The notes under the pieces: model-generated
What the model was told of the DNA's origin: nothing
Seen by the model: only the letters and a program-made list of their open reading frames with translations
The model's database searches: none
Source of the DNA: Escherichia coli
GTDB lineage: Bacteria > Pseudomonadota > Gammaproteobacteria > Enterobacterales > Enterobacteriaceae
NCBI RefSeq assembly: GCF_044324785.1
Contig: NZ_CP172127.1
Length of the DNA stretch: 64,000 nt
Reading direction: 5' to 3' (one strand)
Translations under genes and position numbers: made by a program
Shown here: positions 1 through 64,000 of the stretch, one piece after another
How positions within the stretch are numbered: the first letter of the stretch is position 1
Layout: every line of letters begins with the position of its first letter

Positions 1-916
1 GTCGTAGCCAGTAATCTTCCCCGGTTAACCACGGGAAATTTTTCAGGAACGCGGGATCAGCCCAACGCCGCATTAGCCAGGCAAGATAATAAACCAAACG
101 CATGGCGCGTAAAGGTTCAATCAGTCCGATTTCAGCGGTGTCGAACTCGCTAAATTCTTCATAAGCTTCAATAATAGTTTCCAGTTGCATCCGCTGCTCG
201 GCTTTATCGCCATTGAGCAACATCCACAAATCCTGAATAGCTGGACCATTACGTGCATCATCCAGATCAACAAACATTGGACCATCGCGCCAGAAAATAT
301 TCCCGGCGTGGCAGTCTCCATGTAGCCGCAGAACGGTGAAATCTTCCCGCCAGTGTGCTGTAACGGCGGCGATCAGCTCATCTGTCGCTTTCAGAAATGC
401 CGCTTTCAACCCGGAAGGTATCAGTGTAGCGTCCTCAAACAGCTTGCGAGGCTCAATGAGATATTCATTCAGACCGATGGTCGGGCGATGGATAAAAAGC
501 TGTTTGCGCCCCGTCTGGTGCATACGCCCTAAATAACGCCCAACCGCTTCCATCTGATCGATATTATCAGCTTCGAACTGGCGACCACCGACGCTTGGAA
601 AAACAGCGAAATAAAATCCCTGATGATTCAATAAAGTCTGACCGTTAAAGGCCACAGGTGCTGCGACCGGAACTTCATCATTTACCAACTGCAACGCAAA
701 TTGATGTTCTTCGAGGATTTGATCGGGTGTCCAACGTTCAGGACGATAAAATTTGACGACAAAACGTCGACGATCTTCGTCCTGAAATTGATAGACACGG
801 TTTTCATAGCTGTTAAGCGGGGTAAGACCGGAATCCACCCGGATCCCTTGCTCAAACAGAGCATCCATGATGGTATCCGGGTGTAGTGTCTGGAAAGTAA
901 AAGCGCTGTTGTTCAT
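1..916 (-). CDS. srkA: Stress response Ser/Thr kinase SrkA (YihE/RdoA), 3' end runs off window start
   Basis: Reverse-strand translation from ATG at 914-916 gives MNNSAFTFQTLHPDTIMDALFE..., matching the YihE N-terminus as I recall it; not in ORF track because the ORF leaves the window. Confidence 0.8.
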   Translation of the reverse strand, partial: MNNSAFTFQTLHPDTIMDALFEQGIRVDSGLTPLNSYENRVYQFQDEDRRRFVVKFYRPERWTPDQILEEHQFALQLVNDEVPVAAPVAFNGQTLLNHQGFYFAVFPSVGGRQFEADNIDQMEAVGRYLGRMHQTGRKQLFIHRPTIGLNEYLIEPRKLFEDATLIPSGLKAAFLKATDELIAAVTAHWREDFTVLRLHGDCHAGNIFWRDGPMFVDLDDARNGPAIQDLWMLLNGDKAEQRMQLETIIEAYEEFSEFDTAEIGLIEPLRAMRLVYYLAWLMRRWADPAFLKNFPWLTGEDYWLR

Positions 917-992
917 CCCATCATCCGGAAAACATTACGAATGATGAAGGATATCATTTCACGATGATTTTGGTGGCACCGCTTACAAGCTT

Positions 993-1262
993 TTACTCTT
1001 TAATTACGCCGCGAGCGCGTAACAGCGCCGTTTTGAAGTCTTCTTCATAATCTTTCTGCAAACCCGGGATCACCGCATCTTTCGCGGAATCACGCATTTT
1101 CAGGTGATAGATCAGAATGTCATCCGTCAAATCCGCCAGTTCGCCGTCAAAACCTGACTCTTTCGCCAGTTTCTGCAAAAATTGCAACAGGTTAAGGTCT
1201 GGCTCTTTTTGCCAGGCTGGCTGGAGGAGTTCAATAACTTCATTCAGACGTTTACATTTCAT
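993..1262 (-). CDS. yihD: YihD, small conserved protein (DUF1040)
   Basis: ORF 993-1292; internal Met gives [26 protein letters not shown]..., the YihD sequence; conserved position beside mobA. Confidence 0.85.
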
Positions 1263-1331
1263 AGTGATGCTCCTTACTCTTGAGACAGACACGTTAGCAG
1301 GGTCAATCCCACAATAAAAGAGGCGATATCG

Positions 1332-1916
1332 GTGAATCTGATGACGACGATAACAGGCGTTGTGCTGGCAGGCGGTAAAGCCAGACGAATGGGCGGCGTA
1401 GATAAAGGATTGCTTGAATTAAACGGCAAACCATTATGGCAACATGTCGCTGACGCGCTTATGACGCAGCTCTCTCACGTCGTGGTTAATGCTAATCGTC
1501 ATCAGGAAATCTATCAGGCAAGCGGTCTGAAAGTGATTGAAGATTCACTGGCGAATTACCCAGGCCCTCTGGCAGGAATGCTTTCAGTAATGCAGCAGGA
1601 AGCTGGTGAGTGGTTTTTGTTTTGTCCGTGCGATACGCCTTACATTCCCCATGATTTAGCCGCCCGGCTTAATCATCAGCGCAAAGATGCGCCTGTCGTG
1701 TGGGTCCATGACGGTGAACGCGATCACCCGACTATTGCTCTGGTAAACCGCGCTATTGAGCCTTTATTACTAGAATATCTGCAAGCAGGAGAACGCCGGG
1801 TAATGGCATTTATGCGTCTGGCTGGCGGGCATGCGGTTGATTTCAGCGATCATAAAGATGCATTTGTTAACGTGAATACGCCAGAGGAGCTTGCCCGATG
1901 GCAGGAAAAACGATGA
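1332..1916 (+). CDS. mobA: Molybdenum cofactor guanylyltransferase MobA
   Basis: 194-aa ORF with [11 protein letters not shown] nucleotide-binding motif; overlaps mobB start. Confidence 0.9.
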
Positions 1917-2425
1917 TACCGTTACTCGCCTTTGCCGCGTGGAGTGGTACCGGAAAAACTACGCTTTTGAAAAAACTGATCCCGGCATTATGCGCCAGAG
2001 GGATCCGTCCAGGGCTGATTAAGCATACGCACCATGATATGGATGTTGATAAGCCAGGCAAAGATAGCTATGAGCTGCGCAAGGCTGGCGCGGCACAAAC
2101 CATCGTTGCCAGCCAGCAACGATGGGCCTTGATGACGGAAACACCAGACGAAGAAGAGCTGGATCTACATTTTCTCGCAAGTCGAATGGATACCTCAAAG
2201 CTGGATTTGATTCTGGTCGAAGGGTTTAAGCATGAAGAGATCGCAAAGATTGTGCTGTTTCGCGATGGAGCCGGACATCGACCGGAAGAATTAGTGATAG
2301 ACAGACATGTTATTGCTGTAGCCAGTGATGTGCCGCTTAATCTTGATGTCGCGTTACTGGATATTAATGATGTTGAGGGGCTGGCTGATTTTGTGGTGGA
2401 GTGGATGCAAAAGCAGAACGGATAA
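1898..2425 (+). CDS. mobB: Molybdopterin-guanine dinucleotide biosynthesis adapter MobB
   Basis: 175-aa ORF with Walker A GTGKTT; mobAB operon arrangement. Confidence 0.9.
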
Positions 2426-2452
2426 GCAAGAGTAGGCTGGATAAGACGCGCC

Positions 2453-3359
<907 letters not shown>

Positions 3360-3915
3360 TTTCCAGGAGATGCTCCTGCATGGCTTTCAGATATGCATTT
3401 TCTGCGCGAAGATAACGCAGCTCATTCTTCATCTCTTCCGGCGTCATGTTTGCCTCGTTTTCATGGGTATCATCAGAACGGGTCATGCTTTTCTCCTTCC
3501 TGCGCCTGATAAAGGCCTCATTACCAGATTTGCGGTAGCCTTTTATCCAGTTTTTAACCGTGTTGTGGCTGGGAATGTTAAACCGGGCAGCTACCCGGGG
3601 TAGAGACTCAGAATGCCCGAGAGCATAAAGAACCACGCAAAGTTTATCTTCAGGAGAATAGCTACGCTTGTGTCTGCAATCCAGTGCCCGAGGACCGTGA
3701 AGAAGAAAAAGATTAATCCAGTGTGAGAGGCTGGTGTGAGAAAGTTGAAAGAGTTTTGCCGTAGAAATGATGCCTGCATGACCGGCCAGGTAATGATTTA
3801 CAGCGGCAAGTTTTACTTCAAATGAATGTTTCATAAACTGCACCTTCAGATGTCAGATTGTGTCCAACATTTGGGGTGCAGTTCAGCCAGCGTCGCATCC
3901 GGCATTTTTTTCACC

Positions 3916-3952
3916 AACGCAAAAAGGCCATCCTGACGGATGGCCTTCTGCT
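3916..3952 (-). terminator. rrn operon terminator T2
   Basis: Minus-strand hairpin AGAAGGCCATCC-TGAC-GGATGGCCTTTTTGCGTT, matching the classical rrnB T2 as I remember it. Confidence 0.8.
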
Positions 3953-4080
3953 AAATTTGATGCCTGGCAGTTTATGGCGGGCGTCCTGCCCGCCACCCTC
4001 CGGGCCGTTGCTTCGCAACGTTCAAATCCGCTCCCGGCGGATTTGTCCTGGTTGGGAGAGCGTTCACCGACAAACAACAG

Positions 4081-4127
4081 ATAAAACAAAAGGCCCAGTC
4101 TTTCGACTGAGCCTTTTGTTTTATTTG
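4081..4127 (-). terminator. rrn operon terminator T1
   Basis: Minus-strand CAAATAAAACAAAAGGCTCAGTCGAAAGACTGGGCCTTTTGTTTTAT hairpin plus U-run directly downstream of 5S. Confidence 0.85.
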
Positions 4128-4247
4128 ATGCCTGGCAGTTCCCTACTCTCGCATGGGGAGACCCCACACTACCATCGGCGCTACGGCGTTTCACTTCTGA
4201 GTTCGGCATGGGGTCAGGTGGGACCACCGCGCTACGGCCGCCAGGCA
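4128..4247 (-). rRNA. rrfA: 5S ribosomal RNA
   Basis: 120-nt match (reverse complement) to E. coli 5S: TGCCTGGCGGCCGTAGCGCGGTGGTCCCACCTGACCCCATGCCGAACTCAG... Confidence 0.95.
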
Positions 4248-4340
4248 AATTCTGTTTCATCAGACCGCTTCTGCGTTCTGATTTAATCTGTATCAGGCTG
4301 AAAATCTTCTCTCAATCCGCCAAAACAGCTTCGGCGTTGT

Positions 4341-7245
<2,905 letters not shown>

Positions 7246-7419
7246 TCACAACCCGAAGATGTTTCACTTCAGAGTTGCGAAAATTTGAGAGACTCACGAA
7301 CAACTTTCGTTGTTCAGTGTTTCAATTTTCAGCTTGATCCAGATTTTTAAAGAGCAAAACTTCGCAGTGAACCTTTGCAGGTACACTCTGAAGTATTTTT
7401 TATTTAATCACTACAGAGA

Positions 7420-7495
7420 TGGTGGAGCTATGCGGGATCGAACCGCAGACCTCCTGCGTGCAAAGCAGGCGCTCTCCCAGCTGAGCTATAGCCCC
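7420..7495 (-). tRNA. alaT: tRNA-Ala (UGC) in the 16S-23S spacer
   Basis: Reverse complement reads GGGGCTATAGCTCAGCTGGGAGAGCGCCTGCTTTGCACGCAGGAGGTCTGCGGTTCGATCCCGCATAGCTCCACCA. Confidence 0.95.
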
Positions 7496-7537
7496 ATAAC
7501 ATGTAGTTAAAACCTCTTCAAATTTGCGGTGCAAATT

Positions 7538-7614
<77 letters not shown>

Positions 7615-7682
7615 GTAGAGGTTTTACTGCTCATTTTCATCAGACAATCTGTGTGAGCACTGCAAAGCACAGTTCTTTAAGG

Positions 7683-9224
<1,542 letters not shown>

Positions 9225-9395
9225 AAAAGTTTGATGCTCAAAGAATTAAACTTCGTAATGAATTACGTGTTCACTCTTGAGACTTGGTATTCATTTTTCG
9301 TCTTGCGACGTTAAGAATCCGTATCTTCGAGTGCCCACACAGATTGTCTGATAAATTGTTAAAGAGCAGTGCCGCTTCGCTTTTTCTCAGCGGCG

Positions 9396-9434
9396 CGGGG
9401 TGTGCATAATACGCTTTCCCGCTACAGAGTCAAG
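9396..9434 (-). promoter_or_regulatory. rrn promoter P2
   Basis: Minus strand TTGACTCTGTAGCGGGAAAGCGTATTATGCACACC (-35 TTGACT, -10 TATTATG). Confidence 0.8.
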
Positions 9435-9514
9435 CATTTTTTGCTTTTCTCTGTTGAGATTCTCAGGAGAACCCCGCTGACCCGGCGGCGTGTTTGCCGT
9501 TGTTCCGTGTCAGT

Positions 9515-9575
9515 GGTGGCGCATTATAGGGAGTTATTCCGGCCTGACAAGAGGAAATTTAAAATAATTTTCTGA
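9515..9575 (-). promoter_or_regulatory. rrn promoter P1 with AT-rich UP element
   Basis: Minus strand CTTGTCAGGCCGGAATAACTCCCTATAATGCGCCACC (-35 TTGTCA, -10 TATAAT) preceded by AAATTATTTTAAATTTCC. Confidence 0.85.
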
Positions 9576-9599
9576 CCGCGCATTTTTTATTCTTTATGC

Positions 9600-10145
9600 T
9601 TATTTCAGCGTCGGTTTGTCGGTTAAATGGGCGATTTCTCGGGCGAAATTCGCCACCTGCTCCCAATCGGTATAGACAACTTCTTTGCGCGTATCCGTTT
9701 CACCGCCTGACATCTTCATAATCAGCTTGATCATAAAACGGTCGTACCAGCGGTAACGTGGATAACGCAGCGCCCCGGCAATGACGGCACAGCGATCGGG
9801 ACGCCATTGTGAATTCATCAGAAACTTCCGCGCGTAGCTGTTGGTCTGTGGAGTACGCTTCTCCGGTTTACGCGCCACCAGGTTTACGGAGTAAAAGGCG
9901 CTCGGCATCGAATTCAGCCGCGTCGCATGCTTTTTAACAAATTCCTGGAACGCAGAGTGGTAGTGACCATAGCGAATAGAAGCACCAATGACCACACGGT
10001 CATAGTTTTCCCATTGTGGTTCTTCAATGCGGTGCACATTGGCGACATCCGCCTGGATCCCCAGTTCTTTCAGTTCCGAAGCCAGGTAGGAGGCAATCTC
10101 GCGCGTTTGTCCGTCCCTTGTTGAGAAAAGAATTAATGTTTTCAC
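9600..10145 (-). CDS. hemG: Protoporphyrinogen IX dehydrogenase (menaquinone-dependent), flavodoxin-like
   Basis: 181-aa [25 protein letters not shown]... flavodoxin-type fold; conserved position next to trkH. Confidence 0.9.
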
Positions 10146-10156
10146 GTATTACTCCA

Positions 10157-11608
10157 TCATTCACGCCAGAAAGTCGGGGTAAAGAGCACCAGCAATGTAA
10201 AGACCTCGAGACGACCAAACAGCATGTTGGCAATCAGGATCCATTTAGCCACCGGGTTCATACTGGTAAAGTTATCAGCAACCACGCCAAGCCCTGGCCC
10301 CAGGTTATTCAATGTCGCAACAACTGAGGCAAAGGCAGAAAAGTCATCCACGCCCGTGGCGATAATCGCCAGCATACTGACAATAAACACCAATGCATAG
10401 GCGGAGAAAAATCCCCAAACGGCTTCGAGGATACGTTCCGGCAGTGCGCGATTCCCCAGCTTAATGCTATAGACGGCGTTCGGATGCACCAGTCGTTTCA
10501 GCTCACGGTTCCCCTGCTTAAACAGCAGCAGGATGCGGATCACTTTCAGGCCACCGCCCGTTGACCCGGCGCAACCGCCGATAAAAGCTGAACATAAAAG
10601 CAGTACCGGCAAAAAGAGCGGCCAGCGGGCAATGCTGTCAGTCGTAAACCCGGCGGTTGTCGCCATCGATACCACCTGGAAAAACGCCTGGTTAATTGTC
10701 ATCAGCGCCGAACTGTAGACATTATGAAACCACAGTACGAGTGTACAAATAACCACCAGCGTAAACTGTACGCCGATAAACATGCGAAATTCCGGATCGC
10801 GCCAATAAACCTTCAGACTACGCCCACTTAACAGTGAAAAGTGCAGACCGTAGTTACAGCCGGAGATCAGCAGGAAGATAGCAATGATAGTGTTAATAGT
10901 CGGGCTGTCGAAATAACCGATACTGGCATCATGTGTCGAGAAGCCGCCAATAGCGATAGTCGCAAAGCTATGGCCGATGGCATCAAAGGCATCCATTCCG
11001 GCAAACCACAACGCCAGCGCACAGGCGACGGTCAGCAAGACATAAATCAACCATAGGGTTTTCGCCGTTTCCGCAATTCGCGGGCGCATTTTGTTATCTT
11101 TCAGCGGGCCGGGCATTTCTGCGCGATAGAGCTGCATCCCACCCACGCCGAGGATAGGCAGTATCGCAACCGCCAACACGATGATCCCCATCCCGCCAAA
11201 CCATTGCAGCATCTGGCGATAAAAGAGGATGGCGTGAGGGAGCGAATCCAGCCCCACCAGCGTAGTGGCCCCCGTGGTGGTCAGGCCAGAGAAAGATTCA
11301 AAAAACGCATCGGTAATCGTGAGGTTCGGGCTTTCCGAGAAGATAAAAGGGAGCGCACCGACGCTACCCAGCACGGTCCAGAACAGCACCACTATCAGAA
11401 ACCCCTCACGGGATTTCAGTTCGCCCTTCTCTTTGCGGTTCGGCCACCACAGCATAGAGCCAATGGCGAGGGCGACAAAAAAGGTCTGGGTAAAAGCGCG
11501 GCCCGCTCCATCCCGGTAGATGAGTGCTACCAGTCCAGGGATAATCATGGTCCCTGAAAATAAGATGACCAGTAGTCCAACGATTCGGGTAATGGCGCGA
11601 AAATGCAT
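10157..11608 (-). CDS. trkH: Trk system potassium uptake protein TrkH
   Basis: 483-aa polytopic membrane ORF; synteny. Confidence 0.9.
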   Translation of the reverse strand: MHFRAITRIVGLLVILFSGTMIIPGLVALIYRDGAGRAFTQTFFVALAIGSMLWWPNRKEKGELKSREGFLIVVLFWTVLGSVGALPFIFSESPNLTITDAFFESFSGLTTTGATTLVGLDSLPHAILFYRQMLQWFGGMGIIVLAVAILPILGVGGMQLYRAEMPGPLKDNKMRPRIAETAKTLWLIYVLLTVACALALWFAGMDAFDAIGHSFATIAIGGFSTHDASIGYFDSPTINTIIAIFLLISGCNYGLHFSLLSGRSLKVYWRDPEFRMFIGVQFTLVVICTLVLWFHNVYSSALMTINQAFFQVVSMATTAGFTTDSIARWPLFLPVLLLCSAFIGGCAGSTGGGLKVIRILLLFKQGNRELKRLVHPNAVYSIKLGNRALPERILEAVWGFFSAYALVFIVSMLAIIATGVDDFSAFASVVATLNNLGPGLGVVADNFTSMNPVAKWILIANMLFGRLEVFTLLVLFTPTFWRE

Positions 11609-11646
11609 CTCTGCCGCTTCCTTAGTTCTGCAAAACGAAGTGGGGA

Positions 11647-12264
11647 TTATTCTTCAATCGCTAACAATTGCAATGAACCACGGCTAAAATCCGCCAGCTT
11701 CGCGGAAAATTCAGCCACTTTCGCCGCCGGAAGCGCCACCCGCAGCAGAACGAATGCCTGATAATCACTGTTGATAATTTTGCCGTCACACTGCCCCAGC
11801 AACGCTTCAATGCCGGTTAACTGACTATATTCACATTGCAAAGTATATTCGGTTAATGGCGTCTTGCGTTGGGTCGTTAGCTGGCGCAGCGCCTGATTCA
11901 CGCCGCCGCCATACGCTTTCACTAACCCACCGGTGCCAAGCAATATGCCGCCGTAGTAGCGCACTACCACAGCGGTAATTTCCCCGACGCCGCTGCCCAT
12001 TAGCTGGGCGAGCATCGGTTTACCTGCCGTTCCCGCCGGCTCCCCGTCGTCAGAGAAACCCAGCTGTTGAGAATCATCCGGCGCACCCGCCACCCACGCC
12101 ACGCAATGGTGGCGGGCATCGGGGTGTTCTGCCCGCACCGATTCAACAAACGCTTTCGCCGCCTCAACGCCATCGGTATGCGCCAACATCGTTATGAAGC
12201 GGCTTTTTTTGATCTCTTCAACGACCGTGACCGGTGCCGCAGGAATTAACCAGCTTTCCATCAC
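11647..12264 (-). CDS. yigZ: IMPACT-family protein YigZ
   Basis: 205-aa ORF; position between trkH and pepQ. Confidence 0.85.
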
Positions 12265-13592
12265 GCCAGTTTCAGATCCCGGGTCATGTTTTCCACGTTG
12301 TTTTCGTGGATCACCACGTTGTCTTCGATACGAATGCCGCCGAACGGTTTCAGTGCTTCAATTTTCTGCCAGTTGAAGTGCTTGCTGAACTGCCCTTCAC
12401 GCCACGGTGCCAGTAGCGATTCAATGAAGTAGATACCCGGTTCGATGGTTAACACCATGCCCGGCTGGAGAATACGGGTGCAGCGCAGGTACGGATATTT
12501 TGCCGGTGCCGCGAGGTGCGTACCGCTATCATCCTGCATAAAACCAGCGACGTCATGCACCTGCAGGCCCAGCGGATGGCCGATACCGTGCGGCATAAAC
12601 GGTCCGGTGAGATCGTTTTCGACCATCGCTTCTTCACTCATATCGGTGATGATTTGATGTTTACGCAGCAATTTGGCGATGCGCTGATGGAACTGGATGT
12701 GGTAATCCACATAGCTGACGCCTGCTTTCATGGTGGCGATTAGCGCCAGTTGTTCATCATTTACGTCTTTCACCAGCTGTGCGTAGTCGTTGTCGCTTTT
12801 TGCCGACCAGGTACGGGTCAGGTCAGCCGCATAGCCGTTATATTCGGCCCCGGCATCCAGCAGGAAGCTGCGCATCTCTTCCGGCGCCTGATGATCCAGT
12901 TTGGTGTAATGCAGCACCGCAGCGTGTTCGTTGAGCGCCACAATGTTGCTGTAAGGCACGTCGGTATCACGATGACCGGTCGCGGTCAGATAGGCAATGT
13001 TGATATCGAACTCGCTCATGCCAGAACGGAACGCTTCTTCTGCCGCGCGATGACCGTTGACCGCCATTTTCTGCGCTTCACGCATACAGGCCAGTTCGTA
13101 CTCGGTTTTGAAGGAGCGATAGTAATGCAGGTAGTCGATCACCCCTTTCGGGTTGATGTTGCTGGCCTCAATACCCAGTTGCAGCGCACGTTCCGGCACC
13201 GGACCGATATAACCGATATTGCCGCGCGCAGCAGGCAACAGACTACCAATGCCATCGGCTTTCGGCAGCGCGATCACTTCCACGTCTTCAGTCCAGAAAG
13301 AGGTCGGCAGCGGTTCGACGTTGTGCCAGTAATCAACCGGCAGATAGAACCACAGTTTCGGCTTGTTCACGCCATCCACCAGCAGCCAGCAGTTTGGCAC
13401 CTGAGTTACCGGCACCCACGCTTTGAATTGCGGGTTCACTTTAAACGGATAGGGATGATCGTCGAGAAAAACGTTGAACAGTTCGCCGGAGTGAATAAGT
13501 AACGCATCCAGCTTGAAGCGCGCCAGCGCATCGCGAGTCCGTTCTTGTAAGGTAGCTATATGATTTTTATAGAGCGAGGCCAGTGATTCCAT
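12261..13592 (-). CDS. pepQ: Xaa-Pro dipeptidase (prolidase)
   Basis: 443-aa ORF with M24-peptidase metal-binding features ([13 protein letters not shown]). Confidence 0.9.
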
Positions 13593-13781
13593 TTTTTACC
13601 CTTCTGTTTTTTTGACCTTAAGTCTCCGCATCTTAGCACATCGTTCATCCAGAGCGTGATTTCTGCCGAGCGTGATCAGATCGGCATTTCTTTAATCTTT
13701 TATTTGCATATTTTTAACACAAAATACACACTTCGATGCATCTGGTACGACCAGATCACCTTGCGGATTCAGGAGACTGAC

Positions 13782-15971
13782 ATGCTTTACAAAGGCGACA
13801 CCCTGTACCTTGACTGGCTGGAAGATGGCATTGCCGAACTGGTATTTGATGCCCCAGGTTCAGTTAATAAACTCGACACTGCGACCGTCGCCAGCCTCGG
13901 CGAGGCCATCGGCGTACTGGAACAGCAATCAGATCTAAAAGGGCTGCTGCTGCGTTCGAACAAAGCAGCCTTTATCGTCGGTGCTGATATCACCGAATTT
14001 TTGTCCCTGTTCCTCGTTCCTGAAGAACAGTTAAGCCAGTGGCTACATTTTGCCAATAGCGTGTTTAATCGCCTGGAAGATCTGCCGGTGCCGACCATTG
14101 CTGCCGTCAACGGCTATGCGCTGGGCGGTGGCTGCGAATGCGTGCTGGCGACCGATTATCGTCTGGCGACGCCGGATCTGCGCATCGGTCTGCCGGAAAC
14201 CAAACTGGGCATCATGCCGGGCTTTGGCGGTTCTGTACGTATGCCACGTATGCTGGGCGCTGACAGTGCGCTGGAAATCATTGCCGCCGGTAAAGATGTC
14301 GGCGCGGATCAAGCGCTGAAAATCGGTCTGGTGGATGGCGTAGTCAAAGCAGAAAAACTGATTGAAGGGGCGATGGCGATTTTACGCCAGGCCATTAACG
14401 GCGACCTCGACTGGAAAGCGAAACGTCAGCCGAAGCTGGAACCGCTAAAACTGAGCAAGATTGAAGCCACCATGAGTTTCACCATCGCTAAAGGGATGGT
14501 CGCACAAACGGCGGGGAAACATTATCCGGCCCCCATCACCGCAGTAAAAACCATTGAAGCGGCGGCCCGTTTTGGTCGTGAAGAAGCATTAAATCTGGAA
14601 AACAAAAGCTTTGTCCCGCTGGCGCACACCAACGAAGCCCGCGCACTGGTCGGCATTTTCCTTAACGATCAATATGTAAAAGGCAAAGCGAAGAAACTCA
14701 CCAAAGACGTTGAAACACCGAAACAGGCCGCTGTACTGGGCGCAGGCATCATGGGTGGCGGCATTGCTTACCAGTCTGCGTGGAAAGGTGTGCCGGTTAT
14801 CATGAAAGATATCAACGACAAGTCGTTAACCCTCGGCATGACCGAAGCCGCGAAACTGCTGAACAAGCAGCTTGAGCGCGGCAAGATCGATGGTCTGAAA
14901 CTGGCTGGCGTGATCTCCACAATCCACCCAACGCTCGACTACGCCGGATTTGACCGCGTGGATGTTGTGGTAGAAGCGGTTGTCGAAAACCCGAAAGTGA
15001 AAAAAGCCGTGCTGGCAGAAACCGAGCAAAAAGTACGCCCGGATACCGTGCTGGCGTCTAACACTTCAACCATTCCTATCAGCGAGCTGGCCAACGCGCT
15101 GGAACGTCCGGAAAACTTCTGCGGAATGCACTTTTTTAACCCGGTACACCGGATGCCGTTGGTAGAAATTATTCGCGGCGAGAAAAGCTCCGACGAAACC
15201 ATCGCGAAAGTCGTCGCCTGGGCGAGCAAGATGGGCAAAACGCCGATTGTGGTTAACGACTGCCCCGGATTCTTCGTTAACCGCGTGCTGTTCCCCTACT
15301 TCGCGGGTTTCAGCCAGCTGCTGCGCGACGGCGCGGATTTCCGCAAGATCGACAAAGTGATGGAAAAACAGTTTGGCTGGCCTATGGGTCCGGCATATCT
15401 GCTGGACGTTGTGGGCATTGACACCGCGCATCATGCCCAGGCTGTCATGGCAGCAGGCTTCCCGCAGCGGATGCAGAAAGATTATCGCGATGCCATCGAC
15501 GCGCTGTTTGATGCCAACCGCTTTGGTCAGAAGAACGGCCTCGGTTTCTGGCGTTATAAAGAAGACAGCAAAGGTAAGCCGAAGAAAGAAGAAGACGCCG
15601 TCGTTGACGACCTGCTGGCAGAAGTGAGCCAGCCGAAGCGCGATTTCAGCGAAGAAGAGATTATCGCCCGCATGATGATCCCGATGGTCAACGAAGTGGT
15701 GCGCTGTCTGGAAGAAGGCATTATCGCCACTCCGGCAGAAGCGGATATGGCGCTGGTCTACGGCCTGGGCTTCCCTCCGTTCCACGGTGGTGCGTTCCGC
15801 TGGCTGGACACCCTCGGTAGCGCAAAATACCTCGATATGGCACAGCAATATCAGCACCTCGGCCCGCTGTATGAAGTGCCGGAAGGTCTGCGTAATAAAG
15901 CGCGTCATAACGAACCGTACTATCCCCCGGTTGAGCCAGCCCGTCCGGTTGGCGACCTGAAAACGGCTTAA
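13782..15971 (+). CDS. fadB: Fatty acid oxidation complex alpha subunit FadB
   Basis: ATG at 13782 ([23 protein letters not shown]...), 729 aa; NAD-binding [10 protein letters not shown] motif. Confidence 0.95.
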
Positions 15972-17144
<1,173 letters not shown>

Positions 17145-17147
17145 CCA

Positions 17148-17270
17148 CTTGCCGGATGCGGCGTAAACGCCTTATCCGGTCTACCGATCCTGCACCAATG
17201 TAGGCCTGATAAGACGCGCCAGCGTCGCATCAGGCATCGTGTGCCGAATGCCGGATGCGACATAGATCTA
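17148..17270. repeat. BIME/REP palindromic units
   Basis: Several GCCGGATGCGGCGTAAACGCCTTATCCGG-type palindromic units between fadA and fre. Confidence 0.8.
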
Positions 17271-17294
17271 AATGCCACTGTATAAAGTTTTAGT

Positions 17295-17320
17295 TGCCGT
17301 TCTTCCCGCCTGTCAGGGGC
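17295..17320 (+). terminator. Rho-independent terminator after fadBA
   Basis: CCCGCC-TGTCAG-GGGCGGG hairpin followed by TTTTTT. Confidence 0.75.
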
Positions 17321-17334
17321 GGGTTTTTTATATC

Positions 17335-18036
17335 TCAGATAAATGCAAACGCATCGCCAAACAGGCGATCTTCCCGCGCATTACGCTCACTGCAAAACAG
17401 GTCACGGGCAATTTTCGCCATCTCAAAACGTCCGGCAATATAGATATCATGCTCTGCCAGCGTACCGTGATCCTGCAATACCGCCGTTAACACGGTGCCA
17501 GTACGCCCACGCCAGCCCGCTTCCGGTTGTTCAACCACCGGCACCACTTGCAGACCAGGGTGCTTTAACGAAAGCGCTTCAAGCTCGGAGAGATCATAAA
17601 GATGCTGCTCTTCACGCCCGCCCCAGTAAATGGTGATATCACGGTTTGGGTTACGCGCCAGCGCCGTCAGCAAAATCGAGCGCGCATAAGAGAACCCGGT
17701 GCCACCCGCAATCAAAATCATCGGACGTTCTTCATCATCACGCAGCCACGCTTCTCCGTGGGGAATATCGACCACGATTTGATGATCTTTAAGAATGCGG
17801 TCCATGACTGCTTTCGCGTAAAGGTTGATTTCAGAAGCGCCAATATGCAGCTCGATGAAACCTTTTTCATCCGGCGTCGAAGCCATTGAGAACGGACGTT
17901 TGTCGCGCTCATCCATCACTACCATCAAATACTGACCAGCACGAAAAGAAAAGGCCGCGTCTGGTACGATTCGGACACGATATACGGTATCCGTGATAGC
18001 TTCTACCGAGGTCACTTTACAGCTTAAGGTTGTCAT
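17335..18036 (-). CDS. fre: NAD(P)H-flavin reductase Fre
   Basis: [26 protein letters not shown]..., 233 aa from internal ATG. Confidence 0.9.
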
Positions 18037-18081
18037 GCGCTTTCTCTGTCGGATCGATAAATAGGGCAAAACAAACGCGCA

Positions 18082-19575
18082 TCAGGCGCTTTTACCGTTG
18101 TTAAAAATAGCCAGTTCATCCCAGATGGCGTCAATATGCGCGACAACATCCGGATCTTTTTTGATGGGACGTCCCCATTCACGCTGGGTTTCCCTTGGCC
18201 ATTTATTCGTGGCATCCAGCCCCATTTTTGAACCCAGCCCGGACACAGGCGAGGCAAAATCCAGATAATCAATAGGCGTATTTTCGACCAACACCGTGTC
18301 CCGCGCCGGGTCCATACGGGTGGTAATCGCCCAAATCACATCGTTCCAGTCGCGTGCGTTGACGTCATCATCGCAAACGATCACAAATTTAGTGTACATA
18401 AACTGGCGTAAGAACGACCAGACGCCCATCATGACGCGCTTCGCGTGTCCGGCGTACTGTTTTTTGATCGTCACTACCGCCAGGCGATAAGAGCAGCCTT
18501 CCGGCGGCAGGTAAAAATCGACAATTTCCGGGAACTGTTTTTGCAGAATCGGCACAAACACTTCGTTCAGTGCGACACCCAGCACCGCAGGTTCATCCGG
18601 CGGACGCCCGGTATAGGTGGAATGATAAATCGCATCTTCACGCTGGGTAATATGCGTCACAGTAAATACCGGGAAACTATCGACTTCGTTATAGTAACCG
18701 GTGTGGTCGCCATACGGCCCTTCCGGCGCAGTTTCGCCTTGTTCGATATACCCTTCCAGCACAATCTCCGCACTGGCGGGCACTTCGAGATCATTGGAAA
18801 TACACTTTACTACTTCGGTTTTGGTGCCGCGTAGCAATCCGGCAAACGCATACTCTGAAAGCGTATCTGGAACGGGCGTGACTGCACCGAGAATTGTGGC
18901 GGGATCAGCACCCAGCGCCACAGAAACCGGGAAACGTTCGCCCGGATGCGCCGCACACCACTCCTGATAATCCAGCGCGCCGCCGCGATGCGACAGCCAG
19001 CGCATAATCAATTTGTTTTTACCAATTAGCTGCTGGCGATAAATGCCCAGATTCTGCCGCTCTTTATGCGGGCCGCGCGTCACTGTCAGCCCCCAGGTAA
19101 TCAGCGGCGCGGCATCTTCTGGCCAGCAGGTCATAATGGGGATACGGTGAAGATCGACGTCATCGCCGGAGATAATTTTTTGCTGACACGGCGCACCACG
19201 CAGTCGCTTTGTCGGCATGTTCAATACTTGCTTGAACTGCGGCAGTTTATCAAACAGGTCGCGAAAGCCTTTTGGCGGCTCCGGCTCTTTCAGAAAGGCT
19301 AATAATTTACCGACTTCACGCAGCGCCGAAACATCTTCCTGCCCCATGCCCATCGCCACGCGCTTTGGCGTACCGAACAGGTTGCACAGCACCGGCATTG
19401 AGTAGCCTTTAGGGTTTTCGAACAACAGCGCAGGCCCACCGGCACGCAAAGTGCGGTCCGCAATTTCAGTGATTTCCAGATGCGGATCCACCGGGAGCGT
19501 GATACGTTTTAGCTCACCCTGCTGTTCAAGCAGCGTCAAGAAGTCGCGTAAATCGTTATATTTCATGGCGTCCAT
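18082..19575 (-). CDS. ubiD: 3-octaprenyl-4-hydroxybenzoate decarboxylase UbiD
   Basis: 497-aa [28 protein letters not shown]...; synteny. Confidence 0.9.
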
Positions 19576-19696
19576 TGTAGCCTCTTAATCTGCGCCCATT
19601 ATACGGCGTTCATCTTTGCGATGCTGTAAATTTGTTAAATTAGCGTGAACTCTGACGGTATAACGCAAACCGGGGAATATAATTAACTTAGCGTAA

Positions 19697-21009
<1,313 letters not shown>

Positions 21010-21050
21010 CCTGTACTCCATATGACAACCGCCCTGACGGGCGGTTGAAT

Positions 21051-21827
21051 TTATTCTTCAGTTTTTTCGCTTTCTGCTTCCGCGTCGTTTTCCTCTTCCC
21101 GATTTCGCCCTTTACCAACGTAAAAGCGTGAGAAGAAGACACCGATTTCAAACAGGCAGTACATCGGGATCGCCAGCAGCGTTTGCGAGAAGACATCCGG
21201 CGGCGTCAGCAGCATCCCGACAACAAATGCGCCAACCAGCACATACGGACGTTTTTTGCGTAAGTCTTCTGGCGAGGTAATTCCCATCCAGCACAGCAGC
21301 ACAATTGCCACCGGCACTTCAAAGGAGACACCAAACGCCATAAACAGCGCCATAACGAAGCTTAAATAGCTGGCTATGTCGGTGGATACCTGTACCCCTT
21401 CCGGCGCAGTATTGGCAAGGAAGCCAAATGCCAGCGGAAAGACCACAAAGTAGGCGAACGCCATGCCGATATAAAACAACAGAGAGCTGGAAACCAGCAG
21501 CGGCACCACCAGGCGACGTTCATGCTTATACAGCGCTGGGGCGATAAACGCCCACACCTGATAGAGAATCACCGGCGCTGACAGAATCAGCGACACCATA
21601 AAGGTCAGCTTGATCGGCGTAAAGAACGGTGAGGCCACGTCGGTGGCGATCATCGTTGAACCTTGCGGCAACTGCTTGATCAATGGCGCGGATACCAGGT
21701 GATAGATGTCATTGGCGAAATAGACCAGACACAGGAATATCACGATCACCGCGATAATGCAGTTCAGCAGACGCTTACGCAGCTCAATCAGATGCGTGAT
21801 AAGCGGTTGAGTATCTTCTACAGACAT
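21051..21827 (-). CDS. tatC: Twin-arginine translocase subunit TatC
   Basis: 258-aa polytopic membrane ORF. Confidence 0.9.
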
Positions 21828-21829
21828 GT

Positions 21830-22345
21830 TTACGGTTTATCACTCGACGAAGGGGAAGGTGCAGCGGTTTTCGGTTCAGCGTCCGCAGCAGGTTTTACCA
21901 CCGGCTCTGGCGTGGTTTCTGGCTTCTGTTCCGGCGAACTGGCCTGCGTTTGTGCAGCAGCAGGCGTTACGCCTTCATGCGCAGCTTCATTGCCTTTCAC
22001 CACCGGGTTGTGGATGGTGTGCGCTTCATCGCTCGCCTTTTCAGGATCGTTTGCAACGTAGGAACGCTTCATCGACTCCGCGGCCTGGCGTAGTTCATCC
22101 ATCGACGCTTTCAGTTCGGGCGTCAGGTTAGTGAGGCTCGCCTTTTCAACCTTTTTCAGACTGTCCTGAAACTCCTGGAGTTTTAACTCCTGGGTCAGTT
22201 CGTTCTGCACCGTTGTCGCCAGTGAACGCAACGCGCGAATCCAGCCCGCGACCGTTTTTACCGCCACAGGCAGTCGTTGCGGCCCCAGAACAACGAGGCC
22301 GATGATGAACACCAATAGCAGTTCGCTAAAACCGATATCAAACAC
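21830..22345 (-). CDS. tatB: Twin-arginine translocase subunit TatB
   Basis: 171-aa [29 protein letters not shown]... Confidence 0.9.
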
Positions 22346-22348
22346 GGA

Positions 22349-22618
22349 TTACACCTGCTCTTTATCGTGGCGCTTCGCGTCTTCTGTTTTAGCCTGTTCC
22401 TGATTCGTATCCGCCTGCTTATCGGCGATAGTTTTCGCAGTAAAATCAGCATCCTGACTGGTTTTATCCTGCTTTGGTTCATCATCGCTCATTGCTTTTT
22501 TAAAGCCTTTGATCGACGCACCAAGATCGGAACCGATGGAGCCGAGCTTTTTGGTGCCAAAAAGCAGTACAACGATGACGGCAATAATCAATAACTGCCA
22601 AATACTGATACCACCCAT
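22349..22618 (-). CDS. tatA: Twin-arginine translocase subunit TatA
   Basis: [27 protein letters not shown]... 89 aa from internal ATG. Confidence 0.9.
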
Positions 22619-22696
22619 ACATGTTCCTCTGTGGTAGATGATGATTAAACAAGGCCGCATTATACGTTACACGGCCCGCCTTGAGCGATGAAAAAA

Positions 22697-24939
<2,243 letters not shown>

Positions 24940-24952
24940 TTCCGGTCTCCTG

Positions 24953-25708
24953 TCAGAACTTATAACCACGATGCAGCGCCACAACCCCTGCCGTCAGATT
25001 GTAGTAGTCGACACTTTCGAATCCGGCATCCTGCATCATGGCTTTCAGGGTATCCTGATCGGGATGCATACGGATGGATTCTGCCAGATAACGGTAGCTG
25101 TCGGCGTCGTTCGCGACCAATGAGCCAATACGCGGCAGCACATGGAAGGAGTATGCATCATAGGCTTTGCTCAGCGGCTCGATAATTGGCTTCGAGAACT
25201 CAAGCACCAGCAGGCGGCCGCCGGGTTTCAGCACGCGATACATTGAACGCAGTGCTTTATCTTTGTCGGTGACGTTACGCAGACCAAACGAAATGGTGAT
25301 GCAATCAAAGGTGTTATCCGGGAATGGCAGCGCCTCAGCGTTCGCCTGAACATACTCAACGTTGCCAATCACACCGATATTACGCAGCTTCTCGCGGCCC
25401 ATTTTGAGCATGGATTCATTGATATCAGCAAGGACCACTTTGCCAGTTTCTCCGACCAGGCGGGAGAATTTCGCTGTCAGGTCGCCGGTGCCACCAGCCA
25501 GATCCAGCACGGTCTGCCCACGGCGTACGCCGCTGCAATCAATCGTGAATCGCTTCCACAAACGATGAATACCAAATGACATCAAATCATTCATGACATC
25601 GTATTTTGATGCCACGGAATGGAAAACGTGGGCGACCATATCCGCTTTTTGTTCCTTCGCGACGGTCTGAAAACCAAAGTGCGTCGTTTCTTGTGACTTA
25701 TCCACCAT
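24953..25708 (-). CDS. ubiE: Ubiquinone/menaquinone C-methyltransferase UbiE
   Basis: 251-aa ORF with SAM-binding motif [11 protein letters not shown]. Confidence 0.9.
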
Positions 25709-25802
25709 CTCAATGCCTGCTCATCAAAAAATTGTTCCAGAAGTGTAACAGATTGGGCGTCGATGCCCTAGATTTCTACCCGGCTTAACTACCCCCAATG
25801 GG

Positions 25803-27230
25803 CTAGCGCGACTGCTGATTATATTCATCATCGCGTTGATAAGCTTCATCATTCGGCTGCTCCGGAACCGACCGCAGTCGATACTCTTCATCCTGGCTCA
25901 CCGCTTGTTCAGCCAAATCCGGATTAATCTCGCGTTTAATTTCTACCCCTAAACCGCGAAACGCTTCTGCCTGCGCCAGCACATTTCCGCGACCTGAAGA
26001 GAGTTTTTTCATTGCCTGGCGATAGTTATCCTGCGCTTTGTCGAGACTTTGACCAATCGCTGACATGTCATCGACGAACAAACGCATCTTGTCGTACAGC
26101 TTGCTGGCGCGATCGGCTATTTTCTGGGCGTTACGACTTTGATGCTCATAGCGCCAGAGGTTGGCGATAGTGCGCAGCGCCACCAGCAGCGTGGTCGGGC
26201 TAACCAGCATGATATTGTTTTTCAACGCTTCGGTGATCAGCTCCGGCTGGCGGTCCAGCGCCAGTAAAAAAGCGGGTTCAACGGGAATAAACATCAGCAC
26301 GTAATCCAGGGTTCGCAGCCCCGGCAGCTGTTGATAATCTTTGCGTCCCAGCAAACGGATATGGTTACGCACCGACGCGATATGTTCCTGTAGCGCACTT
26401 TCGCGGGTGTAGTCATCTTCGGCGTTGAAATAGCGTTCATAGGCGACCAGCGTCATTTTGGCGTCGATCACCACATCTTTTCCCTGCGGCAACCGCACGA
26501 TGACATCCGGCTGCATCCGCGAGCGGGCGTCATTTTCGATGCTGACCTGAGTTTCATATTCATACCCTTCACGCAGACCGGAAGCCTCCAGCACCCGCGT
26601 CAATACCACCTCGCCCCAGTTGCCCTGAGTTTTATTGTCGCCTTTCAGCGCACGCGTCAGGTTGATCGCCTCCTGAGCCATTTGCGCGTTGAGCTGCTGG
26701 AGATTGCGAATTTCGTGGGTCAGGGTATGACGTTCCTGTGCTTCTTTACCGAAGCTGTCCTGAACCTGACGGCGGAAACCGTCCAGTTGTTCACGTAGCG
26801 GCGACAACAGGCTGTTCAGACTCTGACGGTTTTGCTCATCAACCCGGCGATTGCTGTGCTCAAAAATACGGTTGGCGAGGTTTTCAAACTGCTCACTGAG
26901 GCGCTGCTCGCTGTTAATCATCTGGCGAATTTTATCGTCAGCATGTTGCTGTGCGGCTTCCATCCGCGTGGTTACTTCGCGCAGATCGGCCTCCAGAGAG
27001 GTGTTAATACTTTGCAGGCTGCGCACTTCGTTATTGAGTAACTCGCACTCAGCGCGCCAGTGCTCGCTTTGGGTAATTTGTTGTTTTGCCGCGCTTAACT
27101 CCGCGACCATCTCTTCACGTTCAGCTAATTGCTCGGCTTTTTGCTGCGCATGTTGATAACTGGCAAACAGCCAGCCAATTGCCACACCCACCAACGCAAT
27201 AACTGCGTAAACCATGATTGAGAAATCCAC
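25803..27230 (-). CDS. rmuC: DNA recombination protein RmuC
   Basis: 475-aa ORF with N-terminal TM segment and long coiled coil. Confidence 0.9.
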   Translation of the reverse strand: MDFSIMVYAVIALVGVAIGWLFASYQHAQQKAEQLAEREEMVAELSAAKQQITQSEHWRAECELLNNEVRSLQSINTSLEADLREVTTRMEAAQQHADDKIRQMINSEQRLSEQFENLANRIFEHSNRRVDEQNRQSLNSLLSPLREQLDGFRRQVQDSFGKEAQERHTLTHEIRNLQQLNAQMAQEAINLTRALKGDNKTQGNWGEVVLTRVLEASGLREGYEYETQVSIENDARSRMQPDVIVRLPQGKDVVIDAKMTLVAYERYFNAEDDYTRESALQEHIASVRNHIRLLGRKDYQQLPGLRTLDYVLMFIPVEPAFLLALDRQPELITEALKNNIMLVSPTTLLVALRTIANLWRYEHQSRNAQKIADRASKLYDKMRLFVDDMSAIGQSLDKAQDNYRQAMKKLSSGRGNVLAQAEAFRGLGVEIKREINPDLAEQAVSQDEEYRLRSVPEQPNDEAYQRDDEYNQQSR

Positions 27231-27370
27231 AACGCCTCCTGACGCAACAACTTACCCGCACAAAATAGAATTGTGCTGTACAAACGTCCAGTTGGAAAGG
27301 CATTTCCTGCGAGGCGCTACGCAAAAATACAAAAGGCCGAACGCGTCGGCCTTCAGACAGGAGAAGAGGA

Positions 27371-28132
27371 TTACAGCAGACGACGCGCCGCTTCCACCAC
27401 GATTTTCACCGCTTGGCTTTCAGTTTGTTTCATCGTCTCAGCATTCGGGATCTCTTGCTGGGTGCGGTTAACGATAACACCCGCTACCATACCGGCACGC
27501 AGGCCCTGACTTGCACACATGGTCAGCAGGGTTGCAGATTCCATTTCATAGTTCATTACGCCCATCGCCTGCCACTCTTCCATAGAACCTTTAAAGTGAC
27601 GAACTACGCGACCAGAGTAAGTATCGTAACGTTCCTGGCCTGGGTAGAAGGTATCAGAAGAAGCCGTCACGCCAACGTGAGTCGTCGCGCCAATGGATTT
27701 CGCCGCTTCAACCAGCGCAGTCGTACATTCGAAATCAGCGACAGCCGGGAATTCCAGCGGTGCGAAGTGCAAGCTCGCGCCATCCAGACGAACAGACGCC
27801 GTGGTAACCAGGACATCGCCAACATTAATATGCGGCTGAATAGCGCCCGTTGTACCGATACGCAGGAAGGTGCGAATGCCCAGCTGTGCCAGCTCTTCAA
27901 CAGCAATAGAGGTAGACGGGCCGCCGATACCGGTAGAGCAGACGATAACAGGTTTACCATCCAGCTCTGCACGCCAGGTGGTGAATTCGCGGTGAGATGC
28001 CAGCTTAACCGGCTTATCCATCAGCGCGGCGATCTTTTCCACACGATCCGGGTCGCCAGGGACGATGGCAAGCGTAGCCCCTTGTAAATCGTTTTTAGTG
28101 AGGCCGAGATGAAAAACATCAGACTTGGACAT
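27371..28132 (-). CDS. udp: Uridine phosphorylase
   Basis: [31 protein letters not shown]... 253 aa. Confidence 0.9.
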
Positions 28133-28393
28133 ATACAACTCCTCTGTGAATCGGTTTAGTCAGAAGAAGCAAAAAGACACTTTACCGAAGGGTTTAACAT
28201 TTTTTCGTGATACTCATCACCATGACGCAAATGCGTTGCATAAATTTACCCACCAAAAGTGATGCAAATCACATAAATCACTCTTCATTCTGCAGGACTG
28301 CATAAAAGATGAGCCGATTCAGGCAATGTGATTTGTTGCATGCTGACTATAGTTAACATTGCGCAACATTTTTATAAGGGTACGGAGAATACC

Positions 28394-29206
28394 ATGGCAA
28401 CAACACAACAATCTGGATTTGCACCTGCTGCATCGCCTCTCGCTTCGACCATCGTTCAGACTCCGGACGACGCGATTGTGGCGGGCTTCACCTCTATCCC
28501 TTCACAAGGGGATAACATGCCTGCTTACCATGCCAGACCAAAGCAGAGCGATGGCCCACTGCCAGTGGTCATTGTAGTGCAGGAAATTTTTGGCGTGCAT
28601 GAACATATCCGCGACATTTGTCGCCGTCTGGCGCTGGAGGGGTATCTGGCTATTGCACCTGAACTTTACTTCCGCGAAGGCGATCCGAATGATTTTGCCG
28701 ATATCCCCACGTTGCTTAGCGGTCTGGTAGCAAAAGTGCCTGACTCGCAGGTGCTGGCCGATCTCGATCATGTCGCCAGTTGGGCTTCCCGCAACGGCGG
28801 CGATGTTCATCGTTTAATGATCACCGGATTCTGCTGGGGTGGGCGCATCACCTGGCTGTATGCCGCGCATAATCCACAGCTAAAAGCCGCGGTGGCGTGG
28901 TACGGCAAGCTGACAGGCGATAAGTCGCTGAATTCACCGAAACAACCTGTTGATATCGCAACCGATCTTAACGCGCCGGTTCTCGGCTTATATGGTGGTC
29001 AGGATAACAGCATTCCGCAGGAGAGCGTGGAAACGATGCGCCAGGCGCTGCGGGCTGCTAATGCGAAAGCAGAGATTATCGTGTACCCGGATGCCGGGCA
29101 TGCATTCAACGCTGATTATCGCCCGAGCTATCATGCCGAATCTGCGAAAGACGGCTGGCAGCGAATGTTGGAATGGTTTAAGCAGTATGGTGGGAAGCGG
29201 AGTTAG
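28394..29206 (+). CDS. dlhH: Dienelactone hydrolase-family protein (YsgA/DlhH)
   Basis: ATG at 28394 (MATTQQSGFAPAASP...); alpha/beta hydrolase with GFCWGG nucleophile-elbow-like motif. Confidence 0.85.
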   Translation: MATTQQSGFAPAASPLASTIVQTPDDAIVAGFTSIPSQGDNMPAYHARPKQSDGPLPVVIVVQEIFGVHEHIRDICRRLALEGYLAIAPELYFREGDPNDFADIPTLLSGLVAKVPDSQVLADLDHVASWASRNGGDVHRLMITGFCWGGRITWLYAAHNPQLKAAVAWYGKLTGDKSLNSPKQPVDIATDLNAPVLGLYGGQDNSIPQESVETMRQALRAANAKAEIIVYPDAGHAFNADYRPSYHAESAKDGWQRMLEWFKQYGGKRS

Positions 29207-29598
29207 TTTCCTCTTAGTCTATATTTGAGATGGTGAGTGAACGAGTGCGTTTTGCTGCCATCTCTGTCCCCCAAAAAATAATCAGTATGAATTGATTGGA
29301 GATTACGACTCCGCTATTTGACCTTAAGAAAGTCGGCAAGTCATAGTCATAAATGAGTCTCTTCAATGGCAGACACCTTAGAGATTTACCATCAACTCCC
29401 ATTCACAAACAAACATTAATTATTATCAACACATTCACATTAATTATAAATCATCTCAGACCTTCCTGATAAAAAGATATTAAAGTGAAACATTTTGTTT
29501 TTCACATTTTAGTTCATCACTTTTAGGCGTAAATAAAGGTAAAAAAACAACAATACTATTTCTCTTTCACAAAAGAATTAACAAAAGGTTTTTCAAGG

Positions 29599-30747
29599 AT
29601 GAGTGATATTATTTACCTGAACATAACCGGAGAACAACAAGGATGTATTTCCTCTCGTTGTGGAACGAGCGCATCAATAGGTAATCGCTGGCAGATTGGC
29701 CATGAAGATGAAATCTTCGCGTTCTCGCTCTCTAATAGTATTACGAATACAGGCAAAGGGTCACAATTGCATGGCCTTAGTTTCTGTAAATTGATTGACA
29801 AAAGCTCCCCGTTACTTATTAACGCTATTAACAATAACGAGCAGTTGTTCATGGAGTTTGACTTCTATCGGATCAATAGATTTGGTCGATGGGAGAAATA
29901 TTACAACATTCAACTTCGCGGCGCGCTCTTATCAGCAATCAATCACCTGTTTACTGAGAACAATCTGGATACAGAAACCATCACTGTCAGTTATGAATAT
30001 ATACTCTCCAGGCATCTGATTGCTAATACTGAATTTAGTTATTTGGCATTTCCCGATAACTACAACCGTCTGTTTATACCACGGCCAAAAACTAAAGATG
30101 ATAATGGCCTCAAAACACTCAATAGTAAAGCGGTTGGCAGACTGCTTGCTGCTGGCGGCATATACAATGGGAATATCGAAGGATTCAGGGAAACAGCAAA
30201 CAAGTTGGGAGGAGATGCACCTGCTGGTTACGATCAAGTTATGGATAACAAAGGGTTACTCATCGCTGGTGCTTCAATAGTTGCTGGAGTTGTTCTGGGA
30301 AGAATGAGATTCCCTGATTTGGAATCACTTGAGCATTTCGGAGCCAGAGGAGCAGTATCAGGAAGACCATTTAATCCCGACCTTGCCGGTGGTCCAATAG
30401 AAAATCTGACGACAGATGGCGTAACAATCAACAGGGAAGGTATCGCTATTGTTGAAAAACACATAGCCAGATTTGGTCATGACCCTGTAAATGAAGTGAT
30501 GATCAATAGACTGAAAGACATTGAGAAAGGAAAAATCCCCCCAGAACAAGTAGATCTTAACTTCTATACTCATGAATGTCGGGAATATCAGCGTTACTGT
30601 AATCTTGGTTGGGAAACAGGACAACCTGATGGTGACGCAGGCTATGCACTCTGGAATCATACGCATACTGCTACTCTAGAAGATTATAAACTTAAGGGAG
30701 AACTTAATGACTTATACCACCAGGATGCACTTGACTATGATAACTGA
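29599..30747 (+). CDS. Hcp (T6SS tube protein, TssD) fused to a ~230-aa C-terminal extension; putative Hcp-ET-type effector, toxin domain unassigned
   Basis: 382-aa ORF with RBS AAGGA; N-terminal ~150 aa show Hcp1-family hallmarks (IYLNITGEQQG...TGKGSQLHGLSFCKLIDKSSPLLINAI...FMEFDFYRIN...EKYYNIQLRGA...TITVSYEYI); C-terminal part has no motif I recognise. Confidence 0.7.
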   Translation: MSDIIYLNITGEQQGCISSRCGTSASIGNRWQIGHEDEIFAFSLSNSITNTGKGSQLHGLSFCKLIDKSSPLLINAINNNEQLFMEFDFYRINRFGRWEKYYNIQLRGALLSAINHLFTENNLDTETITVSYEYILSRHLIANTEFSYLAFPDNYNRLFIPRPKTKDDNGLKTLNSKAVGRLLAAGGIYNGNIEGFRETANKLGGDAPAGYDQVMDNKGLLIAGASIVAGVVLGRMRFPDLESLEHFGARGAVSGRPFNPDLAGGPIENLTTDGVTINREGIAIVEKHIARFGHDPVNEVMINRLKDIEKGKIPPEQVDLNFYTHECREYQRYCNLGWETGQPDGDAGYALWNHTHTATLEDYKLKGELNDLYHQDALDYDN

Positions 30748-30982
30748 AACTGAAATTAACGTACTGAAAGTTATGGCTGAGAAAGATATAAACTGGAACT
30801 GGATGAATCTCGATCGCACACTATCTATAAGGCAAATTCCAGGATTCGGTAATGTTGTTAACATTGTTAACAAATTAGCTAACGAGGGTTTGGTTATTAT
30901 TGAGGATAGCGGACATAAGTCTATGCCTCACTACCACGTTACTGAAAAGGGATACAATCTCGTGAAAAGTGAGAATAAATAA
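30737..30982 (+). CDS. Small cytoplasmic protein, candidate cognate immunity protein (possible winged-helix fold)
   Basis: ATG at 30737 overlaps the 3' end of the Hcp-fusion gene by 11 nt (translational coupling); 81 aa, no signal peptide. Confidence 0.5.
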   Translation: MITETEINVLKVMAEKDINWNWMNLDRTLSIRQIPGFGNVVNIVNKLANEGLVIIEDSGHKSMPHYHVTEKGYNLVKSENK

Positions 30983-31128
30983 CGTAGCGTTGATTACTGA
31001 ACAAATCGCTCAGGATTATATTTTGCGAAAAAAATGATTCGGTTATTTCTGTGTCTGAACGGCCGCAGATAGCAAAATGGCTTCCGGTGATGGAAGCCAT
31101 CAGATTATTGGCAAAGTGCGTGTTGTTC

Positions 31129-31225
31129 ATGCCGGATGCGGCGTGAACGCCTTATCTGGCCAACTAAATCTTGAAAATTCAATAAATTGAAGAAATTATG
31201 TAGGCCTGGTATCAGGCAGTTTTGC
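31129..31225. repeat. REP/BIME palindromic units
   Basis: GCCGGATGCGGCGTGAACGCCTTATCTGGCC and GTAGGCCTGGTATCAGGC downstream of metE. Confidence 0.75.
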
Positions 31226-31268
31226 CTCTTTCATCGTACTGCAATTTACAGTGACTCGTTAATACTCA

Positions 31269-33530
31269 TCACCCCCGTCGCAAATTCTGCGCCGCCTGCA
31301 CCATGTTCGCCAGTGCCGCGCGGGTTTCTGGCCAGCCGCGCGTTTTCAGGCCACAGTCCGGGTTTACCCACAGACGCTCTGCCGGAATGCGTTTTGCCGC
31401 TTTCTTCAGCAGGGCTTCAATCCATTCCACGCTCGGTACGTTTGGCGAGTGAATGTCATAGACGCCTGGACCGATTTCATTCGGATAATCAAACTCTTCG
31501 AACGACTCCAGCAACTCCATGTCAGAACGCGAGGTTTCGATGGTGATGACGTCTGCGTCCAGCGCCGCAATCGAATCCATGATGTCGTTGAACTCGCAGT
31601 AACACATGTGAGTGTGGATTTGTGTGTCATCTTTCGCCACGGCGGCGTTGATACGGAAAGCCTCCACGCCCCACTGGAGATAGGCATCCCAGTCGCTGCG
31701 ACGCAGCGGTAAACCTTCGCGCAGTGCCGGTTCATCAATCTGGATGATGCCAATTCCAGCGGCTTCCAGGTCCGCCACTTCATCACGCAGCGCCAGCGCA
31801 ATTTGTTTGGCGATGGTTTCACGGCTGACATCTTCACGCGGGAACGACCAACAGAGTATGGTAACCGGCCCCGTCAGCATCCCTTTCACCGGTTTGTCGG
31901 TCAGCGATTGTGCATATTTCGCCCACTCCACGGTAATTGGTGCCGGGCGGCTAACGTCACCAATGACAATCGGCGGCTTCACGCAGCGGGAACCGTAGCT
32001 CTGTACCCAACCGTTTTGCGTAAAGACAAAACCGTCGAGATGCTCGCCAAAGTATTCCACCATGTCATTACGCTCGGCCTCGCCATGCACCAGCACATCC
32101 AGACCTAAACGTTCCTGCTCAACAATGGCCTGCTTGATATGTTCCGCAATGCCCGTACGGTAGTTGTTGGCGTCGAGATTACCCTTTTTGAAATCCAGAC
32201 GCAGGGTACGAATTTCCGTGGTTTGCGGGAAGGAACCAATCGTGGTGGTCGGCCACGCGGGCAGTTTAAAACGCGCACGCTGGGCTTCAGCACGCACTTC
32301 ATAGACATTCGCACGCTGACTGTCCTGGGCGGTGATCGCCGCCAGACGCTTTTCTACCGCCGGATTATGGACACGGGTAGAGTGACGACGCGCCTGAATC
32401 GGAGCGCTCCACTCTGCCAGAGCTGCCGTATCACCACTGTTCAGCGCATCGCGCAGTAGTGCCAGTTCGTGACATTTTTGTAGAGCGAAGGCAAACCAGC
32501 TTTTCACTTCTGCATCAAGACGCGTTTCCACGCTCAGGTCGATGGGGCTGTGCAGCAGTGAGCAGGAAGATGCCACCCACAAATCACGTTTGCCGACAAA
32601 GTCCTTAATTTGCGCATATTTCTCGGTAAGATCGGCGCGCCAGACGTTACGACCATTGATAAGACCCGCAGACAGTAGCCAGTCTGAAGGCAGACGCTTG
32701 TGCAGTTCAGCAACGTCATCTTTACCATGTACAAGGTCCACATGCAGCCCCTGAACAGGCAGCGCAGTAATCGTGTCGAGATTTGGCGTTACGCCTTCAA
32801 AATAGGTAGTCAGCAGCAGTTTCACCTGGCCCTGGAGCGCGTCGTAAGCGGGTTTGTATGCGTCCAGCCACGCCTGCGGCAGTTCCAGAACCAGCGCGGG
32901 TTCGTCGATCTGTACCCACTCAATGCCGCGTTTTGCCAGTTCTGCCAGCACTTGCTGATAAACCGGCAGAATGTCGTTCAGCAGGCTAAGGCGATCAAAC
33001 TGTTCACCTTTCACTTTACCCAGCCACAGGTAGGTAATCGGCCCCAGCAGCACAGGTTTCACCTTGTGGCCCAGCGCCAGCGCCTCGTCCACTTCCTCCA
33101 GCAGCTGCGTCCAGGTCAGTTTGAACTGTTGGCCTTTAACGAACTCCGGCACCATGTAGTGATAGTTGGTGTTAAACCATTTGGTCATTTCCGCTGCCGC
33201 CGCAGGTTCGCCAGTCGGTGCACGTCCACGACCAATACGGAACAGGGTGTCGATATCTACCGAACCATCGTTGTTCTGATGACGTGGCGGAACATTACCC
33301 AGCAGCAGACTGGTGGTCAGTACATGATCGTACCAGGCAAAATCGCCCACCGGCAGCAGGTCGATACCCGCTTGCTTTTGTTGATCCCAGTGACGAGCAC
33401 GCAATTCACGCCCTACTGCCAGCAGTTCTTCACGCGTGGAGTTCCCCGCCCAATAACTCTCTTGCGCTTTTTTCAGCTCGCGACGCAGGCCAACGCGAGG
33501 GAAACCGAGGGTGTGATTAAGAATTGTCAT
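31269..33530 (-). CDS. metE: Cobalamin-independent methionine synthase MetE
   Basis: 753-aa [30 protein letters not shown]... Confidence 0.95.
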
Positions 33531-33647
33531 TATATGCCCCTTATGGAATTTTTAGTATTTAGCCGTCCAGATGTTTACACATCCATAATTGGCGGTTACT
33601 GTATATTCCTCAAGCGCAAATTATTCATGCCGAAGTGAAGGACTTTC

Positions 33648-34601
33648 ATGATCGAAGTAAAACATCTGAAAACGCTACAAGCGTTGCGGAACTGCGGCTC
33701 GCTCGCAGCCGCTGCGGCGACGTTGCATCAGACGCAATCCGCCCTGTCTCACCAGTTTAGCGATCTGGAACAACGCCTTGGCTTCCGGCTATTTGTGCGT
33801 AAAAGCCAGCCGCTTCGCTTTACACCGCAGGGAGAAATCCTGTTGCAACTGGCAAATCAGGTGCTGCCGCAAATCAGCCAGGCACTGCAAGCCTGCAATG
33901 AACCGCAGCAGACGCGTCTGCGCATCGCCATTGAGTGCCATAGCTGTATTCAGTGGCTGACGCCCGCGTTAGAAAATTTCCATAAGAACTGGCCGCAGGT
34001 CGAGATGGACTTTAAATCGGGCGTGACATTTGACCCGCAGCCCGCCTTGCAACAGGGAGAGCTGGATCTGGTAATGACGTCCGATATTCTGCCGCGCAGT
34101 GGCCTGCATTATTCGCCGATGTTCGACTATGAAGTACGCCTGGTGTTAGCACCTGACCATCCATTGGCGGCAAAAACGCGTATTACACCGGAAGATCTCG
34201 CCAGCGAGACGCTGTTGATTTATCCGGTGCAGCGTAGCCGACTGGATGTCTGGCGGCATTTTCTTCAGCCGGCAGGCGTCAGCCCGTCACTGAAAAGCGT
34301 CGATAACACCTTATTGTTGATTCAGATGGTTGCCGCGCGGATGGGTATTGCCGCCCTGCCGCATTGGGTAGTAGAGAGTTTTGAGCGCCAGGGTCTGGTG
34401 GTGACCAAAACCCTGGGCGAAGGCTTGTGGAGCCGACTGTACGCCGCCGTGCGCGATGGCGAGCAGCGTCAGCCGATTACTGAAGCGTTTATTCGCTCAG
34501 CGCGCAATCACGCCTGCGATCATCTGCCGTTTGTGAAGAGCGCGGAGCGACCCACTTACGATGCACCCACAGTGAGGCCAGGATCACCAGCGCGCCTGTA
34601 A
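33648..34601 (+). CDS. metR: LysR-family transcriptional regulator MetR
   Basis: 317-aa [40 protein letters not shown] (LysR HTH); divergent from metE. Confidence 0.9.
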
Positions 34602-35388
34602 TGAACGTTGGCCAGTGCGGCTGTTGGTGCCAGATAGCCAGGTTTACCAGCAGCCCTGCCGGAACGTGCATATTATTCATAATGCCCAGCGTTCCGGCGT
34701 CCACCTGCGTCGCGCCGTAGTTCCACATAAAGTAGCCAATCCCGGAAGCCACCACGCCAAGAAACACCAGAATGCCCCATTGCAGCGTGGTTTGCGGCAT
34801 TTTCTGCGCATTTCCCAGCAAGAACCATGCAATCACCGCCACCAGGAACGCGCCAAGATAGAACCACGCAAAGGCGTTATGCTGCGGCATCGGGCGAGTT
34901 TCCATCAGACGTTTGTAACCCACCATGCCGATGGCAAAAGTGATATTGGAGAGCTGCACCAGCAGCAGGCCAGTCCAGAAGTGGTCGGTGACCTGATCAT
35001 AGCGAATAATCCCGGCACCAATCACCGCCAACAAGGCGCTAAAAGCATAGCCCCAGCGCAGACGGCGCTGACTCATGATGTCATAAATCAACGTGATGTA
35101 GAGCGGCGTCAGTACGGTGAACAGCAACAATTCGGAGACCGTCAGGTAGAGATAGGCGCGAAAACTCAGCATATACATCACGCCGAGCTGCATCGCGCCC
35201 ACCAGCATATACAGGCCGACCGTTTTCAGGCTATTGCCACGGGTACGCAGAAACGGTAAAAAAACGAGTGCCGCCAGGCCAACGCGCACCAGCACCGCAA
35301 AATAGCTATCGACGTGCCCCGCAAGGTACTCGCCATAAAAGCTAAAGGAGAAGGCCCACAGAATCGTGGTGATGATAAGTAGCGCCAC
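34489..35388 (-). CDS. yigM: DMT/EamA-family inner membrane transporter YigM (BioP)
   Basis: 299-aa polytopic ORF; 3' end overlaps metR convergently. Confidence 0.85.
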
Positions 35389-35463
35389 AATGGAAAACTC
35401 TTTGATTAACGAGTATCCATTGTAGCGAAGTATCAGGTTGACAACTGACCAAATAAAGAACGA

Positions 35464-36264
35464 TTACGATAAATAGAGCTTACGCAGATAATGCGGCACT
35501 GCGTCCTCGGCGTTAGTACCAATCACTTCCAGCTCCGGATGCAGATCTTTCAGACGCTGGTGCGCACTGCCCATAATGCAGCCTTTCCCCGCCATCGACA
35601 GCATTTCGGCGTCGTTCATGCCATCGCCAAAGGCAATGCAATCTTGCAGGCTGTAGCCCAGTTTCTTCGCCACCGCTTCCAGCGCATGACCTTTCGACAC
35701 GCCGCCCGCCATCACTTCCAGACAGGTTAAGGTAGAGAAACTAACGTTGACGCGATCGCCCCAGCGAGCGTTGATCGCCTGCTCCAGCGGCAGAAGTTGT
35801 TCATGGGAATCGCAGGTGAAGAACACTTTGCTGACGCCTTCCGGCTCCAGTAATCCCGGCTCATACAGCGCATATTTGAACACCGCTTCTTTAAAAAAGC
35901 GCATCTCTTCCGGGCGATGGCGATTCATAAACCATTCGTCGTCGCGATAAACATTAGTAATGATGTCCGGATTGTCGTTGACTACGCCAAACAGATCGCT
36001 GGCAATGTCGCGATCCAGGTTATGAGCAAAAATCAGATTGCCATCCAGATCGTGAACGCGCGCGCCATTGGAGGTAATCATGTAAGACTTAATCTCCAGA
36101 TTATCGCGAATTTGCCCCACATCAACGTGGTGACGACCGGTCGCAAACACAAAGTTGATGCCGCGCGCGGTGAGCAGCTTCAGAGTTTCTTTGGCGTAAG
36201 GGGATAACGTATGGTCGGGAGAAAGTAACGTGCCATCTAAATCAGACGCAACAACCTGGTACAT
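35464..36264 (-). CDS. yigL: HAD-superfamily Cof-type sugar phosphatase YigL
   Basis: MYQVVASDLDGTLLSPDH... (DxDGT HAD motif), 266 aa from internal ATG. Confidence 0.85.
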   Translation of the reverse strand: MYQVVASDLDGTLLSPDHTLSPYAKETLKLLTARGINFVFATGRHHVDVGQIRDNLEIKSYMITSNGARVHDLDGNLIFAHNLDRDIASDLFGVVNDNPDIITNVYRDDEWFMNRHRPEEMRFFKEAVFKYALYEPGLLEPEGVSKVFFTCDSHEQLLPLEQAINARWGDRVNVSFSTLTCLEVMAGGVSKGHALEAVAKKLGYSLQDCIAFGDGMNDAEMLSMAGKGCIMGSAHQRLKDLHPELEVIGTNAEDAVPHYLRKLYLS

Positions 36265-36271
36265 AAGAAAT

Positions 36272-37294
36272 TTAAACCTCTGTAGAGCGGTTTCCGCTGG
36301 GTGAGTTATGCCTGTTGAAAAAATCAACGATGGCGTGGAGCGCGACTGAGCGCATTGCGTCCTTTTCAAAAAGGATCTCATGGTACGCACCTTTAATTAC
36401 CAACGGCCGTCCTCCTTCGACAGGATGGCCCGCGGCGGTGCGGAGTTCACAAAAACGATCGTGCATGCGGTTATCCACCACGCGTTCCTCTTCAGCTTGT
36501 AAGAGAAGCGTTGGCGTGGCGTCATCACCCGCACCGGCTAACACCTGTTCGCCAGCCAGAATACTTTCGCGTACCCAATGGTAGGTTGGCCCACCGACGC
36601 GAATCGTTGGGTCATCAGCATAGAAGCGTAAGTTACGTCGATATCGCTGTCTGCTGTGGGTCAGTACGTTGATAGCAAACGGCAACGCGCGCCAGCGCCC
36701 GGTGCCTATTGCATAGCCATCACGGAAACGTGGATGCGCTTCGGCCCAGTTGAGGATTTGCCGTGCCATAAATGACGGCATACGAATCACGATCCCAAAC
36801 ATTGGCGCAGTTAGCGCAATGGCGTCACATACACCTGGATGGCGTTGCAGAAATAATGTGGAGATCGCACCGCCCATTGAATGTGCCAGTATATAGCGTT
36901 TACGCCACGGACCGGGCTGAACCTCCTGTTGCCAGAATGCCGCCAGATCATCAACATAATCATTAAAGCGATTAACATGCCCGAGATGCGGATCGGCTAA
37001 CAGGCGACCGGAACGTCCCTGCCCGCGATGGTCGATGATTAAGACATCAAACCCCAAATGGAACAGGTCATAGGCCAGTTCCGCATATTTTACGTAGCTC
37101 TCAATACGCCCCGGGCAGATGACTACCACCCGGTCATGGTGCTGTGCGCGAAAACGGACAAAGCGCACCGGAATGTCATCCACACCAGTAAATTCTGCTT
37201 CATCACGCTGACGCCAGAAATCAGTCAGCGGTCCCATGGTAAAAGCAGCAAACGCGTTTTCTCTTGTTTCCCAGTCTTTTTGCTGCTGAAACAT
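36272..37294 (-). CDS. pldB: Lysophospholipase L2
   Basis: 340-aa ORF with alpha/beta hydrolase HSMGG nucleophile elbow. Confidence 0.85.
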   Translation of the reverse strand: MFQQQKDWETRENAFAAFTMGPLTDFWRQRDEAEFTGVDDIPVRFVRFRAQHHDRVVVICPGRIESYVKYAELAYDLFHLGFDVLIIDHRGQGRSGRLLADPHLGHVNRFNDYVDDLAAFWQQEVQPGPWRKRYILAHSMGGAISTLFLQRHPGVCDAIALTAPMFGIVIRMPSFMARQILNWAEAHPRFRDGYAIGTGRWRALPFAINVLTHSRQRYRRNLRFYADDPTIRVGGPTYHWVRESILAGEQVLAGAGDDATPTLLLQAEEERVVDNRMHDRFCELRTAAGHPVEGGRPLVIKGAYHEILFEKDAMRSVALHAIVDFFNRHNSPSGNRSTEV

Positions 37295-37404
37295 CGGGTA
37301 ATCTGCCTCTTAAACCACGTAAAATCGTTTTTTTAAGCGTGCCTGACACAACGCTGCGACAGTAGCGTATTGTGGCACAAAAATAGACACACCGGGAGTT
37401 CATC

Positions 37405-38025
37405 ATGACCTTAGAATGGTGGTTTGCCTACCTGCTGACATCGATCATTTTAAGCCTGTCGCCAGGCTCTGGCGCAATCAACACCATGACCACCTCGCTC
37501 AACCACGGTTATCGCGGCGCGGTGGCGTCTATTGCTGGGCTTCAGACCGGACTGGCGATTCATATTGTGCTGGTTGGCGTGGGTTTGGGGACGCTATTTT
37601 CCCGCTCAGTGATTGCGTTTGAAGTGTTGAAGTGGGCGGGCGCAGCTTACTTGATTTGGCTGGGAATACAGCAGTGGCGCGCCGCTGGCGCAATTGATCT
37701 TAAATCGCTAGCCTCTACTCAATCGCGCCGACATTTGTTCCAGCGCGCAGTGTTTGTGAATCTTACCAATCCCAAAAGTATTGTGTTTCTGGCAGCGCTA
37801 TTTCCGCAATTCATCATGCCGCAGCAGCCACAACTGATGCAGTATATCGTGCTCGGCGTCACCACTATTGTGGTCGATATTATTGTGATGATCGGTTACG
37901 CCACCCTTGCTCAACGGATTGCTCTATGGATTAAAGGACCAAAGCAGATGAAGGCGCTGAATAAGATTTTCGGCTCGTTGTTTATGCTGGTGGGAGCACT
38001 GTTAGCATCGGCGAGGCATGCGTGA
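37405..38025 (+). CDS. rhtB: LysE/RhtB-family homoserine/homoserine lactone exporter
   Basis: 206-aa membrane ORF; divergent from pldB. Confidence 0.85.
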
Positions 38026-38040
38026 AAAATAATGTCGGAT

Positions 38041-38075
38041 GCGGCGTAAACGCCTTATCCGACTTACTCTGATGA
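38041..38075. repeat. REP palindromic unit
   Basis: TGTCGGATGCGGCGTAAACGCCTTATCCGAC between rhtB and rhtC. Confidence 0.75.
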
Positions 38076-38086
38076 CGCGTCTGGCA

Positions 38087-38707
38087 TCAACGCGAAATAA
38101 TCAAATGAATGCCAAATCCGGCAAATAACGCCCCGGCAAAACCATCAATCCACTTCGCCAGACGTTGATAACCACGGCGCATTTGCGGCAGGGCAAACAG
38201 GCTGGCAACGACGGTAAACCACGCCAGTGTTTCGATAATAATCAACGCGAAAATGCCCCAGCGCTCAGTGGTGCCGACGTTATCGCCGACAAACAGCGAG
38301 AATACCGAACCAAAGTAGATAATCGCTTTCGGATTAGCGAGATTGGTCAGTAAGCCTTTCAGGAAACTGCGTCCGCTTTTTGCCAGTTCTACCTGTGGCG
38401 CAGGCGCAGAAACGACCTCTTTTTTCAGTGCGCTACGCAGCATCTGATAACCCATCCAGCAGAGATACAGGCCACCGCCCACCATAATCAGCGTATGCAG
38501 CCAGGCCATTTTTTCGATAATCAAATGCAGGCCAAGCAACGCAATCCCAGCCCAAACCATTACGCCGCAGGTAATGCCCAGCACGCCCATCATCGCTTCT
38601 TTACGGGAACGACTGACAGCGGTCTGAGAGACAAAAAAGAAATCGGGACCGGGGCTCATAAGCGCCACAATGTGCACCATGGCGACGGTGAGGAATAACA
38701 TCAACAT
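38087..38707 (-). CDS. rhtC: LysE/RhtB-family threonine exporter
   Basis: 206-aa membrane ORF. Confidence 0.85.
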   Translation of the reverse strand: MLMLFLTVAMVHIVALMSPGPDFFFVSQTAVSRSRKEAMMGVLGITCGVMVWAGIALLGLHLIIEKMAWLHTLIMVGGGLYLCWMGYQMLRSALKKEVVSAPAPQVELAKSGRSFLKGLLTNLANPKAIIYFGSVFSLFVGDNVGTTERWGIFALIIIETLAWFTVVASLFALPQMRRGYQRLAKWIDGFAGALFAGFGIHLIISR

Positions 38708-38770
38708 ACATTAGACTCGCGGGGGAAACGTTTACGGAGTCTTCATCCTGGCACTTTTTTATCCTGCTGA

Positions 38771-40606
38771 CTACTCTTCGTCATCGCCATCAACATGCGC
38801 ACGAATCAGCGCCATGAACGGTTTGCCAAAGCGTTCCAGCTTGCGCATCCCAACGCCGTTAACGCTGAGCATTTCGCTGGCAGTGATCGGCATCTGTTCC
38901 GCCATCTCAATCAAGGTTGCGTCGTTAAATACCACGTACGGCGGGACATTGCTTTCATCGGCAATCGATTTACGCAGTTTGCGTAATTTGGCGAACAGTT
39001 TGCGATCGTAGTTGCCGCCGAAGGATTTCTGCATCGCTTTCGGTTTGAGCGCCACGATACGCGGCACGGCAAGTTGCAAAGAGGATTCGCCGCGCAGCAC
39101 CGGGCGCGCGGCCTCTGTCAGTTGTAGGGCAGAATGCTGGGCAATATTTTGCGTCACCAGGCCGAGGTGAATCAGCTGGCGGATCACGCTAACCCAATGT
39201 TCATGGCTTTTATCACGGCCCATGCCATAGACTTTCAGTTTGTCATGACCATAGTCGCGGATACGCTGGTTATTAGCGCCACGAATCACTTCCACCACAT
39301 AACCCATCCCAAACCGCTGATTCACACGACCAATGGTGGAAAGGGCAATCTGAGCATCGGTTGAACCATCGTATTGTTTCGGCGGATCGAGGCAGATATC
39401 GCAGTTCCCGCACGGCTCCTGCCGCCCTTCGCCAAAGTAGTTCAGCAGCACCAGACGACGGCAAGTTTGCGCTTCGGCAAACGCGCCCATCGCATTGAGT
39501 TTATGGCGCTCGATATCCTGCAACTGCCCCTGCGGTTTCTCTTCCAGACAACGGCGCAGCCACGCCATATCCGCTGGATCGTAAAACAGCATCGCTTCCG
39601 CGGGCAGGCCATCACGCCCGGCGCGTCCGGTTTCCTGATAATAGGATTCGATATTGCGCGGAATATCAAAGTGGACCACGAAGCGGACGTTTGGTTTATT
39701 GATGCCCATGCCGAACGCCACCGTCGCCACCACAATTTGCAGGTCATCGCGCTGGAATTTCTCCTGCACGTCGGCGCGAATATTATTTTCCAGCCCGGCA
39801 TGATAGGCCGCCGCGCTAATTCCCTTGCTTTGCAGGCGCGCAGCGGTGTCTTCTACTTTCGCCCGGCTGTTGCAGTAAATAATCCCCGACTTACCGCGTT
39901 GTTCCTGCACGTAGCGCATCAGCTGATCGAGAGGTTTGAACTTCTCCATCAACATGTAGCGAATATTCGGACGGTCAAAACTGCTAATTTGAATCAGCGG
40001 ATCGTTCAGCCCCAGCAGGCGCACGATATCCTGCCGCGTGGTGTCGTCGGCGGTGGCAGTCAGCGCCATAAACGGCAGCGTCGGAAAACGCTGACGCAGC
40101 TGACCGAGGGCAGCGTATTCCGGGCGGAAATCGTGGCCCCATTGGGAGATACAGTGCGCTTCATCAACGGCTAATAACACCGGATTCCAGTGCGCCAGAT
40201 GCTCAAGAAAGTTATCCAGCATCAGGCGTTCCGGCGCGATATAAAGCAGGCGGATTTGCCCGGTGCGACAGCCTGTCATAACTTCAAGTTGCTGCTCGCG
40301 GGTTTGCGTCGAGTTAAGGCACGCCGCCGCCACGCCGTTGGCTTGCAGTTGATCCACCTGATCTTTCATCAACGAAATCAGCGGTGAAACAACCACGGTA
40401 AGGCCGTTTAGCAATAAGGCAGGAATTTGATAGCAAAGGGATTTTCCGCCACCAGTGGGCATAACAACCAGGCAATCGCGACCGGAAAGTACGGTGTCGA
40501 TAATCTCTTCCTGGCCGGGGCGAAACTGTTGGTAGCCAAAGGTTTCTTGTAAAACCTGTTTAGCCCCTGACTCCAGATTCAACACTTCCGCCTGCGCCAC
40601 ATTCAC
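38771..40606 (-). CDS. recQ: ATP-dependent DNA helicase RecQ
   Basis: Helicase motifs ([16 protein letters not shown]), zinc-binding CGNCDIC, HRDC C-terminus; true start may be the GTG two codons in. Confidence 0.95.
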
Positions 40607-40608
40607 CC

Positions 40609-40637
40609 CGATTGCCTGAAATAAAAACAGGCGCTAT
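40609..40637 (-). terminator. Rho-independent terminator just upstream of recQ
   Basis: Minus strand CAGGCGCT-GAAAAT-AGCGCCTG followed by TTTTTAT. Confidence 0.65.
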
Positions 40638-40669
40638 TTTCAGCGCCTGCGCGAGAAACTGCAATGCTT

Positions 40670-41128
40670 TTAGCGTCTGGCTGGATAATGTTGGATGCTG
40701 GATTCCAGATTTGCCAGGATCAAAGCGACATCGGCATCCGCCAAACGAAATTCCGCCTGCCATATATTCTCTGACGTATGAAATGTAGGGCATAGCCCGC
40801 AAGCCAGTATCACTTTGATAATAATGACATCACCGGAATACCCTGTGTATTCGAACTCCAGGCATGGCTCGGTAAATTCCAGATTTTTCTCCGGGTAGCC
40901 ATCGGGAGAAGGGCGCTGCAACAATGTGGTAAACCACCTATGAAGCTTTGTTAAGTCATATGTCCCTATTGCCGGATCTATCTTTTCAAACCGCTGATTT
41001 CCCTGCGTCACGCCCACTTTGAGGAATAACCAGTTACCATCCCAGAAATTACTGGCATCAGGATACTGATACCCCATAACATCCAGCGTCAAAGTAACGG
41101 CCAGCTCACTATTGCTTAACGTAATCAT
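40670..41128 (-). CDS. Hypothetical 152-aa cytoplasmic protein between pldA and recQ
   Basis: Intact ORF with ATG start, no obvious SD, own terminator; no recognisable motif. Confidence 0.5.
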   Translation of the reverse strand: MITLSNSELAVTLTLDVMGYQYPDASNFWDGNWLFLKVGVTQGNQRFEKIDPAIGTYDLTKLHRWFTTLLQRPSPDGYPEKNLEFTEPCLEFEYTGYSGDVIIIKVILACGLCPTFHTSENIWQAEFRLADADVALILANLESSIQHYPARR

Positions 41129-41176
41129 ATCATTTGATTTTTAAACAAAAATTAGGTGCTGGCACTCTACCATGCA

Positions 41177-42046
41177 TTAAAACAGGTCGTTTAGCATAAC
41201 CCCCACACCAACGCGGGTCTGGTTGAAGTTATAGTCGATGAGCGATTCGCCATAGCCGCTGTAAACCTGAGTATAAAGGCGCACATGTTTGGTGATCGGG
41301 TAACTTAAGCCTAACTCCGCACCGCCGTAGCCCGTGTTCCAGTTGTACTGCCCTTTCGCACTGAGCACCGCATCACCGAGGTGATAGCCGATTTTAAGCT
41401 GGTAGTAACCCATATATTTGGTGATATCCGGGTTATCGTCAGTATTACCCACCACATACCACGGCTTCACCTCTACCAGCCAGTTACCGTTTTCTGCCAT
41501 CAGGCGTGTATAAAGGCGGTTCCAGCTGCGGGAGGTCGGGTCTGAACGCCCGTTAGAGTCGTGGTTATACCCCATCTCCACATCGCGCAGCGTCCAACCT
41601 GCAAAACGGTAATCGGTGGCAAAACCGAGGAACAATTGCGGTTCGTAGTTGGTTTCACGAAACGGTGAAGACTCTTCGCTATTGGACAGTTGCCACCAGG
41701 ATTTTTGCGTGTAAGACGCACCCAATACCGAGTTCGGGCCTAAAATCCCACGCCACAGCGGAAATGCCAGGCTCAACTGAAACTTTACTTCATCCTTACG
41801 CGCATTTTCCGCCCAGTCGTAACTGGCAATCGCTTCTTTATTCAGATCGCTGGTTTGGGTGTAGATGAGGTAGTTAGTGTCATAAGGATAGAGTGTGAAC
41901 GGATTGTCATGCTCCTGCAGCATATTGGCGATAATACTGCCACGCACCGCAGGCGCGTCATGCACCTCTTTCACCGTTGCCTCTTGTGCATATACTGCCA
42001 TAGGCAACATAAACACCGGCAACAACCAGCCCTGCAGAGTCCGCAT
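41177..42046 (-). CDS. pldA: Outer membrane phospholipase A
   Basis: 289-aa ORF with signal peptide and beta-barrel-like composition. Confidence 0.9.
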   Translation of the reverse strand: MRTLQGWLLPVFMLPMAVYAQEATVKEVHDAPAVRGSIIANMLQEHDNPFTLYPYDTNYLIYTQTSDLNKEAIASYDWAENARKDEVKFQLSLAFPLWRGILGPNSVLGASYTQKSWWQLSNSEESSPFRETNYEPQLFLGFATDYRFAGWTLRDVEMGYNHDSNGRSDPTSRSWNRLYTRLMAENGNWLVEVKPWYVVGNTDDNPDITKYMGYYQLKIGYHLGDAVLSAKGQYNWNTGYGGAELGLSYPITKHVRLYTQVYSGYGESLIDYNFNQTRVGVGVMLNDLF

Positions 42047-42210
42047 CGGTCGTGTTCTCCGTAACGAATTATTGATAAGGTGAATATTTTTCTGCGGGCT
42101 ATTTTACATACTTAACTCCATAGCCGTTAGTTATCCCTTCCTAAAGTAGAAACCAACAACAAAGAAGCATAAAATCAACATTTCATTAACTAATGAAGTG
42201 TAAGGATGAT

Positions 42211-42678
42211 ATGTCTGCCGTACTGACCGCTGAACAAGCCCTGAAATTAGTGGGTGAGATGTTTGTTTATCACATGCCATTTAACCGCGCATTGGGGATG
42301 GAACTGGAGCGTTACGAAAAAGAGTTCGCACAGCTGGCCTTTAAAAATCAGCCAATGATGGTGGGTAACTGGGCGCAAAGCATTTTGCACGGCGGGGTCA
42401 TTGCATCGGCGCTGGATGTCGCCGCCGGTCTGGTGTGCGTGGGAAGTACCTTAACCCGCCACGAAACCATCAGTGAAGATGAACTACGCCAGCGGCTATC
42501 GCGAATGGGGACCATTGATCTTCGCGTTGATTATCTGCGCCCTGGCAGAGGCGAGCGTTTTACTGCTACCAGTAGCCTGTTGCGGGCAGGCAATAAAGTC
42601 GCCGTCGCCCGCGTTGAATTACACAATGAAGAACAGCTTTATATTGCCAGCGCTACCGCCACCTATATGGTAGGTTGA
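42211..42678 (+). CDS. yigI: PaaI/YigI-family acyl-CoA thioesterase (hotdog fold)
   Basis: [34 protein letters not shown]... 155 aa. Confidence 0.85.
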
Positions 42679-42729
42679 TAACGTAAAAGCAGGTAAACTG
42701 CTGTTACCAATTAAAAATGAGTATTCCCG

Positions 42730-43620
42730 ATGGATGCAAAACAAACGCGGCAGGGCGTATTACTCGCTCTTGCCGCTTATTTTATTTGGGGTATTGCGCC
42801 AGCGTACTTCAAGCTGATTTACTACGTGCCCGCCGATGAGATCCTGACGCATCGCGTGATCTGGTCGTTTTTCTTTATGGTGGTGCTGATGAGCATCTGC
42901 CGCCAGTGGTCCTATTTAAAAACGCTGATTCAGACGCCACAGAAAATTTTTATGCTGGCAGTCTCTGCCGTGCTGATTGGTGGCAACTGGCTACTGTTTA
43001 TCTGGGCGGTGAACAATCACCATATGCTGGAAGCGAGCCTTGGTTACTTTATTAACCCGCTGGTGAACATTGTGCTGGGGATGATTTTCCTCGGCGAGCG
43101 ATTCCGCCGGATGCAATGGCTGGCGGTGATTCTGGCGATATGTGGCGTGTTGGTTCAGTTGTGGACTTTTGGTTCACTGCCGATTATCGCGCTGGGGCTG
43201 GCGTTTAGTTTTGCCTTCTACGGCCTGGTACGCAAGAAGATTGCTGTTGAAGCGCAAACCGGCATGTTAATCGAAACTATGTGGTTGCTGCCCGTGGCGG
43301 CGATTTACCTGTTTGCTATTGCCGACAGCTCAACCAGCCATATGGGGCAAAACCCGATGTCACTGAATTTACTGCTGATCGCCGCCGGGATTGTCACTAC
43401 CGTACCGCTGTTGTGTTTTACTGCGGCTGCGACACGCCTGCGTCTCTCAACGTTAGGCTTTTTTCAGTACATTGGCCCGACGCTGATGTTCCTGCTGGCT
43501 GTGACGTTTTATGGTGAAAAACCGGGTGCCGATAAGATGGTGACCTTCGCCTTTATTTGGGTGGCGCTGGCAATTTTTGTGATGGATGCGATTTATACGC
43601 AGCGTAGAACGTCCAAATAA
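42730..43620 (+). CDS. rarD: EamA/RarD-family membrane transporter
   Basis: 296-aa polytopic ORF. Confidence 0.85.
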   Translation: MDAKQTRQGVLLALAAYFIWGIAPAYFKLIYYVPADEILTHRVIWSFFFMVVLMSICRQWSYLKTLIQTPQKIFMLAVSAVLIGGNWLLFIWAVNNHHMLEASLGYFINPLVNIVLGMIFLGERFRRMQWLAVILAICGVLVQLWTFGSLPIIALGLAFSFAFYGLVRKKIAVEAQTGMLIETMWLLPVAAIYLFAIADSSTSHMGQNPMSLNLLLIAAGIVTTVPLLCFTAAATRLRLSTLGFFQYIGPTLMFLLAVTFYGEKPGADKMVTFAFIWVALAIFVMDAIYTQRRTSK

Positions 43621-43714
43621 AAAATAAATATATTCTGAAAAAATATGCCGACTCTTGCATGAGAGTGGGCATATTGCCATGCTGACAGGAGACTCACACA
43701 AGGATGTAAAATTT

Positions 43715-44095
43715 ATGTTACGTATGTTTATCCCAACATCTAATGGTAAGATTTCCAGACGCCGTTATATATTTTCATTTATTTTAATAAATTTCATTTT
43801 TGCCTTTCTTATTATCTTTTTTAACGATGGGGAAGCAGATTTTCTTGTTATAGTCTCTACCATCGTACTCCATTATCTCGTCATCAACTTGAATTGCCAA
43901 CGACTCCGTGATAGTGGTTTCGTCTATATAAAAACTTATGTTTTTGGTACATTAGCAGTATATATCATCTCTATCATCACAATGATAGCCGAAGATTTTG
44001 CCTGTTCAGGCAATGGTTCGATGATTTTTTTGATTTGTTATTTTTCCACTTTCAGTATGCTAATGCTTGCACCTACTGATTCATCAAAACAATAG
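43715..44095 (+). CDS. yigF: Small inner membrane protein YigF (DUF2628)
   Basis: [22 protein letters not shown]..., AT-rich, two TM segments. Confidence 0.75.
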
Positions 44096-44108
44096 TTATG
44101 GAGTATTT

Positions 44109-44489
44109 ATGAGTAAGGAATATATGAACGATGGTTCATTAAGTGAAAAATGGAAATACCGATTTAATTTTTATGATCAACATGGCTTTCCAGGATTCTG
44201 GGGGGCAACACCAGAATATAAAGCAGCATTTAAAACATTAAAAGTAAGACAACGATTAACTATTCAAATGAATTTCATTGCTTTCTTCTGTTCCTGGATC
44301 TATTTATTTGTTCTGGGATTATGGAAAAAAGCAATTATAGTTCTATTACTTGGCATTCTATCTCTATTTGTTGGTGCACTAATTGGCGTTAACATTCTGG
44401 GAATTGCCGTAGCAGCCTATGTTGCTGTTAACACGAACAAATGGTTTTATGAGAAAGAGGTAAAAGGGTTAAATACCTGGAGCCTTTGA
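44109..44489 (+). CDS. yigG: Small inner membrane protein YigG (DUF2628)
   Basis: MSKEYMNDGSLSEKWKYRFNFYDQHGF...; paralogous architecture to yigF. Confidence 0.75.
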   Translation: MSKEYMNDGSLSEKWKYRFNFYDQHGFPGFWGATPEYKAAFKTLKVRQRLTIQMNFIAFFCSWIYLFVLGLWKKAIIVLLLGILSLFVGALIGVNILGIAVAAYVAVNTNKWFYEKEVKGLNTWSL

Positions 44490-44529
44490 ATAACAGGTGG
44501 CTTAGCCAGGCTAAGCCACCGCCTTCTTT

Positions 44530-44672
44530 TTACAACCAGTTCTTCCGCTTAAAGTACAGATACGGTGCCAGGCCCGCGAGGATCATAAAGATAATCGCGC
44601 CAGGGTAGCCGAAACTCCACTTCAGTTCCGGCATAAACTCAAAGTTCATGCCATAGCTGGAGGCAATCCGCG
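44530..44672 (-). pseudogene. Diverged duplicate of the corA 3' end (last ~47 codons)
   Basis: ~143 bp at ~95% identity to 46241-46383; encodes the same ...[44 protein letters not shown] with only synonymous changes; homology begins exactly at the stop codon. Confidence 0.8.
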
Positions 44673-44856
44673 TAGGAAAAAGTTTCCTAATCGGTAAATT
44701 CAACATTTTGTTATTAACAATGAGCAAGACCAATCATTAACGACGTTCTCTTCAGAGATGTAATGAAAAAATGTGAAGTGTACTTCTTTTCTAAATATTT
44801 TTTTACCCTAGCATTTGTTCTCGAATTGATATTGAGCTTAAATATAACTAAGGCAA

Positions 44857-45711
44857 ATGCAAATGAATAACATATTACTTCCGCCAATTAATATTCCCTG
44901 TACACTTTTCGAAACTATTAGTTTATTCGATGATTTTTCTGCTGATGATATGCAATATGGTGATATGGTAGAACAAGACTTTCTCTCACTCGGCCTAAGC
45001 GATATCTCAGCAAAAGTTGATCCTTACCGACTTATTAAATACCATTTCCCTGGCCCAGGTTCTATTAATGTTGCTTTTAGTGCCTCAAGTTCCGGAACAA
45101 AAATATCACAACGTGAATGCACTGATATTTTATTTGCAGAAATGAAAGAACTAGCAAAAATGTTTTCCTTTTTTGGACAATATAAAACACTTATCGAAGA
45201 TCTGATTGAAAATTTTAGATATGGAAATGGCAGCAATTTTCATAGCCAACAATTAAATTTATCTTTTCATGAAAAAATAAATAAATATGGTTATAATAGT
45301 CCAATACGAATAATCAAAGAATGTATCGAAAATGGCATTAATTCAACTCCCTCGACAGGATACCAACCTCTTATCCTGCAAAGCATTAAAACCAAATTAC
45401 TTTCATCAAGACTAAATAAATTTAATGACTTCAAGGACAGTTTTAATGGCTTAGGAATCAGTGTTCATGATATTTCAGCTCAAAAAATATCTCTTTTAAG
45501 TTTTCAAAAATACGCTATAGGATGGAGTGCAACAATTCATTTTGTAGCACAGGACCACTTCGGTCTCGATGTAACTGATATCAAAAACAAGACTTATAGC
45601 AAATATAGATTTTTTCGCATATGGTTCTTTTTACAACGGCATAAAGACTTTGCTTTCAAACCTTTTTTCACCAATTTTAACACTATAGAAAGAATCGAAA
45701 ATTATCTATGA
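44857..45711 (+). CDS. Hypothetical 284-aa protein, AT-rich, no signal peptide; candidate effector/toxin-like protein
   Basis: Intact ORF in low-GC DNA inside the corA-repeat-bounded insert; stop overlaps the start of the next gene (ATGA). Confidence 0.5.
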   Translation: MQMNNILLPPINIPCTLFETISLFDDFSADDMQYGDMVEQDFLSLGLSDISAKVDPYRLIKYHFPGPGSINVAFSASSSGTKISQRECTDILFAEMKELAKMFSFFGQYKTLIEDLIENFRYGNGSNFHSQQLNLSFHEKINKYGYNSPIRIIKECIENGINSTPSTGYQPLILQSIKTKLLSSRLNKFNDFKDSFNGLGISVHDISAQKISLLSFQKYAIGWSATIHFVAQDHFGLDVTDIKNKTYSKYRFFRIWFFLQRHKDFAFKPFFTNFNTIERIENYL

Positions 45712-46199
45712 AAAGCAAACTCCAGAAAATTATATTATGTTTATTTCTTCTATGCTGCATCTATAATTTATGGACATTGCGTCCTGTACAGATTTTGTAT
45801 ACATACTCTGATGCTGGCAATTCAGTCTTTCTGGTCGTTGATCATCTGCCATGGACTGACAGCGATAAAATAAATTGGTATCTGAAGCATCAGAATGAAA
45901 TTAAAAATCAACATCCCCTACCAGAAGGTAGTTGGCATACCTGGTATGTCATTGATATCGGTAATGGCTTCACTGACTATAAAAAATATATTGAAGGGCC
46001 GTATGAAGATCTCTACTGTTTCCCGACAATTAAGAGCAATGATAATTGCATCGTGAAAAATTACTTAATGGTTATTAATGAATACCCTTATCGTAACACT
46101 CATATTGGTATTAACGATTTTACTGAGTATCAATTAACACAAGAAAATAAAATAGAGCGAGTTTTCAATCCGCATGACTTTAAAAAAGACAATTTTTAG
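45708..46199 (+). CDS. Hypothetical 163-aa protein with N-terminal signal peptide/membrane anchor; candidate periplasmic immunity-like partner
   Basis: N-terminal hydrophobic KIILCLFLLCCIYNLW; translationally coupled to the upstream gene. Confidence 0.5.
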   Translation: MKSKLQKIILCLFLLCCIYNLWTLRPVQILYTYSDAGNSVFLVVDHLPWTDSDKINWYLKHQNEIKNQHPLPEGSWHTWYVIDIGNGFTDYKKYIEGPYEDLYCFPTIKSNDNCIVKNYLMVINEYPYRNTHIGINDFTEYQLTQENKIERVFNPHDFKKDNF

Positions 46200-46240
46200 A
46201 AATAAGCCGGATAAAAAAATAGCTTTATCCGGCACTCATA

Positions 46241-47191
46241 TTACAACCAGTTCTTCCGCTTAAAGTACAGATACGGTGCCAGGCCCGCGAGGATCATAAA
46301 GATAATCGCGCCTGGGTAGCCGAAACTCCACTTCAGTTCTGGCATAAACTCAAAGTTCATCCCGTAGCTGGAAGCAACCAGCGTCGGTGGCAGGAACACC
46401 ACGGATACCACCGAGAAGATTTTGATGATGCGGTTCTGCTCGATGTTGATAAAGCCCATAGCCGCCTGCATCAGGAAGTTCACCTTCTGGAACAGGGATT
46501 CGTTATGCGGCAGCAGGGATTCGATATCTCGCAGGATTTCACGCGCCTGCTCCAGTTGCCCACCCGGTAAGCGTGCTTTACGTACCAGGAAGTTGAGCGC
46601 GCGCTGGGTATCCATCAGACACAGGCGAACTTTCCAGCCGATATCTTCCAGTTCCGCCAGCGTGGAGAGCGCCTCGTCGTACTCATCGCCCTGATGCCCT
46701 TCCATAATTACCCGGCTCAACTGCTCCAGGTCGCTGTAGATATTTTCAATTTCATCTGCCAACTGTTCGATTTTGGTTTCGAACAGATCCAGCAGCAGCT
46801 CGTAGGCATTACCGTCTACCATCGACTGGCTACGGGCACGCATACGATACAGACGGAATGCAGGCAATTCACGCTCACGCAGAGTAAACAGACGACCATC
46901 ACGGATGGTAAATGCCACAGTGGAGTTACCGGCGTGATCTTCCGCATCTTCAAAGAAGAAGAAGGAGTGAATATGCAGGCCGTCATCGTCTTCAAAGAAA
47001 CGTGCCGATGCTTCGATGTCTTCCAGTTCCGGGCGGGTTGCCAGGCTCTGGCCAAGTTCAGATTGTACGCGCAGTCGCTCGTCGTCGTCCGGTTCGACAA
47101 GATCAATCCATACTGCATTTACAAGGGGTTGTGACTCTTCGACTTCCAGCCGGGTCAGTCGGTTATTTTCCAGTTGAAATGCGCTCAGCAT
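46241..47191 (-). CDS. corA: Magnesium/cobalt transport protein CorA
   Basis: [19 protein letters not shown]..., 316 aa, GMN motif ([12 protein letters not shown]). Confidence 0.95.
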
Positions 47192-47560
47192 GACCGGGAC
47201 TCCCAATGCTTAAAATATCGGACAGTTCGGTGGGCACACAGAAACAAATTGGGTTTCAGACCATTAAACAGCCTGACTCAGCGCGACGGGAAAAATTGAG
47301 GTCGCTGACAACCGCTAAGGCTATCAGCAAAAAGGGATAGCCTTAGGAGTTGATCCTGGATGACAGGATAGTGAGCCAGTATCTACTGGGTGTGTCCAAG
47401 GCGAATGTCCTCTTAGAGTGATCGTGCGCGCATGTTACGCCAGCAAAATTTTGCCGTCAACACGCAACAGAACACCACAGAACAATAGTTGAACTTCGCG
47501 CTTTTTGGTACTCGTCAAGGTCGCTAACAGGATAAAAAAATCCCACATCCAGGACCTATA

Positions 47561-48325
47561 ATGGCGCATCGGCTACTCATTGGTAAAGGAATGATCACCT
47601 TGAATCTCAAACGGATTTTTCTCGCCCTCACCTTACTTCCCTTGTTTGCTGTTGCCGCTGATGATTGCGCACTCTCAGATCCGACGCTGACCGTACAGGC
47701 GTATACCGTTAATCCTCAAACAGAGCGGGTGAAAATATACTGGCAAAAAGCCAATGGCGAAGCGTGGGGAACGTTACATGCTCTGCTGGCGGATATGAAT
47801 AGTCAGGGTCAGGTGCAGATGGCGATGAACGGCGGCATCTATGATGAAAGCTATGCGCCGCTCGGTTTGTACATCGAAAACGGTCAGCAGAAGGTGGCGT
47901 TAAATCTCGCTTCAGGTGAAGGGAATTTCTTTATTCGTCCTGGCGGCGTGTTTTATGTCGCGGGAGATAAAATCGGCATCGTTCGTCTGGATGCCTTTAA
48001 AACCAGTAAAGAGATTCAGTTTGCGGTGCAGTCAGGGCCAATGTTGATGGAAAACGGCGTAATTAATCCGCGTATTCATCCCAACGTCGCCTCACGTAAA
48101 ATTCGTAACGGTGTTGGGATTAATAAACAAGGGAACGCCGTGTTTTTGTTGAGCAAGCAGGCGACAAATTTTTATGATTTTGCCTGTTATGCCAAAGCGA
48201 AACTGAACGTTGAGCAGCTGCTTTATCTTGATGGCACGATTTCACATATGTATATGAAAGGCGGGGCAATCCCGTGGCAACGCTATCCTTTTGTCACCAT
48301 GATTTCCGTCGAGCGGAAAGGTTAA
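47561..48325 (+). CDS. yigE: YigE (DUF2233, secreted)
   Basis: 254-aa ORF with signal peptide; position between corA and uvrD. Confidence 0.75.
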   Translation: MAHRLLIGKGMITLNLKRIFLALTLLPLFAVAADDCALSDPTLTVQAYTVNPQTERVKIYWQKANGEAWGTLHALLADMNSQGQVQMAMNGGIYDESYAPLGLYIENGQQKVALNLASGEGNFFIRPGGVFYVAGDKIGIVRLDAFKTSKEIQFAVQSGPMLMENGVINPRIHPNVASRKIRNGVGINKQGNAVFLLSKQATNFYDFACYAKAKLNVEQLLYLDGTISHMYMKGGAIPWQRYPFVTMISVERKG

Positions 48326-48407
48326 GCATTGTACACTCGAGGAGGCCAGACAAACTGGGGCTGGCTACACAGCTGGAAAATCATCAGATAAATGAAGGGA
48401 AACAAAA

Positions 48408-49310
48408 ATGAAAAAAACGCTCGCAACGTTATTTTTATTAACGTGTCTGGGATCATCATCCGCTTATGCGGATAACGCTTTGATTTTACAAACTGATTTT
48501 AGCCTGAAAGATGGTGCCGTCTCGGCGATGAAAGGGGTCGCATTCGGTGTTGACCATAATCTTAAAATATTTGATTTAACACACGAAATTCCACCGTATA
48601 ACATCTGGGAAGGCGCTTACCGCCTGTATCAGACCGCCAGTTACTGGCCGCAAGGTTCGGTATTTGTCAGTGTGGTCGATCCTGGTGTTGGTACAGACCG
48701 TAAATCGGTAGTGCTGAAAACCAAAAACGGTCAATACTTCGTTTCACCAGATAACGGTACGCTCACTTTGGTGGCACAAACTCTGGGTATTGATAGCGTC
48801 CGGGAAATCGACGAAAAAGCTAACCGCCTGAAAGGTTCTGAAAAGTCATATACCTTCCACGGTCGTGACGTGTATGCCTACACCGGTGCGCGTCTGGCTT
48901 CCGGGGCGATTACGTTCGAACAGGTGGGGCCAGAGCTTCCTGCAAAAGTTGTCGAACTTTCTTATCAGAAAGCAAAAGCAACAAAAGGTGAAGTGAAGGG
49001 CAATATCCCGATTCTCGATATTCAGTACGGCAACGTCTGGAGCAATATCAGCGACGAGTTGCTGAATCAGGCAGGAATCAAACTCAACGACACGTTGTGT
49101 GTGACCATTTCCGAAGGTTCCCAGCAAAAATACGCAGGGAAAATGCCGTATGTCGCAAGCTTCGGCGATGTGCCGGAAGGCCAGCCGATGGTGTATCTGA
49201 ACAGCTTGTTGAATGTTTCCGTGGCGCTGAATATGGATAATTTTGCGCAGAAACATCAGGTTGCGTCTGGTGCTGACTGGAATATTGATGTGAAGAAGTG
49301 CGCTAAGTAA
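48408..49310 (+). CDS. Secreted DUF62-family protein (SAM hydroxide adenosyltransferase/halogenase-like fold)
   Basis: Signal peptide MKKTLATLFLLTCLGSSSAYA; motifs TDFSLKDGAVSAMKGV, DLTHEIPPYNI, VVDPGVGT, VSPDNG resemble the DUF62 family as I recall it. Confidence 0.65.
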   Translation: MKKTLATLFLLTCLGSSSAYADNALILQTDFSLKDGAVSAMKGVAFGVDHNLKIFDLTHEIPPYNIWEGAYRLYQTASYWPQGSVFVSVVDPGVGTDRKSVVLKTKNGQYFVSPDNGTLTLVAQTLGIDSVREIDEKANRLKGSEKSYTFHGRDVYAYTGARLASGAITFEQVGPELPAKVVELSYQKAKATKGEVKGNIPILDIQYGNVWSNISDELLNQAGIKLNDTLCVTISEGSQQKYAGKMPYVASFGDVPEGQPMVYLNSLLNVSVALNMDNFAQKHQVASGADWNIDVKKCAK

Positions 49311-49354
49311 GGTGCTGATGCGGAATGCGGTGTGGCGCACCGCATTCCGCAACG

Positions 49355-51517
49355 TCACACCGTCTCCAACCGGGCGTAAGCCGCCACCAGCCATTTAATA
49401 CCCTGGCCCTGGAACGCCACCTGCAAACGGCTATGCTCACCGCTGCCTTCCATATTGACGATGGTGCCTTCACCAAACTTAGCGTGGCGTACGCGCTGGC
49501 CGAGCTTGTAGCCGCTGTCGTTCTCGACCATCGGCGTACCCATCCGTTGATGGCTGACCGGGCGGCTTACCGTGGCGCGCAGGCGCACCTCTTCCACACA
49601 CTCTTCCGGCAACTCACCGATAAAGCGCGACGGGCGATGGTAAACCTCTTTGCCATACAGACGGCGGGTTTCCGCGTAGGTCAGCGTCAGTTTCTGCATC
49701 GCGCGGGTTACGCCAACGTAGGCCAGACGGCGTTCTTCTTCCAGACGTCCGCCTTCATCCAGCGACATCTGACTTGGGAACATACCCTCTTCCATACCGA
49801 CGATAAACACCTGCGGGAACTCCAGCCCTTTCGCCGAGTGTAGCGTCATCAACTGCACCGCGTCCTGCCAGGTATCCGCCTGCCCTTCACCTGCTTCCAG
49901 TGCCGCATGGGAGAGGAACGCCTGCAGCGGCATTAAATCTTCGTCTTCTTCGTTGTAGCTGAACTGGCGCGTCGCCGTCACCAGTTCCTCCAGGTTTTCG
50001 ATACGCGTCTGACCTTTTTCGCCCTTCTCCTGCTCGTACATGGTGCGCAAGCCGGAGTCTTTAATTACCCGGTCAGTCTGTACATGCAGCGGCATATCGG
50101 CAGTTTCCTGCGCTAAGGCGTCGATCAGTTCCATAAACCGTTGCAAGGCACTGGCAGCACGTCCGGCGAGGGCTTTTTCCTGCAACAGTTCACGACATGC
50201 CTGCCAGAGTGTTAACTGACGATCGCGCGATGTCTGACGTACCACGTCCAGCGTCCGGTCACCAATACCCCGCGTTGGCGTATTCACCACGCGCTCAAAC
50301 GCCGCGTCGTCGTTGCGGTTGGCAATCAGGCGCAGATACGAGAGCGCGTCTTTGATTTCCTGGCGTTCGAAGAAGCGCATCCCGCCGTAAATACGGTACG
50401 GCATACTCGCCTGCAACAGTGCTTCTTCCAGCACACGCGACTGGGCGTTACTGCGGTAGAGAATGGCGCACTCGGCGAGCGCCCCGCCGTTGTCCTGCCA
50501 GGTCTTGATACGGTTAACCACAAAACGCGCTTCGTCGAGTTCGTTAAAAGCGCAATAGAGGGAAATCGGCTCACCGTCCGCGCCATCGGTCCACAGTTTT
50601 TTACCCAGACGCCCGTTGTTGTTTTCAATCAGGGCGTTAGCGGCGCTCAGAATATTGCTGGTAGAGCGGTAGTTTTGCTCCAGACGAATAGTTTCGGCAC
50701 CGGGGAAATCATTAAGGAAACGCTGAATATTCTCCACCTGCGCCCCGCGCCAGCCGTAGATTGACTGGTCGTCATCGCCAACGATCATCACTTTGCCGGT
50801 GTCGCCCGCCAGCAGGCGGATCCACGCGTACTGAATGTTGTTGGTATCCTGGAATTCGTCCACCAGGATGTTAGTAAAACGTTCGCGGTAGTGTTGCAGG
50901 ATATGCGGCTTGTTAAGCCACAACTCGTGAGCACGTAGCAGCAGCTCGGCGAAGTCCACCAGGCCCGCGCGGTCACACGCTTCCTGATACGCCTGATACA
51001 CCTTCTGCCAGGTCTGCTCCACCGGATTACCGTAGCTTTGAATATGATGTGGACGCAGGCCTTCATCTTTCTGGCTGTTGATGTACCACATTGCCTGGCG
51101 CGGCGGCCACTGCTTCTCGTCGAGGTTCATCGCCTTGATTAGGCGTTTGAGCAGGCGTAGCTGGTCCTCGCTGTCGAGGATCTGAAAATCCTGCGGCAGA
51201 TTGGCGTCCATATGGTGCGCACGCAGCAGACGGTGCGCCAGCCCGTGGAAGGTGCCGACCCACATGCCGCCCTGGCTGGTGCCCATCAGCTGCCCGATAC
51301 GATGACGCATCTCCGCCGCCGCTTTGTTGGTAAACGTTACCGCCATAATCGAGTATGGCGAGCAGTTTTCCACGCTCATCAGCCAGGCGATACGATGCAC
51401 CAATACGCGCGTCTTACCACTGCCCGCGCCCGCCAGCACCAGAAGGTTGCTGCGTGGCGCGGCCACCGCTTCGCGCTGTTTGTCATTAAGGCTGTCGAGC
51501 AGGTAAGAAACGTCCAT
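49355..51517 (-). CDS. uvrD: DNA helicase II UvrD
   Basis: MDVSYLLDSLNDKQREAVAAPRSNLLVLAGAGSGKTRVL... 720 aa; the ORF-track extension upstream is probably untranslated. Confidence 0.95.
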   Translation of the reverse strand: MDVSYLLDSLNDKQREAVAAPRSNLLVLAGAGSGKTRVLVHRIAWLMSVENCSPYSIMAVTFTNKAAAEMRHRIGQLMGTSQGGMWVGTFHGLAHRLLRAHHMDANLPQDFQILDSEDQLRLLKRLIKAMNLDEKQWPPRQAMWYINSQKDEGLRPHHIQSYGNPVEQTWQKVYQAYQEACDRAGLVDFAELLLRAHELWLNKPHILQHYRERFTNILVDEFQDTNNIQYAWIRLLAGDTGKVMIVGDDDQSIYGWRGAQVENIQRFLNDFPGAETIRLEQNYRSTSNILSAANALIENNNGRLGKKLWTDGADGEPISLYCAFNELDEARFVVNRIKTWQDNGGALAECAILYRSNAQSRVLEEALLQASMPYRIYGGMRFFERQEIKDALSYLRLIANRNDDAAFERVVNTPTRGIGDRTLDVVRQTSRDRQLTLWQACRELLQEKALAGRAASALQRFMELIDALAQETADMPLHVQTDRVIKDSGLRTMYEQEKGEKGQTRIENLEELVTATRQFSYNEEDEDLMPLQAFLSHAALEAGEGQADTWQDAVQLMTLHSAKGLEFPQVFIVGMEEGMFPSQMSLDEGGRLEEERRLAYVGVTRAMQKLTLTYAETRRLYGKEVYHRPSRFIGELPEECVEEVRLRATVSRPVSHQRMGTPMVENDSGYKLGQRVRHAKFGEGTIVNMEGSGEHSRLQVAFQGQGIKWLVAAYARLETV

Positions 51518-51600
51518 TGGCACCGCCGCGTAAAAATAGGTTGGGCGGAGAAGCGCAACGCCCTCCGCCAAAAAGCTGGGTATATATACAGATTTGCTGA

Positions 51601-52317
51601 TTATATCAGCGAGGTCAGAGATGCCAACCGGGAAATTTCCAGATGCGGGAGTAAACGGCTGTCCCAGGTTTGCATCAGATCGCCATTTTCCGGTCTGATC
51701 CAACAGGCCTGCATTCCGCTGCGAATTGCCCCACCCACGTCAGTGGTGAGATCGTCCCCGACATGTAAGATCTCGCCGATCGGCACGTTGAGTTTTTCCG
51801 CCGCCAGGAAGTACATATCGCTGAACGGTTTTGAGCGCCCGTGCGGGCCAGCGCGCAACACAAACTCAAAATAATCCCCTAAACCAAACAGCTCCGGCTG
51901 GGCGTTACCGTTGGTGATCGCCACCAGCGGCCATTTCTTCGCCAGCTGTTTTAAGGTGTCGTGGGTTTGCTGCGGGACCTCGATCCGGCTGCGCCATTTG
52001 GCAAAGTTGATCATTGCTGCATGTGCGCCTGCACTGGCTTCTTCGGCACTCAACCCGGCGTCGAGCATCGCTTGTTCAATCGAACGAAAACGCCAGCGCG
52101 TCACGTCGTGATAAATCTCGGGTTCCGCTTCCCGTACCGCCTGGCGCAGGCGTTGCAGATCTTCATTCTGGAAGCTGCGCAGCGCCGGATGGTAATTTTG
52201 CACAAAGGTAAGCGCCTCTCGCTCGGTGCGCAAAATCACCGGACGGTTATCGTAAAGGGTATCATCCAGGTCAAAGGTGAGCGCCGAGATGCGCCCCAAA
52301 GGCCGGTAAAAACGCAT
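51601..52317 (-). CDS. yigB: HAD-family 5-amino-6-(5-phospho-D-ribitylamino)uracil phosphatase YigB
   Basis: 238-aa ORF with [12 protein letters not shown] motif. Confidence 0.85.
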
Positions 52318-53213
52318 TATTTCCCCCGTTTGGCGCGTGGATGCGCCGCATCGTACACCGAGGCAAGGTGTTGAAAATCAAGATGAGTATAGATTTGCGT
52401 GGTGGAGAGGTTGGCATGACCCAGCAGCTCCTGCACACCACGAAGATCGCCGCTCGACTCCAGCATATGCGTGGCGAACGAGTGACGTAATTTATGCGGG
52501 TGAACGTGATTATTCAGCCCTTGTTTTATGCCCCATTCGGCAAAGCGTTTCTGCACATTACGCGCGGAGATACGCTTGCCCAGTTTCGACAGAAAAAGCG
52601 CGTCGTCTTCGCTACCAAACAGGTCGCGCAAATCAAGCCAGTGCTCAATCCACGCCACAGCGTTGCGACCAATCGGCAGGCGGCGCTCTTTGCTGCCTTT
52701 CCCCATCACCCACACTTCGCCGGACTCCAGGTCGAGGTGTTTGATATCGAGCCCCACCAGTTCGGAAAGACGTAGACCCGCGCCGTACATCACTTCCAGC
52801 ATTGCCCGATCGCGCACGGCGAGGGGATCGTTGATATCAATATCCAGCAGCCGATTCATATCATCGACGTCGATGTTTTTCGGCAGATGACGCGGCGCTT
52901 TCGGTGCCGAAACACCTTTCGCCGGGTTGGCTTTGAGTTCGTTCTGGCTGACCAGCCAGTCAAAAAAGCTACGTAGCGCAGAAAGCCGTAACGCCAGACT
53001 TGCAGCTCCCAGCCCTTTACGGCGACTGCGTACAGCGAAATTGCGCACCATCGTCACATCACATTGCTGCCAGCTTTGCAGGCCGTTTTCACTGGCAAAA
53101 TTGATGATCGCCTCAAGCTGACGCTGATAGTTAAGCAGGGTTATCGGGCTAAGCTGACGCTCCACGCTCAGATAACGTAGGTAGCGTTCTACATCGGTGT
53201 GTAAATCGGTCAT
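52317..53213 (-). CDS. xerC: Tyrosine site-specific recombinase XerC
   Basis: 298-aa ORF with C-terminal HxxRHxxAT...Y catalytic region ([11 protein letters not shown]...[13 protein letters not shown]). Confidence 0.95.
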
Positions 53214-53917
53214 ACGCGTTCAATCCAACGCTCCAGAAGCTCCGGCAACATCAGCGCAATTTCATGAAGTAACTGCGTTCCCTGCCCTTGTTGATAGTGA
53301 CTGGCATCGCGACTGGTAAACAGCACGACACCCAAATCAGCATCGCTTCCCAGCATCGACATCGCCACCGATCCCACCGCTTTCGCTTCCGGTAGCACCA
53401 CCAGAAGCTCCGGTCCGTTAAGCGGCCCCAGATAGTGCTGTTCCTGCCCCAGACGCTGAATACGCAGCGGTTCGAAAGACTGACGGCTTAATGCCAGATG
53501 AGTGTGGTTCGACGGCGCACCTAAGCGCCAGCGATCTGGAAACAGCCGCAAACTCGCCCCTGCCAGGCCGAGATCGCGCGCCCAGCGGTGAAAGCGCATC
53601 AGCATATCATCGAGACTGCTGGCGGCGGTGAGACTACGCTGCAAGTAGAGTAAGCGATAAAACAGGCCTTCGTTGGCGATAGCCTGTTCCATCAACAGCG
53701 CCATGTTCTCTTCCAGAACATGAATATGATTACGTGCGCGGGCCATGTGCCATTCGACCAACGAAACGGTGCCGCGTACCGGATGCGGCACACGTATCGC
53801 TTCAACTGCGCGCGCATTGCGGATAAAAAACTCAGGATTTTTAATCAGATAATCGACAACCGCCCGGTCATCAAGCTCCGTGAGTGTTTCCTGCAGTTCT
53901 TCCCCTGGTTGCTTCAT
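53210..53917 (-). CDS. yigA: DUF484-family protein YigA
   Basis: 235-aa ORF; synteny between dapF and xerC. Confidence 0.85.
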
Positions 53918-54738
53918 AGATGAATAAATCCGTCGTAGACATGTACCGCCGGGCCAGTCATATATAACGGGTGACCCGGACCTTTCCAGGCGATATCAAG
54001 ACGACCGCCGGGGAGATCCACGCGTACTTCTTCGGCCAGCAAACCTTGCTGGATCCCTACCGCCACCGCCGCACATGCGCCGCTGCCGCAGGCCTGGGTT
54101 TCTCCTGCCCCACGCTCATAAACGCGTAAACGAATATGCTCGCGCTTAACCACTTGCATAAAACCGATATTGGCGCGCTCCGGAAAACGCTCGTGGCTTT
54201 CCAGAACAGGACCAAGCGTTTCTACCGCCGCGGTATCGACATCATCGACCTGAATCACGCAGTGCGGATTTCCCATCGACACCACGCCGCATAAGATTGT
54301 CTGCTCGGCGGCGCGCATAATATAGGTCTTTTCCGCTTTGTTAGCGCGAAACGGCACGGCAGAAGGTTCGAAGTTGGGTTCGCCCATATTTACGCGGACC
54401 AGATCATCATCGGTGACGGTAAGAACCATCCGCCCGTTGGCGGTGCTGACGCGGATATCGCGCTTATTAGTCAGCCCTTTCAGACGCACAAAACGGGCAA
54501 AGCAGCGTGCGCCGTTGCCGCACTGCGCCACTTCACTGCCATCAGCATTGAAAATGCGATAGTGAAAATCCAGTTCAGGATCATACGGCGGCTCAACCAC
54601 CAGCAGTTGGTCAAACCCTACCCCCAGGTGCCGATCAGCCAGGCGACGAATCAGCTCCGGTGAAAAAAAGACATTCTGCGTTACCGCGTCGACGACCATA
54701 AAATCGTTGCCAAGGCCATGCATTTTCGAGAACTGCAT
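53914..54738 (-). CDS. dapF: Diaminopimelate epimerase
   Basis: [17 protein letters not shown]..., 274 aa. Confidence 0.95.
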
Positions 54739-54774
54739 CATTTACTCCAATCACGCGGGTACAGAAACTGACTT

Positions 54775-54978
54775 TTAGTAATTCACCTGGGATGGACCAT
54801 CGCCAGTGGCGCGGTCGTTTTTATCCGGCAACGTGGATTGCGTTTGCGTCTCTACCGGTTTGGTCGGCGGCGGTGTGTTTTTATCTGCAGGCGGGAAATA
54901 GAGCGGACCTTTCAGACCGCAGCCCGTCAGGCTGAAGAGAGTAAGTAATACAGTGAGTGCCTTAAACACGTTTTTCAT
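54775..54978 (-). CDS. yifL: Small lipoprotein YifL
   Basis: 67-aa ORF with lipobox LTGC and Pro-rich tail. Confidence 0.8.
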   Translation of the reverse strand: MKNVFKALTVLLTLFSLTGCGLKGPLYFPPADKNTPPPTKPVETQTQSTLPDKNDRATGDGPSQVNY

Positions 54979-55166
54979 TATGGATTGCCTGTAAAGTTCA
55001 TCGCTTTCTGCTTTCTATCATCGCAGGAGAAGGCGTAAAAGCAAGCGTTTAGCGACTCTTTATGAAGTCTGAAAAGTGAGGAAATGCTGCGAGTATAACG
55101 CTTACTCGTGGGGATTTATGTTTTGCTGGTAGTTTCGTGATCGGCACCTCGCGCCAGGATGGCTTT

Positions 55167-56645
55167 ATGCACTATCGCAATGTGGTTTGTTTGTTGTCTT
55201 GTTCGTTGTTTTTATCGTCGGCATGGGGATGTCGGCTTTCCGCGCCTGAACATAATATTTACCAGAAACAGGGAAAAGGCGTGGTATACCTGCGCCCTTA
55301 TAAAGAAACAAATCTTTCTCTTCCTGACGTGAATTACAAAAGTTTGCGTCGGTTACCCAATTTATTAATAGACCCGACAACACTAGACGAATGGGATAAA
55401 GAACCGCCTCTGACTGATTTGACAACCGACTACCTCTATGAAGGCGCACAGGCCTGGTATCCTCATTACTCCTGGCATAGCGATGGTCGCTATATCCTTT
55501 ACGCGGGTGAAGTTGTGCAAAACCCGCCAGACAAACCTCCCGTCGATGTCGCCTCGTTCAAGGCGTGGGGTGATTTTGCCGCAGATAAACACAGTCTCTA
55601 TTTCGAAGGCAAGCGCACCGATAACAATGGCGGGGGAAATAGCTTAGATATCAAAACACTGCATCAGGTGGAATTCCGGCCTCCCTGGAAACCTGACTTA
55701 CTGGGGCTGATATTACGTGACGCTAATTTCTTATATATCAATGGGCATCGCCTCGCTGACCCCGAGAGTTTCCGTGTGCTGGCGCAGAAGTCCTGGGATC
55801 AGCGAGGAAAGTTTTCTACCGCGTTTAATCCCTGTGTGGCTATGCCATTTGGCCCCTGGGATACCCTGGCTCGTACACGGACCAAAATCCTGATCAACGG
55901 CGAACAGCTTGATGCCGACCCGGACACCTTTTCCGTCGTGCGCTGGATGCCCGGCTCACTCTTGACCTGGCGTGATAAAAACGGGCTACAGCGTAAAGTC
56001 CTCGACAAGGAAAATCTGGCGTGGGATGAAGATTTAACAAAGCACTGTCTGGATTTTTCTCTGCTGGAAAAGAAAGTGTTCTGGCGTAAAGGGCCTGACT
56101 GTAAACAGGAAGAGTTACCGGGGCTCGATCCTGAACAGTTCCACCCCATCAGTGATGCTGTCGCCCAGTATCAGGATTCGCTTTATACCATCATCGAAAC
56201 AGAGTCTGGTGACCGCAAGCTGGAGATCGTGAAACTTGATGATCCCAATCTTATTATCAACAAACGTTTCAACGCCGGGAAACGCCACGGCTATTTACTT
56301 ACGCGTGCCGAAGGGTGGCCATACCATTCCGGTTTACACGTGTTTGAATCTGACGGACCGCTGATCTTACTGGATAACCGCTCTCCGGATGAACGCGAAG
56401 CCCATCTTAATGACCATCCCTTTTTGCGCAGATGGTATGCCCGCGATAACCGCTACATTTACAGCTTTGATGGCGCGCAGCTCTGGCGATACCGCATCGC
56501 TGATCCGAAACAAGTTCGCTTAATCTGGAAGGAACAACATTCGGGATATGGCTATGGCGTAAATTACAAAACGGGATATCTGGACGGAAAAATTACTGAT
56601 GACGGCGAATTTATTCCTGCCCCGCGCAATGAGGCGACAAAATGA
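55167..56645 (+). CDS. Secreted DKNYY-repeat family protein, paralog 1
   Basis: Signal peptide then repeated D-x-N/H-x-hydrophobic-Y-hydrophobic-x-G motifs (DKHSLYFEGKRT, DANFLYINGHRL, DNRYIYSFDG); an upstream GTG at 55137 is an alternative start. Confidence 0.65.
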   Translation: MHYRNVVCLLSCSLFLSSAWGCRLSAPEHNIYQKQGKGVVYLRPYKETNLSLPDVNYKSLRRLPNLLIDPTTLDEWDKEPPLTDLTTDYLYEGAQAWYPHYSWHSDGRYILYAGEVVQNPPDKPPVDVASFKAWGDFAADKHSLYFEGKRTDNNGGGNSLDIKTLHQVEFRPPWKPDLLGLILRDANFLYINGHRLADPESFRVLAQKSWDQRGKFSTAFNPCVAMPFGPWDTLARTRTKILINGEQLDADPDTFSVVRWMPGSLLTWRDKNGLQRKVLDKENLAWDEDLTKHCLDFSLLEKKVFWRKGPDCKQEELPGLDPEQFHPISDAVAQYQDSLYTIIETESGDRKLEIVKLDDPNLIINKRFNAGKRHGYLLTRAEGWPYHSGLHVFESDGPLILLDNRSPDEREAHLNDHPFLRRWYARDNRYIYSFDGAQLWRYRIADPKQVRLIWKEQHSGYGYGVNYKTGYLDGKITDDGEFIPAPRNEATK

Positions 56646-57952
56646 AGGGTCAAATAATCACAGTTGCACTCATCCTGTTGGGGCACACATTTCTGACACC
56701 TGCTGTACAGGCCATAGAGTTCGACTATTACAATGATCACGGTGTCATGTCTTACGGTAAAGGTTATTGGGGGGATAAGAAAATCATTGCCCAATTTCCG
56801 AAGATGAACAGGGCCGATTTGCGCCTTGTGAAAAATATATCCGGGGAGACGGATTATATACCTTCCGATGAAATGAGCATAAAAAATGAGGAATACCACT
56901 GGGTGACAGACGGCCACGTTATTCTCTGGCGTGGCAAAATCGTTAGCAATCCACCGGGAACACCCACTGTCGATATTGCCAGCTTTCAGGCTATGGGCCG
57001 CTTCGCGGTCGATAAATATAGCCTCTATTTTGACGGACAGCGCACCGAAAGTAATAGCGGCGCGTCACGTGTTGATCTGGCGACACTAAAAGCTATCGAA
57101 GGTAACTCTACCACGCTGGTGGATAGTAAAAATCTCTACTTGTCCGGTAGACGTCAGGGGAGCAGCAGTAATGTTACTGTATTAGAAAAAAGATGGTGGG
57201 GTATTAATCCACGTCTTATGAGTGTAAACAGAAATTTGTATTCCAATGATCTGCTTATCCGCAGTGGGCAGAATATTTATTTAAATGGCGTTCACCTTAC
57301 GGCGAATGCAGACTCATTTGAGATAATTCGCTGGATACCTCATTCACTGCTGGTTTTTCGCGATAATAAGGGTATGCATCGTTATCCCTTTGGGCAATTG
57401 TCTGGCAAAGCGATACCCGTAGATGATGACGTCTCTTTTGAAGTAGGAGAAAGTCGCGTTCGCTGGCGTAAACAGCTCACGCCCGACCGTCAGTGGAGCA
57501 AGTGGATAGACCTACCAGGTATTGAACCTGAACAATTCCATCTGATTACTGGCAATATTGCGCAATATAAAGATCGGTTGTATGTAACAAAATTATCGAC
57601 ATTTGGTGAAGACCAGCTTGAGATAATCCCGCTGGATACGCCAGACCTGGTCATTGATCGCTCATTTAATAGCGGCAAACAGCATGCTTATTTTATCCGC
57701 CAATTACGGTCAAAGAGCGTGCAAATTATTCCAGTTAACGGTCCGCTAACTAAAAACGATCGCTTCGCTTATGACGATCGCAATGTTTATACATGGACCG
57801 ATACAGAGGTAAGGATTACGCCCTCCCCCTGCCCGGCGAAAACACGCGTCAGAGAAGAGAATGTGCGTGAACTTCACAACAGAGACATTATTATTCCGTT
57901 GACGGATGAATCATGCCAGAACGCAGCAGACGAGCAAACTTTGAAGCCCTGA
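56642..57952 (+). CDS. Secreted DKNYY-repeat family protein, paralog 2
   Basis: Start overlaps paralog 1 stop (ATGA); signal peptide ...LTPAVQA; collinear similarity to paralog 1 (GKIVSNPPGTPTVDIASFQAMGRFAVDKYSLYFDGQRT vs GEVVQNPPDKPPVDVASFKAWGDFAADKHSLYFEGKRT). Confidence 0.65.
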   Translation: MKGQIITVALILLGHTFLTPAVQAIEFDYYNDHGVMSYGKGYWGDKKIIAQFPKMNRADLRLVKNISGETDYIPSDEMSIKNEEYHWVTDGHVILWRGKIVSNPPGTPTVDIASFQAMGRFAVDKYSLYFDGQRTESNSGASRVDLATLKAIEGNSTTLVDSKNLYLSGRRQGSSSNVTVLEKRWWGINPRLMSVNRNLYSNDLLIRSGQNIYLNGVHLTANADSFEIIRWIPHSLLVFRDNKGMHRYPFGQLSGKAIPVDDDVSFEVGESRVRWRKQLTPDRQWSKWIDLPGIEPEQFHLITGNIAQYKDRLYVTKLSTFGEDQLEIIPLDTPDLVIDRSFNSGKQHAYFIRQLRSKSVQIIPVNGPLTKNDRFAYDDRNVYTWTDTEVRITPSPCPAKTRVREENVRELHNRDIIIPLTDESCQNAADEQTLKP

Positions 57953-57999
57953 CCCCATGCCGCTATACTGCCGCCATCACTTAAAAACAGGATACAACA

Positions 58000-58320
58000 A
58001 TGAACGACAGTGAATTTCATCGCCTGGCTGATCAACTCTGGCTGACCATTGAAGAGCATCTGGACGACTGGGATGGCGATAGCGATATCGACTGCGAAAT
58101 CAACGGCGGCGTACTGACCATTACCTTTGAGAACGGTAGCAAAATCATTATCAACCGTCAGGAACCGCTGCACCAGGTGTGGCTGGCAACCAGGCAGGGC
58201 GGCTACCATTTCGACCTGAAAGGCGATGAGTGGATTTGCGATCGCAGCGGCGAAACCTTCTGGGATTTGCTGGAACAGGCGGCGACGCAGCAGGCGGGTG
58301 AAACAGTCAGTTTCCGCTAA
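58000..58320 (+). CDS. cyaY: Frataxin homolog CyaY
   Basis: 106-aa [36 protein letters not shown]... Confidence 0.95.
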
Positions 58321-58359
58321 TATTGCATGCCGGATAAGCTTCGCTTTCCGGCACGCTCA

Positions 58360-60906
58360 TCACGAAAAATACTGCTGTAATAGCGGCGTGTCGTGATCCT
58401 GATTGGCAGGCGGCATGTTGCCGATAGATTTGGTGCGGAACGGAATCACCTGTTCACGACCATCAACCTTCACAATCTGATAGAACTGCGGCAGGTTGAA
58501 GTTGATGAAGCTTGAGCCGTAGGTAAAACGGTCGTGCGATGACGAGTAGAAGCGACTGACGTCACGCACCAGCTCCTCTTTGCTGCCTTCGCAGTGGTGA
58601 TACACCTCAACCCGGTTGCTTTCGTCGAGAATGTAGATATTAAAGCCATTCTCGTCTTGCGTTTCTTCGAAGAAGAACTGGATGATCCCTTCGCTGGCAA
58701 AGCCGTCCACCACCGCCGGTAATTTGACGTGATTGGTTTCAACCTGCACTGACAGGCCGTGCAGTTTGTTATGCGAAATAGCGCCATAAAACTCGATGGC
58801 GTTTTCCAGTTTCTGTACCGATACATTCAGGCGTTCGAAGAACAAGCCCCAGGTTTGACCAGAAACGCGCAGCGCCTTGAAACGTCCGGTTTCCTGGCGG
58901 GTGCTGGAAAGACGCAATTCAATACACTCAGAAACCAGTTGCTGCACGCGAGTACGGATTAAGCCGCGCAGATGCTGGCTGTAGCAGAAGACTTCCACGC
59001 TATCTGGCGGTGCGGCGTCCTGATGCATTTTGCCGAGAATAGTTTTCAGGGCTTCGATCATCGATTGCTCGCCGTTGAAGTGCAGCGTACGCACTTCGTT
59101 CCACGAGTTGCGGTACAGCAGGTCCACGCTACCCACCAGGCAATTTTGGTTTTCGCCAAAGCTGAAGACATCCAGCTTACGGAAATCAAAATGCACCACC
59201 TGATTGCGGAACGCAGCTGTCGGGTCATATTCCAGGTTAACGATAATCGCCAGATGGCGAATTTCACACGGGCTGTAGAGCGCTTTTGGCGTCGGTGCAG
59301 GCAGGCGCAGCGGGAAATGGTGTGACACATCGGCGACCATCTCCTGCAACTTAGGCAAATCGACAATGCCGTTACCTTTAATATACAAACGGGTACGCGA
59401 GGTCAGCAGGCCGTTAAACCATGCCCACGCCACCAGTTTATTCAGGTAACGGTTATATTCCAGCGGCTGATGGCTGATGATCGACTCAATATTTGGCGCG
59501 CGGTTATACAGATACCAACCTGAACGGTTAGCCCGGCCCGGCGGCACATAAATAAAGGTCAGATTCGGTTCCGAGAGATCGGGTGAAATCTGCGGGTTTA
59601 CCAGCGTCACTTTACCCGGCAATGCTTCAAACGCGGCATACAGCTTACGCGTCAGCACGCCGATATCCTGCGGACTGGCGGAGACGCTCAGGTTATTGCG
59701 ACGCGCAAAGCGGATCAGATTGCGGTAGCTCTGCATCATCGCGTCGAGCAACTCGTTGTGCGCCTCACGCACCTGATCAATCTTCCAGTTAGCGCGGTTA
59801 TCGAGCATTGCCAGACGCGCATCGTCCCATTCCCACTCTTTCACTAACTGGGTTAGCACTTCACGACGCCAGCCTACACAGGCGCGTTCACGGCTGAGTT
59901 TTTCGCACACTTTTAAATAGAAGCAGCGACGTACTAAATCCAGACGGGTGAAATCTTCAATCGCCGTCAGGTATTCAGTAACACGCTCCAGCATCATGCA
60001 GTACGGATCGAGGCCAAACGATACAATCTCGCCGTCGTGCAAACGCTGTTTGATATCTTTCGCCAGCAGTCGTGGGTTCGGGTATTCCCAGGAATAGGCT
60101 TCCAGCAGCAGTGTTTTCAGCACCGCTTTGTATGGGGAATCGATACTCTTATAGAGCTGCCAAAGGCTGGCACCAAAGTACTCTTCAGCAGAAAGTGAGC
60201 TTAAGCCACCGAGATCCAGCCATTCATTTGGCGTCAGCACGCCCTGCGCGTAAAGCGTCATCACATAGTCATCGTAATGCTCTTCTTCGTCGCACGGCAC
60301 CATATTCCACAGAATACGCTTACCGGCGAGACGCACGGCGGTACGATAAAATTCGTCAAGCAGCAGTATATGCTGGGTGGAGCCACAATCTTCGCCCCCC
60401 AGGCTGCCGCTTTCATTATGACGGAAGCGGTTTTCATCAATCAGGAAGAAGCTAACTTCCACGCCCAGCGAGGCGGCCCAGCTTTCCAGCAGGCTGCATT
60501 TACGTTGTAGTAACTGGCGCTCTTCGCTATCAAGCCAGGATTGATGACAGACCCAGATATCAAGGTCAGAGGAACAACTTTGCCCTACGGACGAGGTGCT
60601 GCCCATGGTGTATACACCAGTAATTGGAAGCTCACCTTTCGGCGGGTCCTGTACTGACATTCCACGATACAGTTCAAGCTCGTTCAGATAGTGGCGTTGA
60701 GTTTCATCAGGCGTGTAAAGGCAAATGCCTTTGGGAACGTTACCATCAAGGTAACCCGGCATTAGCGGATGGTGATAGTGCAACAATGTCGGCAGTAGAC
60801 TGTAGACCTGTTGGAATGCAGGCCCCATAGCAGCAAGCGCGCGATCCACACGCAATTGATTTATGGCATCCAGTCTCTGTTTCAGAGTCTCAATATAGAG
60901 GTACAA
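58360..60906 (-). CDS. cyaA: Adenylate cyclase (class I)
   Basis: 848-aa [32 protein letters not shown]... Confidence 0.95.
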
Positions 60907-61292
60907 GACGTATCGCCTGATTTGCTACCCGTCATGACTGTGATTCCGCCAACATCAACGGTAACACGCGGCATTCGGGATATTTCGTATGTCAAAGGTA
61001 ACCGTTACCACTTTTCGCGCCTGGTTTTTTTAGTTTCACGACGAAAAAATGGTCTAAAACGTGATCAATTTAACACCTTGCTGATTGACCGTAAAGAAAG
61101 ATGCGCTACATACAAGTGTAGCACCGTTTATTCTCTGTAAATTCCTTATTACGACGGCGTGAAACGCCTGTCAGGATCCACTGCCAGACCTCATTTTACG
61201 GTTTGCGCAGGCGTCTACGTTTCACCACAACACTGACATCGCTCTGGCAAGGATGTTAGGATGGACCACGGATGATAATGACGGTAACAAGC

Positions 61293-62234
61293 ATGTTAGA
61301 CAATGTTTTAAGAATTGCCACACGCCAAAGCCCACTTGCACTCTGGCAGGCACACTATGTCAAAGACAAGTTGATGGCGAGCCATCCGGGCCTGGTCGTT
61401 GAACTGGTACCGATGGTGACGCGCGGCGATGTGATTCTTGATACGCCGCTGGCGAAAGTAGGCGGAAAAGGCTTATTTGTAAAAGAGCTGGAAGTCGCGC
61501 TCCTCGAAAATCGCGCAGATATCGCCGTACATTCAATGAAAGATGTGCCGGTTGAATTCCCGCAAGGTCTGGGGCTGGTCACCATTTGCGAGCGTGAAGA
61601 TCCTCGCGATGCCTTTGTGTCCAATAACTATGACAGTCTGGATGCGTTACCGGCAGGCAGTATCGTCGGGACGTCCAGTTTACGTCGCCAGTGCCAACTG
61701 GCTGAACGCCGCCCGGATCTGATTATCCGCTCCCTGCGCGGCAACGTCGGCACTCGCCTGAGTAAACTGGATAACGGCGAATACGATGCCATCATTCTTG
61801 CCGTAGCCGGACTAAAACGTTTAGGTCTGGAGTCACGCATTCGCGCCGCGTTGCCACCCGAGATTTCTCTTCCGGCGGTAGGACAAGGTGCGGTGGGCAT
61901 TGAATGCCGCCTTGATGATACACGCACTCGCGAGCTGCTTGCCGCGCTGAATCACCACGAAACTGCACTGCGCGTTACCGCAGAACGCGCCATGAATACC
62001 CGTCTCGAAGGCGGATGTCAGGTGCCAATTGGTAGCTACGCCGAGCTTATTGATGGCGAAATCTGGCTGCGTGCGCTGGTCGGCGCGCCGGACGGTTCGC
62101 AGATTATTCGCGGTGAACGCCGCGGTGCGCCGCAAGATGCCGAACAAATGGGGATTTCGCTGGCAGAAGAGCTACTGAATAACGGCGCGCGCGAGATCCT
62201 CGCTGAAGTCTATAACGGAGACGCCCCGGCATGA
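61293..62234 (+). CDS. hemC: Porphobilinogen deaminase (hydroxymethylbilane synthase)
   Basis: [27 protein letters not shown]..., 313 aa. Confidence 0.95.
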
Positions 62235-62971
62235 GTATCCTGGTCACCCGCCCGTCTCCCGCTGGAGAAGAGTTAGTGAGCCGTCTGCGCACACTGGGGC
62301 AGGTGGCCTGGCATTTTCCGCTGATTGAGTTTTCTCCGGGTCAACAATTACCGCAACTTGCTGATCAACTGGCAGCGCTGGGGGAGAGCGATCTGTTGTT
62401 TGCCCTCTCGCAACACGCGGTTGCTTTTGCCCAATCACAGCTACATCAGCAAGATCGTAAATGGCCCCGACTACCTGATTATTTCGCCATTGGACGCACC
62501 ACCGCACTGGCACTACATACCGTAAGCGGACAGAAGATTCTCTACCCGCAGGATCGGGAAATCAGCGAAGTCTTGCTACAATTACCTGAATTACAAAATA
62601 TTGCGGGCAAACGTGCGCTGATATTACGTGGCAATGGCGGTCGTGAGCTAATTGGGGATACCCTGACGGCGCGCGGTGCTGAGGTCACTTTTTGTGAATG
62701 TTATCAACGATGCGCAATCCATTACGATGGTGCAGAAGAAGCGATGCGCTGGCAATCCCGCGAGGTGACGACGGTCGTTGTTACCAGCGGTGAAATGTTG
62801 CAGCAACTCTGGTCGCTGATCCCACAATGGTATCGTGAGCACTGGTTACTACGCTGTCGACTATTGGTCGTCAGTGAGCGTTTGGCGAAACTCGCCCGGG
62901 AACTGGGCTGGCAAGACATTAAGGTCGCCGATAACGCTGACAACGATGCGCTTTTACGGGCATTACAATAA
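62231..62971 (+). CDS. hemD: Uroporphyrinogen-III synthase
   Basis: 246-aa ORF overlapping hemC stop; hemCD operon. Confidence 0.9.
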
Positions 62972-62992
62972 CTCTCATAACAGGAAGCCATA

Positions 62993-64000
62993 ATGACGGA
63001 ACAAGAAAAAACCTCCGCCGTGGTTGAAGAGACCAGGGAGGCCGTGGACACCACGTCACAACCTGTCGCAACAGAAAAAAAGAGTAAGAACAATACCGCA
63101 TTGATTCTCAGCGCGGTGGCTATCGCTATTGCTCTGGCGGCGGGCGTCGGTTTGTATGGCTGGGGTAAACAACAGGCCGTCAATCAGACTGCCACCAGCG
63201 ATGCCCTGGCTAATCAACTTACGGCACTGCAAAAAGCCCAGGAGAGCCAAAAAGCCGAGCTGGAAGGCATTATCAAGCAACAGGCTACGCAGCTTGAACA
63301 GGCGAATCGTCAGCAAGAAACGCTGGCAAAACAGTTGGATGAAGTCCAACAAAAGGTCGCCACCATTTCCGGCAGCGATGCTAAAACCTGGCTGCTGGCT
63401 CAGGCTGATTTCCTGGTGAAACTCGCCGGACGGAAGCTGTGGAGCGATCAGGACGTCACGACCGCTGCAGCGTTGCTGAAAAGTGCAGACGCCAGCCTGG
63501 CGGATATGAATGACCCGAGTCTGATTACCGTTCGTCGGGCAATTACCGATGATATTGCCAGCCTTTCTGCGGTATCGCAGGTGGATTATGACGGCATTAT
63601 CCTTAAGCTGAATCAGCTTTCAAATCAGGTAGATAACCTGCGTCTGGCTGATAATGACAGCGATGGTTCGCCGATGGATTCCGACGGTGAAGAGCTTTCC
63701 AGTTCCCTCAGCGAATGGCGTATCAATCTGCAAAAAAGCTGGCAGAACTTTATGGACAACTTCATTACGATTCGCCGTCGTGATGACACCGCCGTACCGC
63801 TGTTAGCGCCGAATCAGGATATCTATCTGCGCGAAAATATTCGCTCTCGCCTGCTGGTCGCTGCACAAGCTGTACCGCGTCATCAGGAAGAGACTTATCG
63901 CCAGGCGCTGGAGAATGTCTCCACCTGGGTACGTGCTTACTACGATACTGATGATGCCACCACCAAAGCGTTCCTCGACGAGGTGGACCAGTTAAGCCAG
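62993..64000 (+). CDS. hemX: HemX (putative uroporphyrinogen-III C-methyltransferase-like membrane protein), 3' end runs off window
   Basis: ATG at 62993 ([19 protein letters not shown]...), TM segment [22 protein letters not shown] then Q/A-rich coiled coil; not in ORF track because there is no in-window stop. Confidence 0.85.

Follow-up and report, generated by a model that had tools for sequence, protein, structure and literature searches.

The closest described relative of the gene reported here is hcp3 of the porcine ExPEC strain PCN033, a 1149-bp ORF which lies far from the T6SS cluster of that strain and the second half of which was without homology (Peng et al. 2016, PMC4882540). The gene was treated as an Hcp paralogue and neither a toxin domain nor an immunity gene was recognised; its deletion lowered invasion of PK-15 cells (restored by complementation), macrophage replication (60.6% of the parent) and colonisation of mouse organs, and caused no significant drop in the killing of K-12 W3110 (PMC4882540). 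The phenotypes associated with hcp3 of PCN033 are host-related and not antibacterial. Other described systems join an Hcp carrier to a C-terminal domain. Reviews describe the Hcp-ET1 class of Ma et al. (2017) as Hcp joined to an HNH DNase, and by these descriptions the K-12 protein YhhZ would be an Hcp-ET1. In the T6EC4/T6IC4 pair of Citrobacter koseri, the C-terminal domain of an orphan Hcp lacks an annotation; the protein is toxic when present in the cytoplasm of E. coli, the gene downstream neutralises it, and Geller et al. (2024, PMC11148199) report that it resembles Tox-REase-5/TseT in structure.

The window analysed here (the whole stretch of 64,000 nucleotides of Escherichia coli DNA, contig NZ_CP172127.1) carries between ysgA (dlhH) and metE a gene whose 382-residue product is identical to Hcp3 of PCN033 at 379 positions (99%), at the same ysgA-metE locus and with the same 246-bp gene downstream. 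The likeness to YhhZ and Hcp-ET1 comprises the Hcp domain and linker (73% identical) and the setting, each locus being an orphan followed by a small gene; however, YhhZ has a degenerate HNH whereas the window protein ends in a helical domain marked by H, D, HExxE and WNxxH residues, and the immunity genes are unrelated (YrhA for YhhZ, an 81-aa protein in the window). Identity with Hcp-ET1 was rejected, as the window protein had no HNH match and strain 55989, said to carry Hcp-ET1, is without an insert at ysgA-metE. For T6EC4, which was compared by its published description, identity was considered unlikely; the Tox-REase-5 family (PF15648) was matched by none of 62 members of the window protein's toxin family and was absent from the best 50 hits in AFDB50. 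S-type pyocins and nuclease colicins consist of a receptor-binding domain, a Pyocin_S translocation domain and a cytotoxic domain, and come with an immunity gene; many bacteriocins end in the same domain as the window protein, placed right after Pyocin_S and followed by a small overlapping gene, but these bacteriocins are imported via a receptor and Tol/Ton whereas the window protein has an Hcp carrier.

The insert between ysgA and metE

The initial annotation had described about 1.9 kb of low-GC DNA between the two genes. The low GC content was borne out (39.3%, with flanks of 52–54%), but the size was slightly underestimated: as colinear homology with K-12 (blastn) ends at window position 29197 and picks up again at 31271, the insert is taken as approximately 2.07 kb. 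The features of the insert outside its two genes are as follows.

29198..31270, no strand: low-GC insert from ysgA/dlhH to metE (blastn against K-12, GC profile)
29207..29598, + strand: AT-rich intergenic DNA upstream of the Hcp-ET gene (composition profile, about 30–34% GC)
31125..31207, no strand: REP-type repeat, naRNA4-like with an adjoining ES036-like stretch (Rfam), at the end of the insert nearest metE

The synteny comparison supports the expectation that the two genes are nearly adjacent elsewhere, the ysgA-metE spacer being 39 bp in K-12 and 38 bp in strain 55989, both of which lack the insert. Across complete E. coli genomes the insert is carried by 848 of 5426, in agreement with the earlier view of an orphan and variable locus. 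The AT-rich DNA at 29207..29598 presumably holds the promoter of the hcp-ET operon; a promoter scan of this interval yielded 7 promoter-like matches (5.9 expected in shuffled sequence) and singled out no specific promoter, and the signal in a terminator scan was no higher than in shuffled sequence. The REP-type repeat gave Rfam matches of E=0.003 and 0.00035, both under the gathering score, and it accounts for the many places per genome (median of 12) that the insert region matches. Two antisense ORFs (29214–29402 and 30939–31130) matched no family and were treated as chance.

That the window holds no T6SS component, as first proposed, was also upheld: no T6SS core genes were seen, positions 9192–54317 being K-12-colinear (T6SS-free) with the small islands checked, and the window ends being judged by their ORF layout, which appears to fit the K-12 mobAB/rRNA and cyaA/hemCD order.

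An intact Hcp fusion related to YhhZ

The insert encodes an evolved Hcp with the following parts.

29599..30747, + strand: intact 382-aa evolved Hcp (Hcp-ET) gene, orthologue of PCN033 hcp3 (ORF list, ATG start)
29599..30048, + strand: Hcp/TssD tube-protein domain, residues 1–150 (TIGR03344, Pfam, PDB, YhhZ)
30049..30327, + strand: conserved linker or pre-toxin region, residues 151–243, ~93 aa (YhhZ comparison)
30328..30744, + strand: putative C-terminal toxin domain, residues 244–382, 139 aa (profile search, invariant columns, AlphaFold)

The N-terminus had been recognised by eye as Hcp1-type, and this assignment is far beyond chance: residues 1–147 match TIGR03344 (TssD/Hcp1) with 124.9 bits (curated cut-off 58.9; E=2.9e-36), Pfam T6SS_HCP (PF05638) matches with E=4.9e-14, and solved Hcp structures match the same region (best 6a2v, E=7.6e-15). 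The Hcp domain is followed by 232 residues, more than the extension of at least 120 aa used to define an evolved Hcp (Geller et al. 2024, PMC11148199). The initial annotation was close on the length of this extension (about 230 residues) but took it as a single part, which the division into a linker of ~93 aa and a domain of 139 aa does not support. A Pfam-A search of the 382-aa protein returned nothing beyond T6SS_HCP, even at E≤10, which leaves the C-terminal part without an assigned family and is in keeping with the earlier statement that it bears no HNH or lipase signature.

The linker holds a glycine-rich hydrophobic helix (residues 218–236, positions 30250–30306; Kyte-Doolittle mean of ~2.0 over 17 residues) and is common to YhhZ up to about residue 230. 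The window protein and K-12 YhhZ are 73% identical over residues 1–230 (77% within the Hcp stretch, residues 1–150) and share no similarity beyond, where the C-terminus of YhhZ has weak matches to HNH (E=0.013) and Col-Pyo_DNase (E=1.9). The same linker occurs in Cronobacter and Pantoea after DUF8093 or an unnamed N-terminal domain, and it may assist loading or translocation. In Citrobacter and Salmonella, the toxin type of the window and a downstream gene for 86–89 aa are found at yhhX-yhhY/ggt, where E. coli has yhhZ; the Citrobacter locus holds tandem and alternative Hcp-ETs.

A carrier shared to about residue 230 and then unrelated sequence is the polymorphic-toxin pattern, and by this comparison the window gene is a toxin-swapped paralogue of K-12 yhhZ. 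The features by which Zhang et al. (2012) recognise polymorphic toxins were found at this locus and among its relatives, namely a shared carrier with unrelated C-terminal toxins, one toxin domain on differing scaffolds, and a candidate immunity gene directly downstream, linked across contexts and also present as orphan cassettes.

The C-terminal domain and its family

A profile search of 1.84 billion representatives matched 688 protein clusters at E≤1e-3, with matches covering profile positions ~75–207 and located at the C-termini of diverse proteins. The scaffolds ending in the domain include PAAR, Rhs/YD, WXG100 (T7SS), Pyocin_S, DUF8093 and Hcp; in one protein (P0232), Pyocin_S (E=7.6e-26) immediately precedes it. 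Many relatives in AFDB bear the names S-type pyocin or pyocin/cloacin translocation protein, and the names ‘Colicin-D’ and ‘Klebicin D’ on others probably come from their N-terminal parts. The WXG100 relatives come from contigs of uncertain origin, without a known link to an animal host.

When searched separately, as the initial annotation had advised, the C-terminal part returned no Pfam or PDB match. In Pfam the domain was searched with the single protein and with two alignments, in NCBIfam and PADLOC it gave no match, and PDB profile searches found no sequence match. The 62 family members had no Pfam match at E≤0.001 and the few at E≤0.1 were to unrelated families; no known killing domain of nuclease bacteriocins (HNH DNase, pyocin S3 DNase, colicin E3 rRNase, colicin D or E5 tRNase) was matched in Pfam by any of them. 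The domain is acidic (family median pI 5.5; window protein 4.9), which is unusual for non-specific nucleases. Among the entries displayed of the toxin table of Zhang et al. (2012), none had the H / D / HExxE / WNxxH pattern, and the nearest all-alpha entries displayed, Ntox28 and Ntox32, do not fit the motif. Judged by the company it keeps across these proteins, the C-terminal domain is very likely a toxin; the Hcp-toxin architecture is known, and the toxin family is one without a Pfam family or a solved relative.

Seven residues are invariant in the 62 sequences (40–59% identical to the window protein), and all are kept here.

30460–62, + strand: H288 (invariant column)
30553–55, + strand: D319 (invariant column)
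30571–76, + strand: H325-E326 (invariant columns)
30583–85, + strand: E329 (invariant column)
30652–54, + strand: W352 (invariant column)
30664–66, + strand: H356 (invariant column)

An AlphaFold model of the last 139 residues, built with the diverse alignment of 62 sequences, is mostly alpha-helical with a pLDDT of 96; it replaced a model of residues 152–382 made with 40 close homologues, for which pLDDT was only 47.8. In the model, H325, E326 and E329 share one long helix and W352, N353 and H356 are on the following helix; there is no beta-beta-alpha metal finger. Structural comparison with the PDB found no neighbour, and the best 50 hits of a structure search of AFDB50 were all from the window's own toxin family. 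A zincin of the Tox-MPTase type is recognised by HExxH on the active-site helix, a downstream third ligand and the zincin fold; the window protein carries HExxE and may or may not be of this type.

The downstream gene and allelic variation

Two further features concern the relationship between the toxin domain and the gene that follows it.

30737..30982, + strand: 81-aa candidate immunity gene (ORF list; same 246-bp gene in RefSeq)
30460..30744, + strand: allele-specific tip of the putative toxin, residues 288–382 (comparison with the LH85-a allele)

The ATG of the 81-aa gene overlaps the toxin ORF by 11 nt, with an in-frame alternative start at 30707. Homologues of the 81-aa protein are encoded directly 3' of toxin relatives on DUF8093 (62% identical), PAAR (24%) and WXG100 (29%) scaffolds, so that the gene family is linked to the toxin in four contexts and across phyla. 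Within E. coli, the LH85-a allele and the window protein are identical at 286 of 287 residues up to residue 287 and at 63% of residues 288–382, and the LH85-a immunity gene, whose product has 85 aa, is likewise 63% identical to the 81-aa gene; toxin tip and immunity gene diverge together while the remainder of the gene is essentially identical. LH85-a additionally keeps the immunity gene of the window type, as an orphan copy behind its own toxin. From the homologues that follow distant toxin relatives and the co-variation with the toxin tip, the 81-aa gene is likely to be an immunity gene. RefSeq at times labels this gene family ‘MarR family transcriptional regulator’, and the winged-helix matches of the 81-aa protein were not significant (Lrs14, E=0.021; HTH_45, E=0.072).

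The window-type toxin-tip allele was present in 118 of the 5426 complete E. coli genomes. At five of eight E. coli loci inspected, the toxin was a pseudogene (N3, Nissle 1917, AH21G053 and 2015C-3107) or deleted (IS1 deletion in CFSAN061768), with the immunity genes kept; such losses suggest that selection on the toxin is weak. Over the 2.4-kb region compared, the nearest complete genome departs from the window by no more than one substitution and a 1-bp deletion, and any decay in that genome is accordingly recent.

Proposed function and alternative explanations

We consider it probable that the locus is an intact toxin-immunity module of the Hcp-ET kind. A T6SS encoded elsewhere in the genome would load the Hcp fusion into its tube and fire it into neighbouring bacteria, in the cytoplasm of which the toxin would act. 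Cytoplasmic action is suggested because the domain occurs on substrates of T7SS and also follows the Pyocin_S translocation domain, a typical feature of nuclease bacteriocins. The toxin is predicted to be a metal-dependent hydrolase, in which H325 and E329, one helical turn apart, could serve as metal ligands with H356 and/or H288, and E326 as the catalytic base; the immunity protein would block it by direct binding. As to the substrate, a nucleic acid is possible but doubtful and a protein somewhat unlikely, and the chances are about even that it is something else. A broader reading, which we hold to be somewhat less likely than not, is that the C-terminal 139 residues represent a previously undescribed family of enzymatic toxins, its fold unseen in solved structures and its activity outside the known bacteriocin nucleases (e.g. 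a metal-dependent protease or other hydrolase), directed at a cytoplasmic target conserved from Proteobacteria to Actinobacteria, delivered by T6SS (Hcp, PAAR, Rhs), T7SS and colicin-like bacteriocins, and always accompanied by a small winged-helix-like immunity protein.

The record of PCN033 could be read differently, with the protein being chiefly a virulence factor aimed at the host, or else a structural variant of Hcp, that aids invasion and intracellular survival, and with the downstream gene as an unrelated small regulator. The hcp3 mutant was weaker in invasion, in macrophages and in mice, with killing of W3110 not significantly reduced (PMC4882540), and the MarR name in RefSeq points the same way. 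We nevertheless regard this as decidedly unlikely: S-type pyocins and T7SS WXG100 proteins have the same domain as their killing end, the downstream gene family accompanies the toxin across delivery systems and co-varies with it, and the winged-helix matches fall short of significance. The W3110 result, moreover, concerns one prey strain under one condition, and carries little weight as a negative, since most of the killing in that assay depended on Hcp2.

A module that is intact in sequence may still be inert here, undelivered for want of a compatible T6SS or because the AT-rich locus is silenced, and persisting largely because of the immunity that it gives. The paralogue yhhZ is present in K-12 and E. 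coli B, which are not known to have a T6SS; at ysgA-metE the toxin is frequently a pseudogene beside an intact immunity gene, and the window is without a T6SS gene. Set against this, the ORF is intact with every family-invariant residue kept, in PCN033, whose T6SS works, the phenotypes of the near-identical gene could be complemented, and the 2.4-kb comparison dates any decay in the nearest complete genome as recent; we judge an inert leftover unlikely. A C-terminal DNase of the HNH or colicin type seems highly improbable. Such a reading is favoured by the RefSeq names ‘HNH endonuclease’ and ‘colicin’ on fragments of the same allele, by the weak HNH and Col-Pyo_DNase matches of the paralogue YhhZ, and by the description of Hcp-ET1 as an HNH DNase in reviews. 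Similarity to YhhZ, however, stops at residue ~230; the window protein has no such match at E≤10 and the 62 members none at E≤0.1; the model is helical and devoid of the metal finger; the domain is acidic; and 55989 is without the insert. Among these explanations, we favour the toxin-immunity module delivered by a T6SS.

Significance

The fusion type is already known and the gene has been studied as hcp3 of PCN033; with a familiar architecture and a common locus, the finding is incremental until activity is shown. On the reading proposed here, the RefSeq names for this region (‘colicin’, ‘HNH endonuclease’, ‘MarR family regulator’, plain ‘TssD’) would mislead. For the toxin family there is a structure predicted with confidence, together with seven invariant residues that are candidates for catalysis and a candidate immunity partner, and the natural allele pairs of E. 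coli could be used for studies of toxin-immunity specificity. If our reading is true, one uncharacterised killing domain would be common to T6SS, T7SS and S-type bacteriocins, and hcp3 of PCN033 would be a toxin-immunity module and not a spare tube protein, so that its virulence phenotypes would have to be reread.

Genomic context and Hcp domain of the fusion protein

The window follows the E. coli chromosome in the order rmuC-udp-ysgA(dlhH), an insert, and metE-metR; blastn against the K-12 region showed that colinearity stops at 29197 and restarts at 31271. The low-GC insert that the initial annotation placed between dlhH and metE was borne out by the ysgA-metE spacers of K-12 (39 bp) and 55989 (38 bp) and by a GC content of 39.3%, against 52-54% in the flanks.

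Features of the insert
29599-30747, + strand: Hcp-fusion ORF, 382 aa, ATG start
30737-30982: candidate immunity gene, 81-aa ORF with an 11-nt overlap with the toxin ORF
31125-31207: REP-type element at the metE-proximal end of the insert; it resembles naRNA4 (minus strand) and adjoins a stretch resembling ES036 (each match scores under its Rfam gathering score)

Because of the REP-type element, the insert region has matches at 12 places in an E. coli genome (median). The boundaries of the fusion ORF were exactly those proposed initially, and the Hcp1-type N-terminal domain assigned to it was recovered with the curated TssD/Hcp1 model TIGR03344 (residues 1-147; E = 2.9e-36, 124.9 bits, cut-off 58.9), with Pfam T6SS_HCP (E = 4.9e-14) and with solved Hcp structures, among them 6a2v (E = 7.6e-15) and 3he1.

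The predicted C-terminal toxin domain

The C-terminal module was turned into a profile and compared with 1.84 billion representative proteins, which gave 688 clusters at E<=1e-3 (162 of them at E<=1e-30). In nearly all of these the match covered no more than the last ~130 profile positions and lay at the C-terminus of the protein. The toxin-domain proteins reach lengths of up to 5214 aa, and the N-termini tested among them included PAAR (P0125, P0130, P0170), Rhs/YD repeats (P0140, P0161) and WXG100 (P0133, P0169), one of the WXG100 proteins being encoded next to an EspC/WXG100 gene. Foldseek relatives in AFDB50 included many S-type pyocin or colicin-like bacteriocins and a Pectobacterium ferredoxin-domain protein; one bacteriocin, P0232, was confirmed to have a Pyocin_S domain (residues 493-622, E = 7.6e-26) followed by the toxin domain, with an overlapping 89-aa gene after it.

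None of 62 members (40-59% identical to the window protein) matched a Pfam-A family, in agreement with the earlier reading that the extension bears no nuclease or lipase signature, and no PDB sequence matched the toxin-domain profile. Seven columns were invariant (H288, D319, H325, E326, E329, W352, H356) and eight nearly so (R291, F292, R304, Y323, R328, R332, Y333, N353); in the predicted structure H325, E326 and E329 share a helix, and the helix after it bears W352, N353 and H356. Members of the domain family are acidic: their median pI is 5.5, and that of the window protein 4.9.

The candidate immunity gene

Homologues of the 81-aa protein were found directly downstream of a DUF8093 toxin in Cronobacter (62% identical) and of a PAAR toxin on a metagenome contig (24%), and likewise directly downstream of a WXG100 toxin, where residues 1-75 of a 236-aa protein are the homologous part (29%). 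Behind a second PAAR toxin, a 25-residue fragment at the contig end resembled the PAAR-linked protein and not the window protein directly. These comparisons were scored against a very small database, and their E-values exaggerate the significance; the pattern they share is consistent nonetheless. Winged-helix matches of the 81-aa protein were not significant (Lrs14, E = 0.021; HTH_45, E = 0.072).

The LH85-a allele from another E. coli is identical to the window protein at 286 of 287 positions up to residue 287 but only 63% identical from 288 to the end. Its toxin is followed by an 85-aa homologue, 63% identical to the window's 81-aa protein, and behind that by an orphan copy that shares 88% identity with the immunity gene of the window. 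As read from the sequences, this pattern is the classical footprint of replacement of a toxin-tip and immunity cassette.

A paralogue at yhhZ and exchange of the toxin domain

A sensitive DNA search showed that most E. coli, K-12 and B strains included, have another locus that matches the linker-coding part of the gene only (3864 of 5426 E. coli genomes). The gene is yhhZ, since it stands after yhhW-yhhX-yhhY in a K-12 W3110 derivative (yhhZ-yrhA, L013:2990-4581). The K-12 and B strains that keep yhhZ are not known to have a T6SS. The window protein and YhhZ share 73% identity over residues 1-230 and no similarity beyond; on this alignment, the window gene and K-12 yhhZ are paralogues between which the toxin has been swapped. 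The YhhZ C-terminus is a degenerate HNH/colicin-DNase domain (also PMC2907695, PMC5714182), followed by a gene for the unrelated YrhA protein, and YhhZ is probably of the Hcp-ET1 type of Ma et al. 2017, as that type is described second-hand.

The yhhX-yhhY/ggt locus of Citrobacter and Salmonella salamae, which is the yhhZ locus of E. coli, holds a toxin of the window's type and, downstream of it, a gene for 86-89 aa (L016:3501-4899; L017:608-4899; L018:3501-4903). One Citrobacter genome carries two different Hcp-ETs in tandem, the window's toxin type among them, and the first is followed by several small genes, one with an Imm35 match. Within the conserved linker (residues ~170-243) lies a glycine-rich, hydrophobic helix (residues 218-236); Cronobacter, Atlantibacter and Pantoea have this linker and toxin behind DUF8093 (PF26362) or behind an unnamed domain of ~140 aa.

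Frequency and decay of the locus

Of 5426 complete E. coli genomes, 848 have a related Hcp-fusion locus and 118 the window's particular toxin tip. The nearest complete genome, strain N3, differs across the 2.4-kb region compared by one substitution and a 1-bp deletion, which makes its copy a frameshifted pseudogene, unlike the intact ORF of the window. The toxin gene was damaged and the downstream small gene or genes intact at five of the eight E. coli loci inspected (N3, Nissle 1917, AH21G053, STEC 2015C-3107 and CFSAN061768); CFSAN061768 lost the toxin gene through an IS1-associated deletion. In Nissle 1917 (L020) and AH21G053 (L003), presumably representing the B2-type 16-kb metE..ysgA region of PMC12928451, the Hcp-ET pseudogene follows hxlB-ptsG (tkt too in AH21G053) and not ysgA; the toxin gene has an internal stop (W98* in AH21G053), and both downstream immunity-type genes are intact. 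Only protein fragments were found in a Shigella sonnei cluster named 'IS1 orfB' and in UniProt entries from UTI89, APEC O1 and Shigella.

RefSeq product names at the locus are inconsistent and partly misleading (L001, L003, L007, L019; H88-H128): intact genes are plain 'TssD', C-terminal fragments are 'colicin' or 'HNH endonuclease', and one truncated 85-aa-type immunity homologue is a 'MarR family transcriptional regulator'. No profile evidence was found for the nuclease or MarR names at this locus.

Proposed mechanism and alternatives

Our analysis demonstrates a module architecture, promiscuity of the domain across delivery scaffolds, a conserved and co-varying downstream gene, and invariant residues. 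By analogy with published Hcp-ET effectors, as these are described second-hand, the fusion would be delivered by a T6SS encoded elsewhere. The toxin would act in the cytoplasm, because its domain is carried by T7SS substrates and stands after a Pyocin_S domain. Pyocin_S domains are typical of nuclease bacteriocins. The chemistry may be metal-dependent hydrolysis, with H325 and E329, one helical turn apart, as putative metal ligands together with H356 and/or H288, and E326 as the candidate base; such a site would resemble the zincin HExxH...E site in arrangement without being identical to it. For the substrate, the domain's occurrence in bacteriocins favours nucleic acid, while the acidic charge and absence of a nuclease fold argue against a non-specific nuclease. 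The results of the profile searches and of the fold prediction contradict an HNH/colicin DNase, the reading that the RefSeq names imply.

A host-directed role in place of an antibacterial one would accord with the hcp3 phenotypes of PCN033 (PMC4882540) but does not sit easily with the evidence from pyocins, T7SS proteins and the immunity gene, although an additional effect on the host is conceivable. The module is possibly an inert remnant in this genome, since no T6SS is visible in the window, as the initial annotation had stated, and decay is common at the locus.

Other islands and genes in the window

An island of two overlapping genes (55137-57952), coding for 502 and 436 aa, occupies the interval from dapF to cyaA, where K-12 is not known to have any but small genes; neither protein matched an NCBIfam or PADLOC family at E<=0.01. 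Beside corA, a stretch without K-12 alignment (44857-46199) holds a gene of the YPO3983 family (TIGR03034, E = 6.5e-131) together with an ORF of 163 aa, the latter positioned where 55989 has a DUF943 gene beside YPO3983, a likeness by position only. A 152-aa ORF (40670-41128, - strand) in a ~450-bp recQ-pldA insert missing from K-12 had no NCBIfam or PADLOC match. A ~1-kb insert separating yigE from uvrD holds a gene (48408-49310) whose 300-aa product resembles (R)-S-adenosyl-L-methionine hydrolases (NF058624, E = 3.8e-38, under the curated cut-off).

Relation to known effectors and to PCN033 hcp3

Evolved Hcps have been established since 2009 (PMC2907695), as have Hcp-ET effectors (Ma et al. 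2017, in second-hand descriptions). The toxin and immunity families are absent from Pfam, NCBIfam and PDB, and no description of them was found in the T6SS literature searched or in the accessible part of the toxin table of Zhang et al. 2012. T6EC4 of Citrobacter koseri (Geller et al. 2024) is an Hcp-ET with an unannotated domain and demonstrated toxicity; it is Tox-REase-5-like according to its authors, which does not fit the window's toxin domain, a separation made by description only.

The window gene itself has already been knocked out, as hcp3 of PCN033, a porcine ExPEC strain with a functional T6SS (Peng et al. 2016, PMC4882540). The PCN033 tssD at the same ysgA-metE locus is intact (1149 bp) and its product is identical to the window protein at 379 of 382 residues; hcp3 was described as a 1149-bp ORF far from the T6SS cluster, Hcp-like in its first half and without homology in its second, and neither the toxin domain nor the immunity gene was recognised. 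Its deletion did not significantly reduce killing of K-12 W3110, in which Hcp2 dominated, but reduced PK-15 invasion (complemented), macrophage replication (60.6% of the parent) and organ colonisation in mice (PMC4882540). As the published deletion spans the whole 1149-bp ORF, it also takes the first 11 nt, ATG included, of the overlapping immunity gene (window 30737-30747; PCN033 locus L012:3268-3278), and this loss of the immunity-gene ATG in the hcp3 mutant matters for sibling-competition designs.

What the first reader, a model, noticed from the sequence alone, without database searches (positions are those of the whole stretch)
29207..29598. Very AT-rich ~390-bp leader upstream of the Hcp-fusion gene
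Long A/T tracts (for example TTAATTATTATCAACACATTCACATTAATTATAAATCATC) contrast with the flanking ~52% GC core genes. This composition is typical of horizontally acquired DNA and of H-NS-silenced promoters, so the island is probably transcriptionally repressed under standard conditions. An inverted repeat GAGATGG...CCATCTC at ~29228-29265 may terminate dlhH.
Basis: seen in the sequence. Interest (0 to 1): 0.3.

Follow-up and report, generated by a model that had tools for sequence, protein, structure and literature searches.

The report
AT-rich promoter region of Hcp-toxin cassette
This very AT-rich 392-bp stretch is the upstream control region of a small, horizontally acquired type VI secretion toxin/immunity cassette inserted between ysgA and metE in some E. 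coli, and it is an ordinary example of foreign DNA that the silencer H-NS probably coats.

Summary
Window 29207-29598 is 32.7% GC against 51.2% for the whole window, and only 1.5% of equal-sized windows are as low. It is the 5' part of a 2,070-bp low-GC insert (29199-31268). The insert replaces the 39-bp bidirectional terminator that K-12 has between ysgA and metE. It carries an Hcp-toxin fusion gene and a small putative immunity gene.

The "leader" has two parts:
- **Distal half (29207-29400, 40.7% GC).** This is junction DNA found only in this allele, and it contains a real hairpin.
- **Proximal half (29401-29598, 24.7% GC).** This travels with the gene. It is found in 848 of 5,426 complete E. 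coli genomes. It shares conserved blocks, notably TAAAGTGAAACRTTTTRTTT about 100-117 bp before the start codon, with Hcp-toxin cassettes in Citrobacter and Salmonella at other loci.

No conserved RNA structure or Rfam match was found, so this is a promoter/operator region.

H-NS silencing is plausible. Published ChIP-seq lists the homologous CFT073 cassette as H-NS-bound. This allele itself has not been tested.

The hairpin has no U-tract, so it is not a canonical terminator.

Verdict: an ordinary new member of a known kind, of low interest.

The parts
28328..29206 (+). ysgA/dlhH (dienelactone hydrolase family). Its last three codons are rewritten by the insertion: K-12 ends ...GGKKSL*, the window ends ...GGKRS*.
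   Evidence: Pfam DLH E=1.5e-77; RefSeq annotation of matching genomes; K-12 compared with the window sequence.
29199..31268 (+). 2,070-bp low-GC insert (39.3% GC). It replaces the K-12 ysgA-metE terminator spacer.
   Evidence: Homology to K-12 stops at GGTGGGAAG| on the left and resumes at the metE stop codon on the right. GC. >=80% of the 28900-31400 query is covered in 378 genomes.
29207..29400 (+). Distal half of the 'leader'. It is junction DNA specific to the ysgA-adjacent allele, 40.7% GC, and probably has no specific function apart from the hairpin.
   Evidence: Found in 387 of 5,426 genomes, at the ysgA junction in the records listed. There is no second copy beyond a split match in a few genomes, and no diverged copy. 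It is absent from the CFT073-type allele. The 62-aa minus-strand ORF 29214-29402 has only amino-acid-changing differences among three alleles and no Pfam hit.
29227..29265 (+). Hairpin just after the ysgA stop codon. It is not a canonical intrinsic terminator. It may be a 3'-end stabiliser or pause site for ysgA mRNA.
   Evidence: dG is -17.3 kcal/mol on the + strand and -10.6 on the - strand, because G-U pairs make it strand-specific. The 106-nt fold has z = -2.5. No U-tract follows, and it is not called by the terminator scan.
29401..29598 (+). Proximal half: the cassette-borne promoter/operator region and 5' UTR, 24.7% GC.
   Evidence: Found in 848 of 5,426 E. coli genomes: 387 at >=95% identity and 461 at 60-80% (the listed ones 71-73%; the CFT073/B2 type). 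It aligns with the leaders of Hcp-toxin genes in Citrobacter and Salmonella at other loci.
29457..29476 (+). Conserved block 0 (CAGACCTTCCTGATAAAAAG; family pattern AGA..N..CCT.A..AA).
   Evidence: Alignments of 10-13 leaders.
29481..29500 (+). Conserved block 1, TAAAGTGAAACATTTTGTTT. It is the best-conserved element of the leader family and a candidate core promoter or operator. TAAAGT at 29481-29486 could be a -10 element, or GTGAAA at 29485-29490 could be a -35 element.
   Evidence: It is nearly invariant in 12 leaders and recognisable in a 13th, CFT073 c0132. It occurs once in the window with <=3 mismatches, against 0 expected. In one-genome-per-species data, all 4 enterobacterial exact hits lie about 100-115 bp upstream of an Hcp-toxin homologue.
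29503..29513 (+). Block 2. It reads CTATATAC in Citrobacter and Salmonella and has diverged here. It includes the candidate -10 TTTAGT at 29508-29513, placed 17 bp after GTGAAA.
29525..29543 (+). Block 3 (AGGCGTAAATAA), overlapping an exact CpxR-consensus match GTAAA-N5-GTAAA at 29529-29543.
   Evidence: One search finds 2 matches in the window against 0.09 expected. 10 of 5,000 composition-matched shuffles of the leader contain such a box. The first half-site is conserved; the second is conserved only in the E. coli metE-site alleles.
29585..29588 (+). Shine-Dalgarno AAGG, 10 nt before the ATG. It lies within the conserved AAAAGG(A) block.
   Evidence: Sequence; alignment.
29599..30747 (+). 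382-aa Hcp (TssD) protein with a C-terminal extension of about 230 aa. It is an Hcp-ET-type effector whose toxin domain is unclassified.
   Evidence: Pfam T6SS_HCP residues 6-135, E=2.5e-14. TIGR03344 E=2.9e-36. 690 relatives. No PDB sequence match for the C-terminal part.
30707..30982 (+). Small ORF of 91 aa from the first ATG, or 81 aa from the ATG at 30737. It overlaps the end of the toxin gene and is the putative immunity gene.
   Evidence: ORF list. An 84-89-aa ORF is found immediately downstream of the full-length homologues examined and of two related Hcp-toxin genes. No family hit. The immunity function is inferred.
31125..31226 (.). REP-like element(s) and a weak terminator-like hairpin (31204-31217 followed by a T-run) at the right end of the insert, before the metE stop codon.
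   Evidence: Sub-threshold Rfam matches to naRNA4 and ES036; terminator scan.
31269..33530 (-). metE, convergent with the cassette, intact.
   Evidence: Pfam Meth_synt_1 and Meth_synt_2.

Best explanation
The region is the upstream non-coding DNA of an orphan Hcp-toxin (Hcp-ET-type) effector plus immunity cassette. The cassette sits in a 2.07-kb low-GC insert at the convergent ysgA/metE junction.

The region has two modules:
- **Distal, about 194 bp.** This is allele-specific junction DNA. Its only notable feature is a hairpin right after the ysgA stop codon. The hairpin replaces the strong bidirectional terminator that K-12 has here, but it lacks a U-tract.
- **Proximal, about 198 bp (24.7% GC).** This belongs to the cassette. 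It carries conserved DNA blocks about 140 to 60 bp before the start codon. These blocks most likely hold a weak sigma-70 promoter and an operator, followed by an unstructured 5' UTR of about 80-105 nt and a Shine-Dalgarno sequence.

Because of its extreme AT content, the proximal module and the adjacent AT-rich genes are probably coated by H-NS (with StpA). The cassette would then be silent in standard culture until a counter-silencing signal arrives.

**Shown:** the composition, the insert boundaries, the two-module structure, the conserved blocks and their exclusive association with Hcp-toxin genes, the absence of conserved RNA structure, and H-NS binding of the CFT073 homologue (from the literature).

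**Inferred:** the promoter position, H-NS binding on this allele, silencing, and the identity of any activator.
For: - **Composition and boundaries:**
- **Presence/absence polymorphism:**
- **Two modules:** the distal part is in 387 genomes only. The proximal part is in 848 genomes in two alleles about 72% identical to each other.
- **Family-wide trait:** in 13 Hcp-toxin genes from E. coli, Citrobacter and Salmonella, at four different loci and with different toxin domains, the 200 bp upstream are 23-30.5% GC. They share blocks 0-3 at the same distance from the ATG.
- **Specificity of block 1:** all 4 exact enterobacterial hits in 100,044 species genomes precede an Hcp-toxin homologue.
- **Own promoter:** in L009 and L016 the upstream neighbour is on the opposite strand, so the cassette must have a promoter of its own.
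- **Not a structured RNA:** no Rfam hit and no conserved structure (-0.86 kcal/mol, no compensatory pairs).
- **H-NS:** CFT073 ChIP-seq lists c4754, c4755 and hcp_2 as bound (0.45, 0.35, 0.58; cut-off 0.07), but not the flanking metE, hxlB, ptsG or tkt (gene identities checked by order and length). c0132 is 'H-NS bound, RNAP weak'.
- **Precedent:** H-NS represses the orphan hcp2B operon and T6SS2 in APEC (PMC5874247).
Against: - No transcription start, expression data or H-NS binding data exist for this allele.
- Sigma-70 candidates anchored on the conserved blocks score poorly in a crude weight matrix (3.6-4.0 bits).
- The generic promoter scan finds no more sites than shuffles do (7 against 6.2).
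- The leader has no match with two or fewer mismatches to the H-NS high-affinity 10-mer, which I recalled from memory. Looser matches are no more frequent than in the rest of the window.
- The CFT073 evidence is per gene, not for the intergenic leader, and that leader is only about 72% identical.
- ysgA is co-oriented and has lost its canonical terminator, so some expression could come from read-through.
Confidence: 0.7

Rival explanations
1. The stretch is an intercistronic spacer of a ysgA-hcpET-immunity operon. The cassette has no meaningful promoter of its own here and is expressed by read-through from ysgA, because the insertion removed the K-12 terminator.
For: All three genes are on the + strand. 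The K-12 bidirectional terminator (dG -20.9) is gone. No terminator-like site is found between 29207 and 29598 on the + strand. The hairpin lacks a U-tract.
Against: The same conserved upstream blocks occur where the upstream neighbour is divergent or unrelated (L009, L016, L011, CFT073), so the cassette brings its own control region. A 392-nt untranslated, H-NS-prone stretch is a likely site of Rho-dependent termination (inference). The -17 kcal/mol hairpin directly after the stop codon suggests a 3' end for ysgA mRNA.
Confidence: 0.15
2. The whole 392 bp is functionless, decaying spacer left by the insertion event. On this view it is AT-rich only through mutational bias and foreign origin.
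For: The distal half has no relatives outside this allele. Its ORFs look non-coding. No RNA family match was found. No consensus promoter was found.
Against: The proximal half contains blocks that are conserved across genera while the surrounding positions are randomised. Block 1 is exclusively associated with Hcp-toxin genes in Enterobacteriaceae. The Shine-Dalgarno sequence and start codon are conserved.
Confidence: 0.08
3. The proximal leader is a CpxR-activated promoter. Envelope stress would counter H-NS through the exact GTAAA-N5-GTAAA box at 29529-29543, as reported for the hcp2B promoter of APEC. This is compatible with the best explanation and adds a specific activator to it.
For: There is an exact consensus match, rare even in composition-matched shuffles (10 of 5,000). 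Phosphorylated CpxR binds the hcp2B promoter through a GTAAA(N)4-8GTAAA site (PMC6534853). The first half-site lies in conserved block 3.
Against: The second half-site is not conserved in the Citrobacter, Salmonella or E. coli ggt-locus leaders. About ten consensus sequences were tried, so the corrected significance is only about 0.02. The site lies downstream of the candidate promoter elements, which is an unusual position for an activator.
Confidence: 0.15
4. The leader encodes a structured cis-regulatory RNA (riboswitch or thermosensor) or a small RNA.
For: The distance between the conserved blocks and the start codon is long. The window sequence has local inverted repeats such as AAAGTGAAA/TTTCACATT.
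Against: There is no credible Rfam match in 29207-29598; the only overlapping hit is a eukaryotic snoRNA model at E = 8.3. RNAalifold on 9 leaders gives -0.86 kcal/mol with no compensatory pairs. The window's inverted repeat is not conserved in relatives.
Confidence: 0.03

Closest known systems
H-NS/StpA-bound Hcp-toxin cassette next to metE in E. coli CFT073 (c4754, c4755, hcp_2; Hustmyer et al. 2022, PMC9765446)
   Same: It is a homologous cassette at the metE end of the same hotspot. The proximal leader is homologous (about 72% identity, 23% GC) and has the same blocks 0-3. The genes are listed as H-NS-bound while the flanking core genes are not.
   Different: In CFT073 the hcp-toxin gene is a pseudogene. 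The cassette lies inside a larger island, with hxlB rather than ysgA as the upstream neighbour. The distal 194 bp with its hairpin is absent. The published values are per gene, not for the leader.
H-NS-repressed orphan hcp2B-vgrG2-xmtU/V operon and T6SS2 of APEC (PMC5874247), with CpxR activation (PMC6534853)
   Same: It is an orphan hcp-led effector/immunity operon in E. coli. It is repressed by H-NS in rich medium and has a CpxR-box promoter.
   Different: It is a different Hcp type and a different operon: a separate VgrG plus PAAR toxin, not an Hcp fusion. I did not compare the promoter sequences, because the hcp2B promoter sequence was not retrieved.
Hcp-ET family (Hcp with C-terminal extension toxins; Ma et al. 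2017, as summarised in PMC6730261)
   Same: It has an N-terminal Hcp domain, a C-terminal toxin extension and a small downstream immunity gene. It is widespread in Enterobacteriaceae.
   Different: The toxin domain here matches no Pfam or PDB sequence. I therefore could not assign it to ET1-ET5. As far as the papers I read go, the published work does not describe the upstream region.
K-12 ysgA-metE bidirectional intrinsic terminator
   Same: It occupies the same genomic position, immediately after the ysgA stop codon.
   Different: K-12 has a 12-bp GC-rich stem flanked by A- and T-runs (dG -20.9). The hairpin here is built on G-U pairs, is strand-specific and has no U-tract.

Membership tests
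Xenogeneic AT-rich DNA silenced by H-NS | AT content clearly above the host genome average over hundreds of bp | tested here: met
   32.7% GC (proximal half 24.7%) against 51.2%; lowest 1.5% of windows.
Xenogeneic AT-rich DNA silenced by H-NS | Horizontally acquired, variable presence among strains | tested here: met
   Absent from K-12 and most genomes. 387 of 5,426 carry this allele and 461 more carry a diverged one.
Xenogeneic AT-rich DNA silenced by H-NS | H-NS occupancy in vivo (ChIP) | not testable with these tools
   Only the CFT073 homologue has data: it is bound at 0.35-0.58 against a cut-off of 0.07.
Xenogeneic AT-rich DNA silenced by H-NS | Derepression in hns (or hns stpA) mutants | not testable with these tools
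   No expression data exist for this locus. The analogy to hcp2B/T6SS2 is the only support.
Xenogeneic AT-rich DNA silenced by H-NS | High-affinity nucleation motif (TCGATAAATT-like; consensus recalled from memory) | tested here: not met
   No site with <=2 mismatches. The count at <=3 mismatches (2) is below the window mean of 2.9. This motif is not obligatory for H-NS binding.
Rho-independent (intrinsic) terminator | Stable stem-loop directly after the gene | tested here: met
   29227-29265, dG -17.3 kcal/mol, 20 nt after the ysgA stop codon.
Rho-independent (intrinsic) terminator | U-rich tract immediately 3' of the stem | tested here: not met
   The + strand continues GTCCCCCAAAAAA and the - strand AAATATAGAC. 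It is not reported by the terminator scan.
Hcp-ET effector/immunity cassette (the unit this leader serves) | N-terminal Hcp/TssD domain fused to a C-terminal extension | tested here: met
   PF05638 covers residues 6-135 of 382. TIGR03344 E=2.9e-36. About 230 residues extend beyond it.
Hcp-ET effector/immunity cassette (the unit this leader serves) | Cognate immunity gene immediately downstream | tested here: inconclusive
   A conserved small overlapping ORF (81-91 aa) follows, as in the homologues. It matches no family and no function was tested.
Hcp-ET effector/immunity cassette (the unit this leader serves) | T6SS-dependent delivery and antibacterial toxicity | not testable with these tools
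   No T6SS cluster was noticed in the parts of the window examined. This feature needs experiments.
CpxR-regulated promoter | GTAAA-N5-GTAAA tandem repeat in the promoter region | tested here: met
   Exact match at 29529-29543; 10 of 5,000 leader shuffles contain one.
CpxR-regulated promoter | Site conserved in orthologous promoters, and binding by phosphorylated CpxR | tested here: not met
   The second half-site is lost in the Citrobacter, Salmonella and E. coli ggt-locus leaders. Binding cannot be tested here.
Cis-regulatory RNA leader (riboswitch, thermosensor, attenuator) | Conserved secondary structure with covariation, or a match to a known RNA family | tested here: not met
   No credible Rfam match; the only hit overlapping the leader is a snoRNA model at E = 8.3. 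The consensus fold is -0.86 kcal/mol with 0 compensatory pairs.

The most novel reading that the evidence does not exclude
The nearly invariant 20-bp element TAAAGTGAAACRTTTTRTTT, together with its flanking blocks, sits about 100-117 bp upstream of Hcp-toxin genes in E. coli, Citrobacter and Salmonella, whatever the locus or toxin domain. It could be the operator of a dedicated, still unidentified regulator that couples expression of orphan Hcp-toxin cassettes to activity of the main T6SS or to a competition signal. That would make it a family-wide counter-silencing switch rather than merely a conserved core promoter.
Probability: 0.2. Interest if true: 0.45.

Novelty: new member of a known kind. 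Interest (0 to 1): 0.2.

Why it matters
The practical value is modest. The analysis delimits a small T6SS effector/immunity islet at a known E. coli insertion hotspot. It shows that the islet's AT-rich control region is a cassette-borne module shared across genera. It gives concrete coordinates for promoter, H-NS and CpxR experiments: blocks at 29457-29543, and the CFT073 leader at NC_004431.1 4521491-4521974. If orphan Hcp-toxin cassettes are silent under laboratory conditions, competition assays in rich medium will underestimate their activity. The conserved element is a handle for finding the inducing signal.

Tried and rejected
- **Rfam** scan of 28000-32000 at a permissive threshold found nothing credible in the leader, only REP-like sub-threshold hits at 31125-31207.
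- **RNAalifold** on 9 leaders found no conserved structure.
- **Generic promoter/terminator scan** found no more sites than shuffles.
- **A home-made sigma-70 weight matrix** gave no consistently strong promoter.
- **Consensus checks, recalled from memory,** for Fur, sigma-54, CRP, Cra, IHF, PhoP, OmpR, RcsAB and Fis were all no better than composition-matched shuffles. By eye, block 1 in the Citrobacter leaders fits the asymmetric Cra consensus RSTGAAWCSNTHHW. The E. coli version has 2 mismatches, which is no better than chance, so I dropped the idea.
- **H-NS 10-mer motif:** not enriched.
- **Coding potential of the distal half:** the 62-aa minus-strand ORF and the 38-aa plus-strand ORF have no family hits, and their differences between alleles all change amino acids.
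- **Distant blastn of the distal half** found no paralogues or remnants elsewhere in E. coli.
- **CFT073 per-gene ChIP sheet (1A)** was truncated in the stored supplement before the metE region. I used sheet 1E instead, without seeing its column headings. I take the first numeric column to be wild-type H-NS occupancy, on the basis of Text S1.
- **Toxin domain:** there was no PDB sequence match. An AlphaFold model from a 20-sequence alignment had mean pLDDT 56, too poor for a fold search, so none was run.
- **The original Hcp-ET paper** (Ma et al. 2017) is not held in the library.

Full report
**Observation.** The stretch 29207-29598 lies between the stop codon of ysgA/dlhH (28328-29206, + strand) and the ATG of a 382-aa ORF (29599-30747, + strand). 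Its GC content is 32.65%, against 51.2% for the 64-kb window. That is about 3.4 sd below the mean of all 392-bp windows, and only 1.47% of such windows are as low. The quoted A/T-rich 40-mer is at 29416-29455. The GAGATGG/CCATCTC repeat is at 29228-29234 and 29258-29264. The distal half (29207-29400) is only moderately AT-rich at 40.7% GC, while the proximal half (29401-29598) is extreme at 24.7%. The low GC also continues through the downstream genes to about 31200; the insert as a whole is 39.3% GC.

**What the surroundings are.** The 382-aa protein has an N-terminal Hcp/TssD domain (Pfam PF05638 over residues 6-135, E=2.5e-14; TIGR03344, E=2.9e-36). It also has a C-terminal extension of about 230 residues with no family or PDB sequence match. 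An overlapping small ORF (30707 or 30737 to 30982) follows, as in the homologues examined, and is presumably the immunity gene. metE (31269-33530) converges from the other side. The window is E. coli, 99.9% identical to strain N3 over this region.

**Insert boundaries.** In K-12 the ysgA and metE stop codons are 39 bp apart, separated by a strong bidirectional terminator of dG -20.9 kcal/mol. In the window, homology to K-12 ends inside the last ysgA codons: K-12 ends ...GGKKSL* and the window ends ...GGKRS*. Homology resumes exactly at the metE stop codon. This defines a 2,070-bp insert at 29199-31268. The ysgA/metE junction is a known hotspot ('GR 29 metE..ysgA' in PMC12928451). CFT073 and ST131 carry much larger islands there, and ST131 has yet another breakpoint in the last ysgA codons.

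**The 'leader' has two parts.** The full 392 bp occurs at >=95% identity in 387 of 5,426 complete E. coli genomes. The distal 202 bp occurs in those same 387 genomes, at the ysgA junction in the records listed, with no diverged copy elsewhere. The proximal 198 bp occurs in 848 genomes: the same 387, plus 461 at 60-80% identity, the listed ones at 71-73%. In that second group (CFT073, ATCC 25922, clone D i14 and others) the cassette sits at the metE end of a larger island. Its upstream neighbour there is hxlB on the opposite strand. The proximal half therefore travels with the hcp-toxin gene, and the distal half is junction DNA.

**Comparison across genera.** Full-length relatives with 65-82% protein identity occur in Citrobacter and Salmonella. 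Their genes lie at other loci, between yhhX/yhhY-like genes and ggt, or next to tusA/dctP, and sometimes in tandem arrays of cassettes. Hcp-toxin genes with different toxin domains occupy the ggt locus in E. coli, C. freundii and S. enterica. In all 13 leaders examined, the 200 bp upstream are 23-30.5% GC.

The alignments show blocks conserved at a fixed distance from the start codon, within otherwise randomised sequence:
- block 0 at window 29457-29476;
- block 1, TAAAGTGAAACRTTTTRTTT, at 29481-29500, the best conserved;
- block 2 at 29503-29513, which reads CTATATAC in Citrobacter and Salmonella and has diverged in the window;
- block 3, AGGCGTAAATAA, at 29525-29536;
- an AAAAGG(A) Shine-Dalgarno block.

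A degenerate block 1 (TAAGTGAAAACGTT) is recognisable at about -117 even in the leader of the distant CFT073 Hcp-toxin gene c0132 at the aroP-pdhR locus.

**Specificity of block 1.** I scanned one genome from each of 100,044 species for AAAGTGAAACRTTTTRTTT. The scan gave 65 hits. Sixty-one are in unrelated, mostly AT-rich taxa, with no Hcp homologue detected anywhere in the fetched locus. All four enterobacterial hits (C. werkmanii, C. youngae, Citrobacter sp. NCU1 and E. coli) lie about 100-115 bp upstream of an Hcp-toxin homologue. The element occurs only once in the window, even when 3 mismatches are allowed.

**DNA element or RNA element?** The only Rfam hit overlapping the leader is a eukaryotic snoRNA model at E = 8.3. 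RNAalifold on nine leaders gives essentially no consensus structure: -0.86 kcal/mol and no compensatory pairs. The conservation is therefore at the DNA level, which points to a promoter or operator.

I could not pin down the promoter. The generic scan finds no excess of sigma-70-like sites (7 against 6.2 expected). My crude weight matrix gives only weak candidates tied to the blocks: CAGACC-18-TAAAGT, with the -10 at 29481-29486, and GTGAAA-17-TTTAGT, with the -10 at 29508-29513. The best family member is GTGAAA-16-TATACT in a Citrobacter leader. In TAAAGT, the second (A) and last (T) positions are invariant in the 12 close leaders. The fifth position varies (G, A or C), and the first is G in the two Salmonella leaders. 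This fits a -10 element but is not proof. Either model puts the start at roughly 29493-29520, giving a 5' UTR of about 80-105 nt (inference).

Where the upstream neighbour is divergent (L009, L016, CFT073), the cassette must use its own promoter.

**Regulators.**
- *H-NS.* Direct data exist only for the homologue. In the CFT073 ChIP-seq study (PMC9765446), the table of H-NS-bound genes lists c4754 (258 nt), c4755 (690 nt) and hcp_2 (294 nt), with occupancies 0.45, 0.35 and 0.58. The scale runs from 0 to 1 and the cut-off is 0.07. Gene order and lengths identify these as the immunity gene and the two halves of the tssD pseudogene next to metE. The neighbours metE, hxlB, ptsG and tkt are not in the list. 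I did not see the column headings of that sheet. I take the first numeric column to be wild-type H-NS occupancy, on the basis of Text S1.
- *A second CFT073 example.* c0132, another Hcp-toxin gene, has an H-NS IP/input ratio of 20.6 and is classed 'H-NS bound, RNAP weak'.
- *Precedent.* In APEC, H-NS represses the orphan hcp2B operon and T6SS2 (PMC5874247).
- *Limits.* The window's leader shows no enrichment of the H-NS 10-mer motif and only a moderately raised TpA frequency (0.074 against 0.045). The case for H-NS on this allele therefore rests on composition and homology.
- *CpxR.* The leader contains an exact CpxR consensus, GTAAA-N5-GTAAA, at 29529-29543. Only 10 of 5,000 composition-matched shuffles contain one, and phosphorylated CpxR binds the hcp2B promoter through such a site (PMC6534853). 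However, the second half-site is not conserved beyond the E. coli metE-site alleles, and this was one of about ten consensus sequences I tried. The others (Fur, sigma-54, CRP, Cra, IHF, PhoP, OmpR, RcsAB, Fis) were no better than chance.

**The hairpin.** Positions 29227-29265 fold into an extended stem of dG -17.3 kcal/mol on the + strand RNA. On the - strand the value is only -10.6, because several pairs are G-U. No U-tract follows on either strand, and the terminator scan does not report it. It is therefore not a canonical intrinsic terminator. It may stabilise or define the ysgA 3' end, or pause RNA polymerase ahead of Rho-dependent termination in the untranslated AT-rich stretch (inference). 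The hairpin is identical in the three alleles examined, so covariation cannot be assessed. Because the K-12 terminator has been lost, some read-through from ysgA into the cassette cannot be excluded.

**Verdict.** The region is the control region of a horizontally acquired Hcp-toxin/immunity cassette. It consists of allele-specific junction DNA with a non-canonical hairpin, followed by an extremely AT-rich promoter/operator module that is conserved across the family. It is unproven on H-NS for this allele, and wrong or unsupported on the terminator. This is a new member of a well-known kind: xenogeneic, AT-rich, H-NS-targeted T6SS accessory DNA. The only mildly new observation is the conserved 20-bp element specific to Hcp-toxin leaders. 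Interest is low.

Noticed in passing
window 43541-46361: A second low-GC islet (down to 27.6% GC) lies between rarD (42730-43620) and corA (46241-47206, - strand). It encodes a DUF2628 protein, a DUF3289/YPO3983-family protein (44857-45711) and a DUF943 membrane protein (45708-46199). The CFT073 homologues c4739 and c4738 are H-NS-bound (0.64 and 0.63) in PMC9765446.
   Followed up: partly
window 29190-29206; L001 1790-1850; L004 5280-5310: The last 3-8 codons of ysgA differ among three alleles of the ysgA/metE hotspot: K-12 ...KQYGGKKSL*, the window ...KQYGGKRS*, and ST131 ...TQYGVKK*. The island breakpoints therefore fall inside the 3' end of the gene.
   Followed up: partly
L006 108-4399; L008 16-4403 (Citrobacter, ggt locus): Hcp-toxin cassettes occur in tandem arrays with extra orphan immunity-like genes (Imm35 and others) between them. 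This suggests toxin-domain swapping by recombination between the conserved leader and Hcp-domain sequences.
   Followed up: no
window 30100-30744: The C-terminal toxin domain has no Pfam or PDB sequence match. A 229-aa Salmonella protein with no Hcp domain matches 61% of the query at 73% identity and is named 'HNH endonuclease' by NCBI. Proteins of 348 aa in Pantoea, Klebsiella and Lonsdalea with no Hcp domain on record also match more than half of the query; I did not check which part. The AlphaFold model was too poor to use (pLDDT 56).
   Followed up: partly
window 31125-31207: REP-like sequence (sub-threshold Rfam naRNA4 and ES036 matches) lies inside the right end of the insert. The insert therefore contains typical E. 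coli repetitive DNA and is not simply recent foreign DNA.
   Followed up: no
window 42683-42697: The only other exact GTAAA-N5-GTAAA (CpxR consensus) in the window lies 33 bp upstream of the rarD start codon.
   Followed up: no
window 29353-29469 (+) and 29214-29402 (-): There are two open frames in the distal leader, of 38 aa and 62 aa. The 62-aa frame stays open in three alleles, but all 6 residue differences change the amino acid and there is no family hit, so it is probably non-coding.
   Followed up: yes
L022, L023, L035 (Nitrosomonas): The block 1 search pattern hits Nitrosomonas genomes three times, twice in one genome, with no Hcp homologue in the fetched loci. These may belong to an unrelated repeat in that genus.
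   Followed up: no

Follow-up and report, generated by a model that had tools for sequence, protein, structure and literature searches.

A candidate winged-helix immunity protein encoded directly downstream of an Hcp-toxin fusion in Escherichia coli

Our analysis of a 64,000-nucleotide stretch of Escherichia coli DNA (the window) indicates that the 81-aa product of a small gene overlapping the 3′ end of an Hcp fusion gene is, with good probability, the cognate immunity protein for the toxin domain carried by that fusion. A preliminary description of this DNA had proposed a putative immunity role, and this proposal is now strongly supported by comparative genomics, i.e., by a family member downstream of the toxin in 12 of 12 loci, by retention of the pair through changes of carrier, by agreement of toxin and small-protein class in 13 of 13 pairs, and by orphan copies of the small gene. 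For the orphan ‘Hcp3’, the locus supplies a compact, putative pair of effector and immunity protein. That a polymorphic toxin gene is followed by an immunity gene is textbook knowledge, so that the arrangement itself will not surprise a specialist.

Both genes are housed in a low-GC islet of approximately 1.9 kb (29250..31150, no strand assigned; 31-46% GC vs 52-58% in the flanking DNA), which in E. coli is inserted between ysgA and metE. The islet is absent from K-12-like strains such as E. coli 55989, where metE adjoins ysgA. The carrier is an intact Hcp-linker-toxin gene (29599..30747, + strand) encoding a specialised T6SS effector of 382 aa, the ‘Hcp3’ of strain PCN033. Its earlier designation as an Hcp fusion holds, with TIGR03344 (TssD) matching residues 1-147 at 124.9 bits against a curated cut-off of 58.9 and Pfam T6SS_HCP matching residues 6-135 (E 4.9e-14); the approximately 235 residues beyond the Hcp domain gave no Pfam match. 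PGAP names the 1149-bp gene tssD in PCN033. In that strain, hcp3 has been described as 1149 bp long, distant from the T6SS cluster, and without homology in its second half, and its deletion did not lower the killing of K-12 W3110 (Peng 2016, PMC4882540). The W3110 killing in that work was mainly due to other effectors. The deletion took the whole 1149-bp ORF, including the ATG of the small gene, and complementation used hcp3 alone, with toxicity not mentioned by the authors (PMC4882540). Hcp3 has also been reported to influence host-cell invasion in porcine ExPEC.

Between the Hcp domain and the toxin lies a conserved linker, or pre-toxin segment (30115..30336, + strand), which includes LNSKAVGRLLAAGGIYNGN and is common to many effectors with other toxin ends; in our genome scan, about 60 of the 74 loci match residues 1-64/85 of the query only. 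This segment contains a hydrophobic helix, LLIAGASIVAGVVLGRMRF (nt 30256-30312), with a maximal Kyte-Doolittle 19-mer value of 1.69 at aa 220-238. The putative toxin domain (30337..30744, + strand; 136 aa, FGARG...DALDYDN) is acidic (pI 4.9) and predicted to be all-alpha, the AF2 model placing helices at 33-44, 50-63, 71-89, 99-116, and 123-135 with pLDDT mostly 84-98, and its conserved motifs are YTHE..E..RY.NLGW and WN..HTATLE[DE]. Sequence and profile searches of Pfam, NCBIfam, and the PDB returned no match for this domain, and among the Pfam cytotoxic profiles it matches none, including those of the five classes of nuclease bacteriocin listed in Sharp 2017. The same domain is found on PAAR and RHS carriers, and shares 44-50% identity with the last ~130 aa of plasmid-borne and chromosomal colicin-like bacteriocins. 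On ColE1-type plasmids with a homologous toxin domain, the activity gene is followed by a gene for 87-90 aa on the same strand and then by a lysis gene, with a 4-nt overlap at the 87-90-aa gene in one plasmid and a 10-nt gap in the other; one such plasmid has a further annotated immunity gene ahead of the lysis gene. One plasmid bacteriocin of this kind, encoded on NZ_CP075644.1, has 747 aa and a partner of 90 aa. The 87-90-aa proteins show a weak likeness to the small-protein family (hhalign probability 42%).

The overlap of the small gene with the end of the Hcp fusion, as first described, was confirmed. The ORF at 30707..30982 (+ strand) encodes 91 aa counted from its first ATG, and the small gene proper (30737..30982, + strand; stop codon 30980-30982), which we propose to specify a class-1 cognate immunity protein, encodes 81 aa, in which the peptide quoted earlier for this protein is found exactly. 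Its ATG (30737-30739) falls 11 nt inside the Hcp-fusion gene, the TGA of which occupies 30745-30747, so that the start of the small gene and the stop of the toxin gene can both be read in the 11-nt overlap ATGATAACTGA (30737..30747, + strand). There are three in-frame ATGs, at 30707, 30725, and 30737. A strong SD-like AAGGGAG (30694-30700, spacer 6 nt) precedes the ATG at 30707, and AGGA (30722-25, spacer 11 nt) precedes that at 30737; the 91-aa form was chosen by metagenome gene callers (P0001). The PGAP CDS in near-identical genomes is 246 nt long, starts at the equivalent of 30737, and is labelled ‘hypothetical protein’ (WP_000627422.1 / WP_000627420.1), and homologues from other genera and from classes 2 and 3 start 5-7 residues ahead of a conserved E-x-N-[VI]-L-K helix. 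Since these homologue starts match and the Atlantibacter copy has no equivalent of the ATG at 30707, the comparison places the conserved start at 30737. A non-conserved N-terminal extension of 10 aa (30707..30736, + strand, with the ATGs at 30707 and 30725), which would lie inside the toxin 3′ end, is possible for the allele in this window alone.

A profile of the small-protein family scores the product at E 2.5e-46, this sequence being among those used to build the profile, and retrieves independent homologues with E values down to ~1e-45. Among 1.84 billion proteins we identified 113 family representatives at E<=1e-3, ranging from Escherichia to Rahnella and beyond. The distant family members P0193, P0213, P0198, and P0180 sit on short contigs, so that their gene contexts were uninformative. 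The dN/dS of the small gene against an orphan copy is 0.23-0.33, and, judged from sequence conservation, this is a real gene under purifying selection.

AF2 models the small protein (pLDDT 94.2) as a winged helix that includes a beta-hairpin. This agrees with the earlier suggestion of a wHTH rather than a classical immunity fold, as does the lack of a Pfam match to the Im family PF01320, the predicted fold not being a four-helix one. The proposed absence of a signal peptide also stands: our search for a signal peptide, a TM segment, or a hydrophobic N-terminus found none, the charge of the protein is near neutral, and the maximal Kyte-Doolittle 19-mer value, 1.07, is reached in helix 3. Pfam gave no match to MarR, the best hits being HTH_45, EarA, and PadR at sub-threshold E values of 0.004-0.1; NCBIfam gave Lrs14 alone, with 14.8 bits where the cut-off is 90; and the search of the PDB gave no significant match, the best of the MarR chains reaching E 0.04. 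NCBI names homologues ‘MarR family transcriptional regulator’, a naming we attribute to the winged-helix fold, which is of the DNA-binding type. We searched the literature for immunity proteins with a winged helix and found no relevant report. When the toxin and the small protein were modelled as a single chain joined by (G4S)6, for the cognate pair only, AF2 returned a pTM of 0.70, an indirect sign of binding, even though the disordered linker makes up 15% of the chain and the larger domain only 55%.

In other genomes, the toxin domain is complete at 12 loci, and at each of these a family member begins no more than a few nt from the stop codon of the toxin gene; the 37 profile matches all lie on the toxin strand. 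The carriers of these pairs, and their sites, differ. For example, the Hcp-borne pair in E. coli is at metE, the DUF8093-borne pairs in Atlantibacter lie between glpD and glgP as two tandem pairs of differing class, and the PAAR-borne pair on a metagenome contig has a DcrB-family (PF08786) gene upstream, with the small gene still downstream. The pair was also found on a plasmid, and carrier-less N-termini keep it too. In all 13 pairs the class of the toxin tail was matched by that of the small protein and by the type of overlap; these pairs form three classes, and a fourth class was seen at locus L024. Class 1 in Atlantibacter has the same 11-nt overlap, ATGATAACTAA; class 2, which includes the 85-aa protein of UTI89, mostly has a 4-nt overlap, with a 2-nt gap in one pair; and class 3, which includes a 97-aa protein of Atlantibacter, has a 7-nt overlap. 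Toxin and small-protein distances are correlated (Mantel r 0.71, reached by 0 of 5000 permutations), a correlation that physical linkage alone inflates. Orphan small genes stand last in immunity arrays at L036, L045, L070, and L078, where the toxins ahead of them are unrelated but have the linker in common, and at L043 the small gene adjoins a toxin remnant. The distant family members L090, L092, and L094 have no recognisable copy of the toxin domain adjoining them.

We weighed these observations against other roles for the small protein. Many type II antitoxins autoregulate their own operon through DNA binding, and a protein with a fold typical for DNA-binding regulators might do both, i.e., neutralise the toxin and, through its winged helix, autoregulate the operon. 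We consider this dual function improbable, as the recognition helix and wing hold few conserved basic residues (family median pI 6.2), and upstream regions follow the carrier, class-1 proteins being found behind unrelated promoters (Hcp vs DUF8093) that have no common word of >=9 nt. In addition, orphan copies lie behind foreign toxin operons, and the inverted repeats seen 5′ of hcp are weak, all of them AT-rich, with a palindrome frequency no higher than expected for DNA of 31% GC. Our scan of the islet for promoters and terminators gave no signal exceeding the shuffled expectation and none between the toxin gene and the small gene, where the space is insufficient for a promoter. The regulator that the preliminary description offered as an alternative, here a dedicated MarR-type regulator with no immunity role, fares worse and is very unlikely, despite the database name and the winged-helix fold. 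The MarR, PadR, and HTH models all fall below significance, and identity to MarR, PadR, and RosR is 12-24%, with a recognition helix and wing that are non-basic here. MarR proteins are about 140-160 aa long, with N- and C-terminal helices that form a dimer interface around the wHTH, whereas the small protein has 81 aa and lacks these dimerisation helices. The small protein co-varies with the toxin C-terminal tail, not with promoters; at all loci open to close inspection its gene has no context other than a toxin-associated one; and a regulator of the toxin gene would have no reason to occur as an orphan in arrays or to persist once the toxin has decayed.

We give just as little credence to a role in secretion, in which the protein would stabilise or load the Hcp-toxin as an adaptor or chaperone and would not protect against it, even though its small size, cytoplasmic location, and co-translation with the effector would suit such a task and the fused AF2 model suggests contact between the two. 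T6SS adaptors known so far are usually encoded upstream and track the carrier, but the same partner occurs here whether the carrier is Hcp, PAAR, or DUF8093, Tol/Ton-type bacteriocins come with a remotely similar protein, and the PAAR version keeps the small gene downstream while having its own DcrB-family gene upstream. Orphan copies, moreover, persist without any effector. That the small ORF is a chance product of the toxin 3′ end and intergenic DNA was rejected as virtually without probability, since its small size alone speaks for this, and its conservation from Escherichia to Rahnella and beyond, the purifying selection, and the confidently predicted fold all speak against it.

If the small protein is the immunity protein, as we favor, the toxin gene and the small gene would be co-transcribed, and the 11-nt overlap would couple their translation. 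The cytoplasmic winged-helix protein would bind the all-alpha toxin at about 1:1 and block it in the producer cell, and would also block toxin injected by sister cells. Delivery of the Hcp-toxin would be by the T6SS, and, more speculatively, the hydrophobic helix of the linker may assist the toxin domain into the target cytoplasm. The winged helix would serve here as a protein-binding scaffold and not as a dedicated transcription factor, with specificity set by variable surface positions at the end of helix 2, in helix 3, and in the wing, giving at least three to four toxin/immunity classes. A winged-helix immunity protein, if confirmed, would be a case of a DNA-binding fold recruited to inhibit a toxin.

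Several known systems resemble this locus in part. Hcp-ET1 of STEC, as described in reviews and a preprint, carries an HNH/colicin-DNase domain with ETI1 encoded downstream (PMC6730261, PMC6099711, PMC9990079, bioRxiv 10.1101/2024.03.05.583533). It shares with our locus an orphan hcp, an Hcp with a C-terminal antibacterial toxin, an immunity gene directly 3′, and the same linker architecture (compare L078), but its HNH domain is recognisable by Pfam, whereas the toxin in this window has no HNH or colicin-DNase Pfam match and is predicted to be all-alpha. Identity with Hcp-ET1/ETI1 was rejected on the lack of an HNH match and on E. coli 55989, a carrier of Hcp-ET1, having no insert at metE. At the L078-type locus, the toxin has a downstream partner of ~164 aa, and the 81-aa family occurs solely as an orphan that ends the array. 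Usp with Imu1-3 (Hcp-ET3-4) consists of an Hcp-like N-terminus, Pyocin_S PF06958, and a colicin DNase, and its gene precedes three immunity genes; the Hcp-type carrier, the bacteriocin-derived killing domain, and the tandem small immunity genes, including extra copies, are shared, but the Usp toxin is an HNH and its locus is UTI89_C0121, vs the metE locus here. PF06958 is a segment of the translocation domain and not of the toxin (PMC5536347). We also rejected identity with Hcp-ET3 ‘Pyocin S3’, as PF06958 is absent from the window protein and Hcp-ET3-4 are Usp-like. Enzymatic colicins and S-type pyocins, together with the Im proteins that protect against them (e.g., ColE9/Im9), have the order of activity gene, small cytoplasmic immunity gene, and lysis gene seen for the bacteriocins with the homologous toxin domain, and the logic matches in its tight 1:1 inhibition, its specificity classes, and its orphan immunity genes; however, Im proteins have a four-helix fold (PF01320), and the small protein is a predicted winged helix. 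The novel-fold DNase pairs PT1/PIM1 and PT7/PIM7 share short, unannotated toxin C-termini on PAAR and other carriers, and the PIM immunity proteins are small, encoded downstream, and occlude the toxin active site (bioRxiv 10.1101/2021.10.19.465003). These pairs (Nachmias et al.) were rejected as relatives because their crystal structures have been described and should be in the PDB, yet no PDB chain matches the toxin or the small protein.

The pair may, at somewhat below an even chance, belong to a widespread, uncharacterised module in which an all-alpha toxin with no Pfam or PDB counterpart, borne by T6SS carriers and colicin-like bacteriocins, is neutralised by a stand-alone winged helix; this would be a further class of enzymatic bacteriocin beyond the five catalogued, and its small protein might also act in sensing or mimicry of nucleic acid, or in autoregulation. 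Presence of the toxin domain in ColE1-plasmid bacteriocins hints at an unstudied cytotoxic activity. The class structure, with at least three classes plus orphans, makes predictions as to which strains of E. coli, Citrobacter, Salmonella, Pantoea, and Cronobacter kill which.

Of the 5426 E. coli genomes surveyed, 848 carry the small gene and 820 the toxin domain, with 28 genomes containing the small gene and no detectable toxin domain. Toxin homologues are named ‘HNH endonuclease’ or ‘colicin’ in databases, and neither these names nor ‘MarR family transcriptional regulator’ found support in this analysis. The mislabel is widespread, since the small gene, in most cases an orphan, occurs in ~16% of complete E. 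coli genomes. Approximately 730 class-1 copies in E. coli are orphans behind a class-2 toxin and its own 85-aa paralogue, with UTI89 among the strains that have such an orphan. Strains that swapped to class 2 would have kept the class-1 immunity gene, which would shield them from class-1 neighbours. The small gene also remains intact where the toxin gene is interrupted by IS1 or IS3 or has a stop.

The window carries a segment of the E. coli chromosome with the gene order rmuC-udp-ysgA ... metE-metR-bioP, in which a ~1.9 kb islet, delimited by its composition (31-46% GC vs 52-58% in the flanks), lies between ysgA and metE. This islet is missing from K-12-like strains such as 55989, where ysgA is located next to metE. 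It contains two genes, both on the + strand, i.e., the Hcp fusion at 29599-30747 (382 aa) and the small open reading frame at 30707-30982, which we find in the window as the preliminary description had claimed. The ATG at 30737 indeed lies within the end of the Hcp-fusion gene, with an 11-nt overlap with its stop codon (TGA, 30745-47), reading ATGATAACTGA. This very 246-nt CDS is called by PGAP as a "hypothetical protein" in the nearest genomes, N3 (99.9% identity) and PCN033 (98.7%). Two other in-frame ATGs are present, one at 30725 and one at 30707 that a strong AAGGGAG precedes at 6 nt. Since the position equivalent to 30737 is the start in the Citrobacter, Atlantibacter and Mangrovibacter homologues and in the two other classes of the small protein, and the Atlantibacter sequence has no counterpart of the 30707 ATG, we take 30737 as the conserved start, the choice among the three ATGs being ambiguous. 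Between the small gene and metE is a GC-rich palindromic stretch (31100-31165; gccggatgcggcgtgaacgccttatctggcc), which we presume to be similar to a REP element; PCN033 has a 123-nt "hypothetical" CDS (WP_001230617.1) annotated just upstream of or over this stretch, with no counterpart among the window ORFs of at least 40 aa.

The upstream gene proved to be an Hcp fusion, as described, with TIGR03344 matching residues 1-147 at 124.9 bits (cut-off 58.9) and Pfam T6SS_HCP also matching, and with no Pfam match in the ~235 residues beyond the Hcp part. The gene is intact in the window, but frameshifted in N3. Its product is very probably the "Hcp3" of the porcine ExPEC strain PCN033, whose gene is 1149 bp long (a length also given in the PGAP record), distant from the T6SS cluster, and without homology in its second half (PMC4882540). 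A protein search with residues 161-382 identified 613 clusters, with N-termini that are Hcp (PF05638), DUF8093 (PF26362) or unannotated. A scan for loci, limited to a single genome of each species, yielded 74, of which 12 cover the entire C-terminal region of the query and about 60 match the linker alone (the first 64-85 query residues). This linker (30115-30336, + strand) comprises the segment LNSKAVGRLLAAGGIYNGN and a hydrophobic helix (Kyte-Doolittle 1.69); RLLAAGGIYNGN and this borderline-TM helix together connect many differing toxin ends with an N-terminus that is Hcp, DUF8093 or unannotated, and could act as a module for translocation or recombination. Because most loci match only linker residues, the protein is modular (carrier, shared linker, exchangeable toxin), and this layout is the polymorphic-toxin design.

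The small gene accompanies the toxin domain (30337-30744, + strand, 136 aa) consistently. A family profile built from 14 members was run over every six-frame ORF in all of the loci fetched. It has 37 matches, every one on the toxin strand, and in 12 of 12 full-toxin loci a family member starts at the toxin stop, with an overlap of 11, 4 or 7 nt or, once, a 2-nt gap. The pair is also present on a plasmid and, in Atlantibacter hermannii, on DUF8093 carriers between glpD and glgP; one locus of this species (L003, 3175-6267) contains two complete modules of different class in tandem, with toxins 70% and small proteins 45% identical. Three toxin-tail classes (...DALxYDN, ...DLFHPDAxK and ...DLYHPDAPxW) are matched by three small-protein classes (MITETE.., MTIT..EFNVLKVM.EKDIDW and MVN.TELNILKLLASR.DVNWTWYN), with agreement in all 13 pairs; another locus (L024) has a fourth class. 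Pairwise identities of toxins and small proteins are correlated (Mantel r 0.71, reached by 0 of 5000 permutations), with physical linkage contributing, and the small proteins diverge faster (34-99% identity vs 62-99% for the toxins). This correlation is consistent with immunity, though not decisive for it.

Our survey of 5426 complete E. coli genomes found the class-1 small gene, the class of the window pair, in 848, i.e., in 118 at ≥95% identity, where it lies behind a class-1 toxin, and in 730 at 90-95%. The toxin domain is present in 820 genomes (118 class 1 and 702 class 2). The class-2 allele, for example in UTI89 and Seattle 1946, consists of a toxin that often carries an internal stop, then a class-2 paralogue of 85 aa that overlaps it by 4 nt, and last an intact class-1 orphan. 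The small gene is still intact where IS1 or IS3 broke the toxin gene, and comparison of the window copy with the orphans gives a dN/dS of 0.23-0.33, from few substitutions. At the metE locus of many E. coli genomes, an internal stop or frameshift has made a pseudogene of the Hcp-toxin gene, with the small gene or genes intact (UTI89, L009, 1021-2728; Seattle 1946, L010; N3, L001, 1900-3047).

The earlier guess of a winged-helix pattern in the small protein was right. Its AF2 model, from a 91-sequence alignment (pLDDT 94.2, pTM 0.83), has the predicted topology H4-15, one-residue strand, H22-31, H40-49, E53-56, E65-68, H70-80, which is that of a winged helix. Sequence models match only faintly (Pfam HTH_45, EarA, PadR and DUF4364, E 0.004-0.1; PDB MarR, E 0.04; NCBIfam Lrs14, 14.8 bits vs a cut-off of 90). 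Membership of the MarR family fails on both sequence score and architecture, the protein having 81 aa and no dimerisation helices; no model supports at significance the name "MarR family transcriptional regulator" on P0003, P0011, P0025 and other database homologues. Among 1.84 billion proteins, 113 representatives of the wider family score E≤1e-3, almost entirely stand-alone proteins of 75-105 aa with the signature W.WY.LDRALS...GL....P.Y.IT..G.

The small gene is best explained, with good confidence, as encoding the class-1 immunity protein cognate to the Hcp-borne, putatively antibacterial toxin, so that the immunity reading first proposed is supported. The protein has a minimal winged helix as its scaffold and is mis-named MarR in databases; it represents a new, uncharacterised family inside a well-known kind of system. 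The same fold had suggested a dedicated transcriptional regulator, a reading against which five points stand. Family members are close to neutral (median pI 6.2, net charge -1), with few conserved basic residues in helix 3 and the wing; variation in the small gene tracks the toxin gene's 3′ end rather than promoters, upstream sequences being alike among Hcp loci across small-protein classes, and likewise among DUF8093 loci, and the two class-1 loci on different carriers having no common upstream word of at least 9 nt; orphans of the family sit behind foreign operons; between toxin and small gene there is no room, and no promoter-like site was found; and upstream of hcp there are only weak AT-rich palindromes. 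That the protein additionally binds DNA or autoregulates as a secondary role, as type II antitoxins do, we consider improbable.

To this immunity reading we add a complex-like prediction, in which AF2 modelled the toxin domain and the small protein as one chain, joined by a (G4S)6 linker, using 15 paired rows plus unpaired rows (pLDDT 80.4, both domains mostly 80-98, linker <50). As the larger domain makes up 55% of the chain and 15% is disordered, the pTM of 0.70 suggests that the two partners are confidently placed relative to each other, which is only suggestive. In PCN033, deletion of hcp3 left killing of W3110 unimpaired, and deletion of the whole ORF, which removes the ATG of the small gene, with hcp3-only complementation was tolerated, the fragment being ambiguous in the methods (PMC4882540).

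The partnered toxin domain is the more interesting part, as an unnamed, putatively cytotoxic all-alpha class common to T6SS effectors and colicin-like bacteriocins. It has no sequence relatives in Pfam, NCBIfam or PDB, and its AF2 model is all-alpha with high confidence. Given this model and the lack of a family match, the names "HNH endonuclease" (P0100, P0147) and "colicin" (P0044) on some fragments, which no model supports at significance, are, like "MarR", likely propagated misnomers. Foldseek against AFDB50 showed that many colicin-like bacteriocins end C-terminally in this domain (44-50% identity), which also occurs on PAAR and RHS carriers, and tblastn identified it on 35 plasmids. It is part of a classic enzymatic-colicin operon on two plasmids, one of 7 kb from E. 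coli and the other a ColRNAI plasmid of 5.8 kb from Klebsiella. The operon has a 747-aa activity gene (Pyocin_S at 468-597, C-terminal end unannotated), directly followed by an 87-90-aa gene (4-nt overlap in E. coli, 10-nt gap in Klebsiella), with a lysis gene last. A Serratia plymuthica chromosome has three such toxin ends in tandem, each followed by an 87-90-aa gene. Bacteriocin-type copies are located at 1611-4359 of L098 (NZ_CP075644.1), 1063-4381 of L099 (NZ_CP065166.1) and 1-3861 of L095. The 87-90-aa partners match no Pfam family and show a weak likeness to the winged-helix family (hhalign probability 42%, E 2.6e-4, 63 columns, congruent register). The domain seems to represent a cytotoxic class of enzymatic bacteriocins that has no name, and enzymatic colicin-Im pairs are the closest functional analogues of the toxin/small-gene pair. 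Our literature search, with the original Hcp-ET paper outside its coverage, found no paper describing the toxin domain or a winged-helix immunity protein. Identity with Hcp-ET1/ETI1 was rejected, since that pair lies at another locus, its toxin is an HNH domain and its immunity protein is larger. Also rejected were identity with Hcp-ET3-4/Usp, where PF06958 is a translocation segment, and with PT1/PIM1, PDB sequence searches of toxin and small protein having given no match.

Family members also occur behind unrelated toxins, in five linker-only loci, either last in a string of small genes or beside an IS and what is left of a toxin, as is typical of orphan immunity genes. One of the five, in Citrobacter youngae (L078, 2485-4729), is of the Hcp-ET1 type: behind an Hcp-linker-true HNH toxin come a 164-aa gene, an 85-aa gene and finally a winged-helix-family orphan. 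The 5′ end of this orphan retains the "MHLTMITETE" reading of the displaced class-1 toxin tail, a footprint of toxin-end replacement by recombination. In another locus (L089, 2035-5629), a PAAR effector with TM helices bears the toxin domain, with a DcrB-family gene (PF08786) upstream; the effector is followed by a small-protein homologue and then by a further three small genes, one of them a Tis1_ImmP family member, a string which looks like an immunity array. On a high-GC metagenome contig (L091, 277-918), toxin tail and small-protein homologue share a single uninterrupted ORF, which reflects either a fusion in nature or an error of sequencing or assembly.

Follow-up and report, generated by a model that had tools for sequence, protein, structure and literature searches.

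The 152-aa open reading frame (ORF) between pldA and recQ in the window, the whole 64,000-nt stretch of Escherichia coli DNA analysed here, is a genuine, annotatable member of the known WapI-like immunity protein family. Alignments also show the gene to be ancestral to the pldA–recQ slot of Escherichia and K-12 to be a 445-nt deletion derivative. Identity and history, taken jointly, are very nearly certain.

The protein matches Pfam PF24716, "Immunity protein WapI-like family", almost from end to end (E=6.6e-22, 78.6 bits; ORF residues 12–149 on model positions 9–138 of 138), which overturns its description in the initial annotation as unannotatable and lacking any recognisable motif. An identical protein is already present in RefSeq and UniRef (WP_042003081.1 / UPI0005A65139) as "WapI family immunity protein". 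Given its existing family name in RefSeq, the gene is not to be treated as a novel orphan. A HMMER search returned 602 clusters (50% identity) at E<=1e-3, nearly all of them stand-alone proteins of ~140–175 aa. Across an 85-sequence alignment, the family-invariant residues Y20, W33, W65 and P149 (window numbering) are all kept in the window protein, as are the near-invariant P23, F85, E87, P88, P114 and R151. The NCBIfam scan of the ORF protein gave zero matches, and searching PDB sequences with the protein, and again with the 85-sequence profile, returned no PF24716 family member. Bacillus subtilis WapI was absent from the named homologs of the profile search and from the top 50 AFDB matches, and literature searches for yxxG or a WapI structure yielded nothing usable.

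Among A-type alleles, defined below (window/N3, GF4-3 and locus L004), the dN/dS of the ORF is 0.26–0.33, compared to 0.005–0.02 for the neighbouring pldA and recQ across those genome pairs. The window and L004 ORFs differ by 13 synonymous and 13 non-synonymous changes, where ~22% synonymous is expected under neutrality (binomial p=0.0015). A dN/dS of ~0.3 together with this synonymous excess therefore identifies a live protein-coding gene under purifying selection, much looser than that on pldA and recQ; the value of 0.3 also fits merely relaxed constraint. The Pfam match and the synonymous excess likewise mean that this is not a chance ORF, and the reading frame is intact in every examined carrier, covering three species and two alleles.

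Organization of the pldA–recQ interval

The window is oriented in reverse of the K-12 map. On its minus strand, pldA is followed by a 48-nt spacer, the 152-aa ORF, a terminator hairpin and recQ (Table 1). The ORF list confirms the intact, ATG-started ORF of the initial annotation, and its statement that the K-12 gap is short was also correct; the distance from the pldA stop to the recQ start is 576 nt in the window and 132 nt in K-12 MG1655. The GC content of the ORF, given initially as near average, is slightly lower than that of the window (46.6% vs 51.2%). No obvious Shine–Dalgarno sequence for the ORF was found by eye. The mechanical recQ ORF extends beyond the RefSeq-type start to an in-frame upstream GTG at 40606, and the RecQ protein of the window shares 99.7–99.8% amino acid identity with those of loci L003 and L004.

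Table 1. Features of the pldA–recQ interval (window coordinates) and the basis on which each was assigned
Feature	Position	Strand	Basis
pldA (outer-membrane phospholipase A)	41177..42046	-	289-aa ORF; annotated pldA in strain N3
Conserved 5' handle (pldA end, spacer, codons 1-17)	41078..41200	-	98-99% identical to L003, E. albertii
pldA-ORF spacer, 48 nt	41129..41176	-	Promoter/terminator scan negative; hairpin no better than shuffles
Segment missing from K-12 and nearly all E. coli, 445 nt	40717..41161	-	Alignments; 33 nt of spacer plus codons 1-137
WapI-like immunity-family gene, allele A, 152 aa + stop	40670..41128	-	Pfam PF24716, conserved residues, AF2 model, dN/dS
Hypervariable core, codons 18-134 (117 codons)	40727..41077	-	blastn gives no alignment of A vs B
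Conserved 3' handle (last ~18 codons, stop, terminator, recQ leader)	40601..40726	-	Alignments with K-12, L003, E. albertii
Candidate weak promoter TTGCAG-N17-GAAAAT, overlapping hairpin	40636..40664	-	By eye; below scan threshold
Intrinsic terminator (stem-loop 40627-40650, T-run 40619-40627)	40619..40650	-	Terminator scan and MFE fold
recQ, 609 aa, RefSeq-type GTG start 40598-40600	38771..40600	-	ORF list, N3 annotation

A strong terminator of the hairpin and T-run type does separate the ORF from recQ, but it lies 13–18 nt away from the position first assigned to it (40609–40637). The hairpin has a 10-bp stem with six G-C pairs and a 4-nt loop, and is followed by TTTTTATTT at 40619–40627. 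The end of the T-run is 18 nt from the recQ GTG at 40600, rather than the ~25 nt estimated originally. The terminator sequence is the same in K-12, L003, L004, N3 and E. albertii; the hairpin would serve to close the pldA–ORF unit in the window and as the terminator following pldA in K-12. The weak terminator that had been attributed to pldA itself was not supported, as the spacer hairpin (−6.9 kcal/mol) is no better than shuffled sequence (z=+0.56) and the scan gave no call. One terminator-like site within the ORF, at 41054–41073, was judged to be due to chance because the scan expects 0.9 such sites per region. An Rfam scan of 40450–41350 produced matches at chance level only. Because the 48-nt spacer has neither a promoter nor an effective terminator, and a strong terminator is first met beyond the ORF, pldA and the ORF would be transcribed together, the ORF second, in a unit ending at the hairpin before recQ.

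The recQ promoter, suspected initially of being displaced, appears to be where it is in K-12. The 117 nt 5' of recQ match K-12 except for five substitutions, all in remnant codons, and the 445-nt length difference from K-12 falls upstream of this shared stretch. Between the ORF stop and the recQ start there are 0–1 differences per genome compared: the window is identical to K-12, and L003 and E. albertii show at most one each. Since the 117 nt are common to K-12 and the window, the element driving recQ in K-12 should also be present here, inside the 3' end of the ORF and the terminator region, and nothing would have moved. A sigma-70 consensus scan of 40400–41400 detected no promoter, and no recQ promoter map was found in the literature searched. 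The candidate weak promoter listed in Table 1 is invariant in all compared genomes and might start transcripts within the 3' arm of the hairpin, which we offer as a suggestion only.

A LexA box had been proposed as something to locate here as well. No LexA-box-like site is present in the pldA–recQ spacer, and the nearest one-mismatch CTGT-N8-ACAG is at 40526–40541, inside recQ, at chance level. As an informal positive control, the search recovered CTGGGTATATATACAG at 51576–51591, a one-mismatch palindrome just 5' of a uvrD-sized ORF (49355–51703, minus strand), which is probably the known uvrD SOS box.

Deletion from K-12 and exchange of two alleles

The ORF is carried by two of the 5,426 complete E. 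coli genomes, those of strains N3 (100% identity) and GF4-3 (97%), and the window is 99.6% identical to N3 across 12.6 kb. The K-12 spacer consists of ~15 nt past the pldA stop fused to the last 14 codons of the ORF, followed by the stop, the hairpin and the recQ leader. These remnant codons read ...ANLESSIQDYPLRD*, which is exactly how the GF4-3 and L004 alleles end. The same pldA–recQ slot is occupied in L003, an Escherichia contig with flanks ~94% identical to those of the window, and in the E. albertii type strain, E. albertii being the only hit of a peptide-pattern scan of genome contigs. Source names assign a 160-aa form of the protein to E. fergusonii, E. albertii and a small number of E. 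coli, and the 152-aa form to E. coli plus some E. fergusonii.

Since K-12 keeps the last 14 codons, the stop and the terminator, it is the deletion derivative and the gene is ancestral. Loss of an ancestral gene from K-12 was among the readings raised initially, and the K-12 remnant and the same-slot gene in E. albertii and E. fergusonii bear it out. The alignment with K-12 that had been proposed as a check pointed the same way, as K-12 has its 132 nt in place of a ~570-bp spacer. A recent foreign insertion was considered and rejected, because K-12 has the remnant and the gene occupies this slot in outgroup species too. The spacers of other E. coli measure 131 or 124 nt with an unchanged right-hand junction (...TGGCAAATCTGG...), and their ORF-remnant tails fall into two types, HYPARR and DYPLRD. 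This common junction with mixed tails points to a single ancestral deletion, or a single deletion hotspot, with recombination afterwards.

Occupied slots contain one of two alleles, A (152 aa, as in the window) or B (160 aa, as in L003 and E. albertii). The WapI-like proteins encoded by A and B are 46–53% identical, compared to 95% for PldA and 99.7% for RecQ. Within the core, pS between A and B is 0.78–0.80 (saturated) and dN is 0.47, and the flanking genes overall have a dS of 0.3–0.9. The dS of codons 1–17 is 0.09–0.18, versus 0.48–0.87 for pldA, and the 48-nt spacer shows only one difference from L003 and one from E. albertii. The 3' handle is retained for the most part in K-12. Together, these alignments show a locus in which a variable core is framed by conserved handles of ~100–120 nt on either side, with two deep alleles and a null shared across species. 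A perfect 11-nt palindrome, CTGGAATCCAG, is found in the 3' end of the ORF (40698–40708, minus strand) and is kept in K-12, and allele B has CTGGAATCTTA.

Allele B differs between L003 and E. albertii by a dS of 0.048, whereas the adjacent pldA and recQ have a dS of 0.93 and 0.57, respectively. Such a near-identical allele between species with strongly diverged flanks indicates that allele B crossed species recently. Homologous recombination in the conserved handles would account for the swapping of alleles.

Accessory variation was also seen elsewhere. The window has a two-gene accessory insert beside corA (44857–46199, plus strand), with a 147-nt duplicate of the 3' end of corA, 94.6% identical, at its boundary (partial copy at ~44530–44676; intact corA at 46241–47206, minus strand). 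The first gene of this insert belongs to the YPO3983 family / DUF3289 (TIGR03034, E=6.5e-131; PF11692, E=4e-83), and the second is annotated as DUF943 family in N3. The insert is found in 2,636 of the 5,426 complete E. coli genomes and is missing from the K-12-like arrangement. L003 carries a Transposase_31 / Rpn-family gene (11103–11963 of that locus) between two LysE-family exporters in the rhtC and rhtB positions, which neither the window nor N3 has. At locus L012 (E. coli GF4-3, 2592–3554), in the corA–rarD interval, yigF and yigG of N3 are replaced by a single gene for a 99-aa hypothetical protein, another indel of a variable neighbourhood.

Predicted fold and proposed function

AlphaFold2 with the family alignment gave a model with a pLDDT of 95.2 and a pTM of 0.89. 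The model shows two sheets and two packed helices in a bbbba-bbbba arrangement, the topology of the sPC4L/Whirly-like superfamily (Pfam clan CL0609). This predicted fold, ββββα repeated twice, is the Whirly/sPC4L fold, a documented immunity scaffold. The topology is common to the predicted model, sPC4L-Imm1 and -Imm2, CdiI (PDB 4NTQ_B, 5FFP_A) and Imm42, and some AFDB structural neighbours of the window protein carry the label Immunity protein 42. The predicted fold is shared at TM 0.86–0.96 by Bacillus and Paenibacillus proteins of 141–147 aa. The window protein is acidic, with a pI of 4.72 and a net charge of −8, and the median pI of the family is 4.76.

Taken overall, the evidence is best explained by an orphan WapI-like immunity gene co-transcribed with pldA, an explanation that we consider probable. 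An immunity function for the protein is modestly favoured. In B. subtilis, wapI lies directly downstream of wapA (PMC3967940), and WapI neutralises its cognate WapA tRNase toxin only; immunity proteins are diverse in sequence (PMC3967940, PMC5566331). The window protein resembles WapI in matching the WapI-named PF24716 nearly full length and in being a single-domain protein of the 140–165 aa class. However, wapI follows the toxin gene wapA, whereas the window gene has no toxin partner, follows the housekeeping gene pldA and belongs to a Gram-negative host. The link between the two proteins rests on the Pfam and RefSeq name.

The locus has the features of an orphan immunity gene. No ORF longer than 850 aa exists anywhere in the 64 kb, and therefore the window has no Rhs- or CdiA-sized gene. 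The ORF does not follow a wapA- or rhs-type toxin gene: pldA is upstream and recQ downstream, and N3, GF4-3, L003, L004 and E. albertii show the same arrangement. The orphan immunity-type gene guessed at initially agrees with the PF24716 assignment and with this absence of a toxin-sized ORF. Orphan immunity genes have no toxin of their own, vary among strains, evolve fast and are exchanged horizontally (bioRxiv 10.1101/471110, PMC12247911). The window gene likewise is homologous to an immunity family and has no cognate toxin gene at its locus; it too shows strain-variable presence, rapid divergence and horizontal exchange. Known orphans, such as those of the AID clusters of gut Bacteroidales and of T6SS, are usually in arrays on mobile elements or beside T6SS/rhs loci. 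Unlike these, the window gene is single, occupies a fixed slot in the core genome, is exchanged through handles and has just two deep alleles.

As an orphan immunity protein, the acidic ORF product would bind and block a C-terminal toxin domain, most likely a basic one of the nuclease or tRNase type. The toxin would be polymorphic and would come from competing enterobacteria by way of Rhs/T6SS, CDI or a similar system. The A/B dimorphism and the presence or absence of the gene would then reflect the toxins that a lineage meets, with toxin exposure maintaining A, B and the null. A bolder form of this proposal, which we put forward tentatively and regard as doubtful, is that the pldA–recQ slot is a core-genome immunity cassette under long-term balancing selection. 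Cores A and B and the null would be shuffled through the handles among E. coli, E. fergusonii and E. albertii, each core neutralising a different circulating enterobacterial toxin, and PF24716 genes would be mostly toxin-unlinked and embedded in operons.

Neighbourhoods of more distant relatives bear on whether the immunity label itself is right. Ten neighbourhoods from outside Escherichia were sampled (a Leptospiraceae MAG, Gilliamella, Deinococcus, Cellulomonas, a Methylomonas plasmid and several metagenomic contigs); no recognisable polymorphic toxin adjoins the family gene in any of them, so this sample did not reproduce a linkage of the family to toxins. The gene typically follows an unrelated housekeeping gene on the same strand, at a distance of <= ~110 nt (RND pump, phosphoribosyltransferase, msrP-like, AFG1 ATPase, LOG-family or yfbR), an arrangement resembling that with pldA. 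It follows either that orphan immunity genes commonly sit in housekeeping operons, or that the name "immunity" given to PF24716 should be revisited by experiment.

Several of these contexts are distinctive. At loci L015 (5334–5786) and L016 (586–1038), a WapI-like gene sits between an Oxidored_molyb (msrP-like) and a Ferric_reduct (msrQ-like) gene, with a 3-nt gap upstream and an 8-nt overlap downstream, and so lies inside what is normally a two-gene operon. On the Methylomonas koyamae plasmid pFW12EY (L022), a homolog with 32% identity (7001–7516) lies between yfbR (5'-deoxynucleotidase) and an ADP-ribosylglycohydrolase gene, and WYL, YbjN and DUF1819/DUF1788 (BrxA/BrxB-like) neighbours give it a conflict-island context. 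One metagenomic contig (L026) has two diverged WapI-like paralogs (288–773 and 7001–7498; 34% identity over the N-terminal 71 residues), each overlapping the end of an unannotated upstream ORF by 4 nt. These upstream ORFs were considered as toxins, and the lead was dropped because they are unrelated to each other and the one NERD match is non-significant (E=0.02); the ORF and paralog sets may be unrecognised toxin–immunity pairs. The L022 and L026 contexts hint at conflict biology.

Such neighbourhoods lend weight to the view that the PF24716 label is over-extended, and that its proteins may be small, acidic and free-standing, with a role in the cell independent of toxins and genes tucked into host operons. 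They might act as protein-binding regulators, chaperones or nucleic-acid mimics, the Escherichia gene being a dispensable such member. The ten sampled relatives without an adjoining toxin are mostly downstream of housekeeping genes, and the PF24716 membership of the founder, B. subtilis WapI, rests on the Pfam/RefSeq name. However, a toxin-independent role does not predict a saturated dimorphism with conserved handles, recent transfer of an allele between species, or absence from >99.9% of complete E. coli genomes. The structural neighbours labelled Immunity protein 42, the fold being a known immunity scaffold, and the one relative in a conflict-gene island (WYL, ADP-ribosylglycohydrolase, BrxA/BrxB-like) also speak against it, and we consider it unlikely.

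That the gene is a functionless relic heading for deletion, intact here by chance, is improbable. Its disappearance from almost all E. coli, a dN/dS ~50-fold above that of its neighbours and the lack of an obvious Shine–Dalgarno sequence would be in keeping with decay. Against this, the frames of all examined carriers are intact, the synonymous excess is significant, all family-invariant residues are kept in a confidently folded model, and the exact 152-aa protein is recorded on 308 contigs.

The protein could also be read as a Whirly/PUR/MRP-like single-stranded nucleic-acid binder working with the adjacent RecQ helicase in DNA repair or recombination. Nucleic-acid binders of this kind bind through basic surfaces. 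Judged by overall charge as a proxy, the window protein does not have such a surface, and the acidic character extends to its family; its sequence identity to Whirly, Pur-alpha and MRP1–MRP2 is 8–13%. No sampled non-Escherichia relative is linked to recQ, a strong terminator separates the ORF from recQ, and RecQ of K-12 and nearly all E. coli works without the ORF protein, all of which make this partnership very improbable. That the gene serves in anti-phage defence, the other initial guess, or is an accessory gene derived from phage is equally hard to credit: it is small, isolated and variably present, and one relative lies near BREX-like genes on the Methylomonas plasmid, but PADLOC gave 0 families at E<=1 for the ORF protein, PHROGs gave 0 matches at E<=0.01 for both the allele A and the allele B protein, and mobile-element genes are absent from a conserved chromosomal slot.

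In terms of annotation the gene is ordinary, belonging to a known family with a RefSeq name in place; it is the configuration that is orphan. For K-12, the pldA–recQ intergenic region, including the hairpin that terminates pldA, is the stump of a lost gene, and readings of recQ or pldA regulation made from K-12 only are affected by this derivation. K-12 also provides a ready-made null background for protection tests. The locus is a clean natural case of a deep two-allele-plus-null polymorphism common to Escherichia species, with recent transfer between them. If the cassette proposal is true, single orphan immunity genes in housekeeping operons would be a widespread, overlooked layer of interbacterial defence.

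Follow-up and report, generated by a model that had tools for sequence, protein, structure and literature searches.

The question raised by this locus is what a two-gene, AT-rich cassette contributes to Escherichia coli at a chromosomal site where K-12 MG1655 has rarD-yigG-yigF-corA and no cassette, an absence from K-12 that an earlier note on this DNA had stated correctly. The locus lies in a stretch of 64,000 nucleotides of E. coli DNA, hereafter the window. Immediately left of the cassette a bidirectional terminator-like hairpin with an 11-bp stem (44496..44520), detected by a terminator scan, stands 3′ of both yigF and a corA fragment; junction alignment identified it as the hairpin of the K-12-type yigF-corA intergenic region and showed that K-12 sequence is followed left of the corA fragment. 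The fragment itself (44530..44676, minus strand) comprises the last 48 codons and stop of a corA allele and forms the left copy of a direct repeat, and is succeeded by an AT-rich leader (44677..44862, plus strand, read directly from the sequence), an effector gene (44863..45711, plus strand), an immunity gene (45708..46199, plus strand), and a second terminator-like hairpin between the immunity and corA stops (46206..46233, from the terminator scan and alignment), which is unlike the K-12 hairpin 3′ of corA. Intact corA follows in the RefSeq annotation (46241..47191, minus strand), its last 147 nt (46241-46387) forming the right repeat copy; the resident CorA protein is 100% identical to that of K-12 and the gene 97.7% identical at the nucleotide level. 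Relative to K-12 the indel is 1711 bp, made up of 1564 unique bases (44677-46240) and one 147-nt repeat copy. The gene order in RefSeq is rarD-yigG-yigF, so that the cassette's immediate neighbor is yigF and not, as had been claimed, yigG.

Several structural observations made from the sequence were borne out. GC content is 0.28-0.37 over 44600-46250 versus 0.52-0.56 in corA, and the two open reading frames (44857..45711, 284 aa, and 45708..46199, 163 aa) are coupled through a shared ATGA in which the stop of the first lies on the start of the second. The first frame does extend to 284 aa from the ATG at 44857, but the likely product is 282 aa: RefSeq starts the gene at the second ATG, 44863, which comes 8 nt after a Shine-Dalgarno-like AAGG at 44851-44854, and we regard this as the likely start in preference to the upstream ATG. 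A sigma-70 scan found no sigma-70-like site 5′ of the effector gene in the leader 44677..44862, and manual reading of the same leader found only wrongly spaced promoter hexamers.

Neither protein had been thought to carry an assignable motif, a view overturned by full-length family matches for both. The effector matched PF11692 (DUF3289) with E 4e-83 over model positions 2-270 of 272 and TIGR03034, the "YPO3983" family, with 435.7 bits against a cutoff of 156.45; a search for literature on "YPO3983" found none. The residues that are invariant or nearly so in the family are all present in the effector: D29, D231-H232-F233-G234-L235-D236, D239, W254, L257, Q258, and P267, numbered on the 282-aa form in a 57-sequence alignment with the window protein as reference. 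A Pfam search of the effector returned DUF3289 only, with PAAR, VgrG, Hcp, MIX, and FIX not detected. Homologues, however, carry as domain partners PAAR (9 of the 57), peptidase M23, SH3b, PG_binding_1, peptidase M14, and an eCIS core domain, and these partners point to delivery by contractile injection and to a cell-wall target. Residues 1-85 of the effector are shared by stand-alone and PAAR-fused forms and are missing from the long fusions. The immunity protein matched PF06092 (DUF943) with E 1.8e-26 over model positions 1-150 of 151. A single hydrophobic stretch near residues 5-27 (Kyte-Doolittle maximum over 19 residues, 1.79) comes after K2, K4, and K7, and the structure model places a helix at residues 2-24, all of which is consistent with membrane anchoring at the N terminus and a predicted periplasmic domain in which C104 and C114 are invariant. 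The order DUF3289 then DUF943 recurs in O157, PCN033, Salmonella, Enterobacter, and Trabulsiella, with a gene overlap of 1 or 4 nt kept across genera.

Fold comparison matched the effector to a solved family member, and both E. coli proteins are fold homologues of the two partners of the BtpeA-BtpiA complex of Bacteroides fragilis. This T6SS effector-immunity complex was reportedly described by Li W et al. in 2025 (Cell Host Microbe 33:1901). It has been crystallized (PDB 9JDI, 9JG8, 9JG9), BtpeA contains the same motifs as the E. coli effector, and BtpeA works with a dedicated adaptor, BtapC (PMC13402684). The likeness is distant, the effectors sharing 18-22% identity and the immunity proteins 11%, and BtpeA is a 608-aa protein whose DUF3289 region is C-terminal only, whereas the E. 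coli effector stands alone at 282 aa and has no neighboring adaptor. A second relative, T6EC1 of Yersinia pseudotuberculosis IP32881, is a PAAR-DUF3289 protein that is toxic only in the periplasm and rounds cells, and is countered by the DUF943 protein T6IC1 (Mol Syst Biol 2024, PMC11148199). The Yersinia pair has the same Pfam order as that of E. coli, and T6IC1 likewise has a transmembrane helix at about residues 7-26 with the remainder periplasmic, but T6EC1 is a specialized, PAAR-fused effector inside a T6SS operon while the E. coli protein is an orphan lacking PAAR; what T6EC1 supplies is toxicity and rescue phenotypes, not evidence of T6SS-dependent secretion. Such evidence comes from the orphan DUF3289 protein WP_042032936.1 of Aeromonas jandaei DSM 7311, which was found in the T6SS-dependent secretome and was validated in competition assays as behaving as part of an effector-immunity pair (PLoS Biol 2025, PMC12135965). 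Like the E. coli effector it is encoded outside the main T6SS cluster, a likeness drawn from its description and not from sequence, and no other relative is a better guide to the way in which the E. coli protein would be used. The possibility that the system was uncharacterised is thus outdated at family level by work of 2021-2025 (PMC11148199; PMC12135965; PDB 9JDI), and the companion suggestion of an effector-immunity pair whose target is the periplasm or envelope now agrees with family matches, fold homology, and published relatives.

Together these data are well explained if the two genes form an orphan effector-immunity pair that serves a T6SS in antibacterial attack but lies apart from its gene cluster, and we consider this reading quite probable. 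The 282-aa DUF3289 protein, which lacks a signal peptide, would be made in the cytoplasm, loaded on the T6SS spike or tube as cargo, and injected into the periplasm of neighboring Gram-negative cells. There it would damage cell-wall synthesis, most likely by colicin M-like cleavage of a lipid-linked peptidoglycan precursor through the acidic/histidine cluster D-H-F-G-L-D-x-x-D that the family keeps invariant. The DUF943 partner (163 aa), co-translated with it, would be fixed by a single N-terminal helix in the inner membrane of producing cells and their kin, with a disulfide-containing domain facing the periplasm to bind and block incoming effector. We infer by analogy both secretion of the effector and its carrier, which could be VgrG, PAAR, or Hcp, and the relatives that suggest T6SS-dependent export are at most about 40% identical; the searchable literature held no report of T6SS-dependent secretion for any E. 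coli DUF3289 copy. Among complete E. coli genomes the marginal counts are at least 2636 with the cassette and 2263 with a T6SS, of 5426. In strain N3, whose cassette is 99.9% identical to that of the window, the aspV locus bears a T6SS cluster that includes tssB, C, E, F, G, J, K, L, H, and M, two hcp genes, vgrG, and rhs, and an intact Hcp-toxin fusion is encoded within the window itself.

The nearest folds to the effector outside its own family are colicin M-type bacteriocins. Members of that family (colicin M, PaeM, pectocins M1 and M2, and syringacin M) are enzymes that require Mg2+ and split lipid II in the periplasm; colicin M-type cleavage falls between undecaprenol and the pyrophosphoryl-sugar and yields undecaprenol and 1-pyrophospho-MurNAc(pentapeptide)-GlcNAc. 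Colicin M is countered by its immunity protein, Cmi. Barreteau et al. are said to have defined the colicin M catalytic motif as DxYDx5HR (D226, Y228, D229, H235, and R236). This motif is absent from the effector, where the family-invariant motif is instead DHFGLDxxD. A link at the sequence level was sought and rejected: the only phmmer match to a colicin M-type protein was pectocin M2 with E 0.62 in a non-catalytic stretch, a PDB profile search returned no colicin M-type protein, and hhalign of the family profile against colicin M (query confirmed 100% identical to 2xmx_A) was not significant, its local alignment placing H232 on H235. Published support for lipid II-type activity in the DUF3289 family consists of cell rounding only. 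By analogy, colicin M-like, lipid II-type chemistry would still be the most likely activity of the E. coli effector. The DHFGLDxxD, W-x-x-L-Q, and K-P-F signature is, however, unlike the colicin M motif, and therefore stand-alone enterobacterial DUF3289 proteins could, judging from their sequences, be a new class of enzyme attacking cell-wall precursors.

The history of the site bears on why the pair is carried. The diverged direct repeat of the corA 3′ end that had been noticed from the sequence was recovered by alignment, 44530-44673 matching 46241-46384 in direct orientation at 95.1% over 144 nt (E 1.7e-62). Over its full 44530-44676 the fragment is in frame, with 8 differences from resident corA of which 6 are synonymous; RefSeq labels it an incomplete CorA-family pseudogene, and the same fragment is present in O157:H7. 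Presence and absence were mapped across genomes, as had been proposed, and at least 2636 of 5426 complete E. coli genomes, about half, carry the cassette. To see the cassette just as an insertion relative to K-12 is an oversimplification: the rarD-corA site has at least four arrangements within E. coli, and the effector-immunity pair occurs at the same site in Salmonella, which therefore marks this as an old polymorphic hotspot. We read the 147-nt corA fragment as a recombination scar at this long-standing polymorphic site; the repeat comparison has too few informative sites to tell insertion from deletion. The cassette is chromosomal, with no integrase or transposase adjoining in the RefSeq annotation of the locus, and an IS1 insertion lies beside it in some genomes (H15). 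Candidate mobile copies were discarded on inspection. Eight plasmid records were returned by tblastn, of which the two close E. coli matches were chromosome-sized (1.0 and 4.8 Mb) sequences filed as plasmids and the others distant homologues, 25-38% identical, on mostly large replicons; the sole matches in a phage collection were genome contigs of Salmonella houtenae. Synonymous divergence is far greater in the effector (dS 0.45) than in corA and rarD (0.07). The rarD-corA site may hold a balanced polymorphism common to Escherichia and Salmonella, with effector-immunity alleles far older than the surrounding genes, and under such a polymorphism the 147-nt repeat may let RecA delete the cassette in one step to give the K-12 state. 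This long-lived polymorphism and a chemistry unlike that of colicin M are two readings that, taken jointly, we regard as rather doubtful.

An alternative to active delivery is that the pair is kept mainly for defense, the DUF943 protein conferring immunity against DUF3289 effectors of other Enterobacteriaceae while its own effector is rarely or never delivered, the T6SS being inactive or the matching carrier missing in the lineage. In favor of this, the N3 tssA, vasL-domain, and rhs genes are annotated as frameshifted, so the N3 machine may be inactive, although the frameshifts may be assembly errors. It would also suit the orphan state of the pair, whose neighbors are yigF, the corA fragment, and corA, with no T6SS carrier or adaptor gene adjoining. 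An orphan WapI-family immunity gene elsewhere in the window has no toxin alongside, so this genome does retain stand-alone immunity genes. Against defense alone, purifying selection acts on both genes: dN/dS is 0.13-0.45 for the immunity gene and 0.11-0.21 for the effector (0.16 when old E. coli alleles are compared and 0.115 versus Salmonella). Both genes are intact in four of four lineages (the window, O157:H7, PCN033, and Salmonella), where the earlier note had allowed for frameshift decay in related strains. An effector so constrained and intact is not expected if the immunity gene alone mattered, and we judge purely defensive retention unlikely.

Delivery by a route other than the T6SS (for example bacteriocin-like release by lysis or in vesicles), or an addiction module acting inside the producer, appears quite improbable. 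Two points are compatible with such a route: the nearest folds outside the family belong to colicin M-type bacteriocins, whose release and import need no T6SS, and no T6SS marker domain was detected in the 282-aa protein. These bacteriocins, however, bear receptor-binding and translocation domains at the N terminus, and nothing like these domains was detected in the effector, nor does the cassette have a lysis gene. Moreover homologues are repeatedly fused to PAAR, the characterized relatives are T6SS substrates (Aeromonas; title of PDB 9JDI), and a cytoplasmic toxin with a periplasmic immunity protein is a poor fit to addiction. Decay, with the cassette a remnant that no longer has a function, is in our view highly improbable: the cassette does adjoin a corA pseudogene fragment, has IS1 beside it in some genomes, and lacks a detected promoter, but at least four divergent lineages keep both frames intact, dN/dS is well below 1, and the pair is kept in about half of the 5426 complete genomes and at the same site in Salmonella. 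An anti-phage or abortive-infection module, which had been offered as an option and has only generic features in its favor (two AT-rich accessory genes in a small cassette, at a site that varies), is scarcely credible given that neither protein matched a PADLOC model at E up to 1, that there are no genuine phage or plasmid copies, and that both proteins have their fold homologues in the partners of a T6SS effector-immunity complex.

Under the preferred reading, that of an orphan T6SS effector with its immunity protein, the pair would have consequences for E. coli as a species. It is present in about half of complete genomes, O157:H7 included, and K-12 and many laboratory strains have neither toxin nor immunity. 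If an E. coli T6SS fires this effector, the cassette would be a common determinant of strain-on-strain killing in the gut, and there would be a simple genetic reason for vulnerability of cassette-negative strains. No new category is opened, because publications already cover the family, its immunity partner, and a crystallized complex. As a stand-alone protein that lacks both an adaptor and any fusion to PAAR, VgrG, or Hcp, the E. coli effector would offer a tractable model for how orphan cargo is recognized by the machine, and the same model would suit the question of lipid II cleavage by DUF3289 proteins. The low-GC tract begins at about 43550 and takes in yigG and yigF, and therefore the AT-rich block exceeds the K-12 indel; under the rather doubtful reading of a balanced polymorphism, these two low-GC membrane-protein genes, lying in the same hotspot, might themselves be conflict-related, for example as orphan immunity genes.

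The two-gene AT-rich cassette between yigF and corA, on the Escherichia coli chromosome, is quite probably an orphan effector-immunity pair, of the DUF3289/DUF943 family, that serves the T6SS against other bacteria; the gene order at the locus is pldA(-), yigI(+), rarD(+), yigG(+), yigF(+), cassette, corA(-), yigE(+) and uvrD(-). The effector ORF (44857..45711, +) encodes 284 aa from its first ATG and the immunity ORF (45708..46199, +) encodes 163 aa, the stop of one and the start of the other sharing bases in an ATGA overlap. The second ATG, at 44863, is the better effector start because it is 8 nt downstream of an AAGG (44851-44854) and is used by RefSeq, and yields 282 aa. GC content is 0.28-0.37 in the cassette compared with 0.52-0.56 in corA, and the low-GC tract begins at about 43550, taking in yigG and yigF. 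Terminator-like hairpins occur at 44496-44520 and 46206-46233, and no integrase or transposase flanks the cassette. The two ORFs, low GC and corA 3′-end direct repeat described in the earlier note are thus all present in the window, with a single naming error, the adjoining gene being yigF rather than yigG.

Both products belong to recognized families. The effector is a full-length match to DUF3289 (PF11692, E 4e-83) and to the TIGR03034 “YPO3983 family” (435.7 bits, cutoff 156), with 450 relatives in a library holding one representative per 50%-identity cluster. These relatives take three forms: stand-alone proteins of about 280 aa, N-terminally extended ones of about 400-450 aa, and long proteins in which only residues ~85-280 are represented, at the C-terminus. 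Among 57 aligned relatives, PAAR was found in 9, and other domains were peptidase M23, SH3b, PG_binding_1, peptidase M14, glycoside-hydrolase-like and eCIS core; D29, H232, F233, G234, D239, W254, L257, Q258 and P267 were invariant, and D231, L235 and D236 nearly so. The immunity protein is a DUF943 member (PF06092, E 1.8e-26) with three N-terminal lysines, a single hydrophobic helix at about residues 5-27, and invariant C104, C114, H46 and W57.

A phage-defence role, the alternative offered in the earlier note, has no support, as neither protein matched any PADLOC defence model. The leading reading there, an effector-immunity pair acting on the periplasm or envelope, was right in substance, while the label “uncharacterised” is out of date at the family level given published relatives. 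In Yersinia pseudotuberculosis, a PAAR-DUF3289 protein from a T6SS operon is toxic to E. coli when targeted to the periplasm, rounds cells and is neutralised by its DUF943 partner; its authors suggested that it is homologous to colicin M, and regarded T6SS-dependent secretion as still to be demonstrated (PMC11148199, Mol Syst Biol 2024). In Aeromonas jandaei, an orphan DUF3289 protein belongs to the T6SS-dependent secretome, and it and the gene downstream of it were validated as effector and immunity protein (PMC12135965, PLoS Biol 2025). Elsewhere, a Klebsiella study described DUF3289 and DUF943 as often linked, T6SS-associated families, an Enterobacter study reported a putative effector next to VgrG carrying DUF3289 and M23 peptidase domains, and a Pantoea PIX study listed DUF3289 as a C-terminal toxic domain of orphan PIX effectors. 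Our literature search found no paper on the corA-linked E. coli pair, which is a further member of this already known kind. Its stand-alone form could ease tests of delivery and chemistry, and is one reason for moderate interest in it.

The AlphaFold2 model of the effector was confident (pLDDT 90.5, pTM 0.87), and its best solved match was 9jdi_A (Foldseek E 2.8e-12). That chain is the BtpeA C-terminal domain, from a crystal of this Bacteroides fragilis T6SS effector in complex with its immunity protein BtpiA. The effector family profile also matches this chain (E 4.8e-36), with DHFGLDxxD, FRxWFxLQ and KPF motifs in common, and the effector and immunity protein are thus both fold homologues of the two partners in this crystallised T6SS complex. 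Action in the periplasm and on the cell wall, and likewise the immunity logic, has good support from homology to relatives that were tested. Lipid II chemistry is a weaker proposition than the site of action, and might equally well prove right or wrong. The model matched colicin M-type folds at Foldseek E 0.06-0.1, hhalign of the family profile against colicin M (comparison sequence checked as 100% identical to 2xmx_A) was not significant, and the effector does not evidently retain the colicin M catalytic motif.

Four divergent lineages keep both ORFs intact, the short overlap between the two is retained across genera, and dN/dS was 0.11-0.21 for the effector and 0.13-0.15 over longer distances for the immunity gene. 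N3, the closest sequenced strain and 99.9% identical to the window over the cassette, carries an aspV-linked T6SS cluster that includes tssB, C, E, F, G, J, K, L, H and M, two hcp, vgrG and rhs, in which tssA, a VasL-domain gene and rhs (the Rhs core gene) are annotated as frameshifted (NZ_CP031609.1 4726488-4753340). These frameshifts may reflect either genuine inactivation or mistakes in the assembly, which bears on whether N3 can fire orphan effectors. The N3-type tssC occurs in 2263 of 5426 genomes.

Among 5426 complete E. coli genomes, 2636 contain the cassette itself, judged by coverage of 80% or more of the 1.9-kb query. As the earlier note held, K-12 lacks it; MG1655 shows plain rarD-yigG-yigF-corA (arrangement a), and this combination of commonness and absence from K-12 adds to its interest. 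Three other arrangements occur in E. coli: rarD-yigG-yigF-corA′-E-I-corA in the window and N3 (b; corA′ being a corA 3′-end fragment, E the effector and I the immunity gene), with the yigF-corA′-E junction in 297 genomes; rarD, a 104-aa membrane ORF, a divergent 128-aa yigG-like ORF and corA′-E-I-corA in O157:H7 and many others (c); and rarD, the first ~88 bp of yigG and E-I-corA without corA′ in the PCN033 type (d), whose effector and immunity protein are 85.5% and 94.5% identical to those of the window. The order rarD-E-I-corA occupies this position in Salmonella enterica of the houtenae, arizonae and salamae lineages, where the effector is 63.7% identical to that of the window. Between window and PCN033, dS was 0.447 for the effector compared with 0.067 for corA and 0.073 for rarD, so the effector alleles are either far older than the flanking genes or imported from elsewhere; such unusually old alleles, in a hotspot common to E. 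coli and Salmonella, are also of moderate interest. No genuine plasmid or phage carriage of the cassette was found in the plasmid and phage collections searched. One Enterobacter has two pairs in tandem at an unrelated locus, between fadH-like and sugar-kinase genes (4499-7319 of an Enterobacter sp. locus, L008, Logan SRR11948719), the first effector copy being shorter at 225 aa, which suggests that DUF3289-DUF943 arrays grow by duplication or serial acquisition.

The left repeat copy, corA′ (44530-44676, -), comprises the last 48 codons and stop of corA and is 95.1% identical over 144 nt (E 1.7e-62) to the intact corA 3′ end, which begins at 46241. Decay of a duplicate does not fit, since the 8 differences are mostly synonymous (6); the same pattern fits two diverged functional corA alleles joined by recombination. 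Such an exchange would have been anchored on one side by corA homology, the other side being an illegitimate join 147 nt short of the corA stop. Left of corA′, the hairpin and yigF match the K-12 yigF-corA junction, and the hairpin right of the immunity gene is unlike that of the K-12 junction. The repeat would permit one-step RecA-mediated deletion of the cassette, leaving exactly the K-12 arrangement, and contains too few informative sites to tell insertion from deletion. The corA′ frame is open as a 67-aa ORF from a TTG start (44530-44733, -), in O157:H7 as well, and would encode the GMN motif and last CorA transmembrane helix; RefSeq annotates it as a pseudogene.

Several neighboring features were also observed. 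yigG (43715-44095) and yigF (44109-44489), both small membrane-protein genes of low GC (0.31-0.34), also lie in the hotspot (43550-44489) and alternate with, or adjoin, the toxin-immunity pair; in O157-type genomes they are swapped for the 104-aa ORF, on the other strand, and the 128-aa ORF, which matches NF008474 (E 5.5e-6). In the ysgA-metE gap (29599-30982, +), an intact 382-aa Hcp-fusion ORF begins with an Hcp/TssD domain (TIGR03344 at residues 1-147, E 2.9e-36; Pfam T6SS_HCP at residues 6-135) and continues in a C-terminal extension of about 235 aa assigned to no family, and a 91-aa ORF (30707-30982) overlaps its 3′ end. Together these look like a second orphan T6SS module, in which a putative Hcp-toxin fusion is paired with a candidate immunity gene. 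The window strain differs from N3 here, as the annotation of the N3 counterpart is that of a tssD pseudogene with a frameshift. In the recQ-pldA gap, which contains no annotated gene in the O157:H7 and PCN033 loci, a 152-aa ORF (40670-41128, -) has a Pfam hit to the WapI-like immunity family (E 6.5e-22), is annotated by RefSeq as a WapI family immunity protein and, with no toxin gene adjoining, looks like an orphan immunity gene. Finally, the yigE-uvrD gap holds a 300-aa gene (48408-49310, +) annotated as SAM hydrolase/SAM-dependent halogenase family, with a signal-peptide-like N-terminus; it is missing in K-12 MG1655, where uvrD follows yigE, and is present in O157:H7 and PCN033.

Follow-up and report, generated by a model that had tools for sequence, protein, structure and literature searches.

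Background

Phage 21 and e14 integrate into the icd gene of Escherichia coli, and the displaced 3' end of icd remains as a pseudogene. Homology-facilitated illegitimate recombination and the circularization of linear DNA followed by a single crossover have both been described in E. coli, the latter being about 10 times commoner than the former in the experiments (Amarir-Bouhram et al. 2011, PMC3240628); de Vries and Wackernagel 2002 and Prudhomme et al. 2002 are further studies of illegitimate recombination, as cited in PMC5361080. In the type VI loci of Vibrio cholerae, effector-immunity modules are displaced or stacked, and rhs loci undergo C-terminal displacement (Kirchberger et al. 2017, PMC5361080). 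DUF3289 and DUF943 have been characterized as a colicin-M-like toxin/immunity pair, with an immunity role for the DUF943 family (Geller et al. 2024, PMC11148199), and a toxin function of DUF3289 has been described for an Aeromonas jandaei effector of the type VI system (PMC12135965). For such family members, toxicity in the periplasm, protection by the immunity protein and export by type VI secretion have been demonstrated (PMC11148199, PMC12135965).

The window analyzed here is a stretch of 64,000 nucleotides of E. coli DNA (contig NZ_CP172127.1) in which the 3' end of corA, a housekeeping gene for a magnesium transporter, occurs in direct orientation on either side of a DUF3289-DUF943 gene pair. 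This arrangement is a widespread, ordinary scar and not an active mobile element.

Results and discussion

The rarD-corA locus

The RefSeq annotation used here comes from the same locus of strain N3, which is 99.9% identical. The features are as follows (T1 and T2 denote the two terminator-like hairpins).

42730-43620, plus strand: rarD, a 296-aa ORF annotated as rarD by RefSeq in N3; left conserved border of the variable slot
43715-44095, plus strand: yigG, from the RefSeq annotation of the N3 locus; NCBIfam PRK11371
44109-44489, plus strand: yigF, from the RefSeq annotation of the N3 locus
44496-44520, no strand assigned: T1, terminator-like hairpin common to yigF and corA', with an 11-pair stem including 7 GC pairs
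44530-44676, minus strand: corA' (copy A), an orphan stretch of the last 143-147 nt of corA including the stop, 136/143 identical to 46241-46383; pseudogene
44665-44692, no strand assigned: illegitimate junction, with an 11/14 patchy match to corA, about 16 nt, and then the upstream spacer of the cassette
44863-45711, plus strand: DUF3289 / YPO3983-family gene, 282 aa; TIGR03034, 436 bits; Pfam DUF3289, 3.8e-83
45708-46199, plus strand: DUF943 gene, 163 aa, with a hydrophobic N-terminal segment; Pfam DUF943, 1.8e-26
46206-46233, no strand assigned: T2, terminator-like hairpin between the DUF943 gene and intact corA; -15.5 kcal/mol, z -3.8 to -5.3
46241-47191, minus strand: corA, intact ORF of 316 aa, RefSeq WP_000947159.1; its last 143 nt (46241-46383) are copy B

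The folding energy of T1 is -20 to -22 kcal/mol (z -3.8 to -4.1, with the stem scored on both strands), in agreement with the first-pass annotation of this DNA, which had recorded a terminator-like hairpin beside one of the repeat copies; in K-12, the alignment places T1 after the intact corA. T2, which belongs to copy B, is a second hairpin that was overlooked in that annotation. It accompanies the cassette in the cassette-bearing E. coli types that were aligned and is conserved in EDL933 and ST38.

Comparison of the fetched loci revealed that the gap between rarD, which is kept in every locus type examined, and corA is a variable slot that accommodates alternative small AT-rich modules. The K-12-type module is the yigG-yigF pair (32-36% GC), which in K-12 directly adjoins corA; ST131 carries a diverged yigG-yigF, and EDL933 and S87 carry a third module with a distant yigG homolog. 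The fourth form of the slot, the DUF3289-DUF943 cassette, is found in Salmonella arizonae, diarizonae and salamae and in one ENA contig, where it lacks the corA repeat and is flanked only by core genes, with no integrase. In S87, the third module meets the intact corA at the same stop-codon boundary that delimits the repeat described below, which indicates that gene ends act as recombination arms for the slot. BS-04 (L024), a candidate for a further locus type, was set aside because homopolymer errors suggest a low-quality assembly. Literature searches for corA, rarD and yigF together, and for DUF2628, yielded nothing relevant.

Extent and divergence of the corA repeat

Both copies of the repeat are on the minus strand. 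In the pairwise alignment, positions 44530-44672 and 46241-46383 are identical at 136 of the 143 sites (95.1%), which confirms the first-pass observation; a repeat search extended the match to 152 nt at 93% identity. A chance origin is excluded given that no other direct repeat in the 4.5-kb region exceeds 19 nt. As had been noted from the sequence, the homology starts precisely at the TAA stop codon of corA in both copies (TTACAACC on the plus strand), and the flanks beyond it are unrelated. Their translations agree over the last 44 residues (45 codons including the stop), somewhat fewer than the approximately 47 first claimed. Beyond the 143 nt, copy A retains a patchy similarity to corA until about position 44676 (GCAAtCcGCGTaGG versus GCAAcCaGCGTcGG, 11/14), giving the repeat a ragged inner end without a sharp core site. 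The cassette-free K-12, ST131 and S87 each have a single copy of the corA end, so that the first-pass observation withstands the refuting condition attached to it.

The differences between the copies had been described as exclusively synonymous, which is correct for five of the seven; the other two, which change amino acids (L to R and V to I), are the ones closest to the junction. Random substitutions in this part of corA would be synonymous in only about 20% of cases, which indicates that the differences date from functional genes rather than from decay of the fragment. Four of the five synonymous differences (A72, C99, G120 and A123) also occur in a sample of 22 full-length corA genes from E. 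coli, in line with the initial interpretation of the repeat as the scar of a recombination that paired two different corA alleles. The K-12 corA allele resembles corA', and the allele of the cassette-free ST131 and S87 resembles copy B. The divergence between the copies is that of allelic variation within E. coli (about 3%) and not the distance to a foreign species.

The corA' fragment as a pseudogene

RefSeq labels copy A as [quoted passage not shown]. Among 27 copies of this fragment from other strains, at least six amino-acid-changing variants were detected, including S to G (11/27), A to T (10/27) and Y to D within the YGMN motif, along with one frameshift. In full-length E. coli corA, by comparison, 14 of the 16 variant sites are synonymous, and the CorA protein accession is identical in most annotated strains (WP_000947159.1 is common to N3, K-12, EDL933, ST38, ST131 and others). 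corA' is a non-functional pseudogene relic that is under relaxed constraint relative to intact corA.

A functional role of the fragment has nevertheless to be weighed, given that it contains a 67-aa mini-ORF (44530-44733, minus strand) with a TTG start whose frame is intact in most of the strains sampled, and that it is kept in 1,709 genomes. The encoded peptide, comprising the CorA GMN motif and the last membrane helix, might modulate CorA, or else the fragment might serve the cassette as a regulatory or terminator element. We regard either role as most improbable: amino-acid changes are common in the fragment, one of them in YGMN itself, in contrast to the mostly uniform full-length protein; 931 genomes that retain the cassette have lost the fragment; no convincing ribosome-binding site or promoter was apparent by eye, and a promoter scan gave fewer consensus sites than shuffled sequence.

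The DUF3289-DUF943 cassette

The product of the DUF3289 gene matches TIGR03034 over its full length with a score far above the cut-off of 156 bits, and shows similarity to the C-terminal domain of BtpeA (PDB 9jdi) at the levels of sequence (phmmer, 6.5e-6) and structure (Foldseek, 5.9e-5). The AlphaFold model of this protein is poor (mean pLDDT 63), with 9jdi as the sole meaningful structural match; matches to colicin M in the search with this model were not significant. No signal peptide was evident by eye. The start of the DUF943 gene overlaps the stop of the toxin gene by 4 nt. By analogy with the characterized family members, DUF3289 is a predicted colicin-M-like toxin acting in the periplasm and DUF943 is its putative cognate immunity protein. 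The pair resembles the previously described pair (PMC11148199), the Aeromonas jandaei effector (PMC12135965) and BtpeA-BtpiA of Bacteroides fragilis (9jdi) in the Pfam families, the gene order and the gene overlap. Unlike in those toxin systems, DUF3289 here stands alone, as a 282-aa protein that consists of the domain only, far from secretion genes in the examined stretch.

No recombinase was identified in or beside the 1.57-kb insert, where the only genes between the repeats are DUF3289 and DUF943 and the neighbors are yigF and corA; the insert also contains no transposase and is not bracketed by inverted repeats. Apart from secondary IS1 insertions, all fetched cassette-bearing E. coli loci contain the same compact two-gene insert, and the insert was not found on true plasmids or phages.

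These observations bear on the possibility that the locus is the remnant of a site-specific island of the phage 21/e14 kind that entered the 3' end of corA, used a corA tail as attP and subsequently lost its integrase. The formal anatomy is the same as at icd: the insert lies between directly repeated copies of a housekeeping gene's 3' end, with homology from the stop codon, the gene itself is intact, and the differences between the copies are mainly synonymous; the low GC content of the cargo also fits. However, the icd elements are many-kilobase prophages with an element-encoded integrase and a defined core site, in contrast to an insert of two genes, without a recombinase gene or remnant between or beside the repeats, and with a ragged inner boundary (11/14). 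Furthermore, the cargo at corA is an old resident of the same slot in other enterobacteria, being present without repeat or integrase in three Salmonella subspecies and the ENA contig; all fetched E. coli loci are compact, save for secondary IS1; the cassette has persisted in 931 E. coli genomes that lost the fragment; and the cassette carriers match one junction and its deletion derivative, by totals. We therefore consider an island origin very unlikely, and the first-pass proposal of an integrating element that targets a gene end and supplies a replacement is not supported, considering the lack of a recombinase, the Salmonella cassettes without a corA repeat and the absence of the insert from true plasmids and phages.

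The junction in E. coli genomes

In a survey of 5,426 complete E. coli genomes, the cassette was detected in 2,632. The exact corA'/cassette junction is present in 1,709 of the surveyed genomes, including EDL933, O104:H4 and E. coli B, with 93.6-100% identity whatever the left module (98% in EDL933). Another 931 genomes have a deletion derivative (d-type) that keeps the cassette but has lost the fragment and the junction; here, a 5' remnant of yigG is fused about 19 nt inside the cassette spacer, at the same point in the 4 strains sampled. The sum of the two classes, 2,640, is close to the 2,632 cassette carriers, an agreement of totals, the genome sets having been compared by totals only. Within the same scope, no "pure" rarD-cassette-corA allele is apparent in E. 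coli. The identity of the junction across left modules, together with this near-equality, points to a single origin, with the cassettes of E. coli apparently derived from one event that formed the junction. This event is ancient, fixed in about a third of the sequenced E. coli, and not strain-specific.

A candidate source for the approximately 16 nt at the junction, the EDL933-type 3' tail of rarD (GCGTAG-AAAAAGTT), which would make the junction a corA::rarD join, was rejected: the alignment, scored by hand, reached 11.5, within the range of shuffled sequences (mean 9.5, maximum 12.5). The upstream spacers of the cassettes outside E. coli (Salmonella and the ENA 60% locus) are too diverged, such that nothing aligned and no donor-type spacer was recovered.

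Origin of the duplication

One side of the scar is a duplicated homology arm and the other a non-homologous junction, and there are neither bracketing inverted repeats nor a target-site duplication. Most likely, two alternative slot modules were stacked by one illegitimate join and one homologous crossover in corA. Under this scenario, two forms of the slot would have been joined in series by a single ancient event in the E. coli lineage. The segment concerned would begin about 190 bp before DUF3289, take in the cassette with its terminator and end with the last 143 bp of the neighboring corA. It would have been closed or joined illegitimately at the patchy 14-nt similarity with corA around codon 271, and would then have entered the chromosome by homologous crossover within the 3' end of corA. 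The segment may have been a circularized fragment that underwent Campbell-type integration; alternatively, the event may have been a one-sided, homology-facilitated illegitimate recombination; the DNA that came in might then have been yigG-yigF with a corA tail, anchored in rarD. By either route, corA would remain intact and use the terminator on the cassette side, and the 143-bp corA tail would be stranded by the terminator on the yigF side. The Campbell-type integration of a circle with corA homology, which had been suggested as the second possible source of the repeat, is compatible with the anatomy of the scar and is the route favored in the E. coli experiments (PMC3240628).

Like the experimentally described events, the proposed one combines a homologous exchange with an illegitimate join, inserts non-homologous DNA, traps a gene fragment and involves no mobility genes. 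The described events, however, were observed in the laboratory at about 1e-9 to 1e-10 per cell, whereas at corA only an ancient product is seen, and canonical events, unlike the one at corA, usually delete recipient DNA and leave no 143-bp duplication.

The newcomer could be the cassette or, equally, the yigG-yigF-corA' half. The SNP haplotypes are mosaic, with G120/A123 and C120/G123 each found with and without the cassette; the native copy is not readable from the SNPs because later recombination scrambled the haplotypes.

The same junction would also result from a local tandem duplication running from the cassette spacer to about codon 271 of corA, which would yield the order cassette-corA'-junction-cassette-corA, followed by replacement of the left cassette with yigG-yigF or the third module via the rarD and corA' arms. 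Swapping at the left position did occur, as b- and c-type loci share one junction with different left modules, and the corA' of EDL933 carries two stop-proximal SNPs, G5 and G15, the first of which recurs in corA of S87, another carrier of the third module. Nevertheless, we consider a tandem origin unlikely, because it calls for at least one extra step and no genome with two tandem cassettes was found. The sole contig that links DUF943, corA, the junction and DUF3289 (L043) was not accepted as a sign of a circle or a tandem array: its initial 823 bp match nothing in the E. coli locus and look LINE-1-like (mammalian) by eye, indicating a chimeric assembly.

As regards the stacking of two modules by a join and a crossover, 143 bp is a short homology arm for a single crossover, which counts against this explanation.

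Remodeling of the locus and implications

Two later rearrangements are apparent. In the EDL933 type, the left module was swapped, with rarD and corA' as homology arms; the ST38 type lost 888 bp comprising most of yigG and the whole of yigF, T1 and corA'. RecA-dependent recombination between the two repeats could still delete or amplify the cassette while leaving corA unharmed; such scarless loss, predicted from the 143-bp repeats, may matter for strain differences in bacterial competition. An origin of the empty K-12-type locus by pop-out between the repeats is compatible with the data, which are not diagnostic in this respect.

The locus resembles the Vibrio cholerae type VI and rhs loci in that toxin/immunity modules are added next to a conserved anchor, older ones are kept, and orphan 3' pieces persist as scars. 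The anchor in Vibrio cholerae and rhs loci, however, is an effector or secretion gene within a secretion cluster, as opposed to corA, an unrelated housekeeping transporter gene, and the neighbor retained here is yigG-yigF, to which no function is assigned. A more tentative idea, which we consider rather doubtful, is that duplication of the corA tail created a second docking boundary and hence an integrase-free array of two positions, in which small modules coding for membrane proteins or toxin/immunity pairs (yigG-yigF, the third module and DUF3289-DUF943) are swapped independently by homologous recombination, with yigG-yigF and the yigG-like third module as orphan immunity-type genes. If it were real, such an array would be a housekeeping-gene-anchored counterpart of the type VI/rhs immunity-gene arrays.

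The corA scar itself opens no long-standing question. It is a natural example of the duplication of a housekeeping-gene end without a mobile-element enzyme, and cautions that a gene-end duplication need not be an integrase att site. It further suggests that the E. coli copies of a recently characterized toxin/immunity pair descend from one recombination event, and it accounts for the pseudogene that annotation pipelines list in about one-third of the complete E. coli genomes, including those of O157:H7 EDL933, O104:H4 and strain B.

Repeated corA 3' end and the genes between its copies

The region belongs to the Escherichia coli chromosome (99.9% identity to strain N3 across 3.7 kb), with the plus-strand order pldA(-), yigI, rarD, yigG, yigF, partial corA(-), YPO3983/DUF3289, DUF943, intact corA(-), ysgD and yigE. 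The first-pass annotation, made from the sequence alone, reported ~95% identical direct repeats of the corA 3' end, and alignment bears this out (136/143 identical positions). The relevant features are:

44496-44520: hairpin beside copy A
44530-44672, minus strand: copy A (corA'), an orphan corA 3' end, labeled in RefSeq [quoted passage not shown]
between the copies: the cassette, two overlapping genes (DUF3289 and DUF943)
46206-46233: second hairpin, belonging to copy B
46241-46383, minus strand: copy B, the terminus of the intact 316-aa corA

The similarity begins at the corA stop codon, as claimed, with unrelated flanks past the stop, and the terminator-like hairpin noticed in that reading is real. 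In a repeat search over 4.5 kb, the pair could be extended to 152 nt at 93% identity, and the next direct repeat spanned only 19 nt. Beyond the repeat, a patchy 11/14 match (GCAAtCcGCGTaGG versus GCAAcCaGCGTcGG) continues up to approximately 44676, where similarity ends. The copies had been thought to differ at synonymous sites only; this holds for five of the seven differences, but the two closest to the inner edge alter residues (L to R and V to I), so that the common peptide consists of the final 44 residues rather than about 47.

The cassette genes have a GC content of approximately 25-38% and are flanked by rarD and corA at about 50%. The first encodes a full-length member of the TIGR03034/YPO3983 family (436 bits; Pfam DUF3289, 3.8e-83) and the second matches DUF943 (Pfam, 1.8e-26). 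A DUF3289 domain with a colicin M-like structure shows periplasmic toxicity in E. coli, yielding round cells, and is neutralized by its DUF943 partner (Geller et al. 2024, PMC11148199); in Aeromonas jandaei, a DUF3289 protein has been verified as an effector of type VI secretion (PMC12135965). The predicted model of the toxin encoded in the window is poor (pLDDT 63), and its sole meaningful structural match is a solved Bacteroides fragilis effector-immunity complex (9jdi).

Phage 21 and e14 leave a displaced 3' end of icd, which the anatomy of corA' mimics. A gene-end-targeting element had been proposed, along with a search for its integrase. Annotation, ORFs and the repeat search revealed no recombinase or transposase between the copies and no insert-bracketing inverted repeat. 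Given that an element-encoded recombinase defines the phage 21/e14 type, an integrase-borne island at the corA 3' end is the weakest option.

Organization of the rarD-corA slot in E. coli

The variable gap between rarD and corA (hereinafter, the slot) takes several forms.

Forms of the rarD-corA slot in E. coli
Type a (K-12): rarD-yigG-yigF-corA
Type a2 (ST131): as type a, with yigG-yigF ~89% identical
Type b (the window, E. coli B): yigG-yigF-corA'-cassette-corA
Type c (EDL933): a different 1-kb AT-rich module (the third module), then corA'-cassette-corA
Type d (ST38 and others): rarD, then a 5' remnant of yigG joined straight onto the cassette spacer, without corA'
Type e (S87): an internally deleted third module abutting intact corA

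The 301 genomes that match the b-type query over 80% or more of its length are of type b. The third module has its own hairpin beside the corA stop and contains a 128-aa ORF, unannotated in RefSeq, which is a distant homolog of yigG (28% identity, E 4e-6) with a weak DUF805-like motif. Small membrane-protein modules of unassigned function seem to be interchangeable occupants of the slot. A similar AT-richness is observed in yigG-yigF (43715-44489; 32-36% GC), the EDL933-type module (positions 5079-5980 of its own locus) and the toxin cassette.

The corA'/cassette junction is common to types b and c (98% identity). Type d lacks ~19 nt of this junction and retains a piece of yigG; it therefore derives from a b-like ancestor by an 888-bp deletion rather than being a precursor, and the d junction is identical in four strains whose cassettes are 8-12% diverged. 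Among 5,426 complete genomes, 2,632 contain the cassette (at least 80%), 1,709 the corA'/cassette junction and 931 the d junction; the latter two sum to 2,640, so that, by a comparison of totals alone, a single corA' junction or its derivative covers essentially every E. coli cassette. By the same comparison of totals, no "pure" rarD-cassette-corA allele was found in complete E. coli genomes, which mildly favors the cassette having entered a yigG-yigF-type chromosome only once.

The cassette alleles themselves are mosaic: the ST38 toxin gene is ~10% diverged from that in the window and its immunity gene is nearly identical, and in CM2 and P4, both genes differ from window 44700-46240 (DUF943, 165 aa). 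This mosaicism suggests diversification or exchange inside the toxin/immunity pair. In some lineages, the cassette is undergoing inactivation: several strains carry IS1 in the cassette or its upstream spacer (for example, L026, 3252-3949), and STEC388 additionally has a frameshift in the toxin gene.

Origin of the corA' scar

The repeat was correctly observed, and its interpretation as an integration product is half right: a recombination scar attributable to homology-driven joining of two corA alleles stands, the footprint of a gene-end-targeting mobile element does not. The product combines two slot forms at an illegitimate joint: one contributes its left side, from rarD through yigF with the terminator and the final 143 nt of that form's corA, and the other its right side, comprising spacer, cassette, terminator and corA. 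Three routes could yield it. In a Campbell-type route, a spacer-cassette-corA tail fragment would circularize and integrate through one crossover within the 3' end of corA. In the second, one-sided homology-facilitated illegitimate recombination would be anchored either in corA, with the cassette incoming, or in rarD, with yigG-yigF-corA' incoming. In E. coli conjugation experiments, partial degradation, ligation and a single crossover led to a phenotype matching that of one-sided illegitimate recombination, at about ten times its frequency (PMC3240628); because of this difference in frequency, the Campbell-type route is favored. The third route, local tandem duplication with subsequent replacement of the left cassette copy, gives the same product, but no tandem-cassette intermediate was found.

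A metagenome contig considered as a tandem or excised circle (L043, 1-2369; OGLD01003261.1) is a chimeric assembly, almost certainly an artefact of assembling across the 143-bp repeat. Its first 823 bp have no match to the E. coli locus and look mammalian LINE-1-like by eye; E. coli DNA follows, in the order DUF943-spacer-corA repeat-junction-DUF3289.

The process in the slot resembles one proposed for Vibrio cholerae type VI clusters and rhs loci, in which effector-immunity modules are stacked and leave orphaned 3' pieces behind (PMC5361080), except that here the anchor is an unrelated housekeeping gene. The corA'/cassette scar is ancient, widespread and mechanistically ordinary; corA' was already known as an annotated pseudogene, and a literature search found no publication on this scar.

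Variation and fate of corA'

The last 135-180 nt of corA were tabulated for 22 full-length copies from E. coli together with 27 fragments; besides the window and RefSeq loci, the sources were 23 metagenome contigs retrieved by the junction pattern. Four of the five synonymous differences between the copies (A72, C99, G120 and A123) also occur in full-length corA genes, and G132 is confined to fragments. Only 20% of the possible substitutions in this stretch are synonymous, compared with five of the seven seen, so the variation originated in functional genes, as the first-pass annotation had surmised. Copy A is similar to the K-12 allele, and copy B belongs to an allele family shared with the cassette-free ST131 and S87. 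The proposed comparison of corA ends to identify the native copy, run on E. coli sequences, gave no assignment: at about 3%, the copies are no further apart than alleles of one species, and their haplotypes are mosaic, so that neither copy can be labeled "native" or "foreign".

Residue changes in the 27 fragments include S to G (11/27), A to T (10/27), Y to H, G to A, Y to D within the YGMN motif, R to P and one frameshift; CorA itself (WP_000947159.1) is identical in N3, K-12, EDL933, ST38, ST131 and others. By this pattern, corA' is a decaying pseudogene. The stop-proximal 72 nt (44530-44601 and 46241-46312) are identical between the copies in the window, and at the variable offsets 5 and 15, the copies agree in three distinct b-type strains (window/N3, E. 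coli B and STEC388) but not in EDL933. This agreement hints at gene conversion between the repeats.

Cassette and corA segments beyond the E. coli locus

Scanning of species-representative genomes and look-ups of more distant homologs revealed the order rarD-DUF3289-DUF943-corA in four loci outside E. coli, namely Salmonella enterica subsp. arizonae, diarizonae and salamae and one ENA contig (toxin 60% identical to that in the window). The four toxins are 60-65% identical to that in the window, and the Salmonella rarD, corA and uvrD 90-98%. The corA fragment is absent from all four loci, where the slot is bordered by core genes alone. Judging from these comparisons, the cassette is an old resident of the slot. 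No true plasmid carriage was found: plasmid records that span most of the query are limited to those of 1.0 Mb and 4.8 Mb, apparently mislabelled chromosomes, and the only cassette record in the phage collection is a 582-kb Salmonella houtenae contig.

The E. coli corA-ysgD segment has itself been relocated, to chromosomal islands, with partial yigE and beside IS1 copies (L014, 3501-4549; L015, 3501-4527), and to conjugative plasmids of Salmonella, E. coli and Enterobacter, including R27 (L051, 3001-4049) and pHCM1. The moved segment keeps 76-98 bp of cassette-side spacer and hairpin, which indicates capture from a cassette-bearing E. coli.

Neighboring gaps vary as well. In the recQ-pldA gap, a 152-aa ORF (40673-41128, minus strand), which matches the WapI-like immunity protein family (Pfam 6.6e-22) and is named "WapI family immunity protein" in RefSeq, is a second orphan immunity-type gene near the slot; this position has no annotation in K-12, EDL933 and ST38. 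A gene of the SAM hydrolase/SAM-dependent halogenase family (48408-49310) occupies the yigE-uvrD gap in the window, EDL933, ST38 and ST131 and is missing in K-12, where uvrD directly follows yigE, another presence/absence difference a few kb away.
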